Assembly (NCBI GenBank): GCA_031367385.1
Contig: JANLPS010000503.1
Span: forward strand, 1 to 41,714
DNA from: Archangium sp.
Lineage (GTDB): Bacteria; Myxococcota; Myxococcia; Myxococcales; Myxococcaceae
Direction: 5' to 3'
Length of the DNA: 41,714 bases
The notes below the pieces were generated by a model. That model was not told the DNA's origin, did no database searches, and saw only the letters and a list, made by a program, of their open reading frames with translations. The translations under genes were made by a program, and so were the position numbers. This document shows positions 1 to 41,714 of this stretch, one piece after another. Numbering within the stretch: the stretch's first letter is position 1; every line of letters begins with the position of its first letter.

Positions 1-576
1 CTCGTCGATTTTCGACGCGGCGACCTCGAACTGCGGCTTGACCAGCGCAATCAACACGCCGCCGCCCTTCAGCTTCGGCAGCACGGCGGGCAACACCACC
101 GTCAACGAGATGAAGCTCACGTCGATCACGATCACGTCGACCGGCTCGGGCAGGTCTTCATCGCTCAAACTGCGAGCATTGACCCGTTCATGCGAAATCA
201 CCCGTGGGTCGACGCGCAGCTTCTCGTGCAGCAACCCGTACCCGACGTCGATCGCATGCACCCGCACCGCACCTGACTGCAGCAGGCAATCGGTGAAGCC
301 GCCGGTGCTCGCGCCGATGTCAGCGCACACCGCCCCCGTCACCGCGAGTGAGAACGCCTCGAGCGCAGCCTTGAGCTTGAGCCCCCCGCGCGAGACGTAC
401 GGCATCACCTCGCCCTTGAGCCGCAGCTCGGCCTCACCCGACACCTGGGTGCCTGGCTTGTCGACCCGTTGGTCGTCGACGATCACCAGGCCCGCGAGAA
501 TCAGCGACTGCGCCCGGGCCGTGCTCTCGGCCAGGCCGCGCTCGACCACCAGCACGTCGAGCCGCTTCTTCTTCAC
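1..576 (-). CDS. tlyA: TlyA family rRNA 2'-O-methyltransferase (S4 + FtsJ-like MTase), 3' end runs off the window
   Basis: Not in the ORF track. My translation from GTG at 576 (GTGA overlap with the dxs stop): MKKKRLDVLVVERGLAESTARAQSLILAG...YVSRGGLKL...DIGASTGGFTDCLLQ...DVSFISL. These are hallmark TlyA motifs in the usual dxs-tlyA order. Confidence 0.95.
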   Translation of the reverse strand, partial: MKKKRLDVLVVERGLAESTARAQSLILAGLVIVDDQRVDKPGTQVSGEAELRLKGEVMPYVSRGGLKLKAALEAFSLAVTGAVCADIGASTGGFTDCLLQSGAVRVHAIDVGYGLLHEKLRVDPRVISHERVNARSLSDEDLPEPVDVIVIDVSFISLTVVLPAVLPKLKGGGVLIALVKPQFEVAASKIDE

Positions 577-2306
577 CGCGCCAGCACCTCATGCGCCGCG
601 CGGGTCAGCCCGGCCACGTCGAGCCCCAGCTCCGCGCGTTGAACCCGAGCGTCGCCATGCCGCACGAAGTGGTCTGCAGGCAGCGCCACCACCTTCACCC
701 GCGGCGTCAACTTCAGTCGAGCCAGCGCCTCGAGCACCGCCGCGCCGAGCCCACCCCGCTCACTGCCTTCTTCAACCGTGACGATGGCACCACTTCGGCC
801 TGCTTCAGCCACCGCCACCTCATCGAGCGGCGCCACGAACCTCGCGTCGAGCACCGACCACGTCGGGTTCGACTCCGCCGCGCTCAACGCCGCCAGCGCG
901 AGGGGCCCCAAGGCGATGAAGGTCAGCTGCGCACCAGGCGCCCGCTTGAGCCACCGGGCCGACGTGCCCGTCACGTGAGGTACGCCCGCGGGTCGCACCG
1001 GCAACGTCCCCCGGGGGAAACGCAGGGCCAGCGGAGTGCCCGAGTCGAGCCCATGCGCGAGCAACCCGTCGAGATCTTCGCCGAACGTCGCCCCCGCCAC
1101 TTCGAGGTTCGGCACCGTGCGCAGCGAAGCGACATCGAAGATGCCCTGATGCGTGGCTCCATCGGCACCGACCAGCCCCGCGCGATCGATCGCGATGATC
1201 ACTGGCAGCTTCGGCAACGCCACGTCGTGAATGACCTGGTCATAGGCCCGCTGCAAAAAAGTCGAATAGATGCACACCACTGGCCGAAGCCCCGCGTGCG
1301 CCAGCCCCGCCGCGAACGTCACCGCATGCTGCTCGGCGATGCCCACGTCGTACACCCGGTCTGAAAATCGCGCCTTCAGCCCCGTCAGCGACGAGCCCTC
1401 GAGCATCGCCGGAGTCACCACCACCACGCGCGAATCGACCGCCATTCGCCGCTCGAGCGCTGCCGCCCAGGCATCGCTGAAGGTCAGCTGCCCACCGCGG
1501 GAGCGCACGAGCTTGCCGTCGCGCAGCTCGTAGGGCCCCATCGCGTGCCCACGGGTCTGCAGGTCGGCCTCGGCGTGCTCGAAGCCATGCCCCTTCTTGG
1601 TCATCACCTGCACGACCGCCGGTTTGCCGCACGCCTGCAGCTCGCGCAGCGCCAGCTCGAGCTTCGGCAAGTCGTGCCCGTCGACCGGCCCCAAGAACAC
1701 GAAGCCCAGCGACTCGAAGAACGGCCGCGCACCCTGCCGCAGCATCGCGGGCATCGCTCCAACGTTCGCCGAGATGCTCATGCCGTTGTCGTTGACCACG
1801 ATCTTCAGCGGCATCTGCGAATGGCCAGCGTTGTTGAGCCCTTCGAAGCTCAGGCCACCGGTGAGCGCTCCATCGCCGACGATGGCCACCACCTGCCCCG
1901 GCTGATGCTGGTGCCGCTTGCCCTCGAGAATGCCCAGCGCGACCGAGATGGCCGTGCACGCGTGGCCCGCTCCGAAGGCGTCGTGCTCGCTCTCGGCCGG
2001 GTCTAAAAACGGAGCAATCCCCTGTGCTTGCCGCAGCGTCCCCATCCGCTCCCGGCGCCCGGTGAGCAGCTTGTGCGCGTAGGTTTGGTGCCCCACGTCC
2101 CACACCAGGCGGTCGACGGGAGACTTGAAGACCCGGTGCAGCGCCACGGTGAGCTCGACGGTGCCGAGCGAGGCGCCGAGGTGGCCTCCGACCTTGCCGC
2201 AGATGCGAATGATCTCTTCGCGCAATTCTTCGCACAGAGCCGGCAGCTCGCTTGGAGCGAGCGCACGCAAGGCTTTGGGCGAGTCGACGCGCGACAGCAG
2301 AGTCAA
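573..2306 (-). CDS. dxs: 1-deoxy-D-xylulose-5-phosphate synthase
   Basis: GGHLGASLG, WDVGHQTYAHK, TPP motif GDGALTGG..EGLNN..NDN, GPVDGHD, DVGIAEQHAV, YSTFLQRAYDQ, DRAGLVGADGATH. Confidence 0.97.
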   Translation of the reverse strand: MTLLSRVDSPKALRALAPSELPALCEELREEIIRICGKVGGHLGASLGTVELTVALHRVFKSPVDRLVWDVGHQTYAHKLLTGRRERMGTLRQAQGIAPFLDPAESEHDAFGAGHACTAISVALGILEGKRHQHQPGQVVAIVGDGALTGGLSFEGLNNAGHSQMPLKIVVNDNGMSISANVGAMPAMLRQGARPFFESLGFVFLGPVDGHDLPKLELALRELQACGKPAVVQVMTKKGHGFEHAEADLQTRGHAMGPYELRDGKLVRSRGGQLTFSDAWAAALERRMAVDSRVVVVTPAMLEGSSLTGLKARFSDRVYDVGIAEQHAVTFAAGLAHAGLRPVVCIYSTFLQRAYDQVIHDVALPKLPVIIAIDRAGLVGADGATHQGIFDVASLRTVPNLEVAGATFGEDLDGLLAHGLDSGTPLALRFPRGTLPVRPAGVPHVTGTSARWLKRAPGAQLTFIALGPLALAALSAAESNPTWSVLDARFVAPLDEVAVAEAGRSGAIVTVEEGSERGGLGAAVLEALARLKLTPRVKVVALPADHFVRHGDARVQRAELGLDVAGLTRAAHEVLAR

Positions 2307-3202
2307 CTCGAGCGCTCCACCGAGTAGGCGGCCAACGCGGCGAGCGGCCCGTCAGCGCCATCGAACGAGGCAACGGCCTGCTGCGCGCGGCGAACGTATT
2401 CCCACGCCATCGTCTTCGAGGCCTCGAGCCCGACCACCGAGGGGAAGGTGTGACGGCCCGCCGCCGCATCGGCGCCCGTGGGCTTGCCCATCGTCTCGGC
2501 CGAGGCAGTCACGTCGAGCAGGTCATCGGCGATTTGAAACGCCAGGCCCACGGAGTCACCGAACACCGTCGCCGCTTCAATCGCCTGCGCCTCGCCGCCT
2601 CCTGCAATCGCACCCATGCGGCATGCGGCGGTGATCAACGCGCCGGTCTTGCCCCGGTGCAGCTTGAGCAGATACTCGAGCTCGGCCGGTCGATCTTCGG
2701 CGATGTCGAGCACTTGCCCGCCCACCATGCCGCCGGCTCCGGCCGCGCGCGCGAGCTCAGCCACCAACCGGCCACGCAGGGCCTGCTCTTTCTGCGCCCC
2801 CGTCGCCAGCATGGTGAACGCGTCGGTCAACAGCGCATCACCCGCCAGAATCGCCATCGCCTCGCCGAACGCCTTGTGGTTGGTCGGGCGGCCGCGGCGC
2901 AGATCGTCGTCGTCCATCGCGGGCAGATCGTCGTGCACCAGCGAATAGGTATGAATGCACTCGAGCGCACACGCCGCGTCATCGGCCGGAGCGCCTCCGC
3001 CATTCGACGCGCGCGACACCGCATCGGCGAACGCCAGGCACAGCACCGGCCGCAGCCGCTTGCCACCATCGAGCAGCGAATACTTCATCGCCTCGGCCAA
3101 CCGCGCCGGCGCACGTCGGGCCACTTCACTCATTCGCGAGGCCAGCAGCGCCTCGACGCGGGTCTGCTGCGAGCCCAACCACGGTTTCAAATCAAAAGGC
3201 AC
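2303..3202 (-). CDS. ispA: Polyprenyl (farnesyl/geranylgeranyl) diphosphate synthase
   Basis: GGKRLRP, first Asp-rich motif HDDLPAMDDDDLRRGRPT, KTGAL, second motif FQIADDLLD; xseB-ispA-dxs synteny. Confidence 0.95.
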   Translation of the reverse strand: MPFDLKPWLGSQQTRVEALLASRMSEVARRAPARLAEAMKYSLLDGGKRLRPVLCLAFADAVSRASNGGGAPADDAACALECIHTYSLVHDDLPAMDDDDLRRGRPTNHKAFGEAMAILAGDALLTDAFTMLATGAQKEQALRGRLVAELARAAGAGGMVGGQVLDIAEDRPAELEYLLKLHRGKTGALITAACRMGAIAGGGEAQAIEAATVFGDSVGLAFQIADDLLDVTASAETMGKPTGADAAAGRHTFPSVVGLEASKTMAWEYVRRAQQAVASFDGADGPLAALAAYSVERSS

Positions 3203-3219
3203 GTGCGTTCACCCTCATT

Positions 3220-3570
3220 TCAAAACGGCACATCATCGTCATCAGCCGGCGGCGCGGCGCTCTTTCGCACCGCAGGAGTCGCCAGCGGGGTCGCCATCGC
3301 CGGCCGCTGCGCCTGGGGCTGCGATGGCACATCGGGCGTCTCGGGCACCTTGAGCGGCGCGGTTCGCCCCTCTTCGCTCAGCAGCTGTTCGATGCGCTTT
3401 TCGGCGTCGTTGAGCAGCTTCTCGCCTTGTTTCACCAGCCCGACGCCCTCACCGAAGCGTTCGAGCGATTCTTCGAGTGACAGCTCGCCCGCCTCGAGGG
3501 CCTCGACGATTTGCTGCAGCCGCGTCACCACGTCGCCGTACTGCCCTGAGCTCGGTTTGTCTTTCGCCAC
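3220..3570 (-). CDS. xseB: Exodeoxyribonuclease VII small subunit with Pro/Ala-rich tail
   Basis: LQQIVEALEAGELSLEESLERFGEGVGL...LNDAEKRIEQL motif; directly upstream of ispA. Confidence 0.93.
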   Translation of the reverse strand: MAKDKPSSGQYGDVVTRLQQIVEALEAGELSLEESLERFGEGVGLVKQGEKLLNDAEKRIEQLLSEEGRTAPLKVPETPDVPSQPQAQRPAMATPLATPAVRKSAAPPADDDDVPF

Positions 3571-3615
3571 GCGCCCTCTATACCGAATTGCCGCTCCGGG
3601 AGCAGGGTCAGTAGA

Positions 3616-6090
3616 GTGCCCCTCGTGAAATTCTCGGCCTGGCTGCTGATGGCGTTAGCGACGTGGGGCAGCGCGTGCACGTGCACCGGCCAGGTCGGGC
3701 CTGGTGGCACCGACGCGGGAGCCCCCGGTGACGCAGGCGACCCCATCATCGACGCCGGGCCCCAGGTGCCGACGTGCGGCCTCACGGTGCTGACTCAACC
3801 GAGCGCACCGACCCTCACTGCGTCGAACGTCACCTCGTACGAAGTGACTCTGACCTGGCAGGGCCCGGCCGAGGCAACTCAGTATCGGGTCATGCGCGGC
3901 GCAGCCCAGGTCGCGCTGGTCACCGCTCCCACGTTCACCCACCGCCCCGCCGTGCCAGGAGAAATCTGGACCTACCGGGTCACCGCGCTCAAAGACGACG
4001 GCGCCGAGAGCGCCCCCTCGAACGAGGTGAGCGTCACCATTCCTGCTGAGACGGCTGGGCCGTTGCAGTCACTTCAACCCGGGCACTGGTACGAGATACC
4101 CAATTCGCATTTGCGCGGGTCGAAGGCCGCCCTCACCTCGGCCGACTATGCGTGGCTCGGCCAGGGCGAAGGGCTGTCGGGCATCATGAACGACTGGTCG
4201 AGCGGCGCGTTCGATACCCAGCGCGACCGCCTCTACGTGAGCGGAGGCGGGCACAACGGCTACTTCGGCAACGAAGTGTACGGCTTCGACCTGCGAACGC
4301 TGGCCTGGGTGCGCTTGACCGAACCCAACCCGGTGACGGGTGAATGCCCCGCCCCCGAGCTTGGCGTCAATTGCGCCACGCATACCTACGACGGCCTCGA
4401 GTACCTCCCGCTGCCCTTCGACCGCTTCATGGCCGTGGGGTGGGACGGGTGGACGCAGAACACCCTCAACCTCGACACCAACCGGTGGAGCGCCTACCCC
4501 GACAAGCCCCAAAAGGGCTCTCGCACCGGAGCCAACTGCGCGTACGACGTCGCCACGCGTTCGCTCTGGTACCACGCCGGCGGCGGAGCGCTCTCTGCGT
4601 GGGACCCCACCACCGGCCTGTGGTCGTTGCGCGGCGGTGTCGACAACGCGGGCTACTACCGAACGGGGCTCATCGACCCCAAACGCAAGCGCTACATCGG
4701 CCTGGGGAATGGCGGCACCGAGACCTGGTCTATCGATGCGCTCGGCAAATTCGTACCCATGTACGTGCACCTCGCGACCACGGGAGACACCGACATCGAG
4801 GCCGCGGGCAACCCCGGCGCCGAATACGACCCGGTCACCGATCAGCTCGTCGCGTGGAAGGGCGGCGGCGACATCTACACCCTCGACCTCACCACCAACG
4901 TGTGGACCAAGCGCGCCGCAGTCGGCGCAGTCACCGCCGGGCCTCCAAATGGCACCGGTACCTACGGCCGCTTTCGCTACGTGCCGAGCATGAACCTCTT
5001 CGTCGAGGTCAGCGGAGTCGATGAGAACGTCTTCGTCTACCGCCTCGATTCGACCCCGCCCAAGAACCCCAAGCGGCTCGAGGTGGCCAGCGCCAAGTCG
5101 CGGCTCGAGGCAAACCTGAGCACCACGCTCTCGGCGAAGGTCGTCTCCCGCGACGACACCGCGACCGACGTCACCACCGGTACGGTCTTCAGCTCGCTCG
5201 ACCCGGCAATCGCCACCGTTGACGCGGCCGGCACCGTGCACGCGCTCACACCCGGTCACGCGAGGCTGCAGGCCAGCTACACCGACTCGATGACCCGCAT
5301 CGGGGTCGTCGGGGGCCTCGAGCTGGAGGTCGTCGGGCTCTCCGGAGCGCTCGTGCTCGATTCGCTCAGCATCGAGCCCGCTCAGACCCAGCTCGCCGTG
5401 GTGGGGGCTGCCCGGCCCCTCACCGTGGCCGGTCGGTACCACCGCGACGGCGACGTCTTCACCCGCGACGTGAGCTGCTTGGTGACCTTGACCTCAGATC
5501 TGCCGGTGATTGCCTCGATTTCTGGCGTGACATTGAGCGCGGTCGCCGCCGGCTCGACGACCGTTCACGCCACGCTGGGAGCCGTCACCACTTCGGCTTC
5601 GCTCACCGTCGTCGGCGACGCGCGCAGCACGTTGAAAACGTTGAACTTTCAGCCGCCGGGCCCGGCGAGAGTGACCGGCTGGGCGGTGGCCGATGACTCG
5701 GGGTTCGACGCAGCCCGGGGCTGGGGCTGGCTGACCGTGCCAGACGCCGCGACTCGAGAAGATCGCGACGGCAAGAATGACCCTCGCCTCGCCAGCTTCG
5801 TGCAGACCTCGAATGGCACCTTTCGCCTGCAGGTACCCGATGGCCGATACCACCTGGCCGCCTCGATGGGTGACAACGCCTTTGGCGGAGGCCTCGCGTC
5901 GCTCGACGTGAAGACCGTGTCGATCGTCGCCCACATCGGCACCGGCAACACCGCCGGGCAAGCCATCGTCGACGTGACCGGAGGCACGGGGCTGGTGCTC
6001 ACCGTCGTCGGGCCCATCAACTGGCTCGCGGTGATGCCGGTCAACGGCCTGAGCTTCGACTCGGTGCTTGCCAGCGCCAAGACCTGGTGA
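3616..6090 (+). CDS. Large secreted lipoprotein: FN3 + kelch-like beta-propeller + two Ig-like (Big_2-like) + C-terminal beta-sandwich
   Basis: Lipobox-like GSA|C, DAG-rich linker, FN3 pattern (VTLTW..YRV..YRVTA..ES.PSN), GGGHNGYFGNEVYGFDL and repeated xDxxTxxW blades, Big_2-like FSSLDPAIATVDAAGTVHA. Confidence 0.75.
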   Translation: MPLVKFSAWLLMALATWGSACTCTGQVGPGGTDAGAPGDAGDPIIDAGPQVPTCGLTVLTQPSAPTLTASNVTSYEVTLTWQGPAEATQYRVMRGAAQVALVTAPTFTHRPAVPGEIWTYRVTALKDDGAESAPSNEVSVTIPAETAGPLQSLQPGHWYEIPNSHLRGSKAALTSADYAWLGQGEGLSGIMNDWSSGAFDTQRDRLYVSGGGHNGYFGNEVYGFDLRTLAWVRLTEPNPVTGECPAPELGVNCATHTYDGLEYLPLPFDRFMAVGWDGWTQNTLNLDTNRWSAYPDKPQKGSRTGANCAYDVATRSLWYHAGGGALSAWDPTTGLWSLRGGVDNAGYYRTGLIDPKRKRYIGLGNGGTETWSIDALGKFVPMYVHLATTGDTDIEAAGNPGAEYDPVTDQLVAWKGGGDIYTLDLTTNVWTKRAAVGAVTAGPPNGTGTYGRFRYVPSMNLFVEVSGVDENVFVYRLDSTPPKNPKRLEVASAKSRLEANLSTTLSAKVVSRDDTATDVTTGTVFSSLDPAIATVDAAGTVHALTPGHARLQASYTDSMTRIGVVGGLELEVVGLSGALVLDSLSIEPAQTQLAVVGAARPLTVAGRYHRDGDVFTRDVSCLVTLTSDLPVIASISGVTLSAVAAGSTTVHATLGAVTTSASLTVVGDARSTLKTLNFQPPGPARVTGWAVADDSGFDAARGWGWLTVPDAATREDRDGKNDPRLASFVQTSNGTFRLQVPDGRYHLAASMGDNAFGGGLASLDVKTVSIVAHIGTGNTAGQAIVDVTGGTGLVLTVVGPINWLAVMPVNGLSFDSVLASAKTW

Positions 6091-7406
6091 CGGCGCGTCT
6101 CGCCAGACTCTGGCCTGTGTGGCTCGCGGTCGCGATTCGCATGGTGATCTGGGCCCTTCTCCCCGAGGCCCGGTTCGCCTCTGACGAAGGCAGCTACGTC
6201 GGCGCGGCCCGTCAGCTCGTCGAGCATTGTCAGCAAGACGTGTTCTGGCCACCGCTGACCGGGTGGCTCATCGCCGCGGTGCGGTGGCTGTTCGGGCCGT
6301 CGCACGCGATAGCGCGTGGGGTCTGGGTCGCCCTCGACGTCGGTACCCTCGTGGTGCTTCGGCTGCTGGCGGCGCGGGTCGGCGCCGTCGTCTGGCCGAG
6401 CGGGCCCGTACAGGCATCGCGCTTCACGATGCTCGTGAGCGTGGGCTACGCGCTGTATCTCCCCGCGATTTCGCACGCACAATTCACGACCTCGGAGACG
6501 CCCGCGCTGTTGCTGCTGTTGCTGGCATTGCTGGCCCTCACCAGTCGACGGTCAGTGGCGCTTCGACACGCCGGGGTTGGCGTTCTGCTGGGCGCGCTGG
6601 TGCTGGCCCGGCCCAACCTGGCGCCGCTGGGAGTCGTGCTGCCACTCGCGGCTCGAGCTCGGTGGTCGCACGCACTGCTGAGCATCGCCATCTCGTGTCT
6701 GATCGTTGCCCCGGTGATGATGAACACCTGGGCCACCTCGGGCGTGCTCGAGGTCGCGAACAGCGCTTCGTACAACCTCTGGCTCGGCAACCGGCCAATG
6801 TATGCCGAAGACCTCGATCTGTTTCGCCCCGCCGCCACTCAAGAACAAATCGATATTCGCCGCGCCGGCTGGAGCGCCCAGCCCCCGCCGTCGGCCCTCG
6901 AGCAGCGACGTCAGGCGCTGGAGTGGATCAGCGCGAACCCGGCCACGTTTGCCCGTCGGGTTACTGGGCGTCTGGCCCGCGTCTTCGTCCCCAAGACCGA
7001 TGTGCTCGAGCTGGTCGGAGGTGAGCGACGCGCTGGCATTTTCGCTCCGGGCCCGCTGGGGCTCCTGCTGACCGCGAATGCCGAGTGGTCGGTGATGCTC
7101 TTCGCAGGCCTCGCCGGGCTCTTCGTCTTTCGCCACCGGGCTCCGGGCGTGGGGTTGCTCTTCGCCAGCACCATCGTCGCAGCGACCGTGCTCTGCCTGG
7201 TCGCCATTTCCAAGCCTCGGTACTCGTTCGTCTTCGAGCCGCTGCTGTTGATGGGCGCTGCGCTGGTGCTCGAGTCGCCACGAGCGCAGCTGGGCGTGCT
7301 GAACCCCCGTGATCGCATCGCGCTCGGGGCCACCGCCGCATTTCTCGCCTGGGGTTGGCTGGCTTGGCTCGTCTTCGCGTTCTCGTCGCGGCTGGCGGCG
7401 CCTTAG
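6087..7406 (+). CDS. Multi-pass membrane protein, probable GT-C fold glycosyltransferase (ArnT/PMT-like)
   Basis: SDE after TM1, WPPL, TSETPA, LARP, ISKPRY motifs; about 10 hydrophobic segments; GTGA overlap with the upstream gene. Confidence 0.7.
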   Translation: MTARLARLWPVWLAVAIRMVIWALLPEARFASDEGSYVGAARQLVEHCQQDVFWPPLTGWLIAAVRWLFGPSHAIARGVWVALDVGTLVVLRLLAARVGAVVWPSGPVQASRFTMLVSVGYALYLPAISHAQFTTSETPALLLLLLALLALTSRRSVALRHAGVGVLLGALVLARPNLAPLGVVLPLAARARWSHALLSIAISCLIVAPVMMNTWATSGVLEVANSASYNLWLGNRPMYAEDLDLFRPAATQEQIDIRRAGWSAQPPPSALEQRRQALEWISANPATFARRVTGRLARVFVPKTDVLELVGGERRAGIFAPGPLGLLLTANAEWSVMLFAGLAGLFVFRHRAPGVGLLFASTIVAATVLCLVAISKPRYSFVFEPLLLMGAALVLESPRAQLGVLNPRDRIALGATAAFLAWGWLAWLVFAFSSRLAAP

Positions 7407-8254
7407 GGCCGAATCGCGAGCACGGCGCGCGTGCCACCAGGGGCCGTCGCGGTCATGCCGTCGATCAAGCTCTGCACTTCTCCGGGGCCCATCGAGCCGA
7501 GCTCTTTGGCGTAGGGCAGCCGACTGAAGGCCCACATGATCGACGCGACCATGGTGACGGGCAGCCGACTCACCAACGCCACGACCATCGGCGTGACGGC
7601 GTGCCCCATTTGCCGAACCACATCGAACGCTTCGCGGAGCGCCCGAGCGTGACGTGCGGCCTCGGCCCAGGTGATGCCCGCGCGACGTGTGAAGGCCAGA
7701 TAACTGAGCGCCATCAAAGGAATCACGAAGGCCGCGTGGCTGCGCAGAAAGGCCTCCATGTCGGGCTCGACCACGGTGGGAAAACCCGCTGTGCGAAAGA
7801 CGGCGGCCCACTGCTCGCTGCTCACGAACGTGCTCTGCCCGGGAGTGCCCACCGTGCTCTTCAACTTGCCGTCGATGAAGATCGCCGTGAACGTCGGAAA
7901 CCCGAAGGCAAAGCGCGTGGCGCCAACGGTGTCTCGAAGCCGGTCGAGCTTCTCGAACGTGTTGAACATGAACATCACGTGCTTGGCAGGGCTGGCCTTG
8001 ATCGCTGGCAGCAGGGCGTCGGCCTGGTGGGCGAGCACCGTCACCAGCACCAGATCGTAGGCAGTCGTCGCGTCGAGCCCAGCGGTGGCCTTCACCGGTG
8101 CACGGTCGCCGTTGATCGCGACAATCGCACCGTCGCGCTGCAGCGCCTCGAGTCGAGAACCACGGGCGATCAGCGTGACCTCGTGGCCACCGCGCGCGAA
8201 ATAGAAAGCAAACGTGCTGCCAATTCGCCCAGCCCCGATGATCGCGATGTTCAT
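7403..8254 (-). CDS. Ketopantoate reductase (PanE/ApbA)-family NAD(P)-dependent oxidoreductase, divergent C-terminus
   Basis: N-terminal Rossmann IAIIGAGRIG, HEVTLIARG, YDLVLVTV; the canonical C-terminal WxK is not evident. Confidence 0.75.
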   Translation of the reverse strand: MNIAIIGAGRIGSTFAFYFARGGHEVTLIARGSRLEALQRDGAIVAINGDRAPVKATAGLDATTAYDLVLVTVLAHQADALLPAIKASPAKHVMFMFNTFEKLDRLRDTVGATRFAFGFPTFTAIFIDGKLKSTVGTPGQSTFVSSEQWAAVFRTAGFPTVVEPDMEAFLRSHAAFVIPLMALSYLAFTRRAGITWAEAARHARALREAFDVVRQMGHAVTPMVVALVSRLPVTMVASIMWAFSRLPYAKELGSMGPGEVQSLIDGMTATAPGGTRAVLAIRP

Positions 8255-8300
8255 GAACGGCGCTCATCTTTCATGAATCGCTGAACGATGCACCGGCGAA

Positions 8301-8365
8301 CTCGAAGACCTCCGTTCGTCCAGGAGGCGGGCTCGAACCCCGTTCGTCCTGAGCGAAGACAGGAC
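8301..8365. repeat. Imperfect direct repeat (CTCGAA..CCGTTCGTCC x2) followed by a GTCCTG/CAGGAC hairpin; REP-like
   Basis: CCGTTCGTCC at 8312 and 8340; stem 8346-8351 pairs with 8360-8365. Confidence 0.4.
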
Positions 8366-8368
8366 CCG

Positions 8369-10024
8369 TCACCCGCCTCGAAGCTTCACGCCCGACACGG
8401 TCGCCTGAATCTCATCGCGCTCCGCCACCGTAATCTTGACCGCATCGCCAACCCGTACATCGCCCGCGGCGCGCACCACGCGCCCATCGGGCAATTGCAC
8501 CAGCGCATACCCACGCGCCAACACCCGCAGCGGGCTCAGCGCATCCAACCGCCCCGCGCTCGATCTCAGCCGCTCCTGTTCGCGAGCCAATTGCCGGCGA
8601 GGCCACGCGTTGAGCCGGTCTGCCAGGTGGCCGAGGGCCTGGCGCTCTCGCAGCACCTCCGGCGACGGAGAGGCCCGATGAAACTCCATCACGCTGCGGT
8701 TGAACGACTCGCGTTCTCCCCGCAGCTGGGTGCGAACCACCGCCAGCAGCCGCGCCGACAACGACTCGAGCTCGGCCCGTCGAACCTTCAGCTGATCTTG
8801 CGGCCTGGCCCGCTGCAAGCGCACCGCAAGTGCCCGTACCTGCTCTCGATTCGCGCGCACCGACCGTCGCAGCACACGGGCCATTCGCTCGGCGGAGTCG
8901 CTGAACCGCAGCCGGTACTGGGTCAGCGTTCTGCGCGGGTCGGTCATCTTCGCGCCCAGGGCTCGCAGCGCGTTTCGCTCGTGCAGCAGTCTGCGGTCGA
9001 AGGCTCGCCGCAGCCGGGCCTGCGCATTCGCCAGCCCCACCGTCAGGTCGGCCAGCACCGGTGCCACTGCCTCGGCCGCCGCGCTCGGAGTCGGCGCGCG
9101 AACATCTGCGACCAAATCAGCCAGGGTCGTGTCGATCTCATGACCCACCGCCGACACCACCGGTACCCGGCTCGCGAAAATCGCCCGGGCAATCGGCTCT
9201 TCATTGAACGCCCACAAATCGTCGACCGACCCACCACCCCGGGTCACGACCAGCACGTCGACGTCGACTCGCTGAAACCACCGAATCGCTCTCGCGACCT
9301 CGTACCCGGCGCCTTCACCCTGCACCCGCGCGTCGCACACCACCACCGACAGCCGGGGGTGCCGCCGGTGCAGCACCTTCAAGAAATCGCGCAGCGCCGC
9401 GCCGCTGATACTGGTCACCACGCCGATTCGCTTCGGCAACATCGGCAGCGGTCGCCTGGGCCGGGTGCGCCGCTCGCCAATCAGGCCCTCGGCTGAGAGC
9501 TTCTGCTTCAACTCCTCGAAAGCAAGCGCCCGCGCCCCAACGCCCTCGGGCTCGATTCGCTGCGCGATGACGCTGTACCGGCCCTGCGGCTCGTAGACGT
9601 TGATGGCCCCTTCGACGACCACCGACAACCCGTCTCGCAGCGCGAACTTGAGCAGCCGCGCCGTGCTCTGCCAGATGCGCACCTCAATCGAGGCAAACTG
9701 ATCTTTGATCGAAAAATATAGGTGCCCGCGCGTGTTCGGCCCGCGAAAACCCGAGACCTCGCCACGCACCAGCACCCGCGTCAGGGCCGGCTCGAGCAGC
9801 TCCTTGACCTGCGCGGTGAGCTCGGAGACCGAGACCACCTTCCGCTCCACCACCGGGCGCCGCCAGGCCGGTTGCGGGGGAGCGGGCGGATCCAGCGGCG
9901 TCCGCTCCGAAGGCAGCAACGCCGGCGCCTCGACCACCACCGGCATCGCTTCGACCTTTGGCTCGACCTTGACCTCGGGAACCGCAGCAGCGGGAGCCGA
10001 ACCGAACAAATCGCCCTGCTTCAT
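8369..10024 (-). CDS. xseA: Exodeoxyribonuclease VII large subunit, with Pro-rich N-extension and long coiled coil
   Basis: SVSELT, GEVSGF..GHLYFSIKD, IGVVTSISGAALRD, RGGGSVDDLWAFNEE, SAVGHEIDTTLADLVADVRAPTPSAAAE, LSPLRVLARGYA. Confidence 0.97.
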   Translation of the reverse strand: MKQGDLFGSAPAAAVPEVKVEPKVEAMPVVVEAPALLPSERTPLDPPAPPQPAWRRPVVERKVVSVSELTAQVKELLEPALTRVLVRGEVSGFRGPNTRGHLYFSIKDQFASIEVRIWQSTARLLKFALRDGLSVVVEGAINVYEPQGRYSVIAQRIEPEGVGARALAFEELKQKLSAEGLIGERRTRPRRPLPMLPKRIGVVTSISGAALRDFLKVLHRRHPRLSVVVCDARVQGEGAGYEVARAIRWFQRVDVDVLVVTRGGGSVDDLWAFNEEPIARAIFASRVPVVSAVGHEIDTTLADLVADVRAPTPSAAAEAVAPVLADLTVGLANAQARLRRAFDRRLLHERNALRALGAKMTDPRRTLTQYRLRFSDSAERMARVLRRSVRANREQVRALAVRLQRARPQDQLKVRRAELESLSARLLAVVRTQLRGERESFNRSVMEFHRASPSPEVLRERQALGHLADRLNAWPRRQLAREQERLRSSAGRLDALSPLRVLARGYALVQLPDGRVVRAAGDVRVGDAVKITVAERDEIQATVSGVKLRGG

Positions 10025-11730
10025 TTGTTCTGCAGCTCGGCCAACCGGGCGTCGGCCTTCTGGTGAAACTCGTCGTCCTTCGGGGTCATCGACAGCACCT
10101 CCTTGAACAACCGCGCCGCCTCGTCAGGCGTGCTGTCTCGCAGCTGATAGCCCCGCAAATACACGTCTCTGGCCTGGTTTCGCGCCTCCGAGAGCAAATT
10201 CAACGCCCCCGGGTGCGTCGGCTCGGCCTGCAGCACTCGGCGCGAGTTGTCGATGGCTTTGGCCCAGTTGCCAGTGGTCTTCGCCTGCGAGGCCTTCAGG
10301 TAAAATGAAGCCGCGACCCGAGTGCGAATCTGCTTCGACAGCTCGCTCGATTGCCCACCGGCGATCTTCCGGTCGAGCTCGAAGAGGGCGAACAGATCAC
10401 CATCTGGCAGCTGCTCGAGGCTCTTGAGCTTCGTGTTGAACTCTTTGATCTCCGACTCGAGCGTGCGGCACTGCGCCTGCTTGGTGGCACAGGCCTCGGC
10501 CAGTGAGAGCGCTCCCGACGCGTCACCCGACCGAAACCGATTGTGCACTTCGACCCAGGGCGTCTCGACTACGGCCGCCGCCACACTCGGGTTGCGAAGC
10601 CGCGCCATCGTCGCCTCGGCCTGCCGCTTGAGCTCGATCGCCTCGCGGTCTTCAGGCTTGGCGATCAACAGGTCATCAGCGATCGCCTTGACCTGCTCGA
10701 GCTTCGTCATCTCGGCCGGCGGCGCCAACAACCCGCGCGCTTGGGCCGCCTTCGCCACCATTCGCGCCTCGAGCTGCTCTACCAGCGCCGCCCGCAGCGC
10801 CTCGCTCGGCCCCAGCGTGTTCTGCACCTTGGCCAGCGCCACCGAAGCCGCCCCCACTTCGCCTGCTTTGATCGCTTCGGCCGCCGCGTGCAACGCCTCT
10901 TGATTCGGCAGCTCGAGGTCGGCGCGCTCGATGTACTGCTTCACCGATTGCGCTTCGTAGTCAGGCTCGTCTTCTTGGAGCTGCAACAGCACCTGCTTGG
11001 CCTCGGCCCACTTGCCGTCACGGGCGAGCCGCTTGGCCTCTTGAAATTGCGCGTCCATCTCCTGCTGGTGTTGCGCTTCGACCTGATTCTGCTTGGTCAC
11101 CTGCAGCTTCTTCTTGTTGTCGATCGCCTTCCACCCGACCCCGATCGCCATCACGATCGCCAGCACTCCGCCAAAGCGAATCAGCACCTTGCGCAGGCTG
11201 CTCGGAGCATTCGCTGCCGGGCCCGTGCCGCGACGAACCACCCGCGCTGGCCGCTCACGACGCGCAGGCAGGTCGCTGTTTCGCGCCGTGCGCACCGGAG
11301 CGCGCCGCGAAGGCGCCAGCTCCTTCGGCGCATCATCGATCGGCTCGAGCACCGCCGCGGTCGCAGAGGTGTTGACGAAGGTGAATTCACTGTCACCCAT
11401 GCCGAGCACGTCGTTGTTCGCAAGCTGCGTCTCGTCGAAGATCTCGGCGCCGTTGAGGGTCGTGCCGTTGCCCGAGCCCAGGTCGAGCACCGCCCAGCCA
11501 TCGTCGGTCTTGCGCAGCGTGGCATGCCGCCGAGACATCGAGGTGTCTGCCACCGAGATCGTCGCCTCGGGAGATCGCCCGATGACCATCTCGTCACCCA
11601 CCAATGGGTACTCCTGATCTTTGGCCGGGCCCACGGTACACACCAGGCTCGAGCCTGACGCCGCCGGCGCCGCCCCCCGCCGCTTCACCGGCGGCCTTCG
11701 CTTCGATGGAGGGCTCCCCGTGCTCGCCAT
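10021..11730 (-). CDS. FHA-domain membrane protein with C-terminal TPR-like region (Tad/Kil-associated)
   Basis: FHA residues IGR..SRRHA..DLGSGNGT; one TM (FGGVLAIVMAIGVGW); helical repeats; follows tadC; ATGA overlap with xseA. Confidence 0.85.
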   Translation of the reverse strand: MASTGSPPSKRRPPVKRRGAAPAASGSSLVCTVGPAKDQEYPLVGDEMVIGRSPEATISVADTSMSRRHATLRKTDDGWAVLDLGSGNGTTLNGAEIFDETQLANNDVLGMGDSEFTFVNTSATAAVLEPIDDAPKELAPSRRAPVRTARNSDLPARRERPARVVRRGTGPAANAPSSLRKVLIRFGGVLAIVMAIGVGWKAIDNKKKLQVTKQNQVEAQHQQEMDAQFQEAKRLARDGKWAEAKQVLLQLQEDEPDYEAQSVKQYIERADLELPNQEALHAAAEAIKAGEVGAASVALAKVQNTLGPSEALRAALVEQLEARMVAKAAQARGLLAPPAEMTKLEQVKAIADDLLIAKPEDREAIELKRQAEATMARLRNPSVAAAVVETPWVEVHNRFRSGDASGALSLAEACATKQAQCRTLESEIKEFNTKLKSLEQLPDGDLFALFELDRKIAGGQSSELSKQIRTRVAASFYLKASQAKTTGNWAKAIDNSRRVLQAEPTHPGALNLLSEARNQARDVYLRGYQLRDSTPDEAARLFKEVLSMTPKDDEFHQKADARLAELQNK

Positions 11731-11733
11731 GCG

Positions 11734-12618
11734 CTACCCGCCCGCCCCGTTGAACATGAACGCGAACACGATCGGCCCGAACAGAATCATGAACACCGTG
11801 GGAAAAATGCACGCGATGAGGGGGAACAACATCTTGACCGGCGCCTCGTTGGCCAACTTTTCGGCGCGTTGCGTTCGCTCGATTCGCAGCTGGGTCGATT
11901 GAATGCGCAGCACTTTGCCGAGGCTGGTACCCATCTTGTCGGCCTGAATCAACGCGGTCACGAACTGAGTCAGCGACGGCAGGTCGACCCTTGCGATCAT
12001 CGCCTTGAGCGCCTCTTCGCGGGTCTTGCCCATCTTGAGCTGCTTGAGCACCAACCCCAGCTCGTCACGCAGCGGGCCGCCCTTGCCTTTGCGAACCACC
12101 GTGTCGAGCGCCGCGGTGAAGTCGAGCCCGGCTTCGACCGACAGAGTCAGCAAGTCCAAGTTGAAGGGCAGCGCTCGGGTGATCGCCAGGTGACGCTTGG
12201 TGACGTGATCATTCGCCCAGATCAGCGGGTAGAGGCCGCCCAACACCCCGCCCGCCAGGCCCCAGGCCAGGTTCTGCTCGAAGGCATTCGCGGCGATCAG
12301 GCCGAACATCAGGCCGACCAGAAACCCGATCTCCTGCAGCGCCATGATGTCTTCAGGCGAGTACGCCTGCGGAGAACCCCCGCGAATCAAGATCTTGCGA
12401 ATTCGGTCTTCGTACGCCGGCCACATCAGCTTGCGGTTGATGATGCCCAGCCGCTTGACCACCACGTTGCCCGCGCCCGACGCACCGCCGCCCGACTCGT
12501 TCTTCACCTCGATGATGAACTGCTCGAGCAAGGTCGTGTAGAGGCCCATCGACAAAAAGGCCATCGCCGCGGCCGCACCAGCCGCTGACACCACCAACAG
12601 AACGTTCGTCACTTCCAC
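11734..12618 (-). CDS. tadC: Tad pilus inner-membrane platform protein TadC (T2SSF family)
   Basis: LPFNLDLLTLSVEAGLDF, GTSLGKVLRIQS, AEKLANEAPVKMLFPL. Confidence 0.9.
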   Translation of the reverse strand: MEVTNVLLVVSAAGAAAAMAFLSMGLYTTLLEQFIIEVKNESGGGASGAGNVVVKRLGIINRKLMWPAYEDRIRKILIRGGSPQAYSPEDIMALQEIGFLVGLMFGLIAANAFEQNLAWGLAGGVLGGLYPLIWANDHVTKRHLAITRALPFNLDLLTLSVEAGLDFTAALDTVVRKGKGGPLRDELGLVLKQLKMGKTREEALKAMIARVDLPSLTQFVTALIQADKMGTSLGKVLRIQSTQLRIERTQRAEKLANEAPVKMLFPLIACIFPTVFMILFGPIVFAFMFNGAGG

Positions 12619-12634
12619 TTGGGTTTCGAGGCCT

Positions 12635-13480
12635 TTAGATATCGATGTTGGTAATTCGCCGAATGATCAGCACGCCCATCACTTCCATCACCATGATCAC
12701 CGCCACGAGGATGTACCCGAAGATGTGGTCGAGCATCGGCTGCATCAGGTCAGGCCGCATGTAGTTGAGCACGATGCCAAGAATCAACGGCATCGCCGAC
12801 ACCACCCACCCCTGCAACTTGCCCTGCGCCGTCAGCGCGTCGATCTTGCCCTCGAGGCGAAAGCGCTCGCGAATGGTGGTCGATAGGGTCTCGTACATCT
12901 CGGCCATGTTGCCGCCCAGCTGCCGCGCGATGTTGGTCGACACCGCCACCAGGTCGAGATCGTCTGACCCCACCCGCTTCGCCATGTTCAGCAGCGCCTC
13001 GTCGGGCTGCACGCCCAGCTTGAGCTCCTTGACGAACAGGCCGAACTCCTGGCTCAGCGGCACCGGCGCGTCTTTCGAGATCTGCTCCATCGCTTGCTGA
13101 AAAGTCAGGCCCGCCTTGAGCGCGTTCGACATCGCCTGCAGCGCGTCAACCAGCTGGGTGTTGAACTTCTTGATGCGCCGTACCCGGTAGTGCTTCACCG
13201 TCATCATCGGCAAGAAGAAGCCGAAGATGGTCAGCCCCACCGCGACCAAGGGGTTCACCACGAAGTAGCCGAACAGCCCCAAGAAACACATCGAGGCCAC
13301 GTTGAGCGCCAGCATCTGCCGCGGGTCGATGAACAAGAACATGTCGCTCAAGTCGTTCATCGACTTGACGATGTAGCGCTCCTGGTACTGCTCGTAGGCC
13401 TTCGCGAGCACGCCGAACACCACGATGCTCAAGAAGAACACGAAGCCGGTCATCAGCAGCGCGACGAGACCCTCGAGCAT
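12635..13480 (-). CDS. tadB: Tad pilus inner-membrane platform protein TadB (T2SSF family)
   Basis: QLVDALQAMSNALKAG, GGNMAE, IRERFRLEGKIDALTAQGKLQG followed by two TMs. Confidence 0.9.
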   Translation of the reverse strand: MLEGLVALLMTGFVFFLSIVVFGVLAKAYEQYQERYIVKSMNDLSDMFLFIDPRQMLALNVASMCFLGLFGYFVVNPLVAVGLTIFGFFLPMMTVKHYRVRRIKKFNTQLVDALQAMSNALKAGLTFQQAMEQISKDAPVPLSQEFGLFVKELKLGVQPDEALLNMAKRVGSDDLDLVAVSTNIARQLGGNMAEMYETLSTTIRERFRLEGKIDALTAQGKLQGWVVSAMPLILGIVLNYMRPDLMQPMLDHIFGYILVAVIMVMEVMGVLIIRRITNIDI

Positions 13481-13484
13481 TGCC

Positions 13485-14294
13485 TTACTCTTCCTTCTTG
13501 TTGTCCGAGCCGGTGCCGCGAATGATCTGAATCGTATTGAACCGAATCTCCTGCAGCTTCTTCGCGCGCTCGCCCGAGAGCAGGGTGTCGATGGTCACGT
13601 GGCTGCGATCTTCGATGTTGCTGATGTCTTCTTCATTACGCAGCGTCAGCGTCAGCGAGCCGAGCTCACGGGCCAGCACCAACAGCTCGACCTCGTCGGC
13701 GTACACCTGCAACGTCACGTCGCCGTAGGTGCGCGCGTTGTCGGGCAGGAGGTTCACGTTGGTGGTGCCGGTGATCTTGCCGGTCGCCAGCACGATGATG
13801 TTCTGCATCAGGGTCACCGCCACCGCTTCGTTGGTCTTCGGGTCTTTGAAGGTGCCCACCACGTCGACGTGATCGTTGGGCCGCACCCAACCGCCCACCG
13901 CCGTCACGCCCTTGGCCTCGATTGAAATCGCGCGGCCCTTCTTCAAAATCTTGGTCGAGAGCCGCTCAGCCGCGCGCGTCGTCTCGAACTGGCTCCACAG
14001 CAACGGGTCGCCAGCCTGCAGCGCCACCAACACCTTCTGGTTGATCACGTAGGGCGCGTTGTCGGGCTTGATCACCGACGAGGTGACGAACTGCTCGGGC
14101 ACCTGCCGCTGTGAAATCATCTCCATGGTCACCACAGACCCCTCGGAGATCTCCACCGCCGCCACGACCACCGGCACCAGGTTCCACCCTTTGCGAACGT
14201 CTGACTCTTTCTTCTTCAACGCAGACCAGGCCACGATGCCTGCGAACACGCCGAGTGCGACGGCTACCAGAAGCGGGGTCTTGCCCTTAAGCAT
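13485..14294 (-). CDS. cpaB: Flp pilus assembly protein CpaB/RcpC (SAF domain)
   Basis: N-terminal TM, VVVAAVEISEG (SAF), GRAISI..VGGWVRPNDHVDV, VLATG, LTLTLRNEED; GGAG RBS upstream. Confidence 0.9.
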   Translation of the reverse strand: MLKGKTPLLVAVALGVFAGIVAWSALKKKESDVRKGWNLVPVVVAAVEISEGSVVTMEMISQRQVPEQFVTSSVIKPDNAPYVINQKVLVALQAGDPLLWSQFETTRAAERLSTKILKKGRAISIEAKGVTAVGGWVRPNDHVDVVGTFKDPKTNEAVAVTLMQNIIVLATGKITGTTNVNLLPDNARTYGDVTLQVYADEVELLVLARELGSLTLTLRNEEDISNIEDRSHVTIDTLLSGERAKKLQEIRFNTIQIIRGTGSDNKKEE

Positions 14295-14365
14295 GAATAA
14301 GTGACTCCAAAGCGAGCGCGCGACTTAACGGTTTTCGTCGAGGGAGCGCTCGAAGATGCTAGCGA

Positions 14366-14405
14366 ATTGAGAGCGGTGTGTCTCAATGTAGCCCGCGTGC
14401 CTACA
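14366..14405. promoter_or_regulatory. Two abutting inverted repeats upstream of cpaB (candidate operator sites)
   Basis: ATTGAGA-N8-TCTCAAT (14366-14387) and TGTAG-N9-CTACA (14387-14405) in the 145-bp gap between anti-sigma and cpaB. Confidence 0.35.
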
Positions 14406-14439
14406 CCAGGCCACATCGTACTGAAGCAAGCACCCGAAA

Positions 14440-15870
14440 TCACCGCTTGCTGGCGGGAGCAGCTTGCTTCGGAGCATTGAGCTCGGCGGGCTGCTGGTCT
14501 GACGTCTGCCGAGTCGGCGCGGCCTTCTTCTTCGCCATCTTGCTGGCAGAGGGTTCGGCGCTTCGGCGCTGCACCATCTGCTTCGAGGCGGTGGTCTGGC
14601 CAAACTCCTGAGCCAAGGCGTCACAGTAAGGCTGCGCCTGGTCGGGCTCGCCCATCGCGTCATAGGCATCGCAGACCCGCTTGAGCGACTCGGCCCGCTG
14701 CGCCCCCTGCGCTCCGGAGCTGAGAATCGACAGGCACTCTTTGATTTCGGCCTGGCGATCGCCACGGGTATTGGCCGCGCGCGCCATCGACAGCTGGTCT
14801 TCGAACACCTTGCCGACGCGTGAGCGCACCGCTTGTCTCTCATCGTCGGAGGCAGCCGCCGTGTCCAACCCCAGGCCCTCTTCGCGATCTCGCTTCGATT
14901 CGAGCTTGTTGCCCGTGGCGGTGCCGGGTGAGGCGACTCCGCCGCCCTTGGTGCCCAGGTTCATGCTCGGCTTCTTCAGCACCGGCGAAGGAGAAGGAGG
15001 CGGCTTCGCGGAGTATTGCTCGGCCATCGGCGTCTCGGGTTCGCCCTGAGCGTACCCTTGCGCGAGACCCCCGACCGCTTCGCCCTCCAACGATTTCTTG
15101 TCATTGTTCGCCGGCGCATCTTTGAGCGACCTCGCGCCACCCTTCGGCACCGCCGCGCTCGAGCCGCGCAGGCCGAACAAACCATCTGAAGGCTGCGGCT
15201 TGGCTTCGACGATCTTCGACGGCTGCGCATCGGCCCGGCTCTTTTTCCGGTCGATGCCCGCGCCAGAGTTCATCGAAGCATAGGCGTCGAACTCGTCTCC
15301 ATTGGCGGTCTTCGGGGCTGGCGTGGCCGGCACCACTGTCGCCGCCTTGGGGCCCATGACCGCGTCGATCACCTTCGACTGCTCTTTTTCGGCCGCTGCC
15401 AGCTCGCGCTTCGCCAACTCTTCAGTGACCGCCGCTTCTTTCTCTTTCGGCGCCACCGCGACCACCACGGGGGCCGGCGCCTGCTCCTGTTTCTTGAACG
15501 CCACACCCGACACGTCGGGCGGCGCCATTTCGCTGGCTCGAATCGCGACCACACCCACCGTGGTCAGGGCCATCACCGTCGAGAGCGGTATCAGCAGCTT
15601 TCGCCACAGCGGCACCAGGCGCTTCGGCTTCGCGTTGTTCTTGGCGTGCTGGTCGGCGTACGCGAGCAGCGATTCGAGGCCCGCCATCGGCGCGGGCTCG
15701 ACTGGCAGGGCCCGCATCTGCGAGCGCACCGAGGTGATGTTCGAGAGCGACTCCGAGCACTTGCTGCACCCACGAACATGCGCGTCGACCGCCTCCGCCT
15801 CATGCGGTTGCAGCTCGCCGTACGCAAAATCGAGGAGCTTGTCCTCGAACTGGTGCACTCCCGGTTTCAT
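14440..15870 (-). CDS. zf-HC2 anti-sigma factor with TM, low-complexity linker and C-terminal TPR-like domain
   Basis: HVRGCSKC (HxxxCxxC), TM LIPLSTVMALTTVGVVAI; directly downstream of the ECF sigma. Confidence 0.88.
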   Translation of the reverse strand: MKPGVHQFEDKLLDFAYGELQPHEAEAVDAHVRGCSKCSESLSNITSVRSQMRALPVEPAPMAGLESLLAYADQHAKNNAKPKRLVPLWRKLLIPLSTVMALTTVGVVAIRASEMAPPDVSGVAFKKQEQAPAPVVVAVAPKEKEAAVTEELAKRELAAAEKEQSKVIDAVMGPKAATVVPATPAPKTANGDEFDAYASMNSGAGIDRKKSRADAQPSKIVEAKPQPSDGLFGLRGSSAAVPKGGARSLKDAPANNDKKSLEGEAVGGLAQGYAQGEPETPMAEQYSAKPPPSPSPVLKKPSMNLGTKGGGVASPGTATGNKLESKRDREEGLGLDTAAASDDERQAVRSRVGKVFEDQLSMARAANTRGDRQAEIKECLSILSSGAQGAQRAESLKRVCDAYDAMGEPDQAQPYCDALAQEFGQTTASKQMVQRRSAEPSASKMAKKKAAPTRQTSDQQPAELNAPKQAAPASKR

Positions 15871-15875
15871 AGTCG

Positions 15876-16514
15876 CTAAGCCACTGTCCTTCCGTCGCTG
15901 CTGGTGACGGCATCGGCCTCGATGCCAGCTTCATTCAATCGCTTGCGCAAGCCTTCGAGCGCGTACCGCATTCTGCTCTTCGCCGTGTTCTCGTTCACGC
16001 CAACCACCTCGGCGATCTCCTTGAAAGCAATGCCTTGGTATTCACGAAGCAAGAACACTTCACGCTGTTCTTCCGGGAGCGACTCCAGCGCCCGTTCGAT
16101 CAGCGGCCTGACCCGCAAACTTTCGGCCCCGCGGTCGGGAGCCATCGCCCCTTCATCACCCACCAAATCGCCCAGCGATCGATCGGTGTCATCACCCAAG
16201 GGTGCGTCGAGCGACGCTGTTTTTCGAAAGGCCTCTTTTCGCGTGGCATCGACGCACAGGTTTCTCGCGACCGTGAACAGGTAGGTCGTGAACTTCGCCG
16301 TGGGTGAGTAGCCAGCGCTGTTTCGAATCACTTTGAGCCACGTCTCCTGCAAAATGTCCTCGGCCCGTTGCCGATGGAGCACATAGCGGAGGATGAAGTT
16401 GAAGACCGTTTGACGGTGCCGTTGCACGAGCGTCGAAAACGCTCCGGCATCACCCGACTTGTAGGCGAGCATCAGCTGCTCGTCGGAAGTCTGCGGACCC
16501 AACCAAAACCCCAT
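15876..16514 (-). CDS. ECF RNA polymerase sigma-70 factor
   Basis: SDEQLM, AEDILQETWL, FTTYLFTVARNLCVD, LPEEQREVFLLR..FKEIAEVVG..TAKSRMRYA. Confidence 0.95.
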   Translation of the reverse strand: MGFWLGPQTSDEQLMLAYKSGDAGAFSTLVQRHRQTVFNFILRYVLHRQRAEDILQETWLKVIRNSAGYSPTAKFTTYLFTVARNLCVDATRKEAFRKTASLDAPLGDDTDRSLGDLVGDEGAMAPDRGAESLRVRPLIERALESLPEEQREVFLLREYQGIAFKEIAEVVGVNENTAKSRMRYALEGLRKRLNEAGIEADAVTSSDGRTVA

Positions 16515-16562
16515 TCTGTCGCCTGGCTCGAACGCGCGACGGCGCGTGGTGATCTAACTGAA

Positions 16563-16970
16563 TTAAAGGTCTCGGCGGCGACGGTAAGTTACGAGAATGA
16601 CAGGCACACCTACCAAAGTCACCACCGCAGCTTGCCCCAACAGCACCGGCGGCAAGAGCTGCTGCAGGTGAATGAACAGGCTCCGGCCCAGCCCCAGGCC
16701 CAGCAAGACACCGGTCAGGCTGCGCCACAGATTGAACCCCACGCCCGGTGCAAAACGCCCATAGGCCCAGTCGAGCGTCGCCGGCAGCACCAACCCAACG
16801 CCCACCGGGAGGTCGAGGGGGTGCGAGAGCGGCGCGTGGGTCGCGAATTGAAAGAGCAGCATCGCCAGCAGCACCGGGTAGGTGCCCAGGCATCGCGCAC
16901 AGACGTGGAGCGCGCCGAAGCAATAGCAGCGAGCGTACTCCTCGGGAAAGTGGTGGCTGAGCCAGAACAC
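16563..16970 (-). CDS. DUF2085-like membrane protein (putative metal-binding)
   Basis: HH..RC..VCARCLGTY motif followed by TM helices with LDW and RSLTG. Confidence 0.7.
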   Translation of the reverse strand: MFWLSHHFPEEYARCYCFGALHVCARCLGTYPVLLAMLLFQFATHAPLSHPLDLPVGVGLVLPATLDWAYGRFAPGVGFNLWRSLTGVLLGLGLGRSLFIHLQQLLPPVLLGQAAVVTLVGVPVILVTYRRRRDL

Positions 16971-16976
16971 GGGTCG

Positions 16977-17621
16977 CTACTCCACCACGAACTGACCGGC
17001 TCGCATCACCTTGATGCGGTCAGCCAGGTAACGAACCACGTCGAGGTCGTGGGAGATGAAGATCAGCGACAGGTGTCGCTCGGCTTTGAGCTGGTTCAAC
17101 AGGTTGAGCACCTGCGCCTGCACCGAAACATCGAGCGCGCTGACCGGCTCATCGAGCACCAGCACCTTGGGTTCGAGCGCGAGCGCGCGTGCCAGGTTGA
17201 CGCGTTGGCGCTGGCCCGCCGAGAGCTCGTGCGGGCGCCGGGTCGACAGGCTTGGCGAGAGCTGCACCGACTCGAGCAACGCCGCGACCCGCGCGGCTCG
17301 ACCGGGCAGGTGGTGAATCGCCATCGGCTCATCGAGTGAGCGGCCGATGCTCCAGTGGGGGTCGAGCGCGCTCGAGGCATCTTGAAAGACGGGTTGAATC
17401 AGGCGCCGCGCCTGCGCCACCGGTTGGCCTTCGATCAACACCTGGCCCGACGCGAGGGGCACCAGGCCCACCAGCGCCTTCGCCAGCGACGATTTGCCCG
17501 CGCCCGAGTCGCCCACGATGCCCAGCACCTCGCCCGATGACAGCGTGAGCGACACGTTGCGAACCGCGTCTTTGCCACCGAAGTGCACCGACACATCGGT
17601 GGCTGTGAGGAGCTCGCGCAT
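16977..17621 (-). CDS. Oligopeptide/dipeptide ABC transporter ATPase (OppF/DppF-like, short)
   Basis: GDSGAGKS, VFQD, LSAGQRQR, LDEPVSALDVSVQAQVLNLL, ISHDL; lacks the C-terminal HPY extension. Confidence 0.92.
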   Translation of the reverse strand: MRELLTATDVSVHFGGKDAVRNVSLTLSSGEVLGIVGDSGAGKSSLAKALVGLVPLASGQVLIEGQPVAQARRLIQPVFQDASSALDPHWSIGRSLDEPMAIHHLPGRAARVAALLESVQLSPSLSTRRPHELSAGQRQRVNLARALALEPKVLVLDEPVSALDVSVQAQVLNLLNQLKAERHLSLIFISHDLDVVRYLADRIKVMRAGQFVVE

Positions 17622-17624
17622 GCG

Positions 17625-18554
17625 CTACCGGGGGTGATGGCAGGCCACGCCGTGCTCGAGCGGAGGCCTCGCCCGGCACGCCTCGTCGGCGAACGCGCAG
17701 CGGGGCCGAAAACGACACCCTTCGATGAAATCGGTCGGGAGTGGCACGTGTCCCTCCAGCGTCTGCAGCGGTGTGCCCCGGGCCGCGCCGATCGGTGAAG
17801 CGCGCAACAAAGCGACGGTGTACGGGTGCCTGGGCGCCGTGAGCACCCGCGCGACCTCGCCGTGCTCGACGATACGCCCCGCGTACATCACCGAGACCTC
17901 GTCACAGGCCTCGCGAACCATGGCCAGGTCGTGGGTGAGCAACAGCACCGCCAAGCTCCGCCGCTCGGCCAGCGACTTGAGCAAGGCCACCACCACCGAG
18001 CGCAACGAGGCATCGAGCGCGGTGGTTGGCTCGTCTGCGATCAACACCTTGGGCTGCCCCGCGAGCGCCGCCGCAAGCAAGACCCGTTGGCGCATGCCGC
18101 CCGAGAGCTCATGCGGGTAGCTGCGCATTCGGGCTTGGGCATCGGCCAGACCCACTTCGTGCAGCAGCTCCAGGCTCTTCGCGCGGGCCGATGACGCAGA
18201 GCCTCCGTGGTGCACTCTGACCGCCTCGACCAGGTGGGTCTCGAGGGTCAGCACGGGGTTGAGCGCGGTCAGGGGCTCCTGAAGCATCAGGGCCAGCGAA
18301 CGCCCGCGAATGCGTCGCAGCGCACGGTTGCGCAGCGCGGTGAGCTCGACCCCTTCGAGCGCGATGCGGCCCGTGATGGCCACGCCCTCGGGCGCCAGCC
18401 GCATCAGGGCCAACGCCGTCATCGATTTGCCGCTTCCCGATTCTCCCACCAACGCGTGGAGCCTCCCCGGGGCCAGCTCGAACGAAACACCGTCGATCAG
18501 CCGCACCTCGCCCAGGCTCGCAGTCAGCTCGGCGACCTCGAGCACGGCGGGCAC
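17625..18554 (-). CDS. Oligopeptide/dipeptide ABC transporter ATPase (OppD/DppD-like)
   Basis: GESGSGKS, YPHELSGGMRQR, ADEPTTALD, PRHPYT, Cys-rich tail GCRFRPRC..C..ACHH. Confidence 0.93.
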   Translation of the reverse strand: MPAVLEVAELTASLGEVRLIDGVSFELAPGRLHALVGESGSGKSMTALALMRLAPEGVAITGRIALEGVELTALRNRALRRIRGRSLALMLQEPLTALNPVLTLETHLVEAVRVHHGGSASSARAKSLELLHEVGLADAQARMRSYPHELSGGMRQRVLLAAALAGQPKVLIADEPTTALDASLRSVVVALLKSLAERRSLAVLLLTHDLAMVREACDEVSVMYAGRIVEHGEVARVLTAPRHPYTVALLRASPIGAARGTPLQTLEGHVPLPTDFIEGCRFRPRCAFADEACRARPPLEHGVACHHPR

Positions 18555-19604
18555 TTACTTCTTCGCCAACACATCGAGAATGGCCTGCTCGCTGATGACG
18601 CCGTTGGTCACCAGTGCTTTCACCGTCGCCACGATCAGCCGCGAGGGGGGCACATCGTCGAGCTTGCCCGACCATTCAACGGGCTCGGCCGCGGGCGGCG
18701 GTGCGGCTGCCGGGGGAGCGAGCGCCGGAGCCTTCGCCTTGGGCTGCGAATCTGAGCTCTTGAGCCAATCGGGCAAGGTCGGGCCCGAGGGCGTCGGCGG
18801 CTTGGGAGGTGCCACCGGGGCCGGTCTGGCCTGCGAGGCGGCGACGCGGTCGGGCAGCACCGGCACGTTGGGTTCGATCACCAGCGACTCGAGCGATGAC
18901 GGCGATGACTGAAAAGAGACCTCGTCATCGAATGACTCGTTCACTTCGATGCTCTCCTCCGCGTGGCCGGGGTCGCGCTGAGGCGCGGGGGCTTCATCTG
19001 GCGGGTCATCGAAGTTGACGTCTTCCTCAACCGAGACATTTCCAAGGTCATCTGGCGCCGCGGGCGCCTCGGGCACCGGGTCATCGAGCGAGTCGAGGTT
19101 CATCGACCCGAACAGCTCCTCGGCGGTCGGGGCTGGCGTCGGCCGCGAGACGAACTTCTTCACCGCCACTTGCGCCGGTGACGCAGCGCTCGAGTAGGCC
19201 TGATGCACGGCGTCGATTTCGTCACCCGGGGCGATGGTCACGACCACTCTGCGATTGAGCGAGTACCGGAGCTCCTCGACCGCATCGGTGTTCGAGGGGT
19301 CGGCCACCGCGACCCAGACCGTGTCTCCTTCGAGGCGAAACGGCACCAGTCGATGCGTGCGCTGGTAGTCGAGGGGTATCGCGGCCATGACCCTCGGAGG
19401 GATCGCCGGGAGCCCCATGTAGGGGAGCCCGTGTTGCGTCGCGAGCGCCTTGGCCAGCTGAAACGAGGTCAGCCGGCCGAGGGCGATGAGCTGATCGCCC
19501 AGCCGCGCAGACTCGCCAGCCCGTTGATCGCTCAGCGCCTCATCGATGTCTGCTTGGGCGACCACTCCCGAAGCGATGAGAATCTCACCGAGTTTCTTCT
19601 TCAT
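18555..19604 (-). CDS. Stand-alone MshEN / GspE-N domain protein with acidic Pro-rich linker
   Basis: True start inferred at MKKKLGEILIASG (19604) inside the 629-aa track ORF; motifs KLGEILIASGVV..AL..Q and RLGDQLIALG..AL..Q; VAVADP; no ATPase domain. Confidence 0.85.
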   Translation of the reverse strand: MKKKLGEILIASGVVAQADIDEALSDQRAGESARLGDQLIALGRLTSFQLAKALATQHGLPYMGLPAIPPRVMAAIPLDYQRTHRLVPFRLEGDTVWVAVADPSNTDAVEELRYSLNRRVVVTIAPGDEIDAVHQAYSSAASPAQVAVKKFVSRPTPAPTAEELFGSMNLDSLDDPVPEAPAAPDDLGNVSVEEDVNFDDPPDEAPAPQRDPGHAEESIEVNESFDDEVSFQSSPSSLESLVIEPNVPVLPDRVAASQARPAPVAPPKPPTPSGPTLPDWLKSSDSQPKAKAPALAPPAAAPPPAAEPVEWSGKLDDVPPSRLIVATVKALVTNGVISEQAILDVLAKK

Positions 19605-19609
19605 CGCGG

Positions 19610-20362
19610 TTAGCGCTTCACCTTGGCGAGGTATTCCTCGCGGGTGAACACGCCTTTCTCGATCAGCATCTCGACCATCGCTTTGAGCGCGGCGACCTCT
19701 TTTCGCTGCGCCGCCTCGATTGCGTTGAGCATCTCGAGTGGTGACTTGCCCGCGAAGGCGATCGCCGGCATCTCGACCGCTGACATCGTGCGCGGTGCGG
19801 CCGGGGCCGTGCGAGGTGCGCTGGGCACGGCCTTTCGAGCTTCGACCTGCTGGCCCGACTTGATCACCGTATGGCCCTGGGCGTCGACCATCTTGAACGA
19901 GCCTTCGGTGTCTGAGATCTCGGCGTCTTGATCGTAGAAGCGGGTGAACGCCCGGGCGATCGACTGCCGGCCGGCGACCTGCGGCATGATCTTGCAGCGG
20001 CTGACCGCTCGCAACGTATCGAGGTGCCTGACGTTTTGCGGTTCGGCCATCGCGACCACCAACGTGCGGCCGTCGTCGCGAAGTTGCAGGGGGAGCGCCA
20101 CCAGATCTCGCGCGATGTCGATGCCGATCTTGCCGCGAACATGCGGAGGGATCGAGGCGATCGAATCGAGGTTCACGGCGGGGAGATTGAGCTGCTTCGA
20201 GAGCGCTTTGACCAACATGTCTTCGGTCACGATGTTCATGCGAACCAGAATTTCGCCCAGCCGCCCGCCCCACTTCGCCTGCTCTGCGAGCGCCGACTTG
20301 AGCTGACCGTCGGTGATCACCTTCGCTTTGATCAGCAGATCGCCAAGTCGAATTGAGGCCAT
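19610..20362 (-). CDS. Stand-alone MshEN / GspE-N domain protein
   Basis: Start inferred at MASIRLGDLL; RLGDLLIKAKVITDGQLKSALAEQ..RLGEILVRMNIV..ALSKQ; LVVAMAEP; no ATPase domain. Confidence 0.87.
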   Translation of the reverse strand: MASIRLGDLLIKAKVITDGQLKSALAEQAKWGGRLGEILVRMNIVTEDMLVKALSKQLNLPAVNLDSIASIPPHVRGKIGIDIARDLVALPLQLRDDGRTLVVAMAEPQNVRHLDTLRAVSRCKIMPQVAGRQSIARAFTRFYDQDAEISDTEGSFKMVDAQGHTVIKSGQQVEARKAVPSAPRTAPAAPRTMSAVEMPAIAFAGKSPLEMLNAIEAAQRKEVAALKAMVEMLIEKGVFTREEYLAKVKR

Positions 20363-20484
20363 GAACGGCATGCAGTCTAACCGCTGCACACCAGACGTCG
20401 AATTCCGTCTCCCTCGGGGCGTTCGCGGCAATCGCCTGCAACATCTTGAATTTGCTCGACTAACGACCCTATGGAGAGAGGCTC

Positions 20485-22323
20485 ATGATTCAGCGCATCT
20501 CGGGCCTCGGGTCGTTCATTTTGCTGCAGCTCTGCGCGTGCCAGACGGCCCCGCCGGTGCCCACTGAGCCTGCGATCGCGCTCGATGTCTACGCGCGACG
20601 CACTGTTGGCGCGCCAGTTCGATTGGGCAGATGGGGTGAGGTGACGCCCACGCAGTCGTGGTTCGTGCGCCCGGTCGACCTGAACGCCGACCCTCGGGCC
20701 ATCGCGCGCACGCTGTCAGGCCGCTCCGTGGCAGGGCTGTCGATCGCCGGGTCGAGGCGCACCTCGGCCGCCGACCTGGCGGTGGTGGCGCAGATCAAAG
20801 GCCTTCAGTGGCTCGACCTGTCGAGCACCCTGCTCACCAAAGAAGCCCTCGCTGCGTTGACCGCGAGCCAATCGCTCGAGTCGCTGGTGGTCGACCACGC
20901 CAGCCTGCCCGTCGATGATCTTGGAGTGCTGCGCCCACTGCGGTTGCGCTCCATCGACGCGAGCGAAACCGCGATTGGCGATGCGGCCGCGCGTGAGCTC
21001 TCGAATTGGCATTCGCTGACCGAGGTGGGCCTCAGTGGCACCCACGTGACCAGCGCTGGCGTTCAGGCCCTGGCCGCGCTCACCAACCTCGAGCGCCTCG
21101 AGCTCGCCTCGACGTCGGTCGACCCTGCCGGAGTGGCGGCGCTGGGCACCCTGCACAAGCTGATCGTGCTCGACCTGACCCAGGTGGGCGTCGATGCGAC
21201 CTCGTTGGCGGCCCTCGAATCGATGGAGCAACTCGAAGCGCTCTCGCTCGCGAACACCTCGGTCAATGACCTCGGCATCAAGCATCTGCGAAAGCTGGCC
21301 GCGCTGACCACGCTCAACCTCGCGAACACGCTGATCACCGACAAAGGGTTGGTCGGGCTCGAACAAGCCGCGGGCCTTCGAGCGTTGATTTTGCGCAGCA
21401 CCTCGGTGGGAGACGCGACCGTCGCGCGCCTGTTCGCGCACTTCAAGCTGCAGGTGCTCGACCTGAGCGACACCGAGGTGACCGACGCGGCGATGAACAC
21501 CATCGGCAGCCTCAGCGGCCTCGAGGAGCTCGAGCTCGCCCAAACCTCGATCAGCGATGAAGGGGTCAAGTTGATCACCGGGCTGAGCGGCCTGCGTCAG
21601 CTCGACCTCGAGAAGAGCGCGGTGACCGGCGCGTCGATGCCCGCTCTGGGCAAGCTCACGTCGCTGCGCGAGCTCGACCTGTCGTTCACCAAGCTCCAGA
21701 GTGCCAAGCTGGCCGAGCTGGCGTCGCTCAAGGTGCTGCGCTCGATGCGCCTGTCGACCTCAGGGCTGCCCATCGCGCAGCTCAAGCTGTTGCCCCAGCT
21801 GGCGCAGCTCGAGGTGCTCGATGTGAGCGCGCTGCCACTCGATGACAACGATGCCGAATGGCTCGCGACCGATGCGCGGAGGCTTTCGACGCTCAAGCTC
21901 AACTACACCTCTCTTGGCAATGCCGGCGTCGCGCAGCTGGTGAAGCTGCCGCTGCTGGCGCGCCTCGACATCGGCAAGACGCTGGTCACCGACGAGGGCG
22001 TGAAGACCCTGGCGAGCCGCCCGACGTTGCGATTCGTCGATCTGGGGCTCAATGCGGTGGGCGATGAAGGGGTGATTGCGCTCGAGGCCTTGCGGCTCGA
22101 CTCGCTCTTTCTGACTGGCACTCAGGTGACCGACGCCGCGGTCGCGCACCTGCCCAAGACGCTGCAGGTGCTGGGGCTGCAAAAGACGGCAGTGACTCCG
22201 GGGTGCGTTTCGTTGCTCGAGGCGTTGCCGGCGCTGCGAGACGTCGACTTGCGGCAGAACAGGCTCAACGCAGAGATGGTCGAGCCACTGAAGCGACGCG
22301 GCGTCGTCGTGAAGCTGCGCTAG
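20485..22323 (+). CDS. Leucine-rich repeat lipoprotein (about 20 repeats of ~24 aa)
   Basis: Lipobox-like LCA|C; repeats LxxLxLxxTxVxDxGxxxL; GAGG RBS. Confidence 0.9.
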   Translation: MIQRISGLGSFILLQLCACQTAPPVPTEPAIALDVYARRTVGAPVRLGRWGEVTPTQSWFVRPVDLNADPRAIARTLSGRSVAGLSIAGSRRTSAADLAVVAQIKGLQWLDLSSTLLTKEALAALTASQSLESLVVDHASLPVDDLGVLRPLRLRSIDASETAIGDAAARELSNWHSLTEVGLSGTHVTSAGVQALAALTNLERLELASTSVDPAGVAALGTLHKLIVLDLTQVGVDATSLAALESMEQLEALSLANTSVNDLGIKHLRKLAALTTLNLANTLITDKGLVGLEQAAGLRALILRSTSVGDATVARLFAHFKLQVLDLSDTEVTDAAMNTIGSLSGLEELELAQTSISDEGVKLITGLSGLRQLDLEKSAVTGASMPALGKLTSLRELDLSFTKLQSAKLAELASLKVLRSMRLSTSGLPIAQLKLLPQLAQLEVLDVSALPLDDNDAEWLATDARRLSTLKLNYTSLGNAGVAQLVKLPLLARLDIGKTLVTDEGVKTLASRPTLRFVDLGLNAVGDEGVIALEALRLDSLFLTGTQVTDAAVAHLPKTLQVLGLQKTAVTPGCVSLLEALPALRDVDLRQNRLNAEMVEPLKRRGVVVKLR

Positions 22324-23270
22324 CGACGCGTGAGCGCGCTCTGCAGCGATTCACCGACGCGGTTCACGCAGAGCACCACGCCGCCGATCGCCGCTCCGGG
22401 GAAGACGGCGAGCCACCAGGCCCCGGGGTGAATCAAGGTGCGATGGGCCTCGGTCAAAAGCTCACCCCAGCTGGCGGTGGGCGGGGCGACGCCCAGGCCG
22501 AGAAACGAGAGCGCCGTCTCGAGCAGCAACGTCGAGCCCACCGCGAAGGTCGCCGCGACGATGACCGGCCCCAGCGCGTTGGGGATGATGTGCCGCAGCA
22601 CGATGTGAAGCGGTGACGCGCCCATCGCCCTCGCGGCCAGCACGAAGTCGAAGTGCTTCAGCTTGAGCGCCTCCGCCCGCGCCAGCCGAGCCACCTCGGG
22701 CCAGCGCGTCAGGCCCAGCACCAGCACCAGCGGCCACGACGACTGGGTTCGAAGCACGGCCAGCAACGCGATTAGAAAAAACACGGTGGGAAACGTGGTC
22801 ATCACTTCGATGACCCGAGAGAGCACGAGGTCGACGACGCCTCCTGCGTACCCCGCGGTCGCGCCGATCAGCAGGCCGACCAGCACCGCCAGCAGCACCG
22901 TAACGAGGGCGATGAAGAGACTGACCCGCGCACCCCAGATCAGCCGCGCGAGCACATCGCGCCCAAGCTCATCGGTGCCAAGCCAGTGGTGCGCATCGGG
23001 TGCCCACGGTGGCGGGGTCGCCCGGTTCCACTCGTCGCTCGCGGCGGGCTGGTTCGGGCCGAACGGTATCGGCGTGCGCACCAGCCACTCGGCCGAGCTG
23101 ACCAGGGTCGTCTGGGTCTGCGCGCGCAGCGCCGGGGGCCGGGTCACGCACGGCAGCAGGTAGGTGGTGCCCTCGTACCTCACCGCCAGCGGCAGATCAG
23201 AGGCCAACAGGTCGGCGAAGAGCGCCAGCAGCACGAACGCGAACAACGTGCTCACCGCGACGCGCGTCAC
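22320..23270 (-). CDS. Peptide ABC transporter permease (OppC/DppC-like)
   Basis: HWLGTDELGRDVLARLIWGARVSL, FVLAARAMGAS..RHIIPN, ETALSFLGLG, SWG. Confidence 0.93.
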   Translation of the reverse strand: MTRVAVSTLFAFVLLALFADLLASDLPLAVRYEGTTYLLPCVTRPPALRAQTQTTLVSSAEWLVRTPIPFGPNQPAASDEWNRATPPPWAPDAHHWLGTDELGRDVLARLIWGARVSLFIALVTVLLAVLVGLLIGATAGYAGGVVDLVLSRVIEVMTTFPTVFFLIALLAVLRTQSSWPLVLVLGLTRWPEVARLARAEALKLKHFDFVLAARAMGASPLHIVLRHIIPNALGPVIVAATFAVGSTLLLETALSFLGLGVAPPTASWGELLTEAHRTLIHPGAWWLAVFPGAAIGGVVLCVNRVGESLQSALTRR

Positions 23271-24193
23271 GTGACCACCTCGGAGCGCAACCGCGGGTCG
23301 ATGGCCAGGTAGGCGAGATCAACCAGCAACATCGCGAGCATCGTGGTGAGCGCGGTCAACGTGGCGATGGCCATCACGACCGGGTAGTCGCGAAGGCCCA
23401 CCGACTCGATCGCCAGCGACCCCATGCCGGGTATGCCGAAGACCCGCTCTACCACCACGCTGCCGCTGATCAGGTGCGGCAACTGCAAGCCGAGAATCGT
23501 GACGAGCGGCAGCAGCGCATTTCGAAACGCGTGGCGCCAGATGATCAACGCCTCGGGTATGCCTCGCGCCCTCGCGGCCTTGATGTACTCCGCCGACAAC
23601 GATGACTGCATTGCCGCCCTCACCTGCCGCGTCGCGAACGCCAAGGTCGGGTAGGTCAGACAAATCACCGGCAAGACGAAGTGGGCGGGCGTACCGACCC
23701 CTTGAAACGGAAACCAGTCGAGCGCCCTCGGGTTGGCGAAGACCAGCAGCAGCAACACCGCGACCCAGAACGAGGGCACTCCCGAAGCCACCGAGAGCGC
23801 TGAAGAGACCACGTACGACACCGCGGCCCGGCGCCGAACCGCCAGGTACGTGCCGACCGGCACCGCGAGCAGCCAGGCAAAGAGCAACGCGAGGCTCGCC
23901 AGGGCCAGGGTGTTGGGCAAGGCCTCGAGAATCTTGGTGGTGACCGCGCGGTGGTCTGCGTACGAGCGGCCGAAATCGAGGCGCGCGAGGTTCGCGAGCC
24001 AGCGCCCGTACTGAACGACCAGAGGTAAGCCCAGCTCACCAGGCGCTTGCGAGCCGGTGCCGACCAGCTCTGACTCGACATGCAGCGGGTCGCCGGGAGC
24101 GAGGTGCGCGATGGCGAAGGTGAGCGCGGTGATGCCGAAAAAAGTCGGCACCATCAGCAGCACCCGCCGTGCGACGTACCGGGCCAGCTTCAA
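23267..24193 (-). CDS. Peptide ABC transporter permease (OppB/DppB-like)
   Basis: LAPGDP, QYGRW..LDFGRS, PSFW, EYIKAARARG..HAFRNALLP, VVERVFGIPGMG, RDYPVV. Confidence 0.93.
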   Translation of the reverse strand: MKLARYVARRVLLMVPTFFGITALTFAIAHLAPGDPLHVESELVGTGSQAPGELGLPLVVQYGRWLANLARLDFGRSYADHRAVTTKILEALPNTLALASLALLFAWLLAVPVGTYLAVRRRAAVSYVVSSALSVASGVPSFWVAVLLLLVFANPRALDWFPFQGVGTPAHFVLPVICLTYPTLAFATRQVRAAMQSSLSAEYIKAARARGIPEALIIWRHAFRNALLPLVTILGLQLPHLISGSVVVERVFGIPGMGSLAIESVGLRDYPVVMAIATLTALTTMLAMLLVDLAYLAIDPRLRSEVVT

Positions 24194-24984
24194 CGAGCCG
24201 CGCCTTGCTCGTCGACCTCGATGACCGGCACTCCCTCGGGGGGCGTCATCTCGTAGAGGGTCAAGTCAGGCGCTTCGTTGAGCGCGATGTCTTTGGAGAA
24301 TAGCTCGACATGGGTCTGCGCCGCCTTCGAGTCGATCACCACGCGCTTGGGGTACGAGACGCCTCCGAAGGCGGTCACGTCTGAGAACGTGACGTCGTAG
24401 GTGCTGACCCCGTCGACGTGGCTCTTGAGAACCCTGGCTGACACCGGGTCGACCTCGAGGTGCTGCACCACCGTGCCTTGGGTCAAGGTCAGCACATACA
24501 CGCGGCGCTCGGCGTCGACCGACATCGTCGCTGACTCGTACGCGATGCGCGGCGCCCGGCCCAGCAGCAACGAGGCAAGCTCTTTGGGTGGTATCACCAA
24601 CGGCAAAAATCGCCCAAGGTTCGGAGCCGTCGCCGGCCCATGCAGAAACCGCCCGGCCTGCGCGTCGTAGAGCCCGAAGCTGGTGCCATCGGTCGTCATC
24701 ACGCCCTGGGGCTTGCCGAAGAAATCGAGCTGCTCGATGTGAATGTACGCGGGGTGAAAAACCCCCACGAAGAGCGCGACCGAACCCTTGCCTTGTGGCG
24801 AATCGACCGAAAGGCGGGCATCGCCTTTGAGGCCGATGACCTGCGACTCGGTGAGCTCGACGCGCTTGAGCACCTCCTCGGCGGTGCGGGCTTCTCCATC
24901 TTTCCCGAAATCGATGGGGAGCCGGGGGCAAGCCGTCAAAACCAGGGGAAGAAGAACGATCAACAGCCGTTGGTGTCGGAGCAT
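24190..24984 (-). CDS. Lipoprotein, DUF4292 / LolB-like beta-sheet fold
   Basis: Lipobox LTA|C; beta-strand-rich sequence with LLLGRAP and YPKRV motifs; overlaps the oppB start. Confidence 0.6.
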   Translation of the reverse strand: MLRHQRLLIVLLPLVLTACPRLPIDFGKDGEARTAEEVLKRVELTESQVIGLKGDARLSVDSPQGKGSVALFVGVFHPAYIHIEQLDFFGKPQGVMTTDGTSFGLYDAQAGRFLHGPATAPNLGRFLPLVIPPKELASLLLGRAPRIAYESATMSVDAERRVYVLTLTQGTVVQHLEVDPVSARVLKSHVDGVSTYDVTFSDVTAFGGVSYPKRVVIDSKAAQTHVELFSKDIALNEAPDLTLYEMTPPEGVPVIEVDEQGAAR

Positions 24985-25024
24985 GGCGTCAGGCGACTGA
25001 TACCGCTATGAGACCCCTTACGCG

Positions 25025-25753
25025 ATGAGCTTCGACGAACTCGCCCACTATCTCCGACTCGGCGGCCTGACGACCGCGGTCATTTTGTTCGCTTCTGTGC
25101 TCGCGTTGGGTGTCGCCATCGAGCGGCTGATCGCGCTGTGGGGCGTGCGCTCGTCGACCCGTGAGCTCGGTGAGCAGATCGCCAAGCACCTGCTTCGCGG
25201 AGACCTCGCAGCGGCCAAATCAGCGGCCGAGCGGTCGACCGCCTTGAGCGCTGACCTGTTTCGAGCCGGGTTCGAGCGCGCGGTGAAGACCACCGGGCCT
25301 CCGCTCGATGCAGCGGTCGATCGTGAGCGGCAACAGCTGGCCCTTCGAATGAAACGCGGCTTGTGGATTCTCGGCACCATCGGCGCGACCACCCCGTTCG
25401 TCGGCTTGTTCGGCACCGTGGCGGGCATCATGCGCTCGTTTCGAGACCTGGGCCTCGATGTCGGTGAAGGCGGTACCGGTGGCTCGGCGGCGGTGATGAC
25501 CGGCATCTCCGAAGCGCTGGTCGCGACGGCGGTCGGCATCGTGGTCGCCGTTGAAGCGGTCATTCTGTACAACATTTTTCAGGCCCGGCTCTCGCGGGTG
25601 AACGTCGAGATGAAGCTCATCGCCGAGGAGTTCGTCGAGCTCCTGCGCGAGGCGGCCCCGAATGGCAAGTTGCCGGCGATGCTCCCTGGCGCCCCGGGCG
25701 TCACTGCGGCGGGCGAAACCAGCGCGGCTGCTGTCTCTGTTGGAGGCGTGTAA
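25025..25753 (+). CDS. MotA/TolQ/ExbB proton channel protein
   Basis: LGTIGATTPFVGLFGTVAGIM, GISEALVATAVGI, YN.F. Confidence 0.93.
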   Translation: MSFDELAHYLRLGGLTTAVILFASVLALGVAIERLIALWGVRSSTRELGEQIAKHLLRGDLAAAKSAAERSTALSADLFRAGFERAVKTTGPPLDAAVDRERQQLALRMKRGLWILGTIGATTPFVGLFGTVAGIMRSFRDLGLDVGEGGTGGSAAVMTGISEALVATAVGIVVAVEAVILYNIFQARLSRVNVEMKLIAEEFVELLREAAPNGKLPAMLPGAPGVTAAGETSAAAVSVGGV

Positions 25754-25756
25754 GCC

Positions 25757-26212
25757 ATGGCGCTCGGCAAGGTACCGGGCGACGACCCGGCGACCGGCGA
25801 CGACGGCGTCTTCGCCGAGATCAACATCACGCCGTTGACCGATATCTTCTTGGTGTTGCTGATCATTTTCATGGTCACCAGCTCCGTCATCGTGAACACC
25901 AGCAATGGCGCGCGGGCGGGCCTGAAGGTGAACTTGCCTCAGGGTGGTCACGCCGACGTCGCGGCCCAGGCGTCAGACATGTCAGTCGCGATTCTGCAAG
26001 ACGGCACCTTGATGCTCTCGGGGGCGCGGGTCAGCGCTGACGAGCTCAAGAAGGCCTTCGACGACGCGAAGGGCAAGAACGCCGACACCCTGGTGGTGGT
26101 GCAGGCCGATGAAGGCGTACCGCACGGCAAGGTGGTCGAAGTGATGGAGCTCGCCAAGGGTGCCGGCTTGGGTCAGCTCGCCATCGGCGTGCGCGACGGG
26201 CCGGGCAAGTAG
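25757..26212 (+). CDS. ExbD/TolR biopolymer transport protein
   Basis: EINITPLTDIFLVLLIIFMV with the conserved TM Asp; VNLP; ADEGVPHGKVVEVM. Confidence 0.93.
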   Translation: MALGKVPGDDPATGDDGVFAEINITPLTDIFLVLLIIFMVTSSVIVNTSNGARAGLKVNLPQGGHADVAAQASDMSVAILQDGTLMLSGARVSADELKKAFDDAKGKNADTLVVVQADEGVPHGKVVEVMELAKGAGLGQLAIGVRDGPGK

Positions 26213-26216
26213 CGCT

Positions 26217-26996
26217 TCACTTCAAGATGAACTGAGCCACCCGCGCGTAGACGTACTCCCTGTCCCACAGGTCGAAGTGGGTGCCGCTGGGTATCTCGAC
26301 GAACTGCGCGGGAGGCGCGAACATCGCGCTCAGCGCCTTGCCCTGCTCGAAGGCCACGACCACGTCGTTGGTGCCGTGAATGATCATCACCGGCTGCCGC
26401 ACTTTCGGCGCCCAACTCGCCGAATCGAATCGGTTTTTCATCAACAGCCGCACCGGGAGATACGGGAACTCGTCGGCTCCCACGTCGGGCAGCGAGGTGT
26501 ACGGCGTGAGCAACACCAGCTTTCGACCCCACGAGCGCGCGGCGAGCTGCACCGCGATGCCCGTGCCGAGTGACTGGCCACACAGCACCAGCTGCTCGGG
26601 GGCGATGCACATCGGGCCGGTCAGGTGCCGCAGGCCGGCCTCCCCAGCTTCGAGCATGGCCTGTTCGCCGGGCACTCCGGGGGTGCCTGCGTAGCCGGGG
26701 TATTCGATGGCCGCGAAGCCAATGCCGAGATCGTGAATGTTGCCCGCGAGCCATTCGGTATCGGAGACCTGCTCGCCATTGCCGTGAAAGAAGACGACCG
26801 TTGGTGCGACGCCATCTCCGGGCACCCACAACATCGACGTACCCCCGGGGATGGGGAGGACCATCGCCTTCGACGCCGGTCGAAGTGTCTTCGGCGCGGG
26901 GTAGACGAGGCTGTTCTCGAGCGTGACGAGCCCGACGCAGAGCAGCGCGTACCCGACCGCGCAGGTCACCGCCACCAGGCGCGCGTATCGCCTCAC
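26217..26996 (-). CDS. Alpha/beta hydrolase (ABHD13/Bem46-like) with N-terminal membrane anchor
   Basis: FHGNGE, EYPGY, nucleophile GQSLG, IHGTNDVVV, GTH. Confidence 0.9.
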   Translation of the reverse strand: MRRYARLVAVTCAVGYALLCVGLVTLENSLVYPAPKTLRPASKAMVLPIPGGTSMLWVPGDGVAPTVVFFHGNGEQVSDTEWLAGNIHDLGIGFAAIEYPGYAGTPGVPGEQAMLEAGEAGLRHLTGPMCIAPEQLVLCGQSLGTGIAVQLAARSWGRKLVLLTPYTSLPDVGADEFPYLPVRLLMKNRFDSASWAPKVRQPVMIIHGTNDVVVAFEQGKALSAMFAPPAQFVEIPSGTHFDLWDREYVYARVAQFILK

Positions 26997-27758
26997 CTAG
27001 GGAGACCCCGTCGCGATGAGAAACACCGCGCTCCACAGAAACGGCAGCAATGCCTTTCGCGTCTGCGGGTAGTCGGGAAAGGTCTTTCGGTACCACTGGT
27101 GATGCGACGCCGCCCTCGGCGCCAGGTTCGCGAACGTGAAGATCGCGAAGGCCCATGCCGCCAGGGTCTGCGCGGCGATCGCGAAACCCACCCACTCGAT
27201 GATCTCTCCGAAGTAGTTCGGCGAGGTGATGAGCCCGTACAACCCACCGCGAGGTATTTTGTAGCCCTCGTCTGCCGGGCCCCGCAGGGCGCGCAAAATC
27301 GAATCAGACTGCACGTTCACCGCGAACCCGGCGAGAAACAGGCTGGCGCCGATGAAGAACGCGAGGTCGAACGGCCGTTGCCGCAGCGCCGCCGCGTTGC
27401 CTGGTGCGTTGAACAGGTTGAAGAGCAGCGCCAACCCAGCCGTGAGCCAGGGTTGCTGCTTGCCGCGGCCCTTCATCAACAACGAGAAGATGAAGGTGCG
27501 TTGCACGTAATGCAGCAGCCACAGCGTGCCCAGCGCGAGCACCAGCGGTTGCCCAAAGTCGGGGTTTCGCACCCAGATGAGGGCGAAGACGAAGACGCTG
27601 GGCGACTCCATCAGCACCCAGCCGAAGCGCGCATTGAGCATCGGCCCCCAGCCGGGGCGAACGTGTCTGCCATAGGGCGCGGTGACGAAAAACAAGGCCG
27701 GAAACGCGCAGGCGGCGAAGCCCAGAACGCAGTACGGAGCCAACTCGAAGAACCTCAC
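26997..27758 (-). CDS. 3-oxo-5-alpha-steroid 4-dehydrogenase (steroid 5-alpha-reductase)-like membrane protein
   Basis: Start inferred at GTG 27758 (the 5' part of the track ORF is antisense to aarF); APYGRH, GWVLMESP, HYVQR, YKIPRGG..SPNYFGEIIEW, NLAPRA..HHQWY..FPDYP..RKALLP. Confidence 0.88.
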   Translation of the reverse strand: MRFFELAPYCVLGFAACAFPALFFVTAPYGRHVRPGWGPMLNARFGWVLMESPSVFVFALIWVRNPDFGQPLVLALGTLWLLHYVQRTFIFSLLMKGRGKQQPWLTAGLALLFNLFNAPGNAAALRQRPFDLAFFIGASLFLAGFAVNVQSDSILRALRGPADEGYKIPRGGLYGLITSPNYFGEIIEWVGFAIAAQTLAAWAFAIFTFANLAPRAASHHQWYRKTFPDYPQTRKALLPFLWSAVFLIATGSP

Positions 27759-27812
27759 GACGCCATCTTGCGTCTGATTGCCGACCCGGCCAAGGCATGA
27801 GACGGTGCCGCC

Positions 27813-29495
27813 GTGATTCGCGAGGCCTTTCAAGACCTGAACCGACTGCGCCAGATCGCGGTGATCGCTGGCCGGTATGGGTTCAGCAATTTGCTCGAGC
27901 GCTCGGGCGTCAAGAAGTCGGTGCCTGACGCGAAGATCGAAGAAAACCAGGAGACTCGCACCCACACCGTCGCACGTCGCTTTCGGCTGATGCTCTCTGA
28001 CCTGGGCCCGACCTTCGTCAAGCTGGGTCAGGTGATGTCGACCCGCGGTGACATGCTGCCGGCCGAGTTCATCGAAGAGCTCTCGGCGCTCCAAGATCAC
28101 GTGCCCCCGTTCGGGTTCGACTTGGTACAGGCACAGGTGCGCGCTGGCCTGGGCCGCGAGCTCGAAGAGATCTACTCGGAGTTCGAGGTCGAGCCCCTCG
28201 CCGCCGCGTCGATGGCCCAGGTGCATCGGGCGAAGACGATGGCGGGCGCCGACGTGGTCGTCAAAGTGCAGCGCCCCGACATCGCCGAGCAGATGCGCGC
28301 CGACCTCTCGGTGCTCCACTACGTCGCGCGGCTGCTCGAAGCGGTGATTGAAGAGGTGGGCGTCTACACCCCGACCGGCATCATCGAAGAGTTCGAGAAG
28401 GCGATCGTCGAAGAGCTCGATTTCTTGAATGAAGCCGCGAACATTCGGGCGTTCTACCGCACGCACCAGAACCGCCCGAAGATCAAGATCCCCAAGGTGT
28501 ACGACGAGCTGACCAGCCGCGTCGTGCTGACGATGGAGTTCATCCCGGCTCCGAACTTGTCGAAGGCGAACTTGACCGAGTCGGGCAAGCAGCGGCTCGC
28601 CGAGATTCTGCTCGAGGAGGCCTTCAAGCAGCTCTTCGAAGACGGGCTGTTTCACGGCGACCCGCACCCCGGCAATCTGTTGGTGCTCGAAGAGGGCCCG
28701 ATTCTCGCGCTGATCGATTTCGGGTTGGTCGGGCGCGTGACCCGTCAGATGCAAGAGACGCTGATTCAGCTAATTCTGGCCATCGCGCTCAAAGACTCCG
28801 AGTCGGTAGCCAAGACGTTGTACCGGCTGGGCACGCCTGATTCGCGCACCAACTTGATCTCGTTCAGGTCTGACATCGACGCGATCTTGACGACCTACCT
28901 GCCGGCCTCGCTCAAAGACGTCAACGCCAAGCATCTGCTGCGCGACCTGCTGAACCTGGCGATGAAGTATCGAATTCGGGTGCCGCGCGAGTTCGCGATT
29001 CTGTCGCGGGCGTCGATCGCGATCGAAGGCATCTTGCGCTCGCTCTACCCAGAGATGCCGATCGCGCAGATCTTTCTGCCCTACGGCAAGCAGCTGATGG
29101 CCGACCGCTTCGACCCGAGCCAAATCGAAGGCAGCGTGATGAAGACGTTGCTGCGGTTGCAGACGGCGGCGAGCGACCTCCCGGTGCAGCTGCAACAGAT
29201 CTTGCTCGACCTCGAGTCGGGGCGCTTTCGAGTCAACGTCAAGTCTGAGCAGCTCGAGCAGATGACGCAGAGCCTGCGAGCGCTGTCGGTGGTGACCTTC
29301 TCGGGGCTGTGCGCCTGCGGGTTCATCATCGGCACCTTCATCGCGTTCGCGAACAAGCCATGGGAGGTCGGCGGCATACCGGTGATGGGGGTGCTGGGCA
29401 TCGCGGGCACGGTGTTCTTGTTCTCGACCGCGGTGGTTCGCCAGCTTTGGCGCGGCTTTCGAAAAGTCAGCATCAAGCGTTTTCTCAAAAAGTAG
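27813..29495 (+). CDS. AarF/ABC1/UbiB atypical kinase-family protein with two C-terminal TMs
   Basis: LGPTFVKLGQ (KxGQ), PLAAASMAQVH, VVKVQRP, ELDF..EA, FHGDPHPGN, IDFGLVG. Confidence 0.95.
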   Translation: MIREAFQDLNRLRQIAVIAGRYGFSNLLERSGVKKSVPDAKIEENQETRTHTVARRFRLMLSDLGPTFVKLGQVMSTRGDMLPAEFIEELSALQDHVPPFGFDLVQAQVRAGLGRELEEIYSEFEVEPLAAASMAQVHRAKTMAGADVVVKVQRPDIAEQMRADLSVLHYVARLLEAVIEEVGVYTPTGIIEEFEKAIVEELDFLNEAANIRAFYRTHQNRPKIKIPKVYDELTSRVVLTMEFIPAPNLSKANLTESGKQRLAEILLEEAFKQLFEDGLFHGDPHPGNLLVLEEGPILALIDFGLVGRVTRQMQETLIQLILAIALKDSESVAKTLYRLGTPDSRTNLISFRSDIDAILTTYLPASLKDVNAKHLLRDLLNLAMKYRIRVPREFAILSRASIAIEGILRSLYPEMPIAQIFLPYGKQLMADRFDPSQIEGSVMKTLLRLQTAASDLPVQLQQILLDLESGRFRVNVKSEQLEQMTQSLRALSVVTFSGLCACGFIIGTFIAFANKPWEVGGIPVMGVLGIAGTVFLFSTAVVRQLWRGFRKVSIKRFLKK

Positions 29496-30278
29496 ATGCT
29501 CGTCGCCACCGCGTCAGTCAGCGTTCGTTACGGCGACCACGCGAGCCGAACTCATGGTGACCAGAGAGCCTCTCATGGTGACCAGAGAACCTCTCATGGT
29601 GACCAGAGAACCTCTCATGGTGACCAGAGAACCTCTCATGGTGAGCCTGTCGAACCACGACCCCACGACGACGGCGTCATCGCCCTGCGCGACGTGACAA
29701 TCGAGATCAACCCCGGCACCAAGGTCGTTCTGTGGGGCGCCGCGGCCAGTGGCAAGACGACCCTGCTCAAGACCCTCGCTGGGCTGATCAGGCCCTCGAG
29801 CGGTCACGTTCGGTGGGGCCACCACGACCCCGCAGCCCTGACCTCGTCTGTTCGTCGCGAGCTGCAGTCGAACTTCGGCATGGTGTTTCAGTCTGATGCC
29901 CTCTTCGACTCGATGTCGGTGCTCGAGAACGTCTTGTTGCCGCTGCGAAAACGGCGGGTGCCCGAAGACGAAGCCAGGGCGCGGGCGCTCGAGGCGATTG
30001 AGCGGGTGGGCCTCACCGACGCGATGCTCAAGCGCCCCGAAGCACTCTCAGGGGGCATGAAAAAGCGCTGCGGCGTCGCGCGGGCGATCGTCTCGCGACC
30101 CAGCGTGCTGCTCGCCGACGACCCTTTCGCCGGCTTAGACCCTGCCACTGAAAAATCGATCGCCGAGCTGCTGCTCGAGGTGTCTCGAGGGCGCACGCTG
30201 ATCGCCGCCCTGCCCGACCCTGTCGACGCGTTGCCGGCCGACAGGCTGGTGCACCTGACCCAGGGTGAGCTCACGTGA
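29496..30278 (+). CDS. MlaF-like ABC ATPase 1 (degenerate Walker B/H-loop, N-terminal repeat insertion)
   Basis: GAAASGKTT, GMVFQSDALFDSMSVLENV, LSGGMKKR, LADDPFAGLDP, no switch His; ATG immediately follows the aarF stop. Confidence 0.88.
   Translation: MLVATASVSVRYGDHASRTHGDQRASHGDQRTSHGDQRTSHGDQRTSHGEPVEPRPHDDGVIALRDVTIEINPGTKVVLWGAAASGKTTLLKTLAGLIRPSSGHVRWGHHDPAALTSSVRRELQSNFGMVFQSDALFDSMSVLENVLLPLRKRRVPEDEARARALEAIERVGLTDAMLKRPEALSGGMKKRCGVARAIVSRPSVLLADDPFAGLDPATEKSIAELLLEVSRGRTLIAALPDPVDALPADRLVHLTQGELT
29551..29644 (+). repeat. 21-bp tandem repeat CTCATGGTGACCAGAGAACCT, 4 full units + 10-bp partial, in frame within mlaF1
   Basis: Units start at 29551, 29572, 29593, 29614 and 29635 (partial); unit 1 has one A>G difference; encodes (S/T)HGDQR(A/T). 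Confidence 0.97.
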
Positions 30279-31030
30279 GCTGGGTGATGCAGCTGCTGCG
30301 GCTCGGTGGCGCGATCGGTCTGGTGCTCGCCCGCACCGTGCTGCATTTGCCCAAGCTCGACCGCCGTGAGCTTGGGCGCTCGCTCTTCTTGTTCGGCTAC
30401 AAGTCGATGCCCCTGGCCGTCGGCACCGGCGCTTTGATCGGGTCGACGGTCGTGCTCCAGGCGGGCGTCTACGCGAACAAATTCGGCACCCGCCAGTACA
30501 CCGGGTGGGCCGCCGGGTACGCGCTGGTCTGGGAGTTCGGCCCGCTCCTCCTCGGCCTGATGCTCGCCGCACGCATCGGAGCCCGCAACGCCGCCGAGCT
30601 CGCCCTGCTCTCGGTCAACGGTCAAATCGAAGGGCTGCGCGGCATCTCACTCGACCCGTTTCGAATCTTGGTGGTGCCCCGCGTGCTGGCGAGCGCGATC
30701 TCGGTCACCGCGCTCTCGACGGTGACCTTTCTGGTCGCGATCGCCTGGGAAGGCATCTCGGCCTACTTCACGCTCTCCCTGCCCCTGCGGGTCTTCTTCA
30801 ACTCGTTTTCAGAGCTGCTGGGCGTTGGTGACCTCGCGGGCGGCATTCTCAAGTCGCTCGCCTTTGGCACCGCGATCGCGCTCGTCTCCACGGCCGTGGG
30901 GCTCCGTGCCACCGGGGGCGCTCGAGGCGTCGGCCAAGCGGCAGCCTCAGCAGTCGTGATGAGCTGCGGCTCAATCTTCGCGCTCGATTTTCTGCTCACA
31001 CCGGTGCTGATGCGGGTGTTCGGCACATGA
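30275..31030 (+). CDS. MlaE/YrbE-family permease 1
   Basis: EFGPLLLGLMLAARIGARNAAELA, QIEGLR..DPFRILVVPR, GGARGVGQAA. Confidence 0.92.
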   Translation: MSWVMQLLRLGGAIGLVLARTVLHLPKLDRRELGRSLFLFGYKSMPLAVGTGALIGSTVVLQAGVYANKFGTRQYTGWAAGYALVWEFGPLLLGLMLAARIGARNAAELALLSVNGQIEGLRGISLDPFRILVVPRVLASAISVTALSTVTFLVAIAWEGISAYFTLSLPLRVFFNSFSELLGVGDLAGGILKSLAFGTAIALVSTAVGLRATGGARGVGQAAASAVVMSCGSIFALDFLLTPVLMRVFGT

Positions 31031-31773
31031 GTGAGCTGCTGCGAGTCAGCGGCGCCACGCTGGTGCTCTTCGCGCGTACCTTGCGCAGCATTCGCCGTGA
31101 GGGGCTCTCGTTCAGACAGACACTGGTGCAGGCCTACGCGCTCGGGGCCTCGTCGGCGCTCCTGGTCGGCATGGGCATGACCTTCTTCGGCGTGGTCGTC
31201 ACGAGCATCGCCTACGCCCAGGCGCGCAAATACGTGGGCAATGTCACGATCTTGGGGCCCGCCTACTTCGAGCTCATCGTTCGCGAGTTCGCCCCGATGA
31301 TGACCGCGTTGCTGGCCGCCTCGCGCTCGGCCGCCGCGACCTCGGCCGAGCTGGGAGCGATGTCGGTCAACGAGCAGATCGAAGCGCTCGAATTGTCAGC
31401 CGCCGACCCGATTGCCGAGCTGGTCGCGCCCCGGCTGGTGGCCTCGGTGCTCTCGATGCCGGCCCTGAGCGTCATCGGCATCGCCACCGCCAGCATCAGC
31501 GCCGCGCTCAGCGTGACCTACCTCTTTCACGCCGATGGCTGGAGCTTCGTCGACCCCCGCTTTATCGAGCGCGGCGACGTGCTCTGCTCCTTCGTCAAAT
31601 CGGTTCTCTGCGGTGCTTTCATCCCCCTTATCGCGTCGGTGCGTGGCTTCGCAGCCCGAGGTGGGGCCGCCTCGGTCGGAGACGCCGTCACCCTGGGCGT
31701 GGTCGGCGCCTGCATGGGCTGCCTGGTGATCGACTTTCTGGTCGCCGCGACCTTTCTGGTAATCGGGCTGTGA
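31027..31773 (+). CDS. MlaE/YrbE-family permease 2
   Basis: REFAPMMTALL..SAELGAMSVNEQIEALE..DPIAELVAPR, GGAASVGDAVT. Confidence 0.92.
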   Translation: MSELLRVSGATLVLFARTLRSIRREGLSFRQTLVQAYALGASSALLVGMGMTFFGVVVTSIAYAQARKYVGNVTILGPAYFELIVREFAPMMTALLAASRSAAATSAELGAMSVNEQIEALELSAADPIAELVAPRLVASVLSMPALSVIGIATASISAALSVTYLFHADGWSFVDPRFIERGDVLCSFVKSVLCGAFIPLIASVRGFAARGGAASVGDAVTLGVVGACMGCLVIDFLVAATFLVIGL

Positions 31774-32447
31774 TTTCATTCGACCAGGTCACCAAGTCGT
31801 TCAATGGCGTCACCGTGCTCGAGGGCCTGAGCGCCACCATTTCACTCAGTGGCATCACCTTCATCGTCGGCAAGTCAGGCAGCGGCAAGTCGGTGCTCTG
31901 TCGCCTCGCGGTGGGCCTGCTCAAGCCTGACTCAGGCGCGGTGCGCGTCTTCGACCAGCGCGTCGACCAATTGCCAGAGCGCGAGTTGCAAAAGGTGCGA
32001 GCCCAGCTGCCGTACCTGGTTCAAGGCCCGGCGCTGCTCGACTGGCTCACGCTCGAAGACAACGTGGCCCTGGCCTCTGCGAACTCGAAGGTCGATGGCC
32101 GTGCACATCAGGCACTGGAGCGGGTCGGGCTCAAAGACCTCACCACCCGTATGCCTCCCGCGGTTGGGCCGGGCATTCGCAAGCGCGCCGCCATCGCCAG
32201 GGCGCTCGTTCTGGCTCCCGCGTTCTTGCTGCTCGACGAGCCAACGACCGGTCTTGACAAAGAGGCCTCGGGCCAGGTCAACGACACCCTGCGACGCCTG
32301 CGCGACGAAGGCCTCGGCGCCGCGCTGGTCTCGCATGACTACCGCGCACTCGATGGCCTCGCCGACCACGTGATTGAAGTGCGAGATGGCAAGACCGGCT
32401 ACCAGGGCGGCAAGACAGGCTTTCTCTCGACGAGGAGCGAGCACTGA
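31770..32447 (+). CDS. MlaF-like ABC ATPase 2 (degenerate signature motif)
   Basis: GKSGSGKS, LLLDEPTTGLD and VSHD intact; signature reads VGPGIRKR instead of LSGG. Confidence 0.9.
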   Translation: MISFDQVTKSFNGVTVLEGLSATISLSGITFIVGKSGSGKSVLCRLAVGLLKPDSGAVRVFDQRVDQLPERELQKVRAQLPYLVQGPALLDWLTLEDNVALASANSKVDGRAHQALERVGLKDLTTRMPPAVGPGIRKRAAIARALVLAPAFLLLDEPTTGLDKEASGQVNDTLRRLRDEGLGAALVSHDYRALDGLADHVIEVRDGKTGYQGGKTGFLSTRSEH

Positions 32448-32474
32448 GCCCGCCCCTCGCCCTCGTTGAATCGT

Positions 32475-33206
32475 TTAAGAGACCGGGGCCGGCTCCACCG
32501 GCGCCTCGGCGTGCTTGGTCACGACCCGTGAATTCAGCGCGGGCACGTGCTCATCGACTTGGTCGCCGAAGAGGTTCGCACCGTGACGCCACAGCTCGGC
32601 GTGCTGCTCGAGCACCAGCGTCCACAACCGGGCCTGATGATCGAGCGCTTTCGACAGGGCGAGATTCGGCAGCTCCACCGTGCCAGAGGGGGTCGCGATG
32701 TCGAGGTACGTGCGGGCGCGGGCCACGCGTTCGTCGAGCTGATCGGCGCCGAACATCTTCGCTTTGATTTCGGGCGAGGCGTTGGCGATCGCAGCCATGG
32801 CAATGACGTCTTTGGCTGCATCAATCGGCCCCGACCCAGCACGAATGCGTTCGATCTCGGCTTCATCGACCAGCCCGTTGGTGGCCCAGAGCTCGGCTTG
32901 CGGCATCAACGCGGCCCGGTCTGCCCAAATCTGATTGATCATCTGAACGTTGATCTTTGTCTTCGCGCGCTCCTGGGCGATCTTCAGCGTGGCGTCGTGG
33001 AGCGCGTCGAGCAGGACGGTCAACCTTGGCTCGGCTGGCACGTACTTGATCAACATGCCTTTGAGCTTCTCGTGGTGTGGTGCCACCGAAGCCAGGCCGA
33101 CGCGAGCGTTCTGCCTGACGACATCGAACGACGAGAGAAAGGCTTTGACCTGTGCCGGTGAAAGACTGGCGGCTTGAGCGAGAATGGCGGCAAGTAACGA
33201 TTGCAT
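32475..33206 (-). CDS. Hypothetical, predicted helical cytoplasmic protein inserted antisense within the mla operon
   Basis: 243-aa ORF with strong RBS (GAGGAG) upstream; C-terminal RLWTL..LW..G..LFG..VD.HVP.L pattern; no recognised domain. Confidence 0.75.
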   Translation of the reverse strand: MQSLLAAILAQAASLSPAQVKAFLSSFDVVRQNARVGLASVAPHHEKLKGMLIKYVPAEPRLTVLLDALHDATLKIAQERAKTKINVQMINQIWADRAALMPQAELWATNGLVDEAEIERIRAGSGPIDAAKDVIAMAAIANASPEIKAKMFGADQLDERVARARTYLDIATPSGTVELPNLALSKALDHQARLWTLVLEQHAELWRHGANLFGDQVDEHVPALNSRVVTKHAEAPVEPAPVS

Positions 33207-33409
33207 TTGGGTGCTCCTCTTGGGCTGCGAGTGTGTGCTTCGGGGTGCCCAGACGCAGCCGCTGAAGGCGTATTCACGACCACGCGTGAAATATTCGGTG
33301 ATTCATACAAACGCATGATTCTTCAACCCATTTTCTGGCCAGAAGCATGGCCGCCCATGTCTTTCGCGCGCACACGTGGGCCGCAGAAATGGCCGGCCGC
33401 TCAGGCAGA

Positions 33410-33589
33410 GGGCTCGAGTCGCAACGGAGAGTCGATGGCCATGCCGGTGAGCGATGAGAGCCGCAGCTCGAAACGGACAGCCTCTGTTTTTGCCGGCTTT
33501 TTCCGGTTTTTTGAGCTGCAGGCCATTCAGCGAACTGGCTTTCGCGGCTCAGACCCATGCCTCATATGACTTCAAACCGACTCGAGCCC
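33410..33589. repeat. Nested inverted-repeat element bounded by a perfect 12-bp IR (MITE-like or structured RNA)
   Basis: GGGCTCGAGTCG (33410-33421) / CGACTCGAGCCC (33578-33589); inner pairs GAGCCGC/GCGGCTC and GCAGCTC/GAGCTGC. Confidence 0.6.
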
Positions 33590-33635
33590 GACCGACGCAT
33601 GCTTTCCGTAGGCGACGGTGTAAGAGGGGTGCCCG

Positions 33636-34652
33636 ATGAGCAACGACGAAACCCGCCTCGAGCTCAAAGTGGGTGCCCTGCTGGCGGCTGCCATCATCGG
33701 CGGCCTGGTGCTGCTCGCGCTGATGGGTGAGCTGCATCTGGGCTCTGCCAGCCAGCTCGCCGTCGACTTCGCGCACACCGGCAACGTGGTGAAGGGCGCT
33801 CCGGTCAAGCTCGGGGGCGTCGTGGTGGGCCGCGTCGATCAGGTCGAGCTGCTCGCCACTCGCCGCGACATCGACAACGAGCCGCTGCCAGTCAAGATGC
33901 ACCTCGGCCTCAGCGTTGAAGCCGTGGCCTCGCTCCGCACCGACGCGTCGGTGACCATCGCGACCCAGGGCCCTTTGGGAGAGCCCTACCTCGAGCTCTG
34001 GCCCGGCTCCCAGGCCACTGCACACGACCCGAAGCTCTCGGTTCGCGGCATCGACCCGCTTCGCATCGACCTGGTGGCCGGCCGCCTGTCAAAGCTCCTC
34101 GAAGCCGCTGGCAGAACCATCGAGAACGACCCCCAGGCGATCGGCAAACTGCTCACCGGTGTCGGCAATCTCAGCACCACCGTCGACGGCATGCTGGTCG
34201 AGAACCGCGAGCAGGTACGCGACATCGCCACTGAGCTCGCCGGCGCCGTGAAAGACCTGCACGCCTTGTCGTCACTGCTCCGCACCCAGCTCGAGCCGGG
34301 GGGCCGTGCGCACGCGTTGATCGACGACGCGGCTGCCACCGCGAAGCTGGCTCGCACTGACTTGCCCGACCTCTCGAAGAAGGCCTCGGTCGCGCTCGGA
34401 GGTCTCGCAGGCATCGCTGGCCCCCTCACCGAAGAAGATGGCCAGCGCCTGAAGGCGATGATCGCGAAGTACCAATCGGCTGGCGAAAAGCTCGACGCGA
34501 TCGCGACCCGCGCCGACAAGCTGCTCGCCAGAATCGATTCAGGCGAAGGCACACTGGGCGCGCTGGCCAAAGACAAAGAGGTCTACGACGACCTCAAGTC
34601 GCTGCTGGCCGACCTCCGCAAGCACCCGTGGAAGATGTTGTGGAAGGATTAG
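33636..34652 (+). CDS. MlaD/MCE-domain protein with long helical C-terminus
   Basis: ELKVGA + TM, GAPVKLGGVVVGRV, IATQGPLGEPYLELWPG, GEGTLGAL..VYDDL..DLRKHPWK. Confidence 0.93.
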   Translation: MSNDETRLELKVGALLAAAIIGGLVLLALMGELHLGSASQLAVDFAHTGNVVKGAPVKLGGVVVGRVDQVELLATRRDIDNEPLPVKMHLGLSVEAVASLRTDASVTIATQGPLGEPYLELWPGSQATAHDPKLSVRGIDPLRIDLVAGRLSKLLEAAGRTIENDPQAIGKLLTGVGNLSTTVDGMLVENREQVRDIATELAGAVKDLHALSSLLRTQLEPGGRAHALIDDAAATAKLARTDLPDLSKKASVALGGLAGIAGPLTEEDGQRLKAMIAKYQSAGEKLDAIATRADKLLARIDSGEGTLGALAKDKEVYDDLKSLLADLRKHPWKMLWKD

Positions 34653-36733
34653 AGAATCGGCGTGCGGCACACGCTCTGATCGCAGGTCAGCCCCTTGCAG
34701 CACTCGCCGCCGCCACCACAGGTCTGCCCTTCGATGCGGCAGCGCTCAGCCGGCGGAGGCGAACAGACCGACGCCCCACCCGTTGCCGGAGGCCTGCAAT
34801 CACCTGAGCAGCACTCGCTCGCGACGCCGCACGAGATGCCGGTCGCGCGGCACGCCCGAGCCGCCCAGTACGCTGAAATACTGGCAGATTTCGGGTTCTG
34901 GCCGGTCATCCAGTAGCCGACTTCGCTGGGGTCTTCGCCAGGCGCAGGGTTCTTCTTGATCGCCGAGATCCAGATCTGCGCGACCTGCGAGCCCTTGCTG
35001 CCCACCTCGGCGTTGCCGTAGTCGCGCCGCGACAAGAACGCGACCCAGTAGTACCCGCCGCTGTCGAACGGTGAGAACCGCGGCTCGTAAGCGAGTCGCT
35101 CTCCGTTGTTGAGCTTGTTCAAGGGCACCACGTTGGTGCCGTCTTTGTTGACCATGAACAGTTGGCCCATGTGATTTTCGTTCGCGTTCGGCGCTGAGCG
35201 AGCAGAGAAACCCAACGAGAAAATCAACCGCTTGGAGTCGGGCGTCCACCCCGGGTAGCTGATCGCCCGCTGCTCGGTCTGGCGGCCGGGCACGTCTTCA
35301 CCGCGCAAGATCGAGCTCGGCGGGCCGAAGGTGTCGGGGCCAGTCACAGCGAGCACGTTCAAGTTGCTGTCTCGGTAGTCGACGCCCCAGTCTCCGGAGT
35401 TCAGAATTCGGGTGTACGCGATGCTCTTGCCGTCGGGCGACCAGGCCGGGTGTGCTGGCTGATCATTGCTCGGCAACCCTGCGCCGCCCGCGGCGACCTC
35501 TTCTCCGGTATGCGGGTCGAGCAGCATCAACCGCGTCGGCCCACCCGTGCTGACCAGCAACCGCGTCTCGTCGGGGTTCCACGTCGAGAACCACCAGCGC
35601 ACCTTCTGGGTCGCGAACAGGCTCGGCGGCGGGTCAGCAGTCAGGTCGCTGGTGAGGTCGAACACCGTGCCGTAGTTGAAGCCTCCTCCCATGCGCGAGG
35701 CCATGTAGCGACCGCTCGGAGAGACCGAGTGGCACCCCACGCACTGGCTGGTGCCGTTCTCTTCGTTCTGCACCGGAGGGGTCGGCAAGAAATTCACCTT
35801 CGCGTTGGTGCCGTCGTCGATGCGGTAGACGCGCGCGTCGTTGATGCCCCAGTAGTAAATGCTGCCGCTCAGCGCGGCCTTGGCGAACTTGAGGTGAATC
35901 GGCTTCGAGGCGATCGCGATGCCAGTCGCTTTGACCCATCGGTCGACCGTGAGCACTGCCGCTTCGTCGGGGCTGCTCTGTGCCAACGCGCGCCACGAGG
36001 CTTGGTCGACCTGCCAGTGGTTGTTGAACCCGTTGCCGCTGTGCAGCTGATAGCTGGTGATCGAAACGCTGCTCTTCGAGAGCGTGACGCGAAACACGTC
36101 GTCCATCACTCCGTTCAGCCATTGCACGTCGACCGGGTAGACGTTCTGCGGCATGACCGCGTTGTCGAGCGGGTACCCGATGTTCGCCGACTCGGCGCCG
36201 ACCGCTTGCACCGCCGTGAAGAGGCTGGGCGCGCTGGTCATCGTCGTCGCGCCGAAGGCCACGCTGGTGATCTTGACGTTCACCGTCGCGTTGCCGACCA
36301 CTGGGCTGCCGTTGACGATCAGCGTCGCTGAGATTTTGACCTGCGCTCCGGTCAGGCCGTTGGTGGTGAACACACCGGTGGTGGGGTCGAGGTCTCCGGC
36401 GACCAGGGTGTCTTGGCCCCACTCGATGCTCGACGGGCTCGTCTTCGAGCCATCACGTCGAACGCCTTGAGCCGTGAACTGCTGCGTCACCCGCTGCCCG
36501 ACCGATGGCGTCAGCGAGACCAGGGCTGGGGTCACCTCGAGCGAGACGATGTCGAACGCTGAAAGCCCGGCGTCGACGCTCGAAACGCCACCGCCGTCTT
36601 TGCCACCGGCCACCACGCCGCCATCGCCTCTGACCGAGCCGTCTGACGAGCCGGTCTGCGTCATCACCGTGTCGACGCAGGTGCAACCACTCAGAACAGC
36701 AACCGAAACCGTGAAAATCAGGCCAAACCGCAT
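34649..36733 (-). CDS. TolB-like (PD40) beta-propeller lipoprotein with Ig-like N-domain, CxxCH motif and Cys-rich C-terminus
   Basis: Start inferred at MRFGLIF (36733), lipobox LSG|C; blades WNPDE, HPAWSPDGKSIAY, PGWTPDSK, PRFSP; CVGCH; two C-x6-C-x5-CC tail repeats. Confidence 0.85.
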   Translation of the reverse strand: MRFGLIFTVSVAVLSGCTCVDTVMTQTGSSDGSVRGDGGVVAGGKDGGGVSSVDAGLSAFDIVSLEVTPALVSLTPSVGQRVTQQFTAQGVRRDGSKTSPSSIEWGQDTLVAGDLDPTTGVFTTNGLTGAQVKISATLIVNGSPVVGNATVNVKITSVAFGATTMTSAPSLFTAVQAVGAESANIGYPLDNAVMPQNVYPVDVQWLNGVMDDVFRVTLSKSSVSITSYQLHSGNGFNNHWQVDQASWRALAQSSPDEAAVLTVDRWVKATGIAIASKPIHLKFAKAALSGSIYYWGINDARVYRIDDGTNAKVNFLPTPPVQNEENGTSQCVGCHSVSPSGRYMASRMGGGFNYGTVFDLTSDLTADPPPSLFATQKVRWWFSTWNPDETRLLVSTGGPTRLMLLDPHTGEEVAAGGAGLPSNDQPAHPAWSPDGKSIAYTRILNSGDWGVDYRDSNLNVLAVTGPDTFGPPSSILRGEDVPGRQTEQRAISYPGWTPDSKRLIFSLGFSARSAPNANENHMGQLFMVNKDGTNVVPLNKLNNGERLAYEPRFSPFDSGGYYWVAFLSRRDYGNAEVGSKGSQVAQIWISAIKKNPAPGEDPSEVGYWMTGQNPKSASISAYWAARACRATGISCGVASECCSGDCRPPATGGASVCSPPPAERCRIEGQTCGGGGECCKGLTCDQSVCRTPIL

Positions 36734-36856
36734 GTGAACCTCACTGCTCTGTTGTCGGCCCCAGGGCTCGGCGAGGTGCGCCGAACTGAAGCACCGCGGG
36801 CGCCCTGTTTTGGCGCTGCGGGCAGACCCTACCCAAGAGTTCTCGATACTTGCAAA

Positions 36857-36872
36857 CGGGCCCAGCCTTGCT
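36857..36872 (+). promoter_or_regulatory. Candidate sigma-54 -24/-12 promoter for the MBL-EBP operon
   Basis: CGGGCCCAGCCTTGCT has GG-N10-GC spacing with TTGC at -12, about 50 bp before the MBL start; the -24 box deviates from TGGCAC. Confidence 0.3.
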
Positions 36873-36922
36873 CCTGCCATTTGTCACGAGGCGATTTCGC
36901 TTCGACCAGGCCAGGAGCCACC

Positions 36923-37765
36923 GTGGACATTCGATTTTGGGGCGTTCGAGGAAGCATTGCGTCGTCGAGCCCGCAGGTCGCCCGAATCGGCGGCAACACC
37001 GCGTGCCTCGAGGTCGAGAGCCAGGGCCACCGGTTGATTCTCGATGCAGGCACCGGCATTCGGGGCCTGGGCGACTCACTGATGGCTCGACAAGCTCACC
37101 ATGAGATGAAGGCGCTCAAGACCACCCTCCTCTTCAGCCACCTGCATTGGGACCACGTGCAGGGTTTCCCCTTCTTTACGCCGGCGTACGTGCCCTCGAC
37201 CGAGCTGACCTTGTACGGGCCCGGCGTCGATGGTGAGCAACGGCTGCGCTCGGTCTTGAGCAAGCAGATGGAGCCCCCCAACTTCCCCGTACCGCTCTCG
37301 ACCATGCGCTCCAAGATGACCTTTCGCAGCGCGCTGCCGAACCAGGTCATCGAGACCGGGCCCTTTCGCATCACCCCGCTCGACCTGCCGCACCCGCAGG
37401 GGTGCCTTGGGTACCTCATCGAGGCCGATGGGCGCCGCTTCGCGTACTGCACCGACGTCGAGCTGAACCTGGCCTCGATGAGCCCGCAGCTGGGCGACGC
37501 GCTCGAAGGTGTCGACGCGCTGGTGCTCGACGCGCAGTACACGCCCGTCGAGTACCAGACCAAACGCGGGTGGGGCCACTCGACGATGATCGACGCCGCC
37601 CACATCGCCCGCGAGGTCGGAGTCGGCCGCCTGTTTCTCTTTCACCACGACCCCGCACACACCGACGAGCAGGTCGACGCGATGAGCGAAGCCGCCAAGC
37701 AGGTCTTTCCCCTCGCTGAGCCAGCTCGGGAAGGGCTGATTTTCACCGCGAGCGCGTCGAGATGA
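36923..37765 (+). CDS. MBL-fold metallo-hydrolase (phosphodiesterase-like, FWGVRGS subfamily)
   Basis: Start inferred at GTG 36923 after AGGAG; FWGVRGS, GGNTAC, LDAGTG, SHLHWDH (HxHxDH), HPQG, DAQY, WGHS, FHHDP. Confidence 0.92.
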
Positions 37766-39285
37766 TGCTTCAGTCTCGGTTTCGCATGCCGGGCTCTCCC
37801 CATGACTCCACGTCGGCGTTGCTGCCCGTCGACGGGTTGATCGGCCGCGAGGTCAACCTCGACGAGTTCTTGCACGCGCTCGTCGATCGCATCGCGGTGT
37901 CGATGCAGGCCGATCGCGGCACGCTCTACCTGCTCGACCCGAGCCGGCAAGAGCTGTTCAGCCGCGCCGCCTATCTGCCTGAGCTCAAACAGATTCGCTT
38001 GAAGTTGGGTCAAGGCATCGCCGGCACCGTCGCCAAGTCGGGCGAGGCCATCAACATACCGACCGCCAAGAGCGAGCCGCAGTTCAACCCCGACATCGAC
38101 AAGATCACCGGGTACACCACCACCTCGTTGCTCGCCGTACCGCTGGTCGATTCGAGCGGCGCGACGTTCGGCGTCTTGCAGATGCTCAACCGCCAGGGCG
38201 GAGGCCGCTTCGACGACGATGACCAGCGCCGCCTCACCGCGATGGCGGGGCAGCTGAGCCAGGCGCTGCAAGCGACCTCGCTCTTCACCGAGCTCCGCCG
38301 CGCCAAAGAGAGCCCCGCCCAGCCCGTCGGGTACTTCTTCAACAACGTCATCGGCGAGTCAGAGCCGATGCGCGAGCTGTACCGTACGGTGCAGAAGGCA
38401 GCCCAGACCGACGCCACGGTGCTGCTCCGCGGTGAATCAGGCACCGGCAAGGAGCTCTTCGCACGCGCCATTCATGTCAACTCGCGGCGCAAGACCAAGC
38501 CCTTCGTGAAGGTCGATTGCGCGGCGTTGCCGGGGTCGTTGATCGAGAACGAGCTGTTCGGCCACGAGAAGGGCGCGTTCACCGGGGCCGAGGCCCGCCA
38601 GTTGGGCAAGTTCGAAGCGGCCACTGAGGGCACGGTGTTCATCGATGAGCTGGGTGAGCTGCCTTTGCCGGTGCAGGGCAAGCTGCTGCGCGTGCTGCAA
38701 GATCGCCAGTTCGAGCGCGTCGGAGGCACCCAGACCGTCACGGTCGACGTTCGCATCGTCGCCGCCACCCACCGAGACCTCTCGGCGATGGTGAAACGGG
38801 GCACCTTTCGCGAAGATCTCTACTACCGCATCAAGGTCGTCGAGCTACAGCTGGTACCCTTGCGGGAGCGCGGGCCTGAAGACCTCGAGCGGCTGGTGAG
38901 GCATTTCATCGCCGCCGCGGCCAAGCGGCATCACTTACCGCAGGCACCGAAGCTGTCGACCGCCGCGCTCGAACGGCTCAAGGCGTGGCGCTGGCCTGGC
39001 AACGTGCGCGAGCTCGAGAACTGCATCGAGAGCGCGGTGGTGCTGTGTGATGGCGAGGTGCTGCCGCAACATCTGCCCCTGCCACAGGCCGCCGAGGCCT
39101 CGGTGAAGGTCGATGACGCGAGCGAGACGGTGATGACCCTCGCCGACGTCGAGCGCCGGCACATTCTGGGAGTGCTCACCCGCTCCGAGGGCAACAAGTC
39201 GCATGCCGCGAAGCTGCTCGGCATCGGCCGCAATACGCTGACCCGGCGACTGCGCGAGTTCGGCGTCGAAGACAGCGACGAATAG
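37762..39285 (+). CDS. GAF-domain sigma-54 enhancer-binding protein (Fis-type HTH)
   Basis: N-terminal [47 protein letters not shown]-terminal HTH; ATGA overlap with the MBL gene. Confidence 0.96.
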
Positions 39286-40284
39286 TCACTTGGCGAGGAG
39301 CGAGATCTCCGAGTGGGTACCGTCGACCGCCTCGAAGCTCACGCTGGTGCCCTCGGCGTTGTAGCGCGGCGGCTCTCCCGGAGCGCCCGCCACCCCTCGC
39401 AACCAGCTCGGCGACGTCGACAGGTTCTTGTCGCTCTTCATCACCGTCACCAGCCCCACGTCCCACCCTTTGGTGGCTCGGTTGTGCACGGTCGCGACGG
39501 TGCGGGTCTGCCAGGTGGCGCCCGGCTTGATCGCGAAGACCACCACGCTGCGCTCGCAGTCGGCTGAGACGAATCGAAAATCACCCGCTTTGCCGAAGCA
39601 GGGGCCCGCTGCGCTCCACACGGTCGTCTCACCAATGGTGCAGACGAATTGGCATTTCTTGCCCGGCTCCGGAGTCTGGCGGAGCACCGCGCTCCCGTCG
39701 GCAGAGCTCACCGTCCAGTCCAACCCATCGCCCCCTGGCGACGCGGCGACTCCCGACTTCACCGGTTCGGGGCAGCCGATCAACGCCACGTTGAGCGAGT
39801 CTGAGGCGCCGCTGCTCAAGCGGCGCTCGCGCGCCCACGTCTGGGCGACGTTCTTCATCTCGGGCTCGCGGTGGGCGGTCACGTACGCTTCGAGCACGCA
39901 CTGACACCGAAGGTGGCTCGACTTCGACTCGCACGCAGCCAAGAACGGCGCATCGGTGTCACGGGCTTCGACCGGCTTGGCCGGCGCCGGTATCGCTGTG
40001 CCCTTGGCGCAGTTCAGGGCCGAGCCCAGGCCGCAGATGCAACTCAGGGTCAGTGCCAGTGTGTGACCTACCGGCCCGGGCGGAGGCAGCACTTCGATTT
40101 CGCTCAACCAGTACGCCAGGCCGTAAGCTGCGAAGCCGAGCACCCAGCCAAACAGCGCCCCGACGCGCTCCCCCGCTTTCCCCGAATCTTGACCATGCAG
40201 AATGATGCCTCCGGCGACCCCAGCGACGAACATCAGGGCGACGAAAATGCCCAGCCACGCCAACACCCACCAGAAGGTCTTCAT
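39286..40284 (-). CDS. Hypothetical membrane protein (about 3 N-terminal TMs + Cys-containing extracytoplasmic domain)
   Basis: Start inferred at MKTFWWVLAWLG (40284); hydrophobic N-terminus; several Cys residues. Confidence 0.65.
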   Translation of the reverse strand: MKTFWWVLAWLGIFVALMFVAGVAGGIILHGQDSGKAGERVGALFGWVLGFAAYGLAYWLSEIEVLPPPGPVGHTLALTLSCICGLGSALNCAKGTAIPAPAKPVEARDTDAPFLAACESKSSHLRCQCVLEAYVTAHREPEMKNVAQTWARERRLSSGASDSLNVALIGCPEPVKSGVAASPGGDGLDWTVSSADGSAVLRQTPEPGKKCQFVCTIGETTVWSAAGPCFGKAGDFRFVSADCERSVVVFAIKPGATWQTRTVATVHNRATKGWDVGLVTVMKSDKNLSTSPSWLRGVAGAPGEPPRYNAEGTSVSFEAVDGTHSEISLLAK

Positions 40285-40320
40285 GCGGCGCGGAGCATAG
40301 AGCCAACTCCGCTCTTTCAC

Positions 40321-41361
40321 GTGGGCCTCATCACCCTCGCGGTCGGTTTCGTCGTCTTCCTCGCGGTCAGCAGCGTGATCTCGACCCTCAACATCGCCAC
40401 CGGCATTGCCTCGGGGCTGATCACCCTTGCCGGGTGTGCCTTCGTCGCGCTGGCCATCACCGGGCACCAGTGGCGCATCGTGACTGGTGTGAGCCGTATT
40501 TCAGGGCGTGACGTGGGCCTGGGTGCGCTGCTCGCGGTGGCGAACTCACTCTCCGTCGGCGGGTGGCTGAGCACCTTGACGTCGAAGATCTTTCCCCAGT
40601 TCGTGCTCGACCTCTTCGACACCAGCCGCGTGCTCGCCGGCGCGATGTCGAACCCCCTCGAGCACGTCACCGTCGTCGTCGCGGTGGTCGTCTTCGCCCC
40701 GCTGGCCGAAGAGTTTCTCTTTCGCGGCATCTTCTTTCGCGGCCTCACCCAGCGCCTGAGCGTCACCTGGAGCGTGGTCATCAGCGGCGTCATCTTCAGC
40801 GCCTACCACATCGACCCCGTCGGCTTTTTGCCTCGGGTCGAGATCGGAGTGCTGCTCGCCGTGCTGGTGTGGAAGACGGGCTCTTTGTGGCCCGCCATCG
40901 CCGCGCACGCCGCGAACAACGGCCTGGCGGTCGGCTTGATGTACGTCACGGGCGAAGAGACCGACGCCCCGCTGCCGGTGAGCCTCGGGTCATTCGTCGT
41001 GCTCCTCGGGTGCCTGGTGTGGCTCGCTCGGCGGCCCACCGCGCCAGCCCCTGAAGACCCTGCCGCGCCGAGGGCTTCGTTTCTTCGCACCGCCGCACCC
41101 TGGGTCGGAGCGCTCGTGCTGATCGCCGCCTCGGTCGCCGTGTTCGACTGGCGTGGCGTGCAATTGACGAGCGTCGATCTGGGCGCTCCGTTGATTGGCA
41201 AGGGCGATGAGGCTGAAGAAGACGCGTTGCGAGCGTTGCGTGTCTCTGTTCGCCGGGGTGAGGGCGCGCTCGGTGAGTACTCGACGCGACGCAAGCGCTT
41301 GAGCGAGGCGAGGCTCAAGGCCCTCTTCGCGCCGTTGCTCAAGGGTACTTCGAAACCCTGA
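40321..41361 (+). CDS. CPBP family (Abi/CAAX type II) intramembrane metalloprotease
   Basis: EEFLFRG, FSAYH and AHAANN motifs; start (GTG 40321) inferred to avoid overlapping the divergent gene. Confidence 0.88.
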   Translation: MGLITLAVGFVVFLAVSSVISTLNIATGIASGLITLAGCAFVALAITGHQWRIVTGVSRISGRDVGLGALLAVANSLSVGGWLSTLTSKIFPQFVLDLFDTSRVLAGAMSNPLEHVTVVVAVVVFAPLAEEFLFRGIFFRGLTQRLSVTWSVVISGVIFSAYHIDPVGFLPRVEIGVLLAVLVWKTGSLWPAIAAHAANNGLAVGLMYVTGEETDAPLPVSLGSFVVLLGCLVWLARRPTAPAPEDPAAPRASFLRTAAPWVGALVLIAASVAVFDWRGVQLTSVDLGAPLIGKGDEAEEDALRALRVSVRRGEGALGEYSTRRKRLSEARLKALFAPLLKGTSKP

Positions 41362-41392
41362 ACGCTCGACAGGCTTCGGGTATGAAGGGCTG

Positions 41393-41714
41393 ATGCGCGT
41401 GTTGCTCTTGACGGGTCTCGTGGTGGCCTCAGCCTCGATGGCTGATGAAATCGTGAATGATCAACCCTCGGCGAACGAGGTCGGCCGCTTTCAACTGGCC
41501 CGGCTGAGCGACGTGACGCTGAAGCTCGACAGCCGCACCGGCACCAGCTGGGTGCTCTGCCCTCCCGCGAAGAAGGCGACCGCGAAGAACTCGTGGTGCA
41601 AGGTCAAAGACCGAGCGCCCTACCCCGCGGGCCCGGTCGGTCGCTACCGCATCGTCGACGGCTCGCCGGTGATGATGATCGACACCGTCAGCGGCCGCGT
41701 CGTCACCCGCTGCG
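41393..41714 (+). CDS. Hypothetical secreted protein, runs off the window
   Basis: Not in the ORF track. My translation: MRVLLLTGLVVASASMADE... (signal-peptide-like), open to the window end; internal repeat GRFQL..LDSRTG / GRYRI..IDTVSG. Confidence 0.65.
   Translation, partial: MRVLLLTGLVVASASMADEIVNDQPSANEVGRFQLARLSDVTLKLDSRTGTSWVLCPPAKKATAKNSWCKVKDRAPYPAGPVGRYRIVDGSPVMMIDTVSGRVVTRC

Follow-up and report, generated by a model that had tools for sequence, protein, structure and literature searches.

How is an MCE/Mla-type transporter powered when its operon encodes two different ATPases, each lacking motifs that the other retains? The question is raised by a locus in the 41,714-nucleotide stretch of Archangium sp. 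DNA analysed here (the window), in which the gene order is ABC1K-mlaF1-mlaE1-mlaE2-mlaF2-(insert)-mlaD:

27813..29495, plus strand: ABC1/UbiB-family atypical kinase (ABC1K), 560 aa (PF03109, E 7e-71)
29496..30278, plus strand: MlaF1 ATPase subunit, 260 aa; signature and D-loop intact; Walker A, Walker B Glu and His switch degenerate
30275..31030, plus strand: MlaE1 permease (PF02405, E 2e-50)
31027..31773, plus strand: MlaE2 permease (PF02405, E 9e-46)
31770..32447, plus strand: MlaF2 ATPase subunit, 225 aa; Walker A/B, Q-loop and His intact; signature broken
32475..33206, minus strand: inserted ORF of no known family, 243 aa, which has 8 additional genomic matches
33636..34652, plus strand: MlaD/MCE protein, 338 aa (PF02470, E 7e-11)

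The ABC1K stop codon abuts the F1 start, and 4-base overlaps join F1, E1, E2 and F2. Pairwise identity is approximately 31% between F1 and F2 and approximately 34% between E1 and E2. Both permeases score above the cut-off of PF02405, while the match to TIGR00056 falls below its own; the coupling-helix Glu is Gly in MlaE1 and is retained in MlaE2. MlaD consists of an N-terminal hydrophobic segment, one MCE domain and a C-terminal extension of about 210 residues, and its gene lies downstream of F2 in 19 of 20 family loci, here behind the antisense ORF, which is missing at the same place in most relatives and stands outside the transporter system. ABC1K is a syntenic neighbour whose role as a subunit is only putative. 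A scan for promoters and terminators returned nothing clearly exceeding shuffled sequence. The locus holds an MlaE-family permease, an MCE-domain protein and an MlaF-type ATPase, the components of an MCE/Mla (type VIII) system, and its family membership makes lipid the likely substrate carried across the envelope, any direction of transport likewise being taken from the family. In Myxococcus xanthus the operon may correspond to MXAN_3908-3912, which is our guess. The supplement to PMC4103005 lists M. xanthus disruption mutants by tag only, this run among them, and we found no further literature on these tags.

The motifs of the two ATPases, all on the plus strand, are as follows:

29551..29644: 21-bp tandem repeat, 4.5 copies (SHGDQRT), within a 46-aa insert in F1
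29736..29759: F1 Walker A, GAAASGKT; Lys87 retained, conserved Ser and middle Gly gone
30045..30059: F1 signature, LSGGM; intact, and would complete a consensus site
30111..30125: F1 Walker B, LADDP; Asp209 replaces the catalytic Glu
30207..30221: F1 switch region, ALPDP; Pro240 replaces His
31869..31892: F2 Walker A, GKSGSGKS; canonical
32163..32177: F2 signature, VGPGI; broken
32229..32243: F2 Walker B, LLDEP; catalytic Glu157
32328..32339: F2 switch, VSHD; His189

A preliminary description had credited F1 with an LSGGM signature, Asp in place of Glu and no switch His, and F2 with canonical Walker A, Walker B and His motifs beside a broken VGPGI signature; motif reading bore out both accounts, as did alignment in the case of F1. 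The F1 His column was placed by alignment to canonical MlaF, and in the AlphaFold model of F1 Pro240 comes right after strand 234-239. Single-chain models of F1 (pLDDT 88.8) and F2 (pLDDT 96.2) have an intact ABC fold. The 46-residue F1 insert forms a low-confidence loop in the first beta-hairpin, between strands 1 and 2, and its 21-bp repeat is not present in the 7 nearest orthologues listed. The Walker A losses, this repeat insert and mlaD at 33636-34652 are additions to the preliminary description. Foldseek searches with the models recovered the general ABC fold only, in which MlaF was not separable from FtsE, LolD and MacB; ESM Atlas matches were generic ABC clusters, and a plasmid search gave 6 distant matches.

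The motif codons are variant-free in contigs of four public DNA runs from two studies, one run possibly being the source of the window; no RNA run was among the holders listed, which carries no information about expression. The Archangium genome also has three MCE operons with one ATPase each; in these, and in 39/39 canonical MlaF controls, all motifs are intact, and the defects of F1 and F2 are therefore beyond what chance would produce. The preliminary description had proposed an alignment of orthologues; in it the orthologues are not canonical and the paired pattern is conserved, extending across Myxococcota genomes and Polyangiales-like contigs. Loss of the F2 signature is invariant: the first signature Gly is retained in 0/99 orthologues (48 from genomes, 51 from metagenomes), the second in 98/99, and 48/48 genome and 51/51 metagenome sequences keep Ser, Gly and Lys in Walker A, Glu in Walker B and the switch His. 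Database sets of F2 proteins agree, with SGG in 0/120 near and 0/120 distant members and DEP and SHD in all; the Walker A Lys is missing in 1/120 near proteins.

F1 presents the reciprocal pattern in a more variable form. Its SGG signature is kept in 59/59 genome and 14/15 metagenome orthologues (73/74; the exception, L377, reads LAGGL) and in 119/119 distant database proteins. Glu is retained in 17/59 genome and 13/15 metagenome sequences and His in 2/59 and 2/15, the two together in only 2/74 and in only 5/119 database proteins. At least one of the two positions is thus non-canonical in 72/74 and 114/119. The full pairing of defects that the preliminary description had read from the window stands for the F2 signature; on the F1 side, Glu-to-Asp with His loss is found in only 42 of the 59 genomes, His loss alone in 15 and neither in 2, and related genomes among those counted make all such counts overstate independence. 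Genome G162 was excluded from all counts. Also set aside were a frameshifted F1 ORF (L095, its core later recovered), F ORFs that were weak or shorter than 170 aa, 3 partial metagenome F1 sequences and 4 partial F2-type matches; a fused protein (P0248) was removed from 120 database F1 matches, and the F2 scan of genome contigs, whose 40 matches (L031-L070, 23-37% identity) were unrelated ABC ATPases, was not used.

Over 10 genome pairs dN/dS was 0.09-0.33 for F1 and 0.05-0.24 for F2, and purifying selection acts on both genes. Local decay is ruled out by this selection and by the conserved, complementary defects of the orthologues. The same observations bear on whether E1-F1 and E2-F2 form two homodimeric transporters sharing MlaD, or are decaying duplicates. 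In MlaFEDB and Mce1 the ATPases are, as a rule, homodimers (PMC7790496, PMC7367683 and PMC9882608), yet motif logic would leave either homodimer with defects at both of its sites, purifying selection acts on the two genes and the losses sort by site rather than at random, which makes this reading highly improbable. An F1 homodimer could be active in some relatives, since the F1 cis site is wholly canonical in 2/59 genomes (G350 and G354) and Glu and His are both retained in the 5/119 database proteins noted above.

Together, the complementary and conserved defects point to a motor in which one ATP site probably works and the other is crippled. We favour, at a probability of roughly 0.8, a transporter of F1, F2, E1, E2 and MlaD in which one ATP site is consensus and the other degenerate. 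The two MlaF, two MlaE and one MCE protein would together form an envelope transporter for lipids, F1-F2-E1-E2-MlaD. Its consensus site would draw Walker A, Q-loop, Glu157 and His189 from F2 and LSGGM and D-loop from F1, and would hydrolyse ATP and reset the cycle. The F1 P-loop of the other site probably binds Mg-ATP, since Lys87, Asp208 and Gln132 are still present; lacking the catalytic base and His, and facing the xGPG signature of F2, that site should be slow or non-hydrolysing and may play the part of a hinge, like the degenerate site of ABCC/TM287-288-type exporters. E1 might couple to F2 and E2 to F1. Two of the features by which asymmetric ABC pairs are recognized were found: non-canonical Glu or His on one NBD (both positions in the F1 of the window), and a non-canonical signature with canonical cis motifs on the other (99/99 F2). 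Of the single catalytic site previously proposed, the one consensus site stands; the second is probably better described as degenerate than as empty, because F1 retains its ATP-binding residues Lys, Asp and Q-loop. Of the nucleotide-binding residues of F1, the Walker A Lys and Walker B Asp are conserved in 74/74 and Gln in 73/74, but the middle Gly of the P-loop is present in 25/74 and the A-loop aromatic is less conserved than that of F2.

How crippled is that second site? If the heterodimer formed and both sites hydrolysed ATP at useful rates, the substitutions would only tune kinetics. Such a reading would fit the conservation in F1 of an acidic residue at the Glu position (74/74), of the Walker A Lys and of Gln (73/74), the many F1 that retain Glu, and the F2 second signature Gly (98/99). 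However, the window's family has lost Glu and His jointly with Ser/Gly of the P-loop and Ser/Gly of the opposing signature, and such changes strongly impair hydrolysis at characterised sites (PMC12038006 and PMC8640958). We regard useful rates of hydrolysis at both sites as very unlikely.

The distribution of the genes addresses which partner F2 uses. Within the window's own family 49 genomes have both F1 and F2, 19 have neither and none is discordant; F1 is present in 55/56 genomes with a motif-read F2, also when the genes of the operon are spread over three loci. The evolutionary distances of F1 and F2 correlate (Spearman 0.76, 46 genomes), but we do not count this as evidence, since vertical descent alone would yield it. 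In principle F2 could be completed by a canonical MlaF of another MCE operon, three of which occur in this genome, with F1 as a pseudo-ATPase that is dispensable, inhibitory or regulatory and perhaps linked to ABC1K. Canonical MlaF occur in the genomes examined, mycobacterial MceG is thought to be common to several systems (PMC9882608), and F1 often adjoins ABC1K, with E1-E2-F2-D at another place. In 5/59 F1 genomes no F2 was found, and neither F2 nor E1 was found in the F1-bearing genomes G234 (96% complete), G018 (89%) and G301 (74%). Against this, F1 accompanies F2 in all but one of the 56 genomes above, and in G205, G350 and the Polyangiales-like contigs F1-E1-E2-F2 has no ABC1K match next to it. 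ABC1K is present in 68/68 family genomes, including the 19 without F1 and F2, which indicates that F1 tracks F2 and not ABC1K. A borrowed MlaF is very unlikely. As an obligate ABC1K subunit F1 is ruled out by the same 19 genomes.

Set against other ABC ATPases, F1 and F2 fall together with canonical MlaF. The broken F2 signature is universal and probably of single origin. The F1 defects differ between orthologues and have evolved repeatedly: with the motif columns left out of the F1 tree, there are at least 9 switches between Glu and Asp and at least 10 at the Walker A Gly, so that the double loss in F1 is a derived state. The F2 signature would have broken once, after which the facing F1 residues would have decayed repeatedly. 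With regard to an origin by tandem duplication, free trees keep F1 and F2 apart, but the one-clade topology is not rejected (p-AU 0.54; one long-branch outgroup dropped). A broader proposal, to which we would give a little short of even odds, is a phylum-wide, fully asymmetric F1F2E1E2 MCE lipid transporter whose degenerate site is built of free-standing subunits; its intermediates would record that the signature went first and that the facing His, Glu and P-loop Gly were lost afterwards, repeatedly and independently, and a working F2 wired to E1 would couple a single hydrolysis to one-sided lipid extrusion.

The solved MCE transporters considered here have two identical ATPase subunits, and PMC12038006 describes the reason for a crippled site in many ABC exporters as unclear. 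Here the subunits are small and separate, and can be expressed, mixed and mutated singly; natural intermediates span F1 with all motifs intact to F1 with four defects. This makes it possible to test directly what a degenerate site does and whether lipid transport needs two hydrolysis events. Annotation labels both genes as ordinary ATPases, which should serve as a warning.

MlaFEDB (E. coli 6xbd/6xgy, P. aeruginosa 7ch8, A. baumannii 7d06; type VIII) likewise has MlaE-family permeases, an MCE protein and MlaF-type ATPases, and LSGGM, as in F1, is typical of Mla/TGD ATPases (PMC7367683). MlaFEDB is F2E2D6B2, with one ATPase and one permease gene (PMC7790496), whereas the present locus has two of each and a longer MlaD. 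MlaB, MlaC and MlaA were not found in the operon; elsewhere in the 98%-complete genome MlaC has 2 matches and MlaA none. Mycobacterial Mce1 (YrbE1A/B and MceG, 8fed) shares a heterodimeric permease and MCE proteins with helical extensions, but has an MceG homodimer and six different MCE proteins (PMC9882608), in contrast to the predicted ATPase heterodimer and single MCE gene here. The degenerate-site design is familiar from drug exporters, but we found no description of it in the literature on the MCE family. In ECF transporters both ATP sites are largely canonical. These transporters also have two separately encoded ATPases (EcfA/EcfA' in EcfTAA'; PMC8386196), on a membrane fold different from that here.

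At the ATP sites there is a likeness to the heterodimeric exporters TM287/288, BmrCD, MsRv1273c/72c, ABCC1 and CFTR, which share Glu-to-Asp and His loss on one NBD facing, on the other, a signature altered at its first Gly (PMC12038006, PMC8640958 and PMC5216877); known degenerate sites include Glu to Asp with LSVGQ or LSHGH (PMC8640958) and Asp497/Gln528 (PMC12038006). Those exporters have a type IV fold with NBDs fused to the membrane domains, whereas the NBDs of the present system are separate subunits seated on MlaE-type permeases, so that correct pairing would have to be enforced at assembly. Given this difference in fold and the grouping of F1 and F2 with MlaF, the degenerate site appears to have arisen on another transporter fold, independently of the heterodimeric exporters.

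Re-reading the window sequence bore out the motifs listed in the preliminary description: F1 pairs an intact signature (LSGGM) with Asp for the catalytic Glu (LADDP) and Pro for the switch His, and F2 pairs intact Walker A, Walker B and His with the signature VGPGI. The Walker A of F1 is likewise non-canonical. F1 starts directly after the kinase stop codon, and four-base overlaps join F1, E1, E2 and F2.

Features of the operon and its surroundings
25025-26212, forward: paired genes for ExbB/TolQ and ExbD/TolR, upstream of the kinase
27813-29495, forward: ABC1/UbiB kinase, upstream of F1
29496-30278, forward: ATPase F1
30275-31030, forward: MlaE permease E1
31027-31773, forward: MlaE permease E2
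31770-32447, forward: ATPase F2
32475-33206, reverse: ORF of 243 aa between mlaF2 and mlaD, no Pfam or NCBIfam family
33636-34652, forward: MCE protein D (mlaD), behind the unrelated antisense ORF

No variant is listed at the motif codons in contigs from four DNA runs of two studies. Single-chain models (pLDDT 88.8 for F1, 96.2 for F2) predict intact folds, which is all that such models address. A 46-residue, repeat-bearing insert in F1, missing from its nearest orthologues, is modeled as a low-confidence loop; run contigs break at the underlying 21-bp tandem repeat (29551-29644), so its copy number is unsure. All four runs differ from the window base at 31564, 31588 and 31617 in mlaE2, with an effect on the residue at two of these sites; the window assembly may be wrong there. 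The 243-aa ORF has eight more matches in the same genome (33-78% identity). The genome's three other MCE operons each pair a single permease with a single, fully canonical MlaF, and sources name close F2 homologues Myxococcaceae, Archangium or Myxococcota.

Twenty loci were retrieved from the 49 genomes of the window's family that have an F1 match, followed by others from across the order and phylum. The order F1-E1-E2-F2-D occurs in 19 of the 20 family loci; the remaining one stops at a contig edge. A tree of 159 ATPases separated F1 (59 genomes) from F2 (48) and from canonical MlaF (39). With motif columns removed, F1 was still one group (SH-aLRT 98); other subsets supported it less strongly (89 for a group that took in a single long outgroup row, and 57). 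Scanning metagenomes with an alignment of Polyangiales-type F2 gave 80 loci, which contributed another 15 F1 and 51 F2 sequences.

Motif losses sort by ATP site. As the preliminary description would predict, every F2 keeps its own-site residues (Walker A Ser/Gly/Lys, Gln, Asp, Glu and His; 99/99) and has lost the first signature Gly (99/99); the signature Ser is lost in 77/99 and the second Gly kept in 98/99. For F1 the prediction held in part: signature SGG is present in 73/74 and Glu and His occur together in only 2/74, but Glu itself persists in 30/74. Lys and Asp are kept in all 74 F1 and Gln in 73, with His in 4 and the middle P-loop Gly in 25. All motifs are canonical in the 39 MlaF controls. 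In database sets that partly overlap the genome and metagenome sets, SGG occurs in 0/120 near and 0/120 distant F2, and the signature is intact in 119/119 distant F1, which carry Glu+Ser (102), Asp+His (6), Glu+His (5), Glu+Thr (4), Glu+Asn (1) or Asp+Ser (1). Purifying selection acts on both genes (dN/dS 0.05-0.33, 10 pairs). We judge this two-ATPase system with paired defects to be real and conserved, and put the probability that it is an F1-F2 transporter with one consensus and one degenerate ATP site at roughly 80%.

The broken F2 signature has a single origin (support 99-100). F1 defects are patchy, with at least 9 Glu/Asp changes and at least 10 P-loop Gly changes. The genome-only tree requires a minimum of just one His change; we infer repeated His loss because replacements differ by group (Asn or Thr; Ser; Ala or Pro) and survivors are scattered (genomes G350, G354 and G269; loci L377 and L383). 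The simplest order would be loss of the F2 signature followed by relaxed selection on the facing F1 residues. F1 and F2 may be sister groups.

A second, stand-alone MlaF paralogue (loci L262, L267, L268 and L270 of genomes G363, G334, G361 and G192) has intact LSGGM, a DDP Walker B and no switch His, with no MlaE or MlaD match nearby. It nests within canonical MlaF, so its decay is independent of F1; G192 has neither F1 nor F2. An orphan in G356 (L436) has DEP and no His. Protein P0248 (435 aa, N-terminally cut) carries two MlaF-like ATPase domains per chain, the second with signature ISAGQ, and scores best against canonical MlaF, not F1 or F2.

Of 68 family genomes queried for F1 as well as F2 (G162 left out), 49 have both and 19 neither, absences that span whole genera and are thus not independent. 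F1 is present in 55 of 56 genomes with a motif-read F2 (exception G293, 81% complete), and of 59 genomes with F1, 54 also yielded F2. The five others are G065 (contig ends), G281 (86%, E1-E2 present), G301 (74%), G018 (89%) and G234, which at 96% complete is the best counter-example. Three small genomes retain F1, E1-E2 and F2 split over three loci. The kinase occurs in 68/68 family genomes, including those lacking both ATPases; hence F1 tracks F2, not the kinase. The kinase may serve the same lipid pathway independently of the transporter. It adjoins F1 in many lineages, even with E1-E2-F2-D elsewhere. Metagenome loci L353 (F1-E2-F2, no E1 between) and L357 (F1-F2-D, with no match to a permease in that locus) are rearranged operon forms.

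The coupling-helix Glu is Gly in 31/47 E1, one nested group, and is kept in 46/47 E2. On approximately the same branch ten conserved F2 positions change, seven of them either adjoining Walker A or lying on the strand of the Q-loop, and two in F1. These segments line the permease-binding groove; as a single event, this is only a hint of E1-F2 and E2-F1 pairing.

Composite ABC sites, in the excerpted text of PMC12038006 and PMC7367683, draw Walker A/B, A-loop, Q-loop and switch from one NBD and signature and D-loop from the other. By this rule, as originally proposed, an F1-F2 dimer would have one all-canonical site and one holding every defect, and homodimers of window F1 or F2 would each be defective twice. 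At the degenerate site F1 would bind ATP, as expected from its retained Lys, Asp and Gln, and hydrolyse little; the altered P-loop of F1 and the Pro or Asp of F2 could weaken binding. We infer F1-F2 pairing, stoichiometry and activity.

The characterized MCE ATPases are homodimers, as the preliminary description held, in the portions of the sources consulted: MlaFEDB, an F2E2D6B2 complex, contains an MlaF homodimer (PMC7790496, PMC7367683), and Mce1 has a heterodimeric permease but an MceG homodimer (PMC9882608; bioRxiv 2022.06.08.495402). A full-text search of mostly open-access literature found no MCE transporter with two unequal ATPases. In exporters degenerate ATP sites are well known (excerpts of PMC5216877), and those described in part of PMC8640958 (Glu to Asp, His loss, first signature Gly changed, as in LSVGQ and LSHGH) match the substitutions in F1 and F2.
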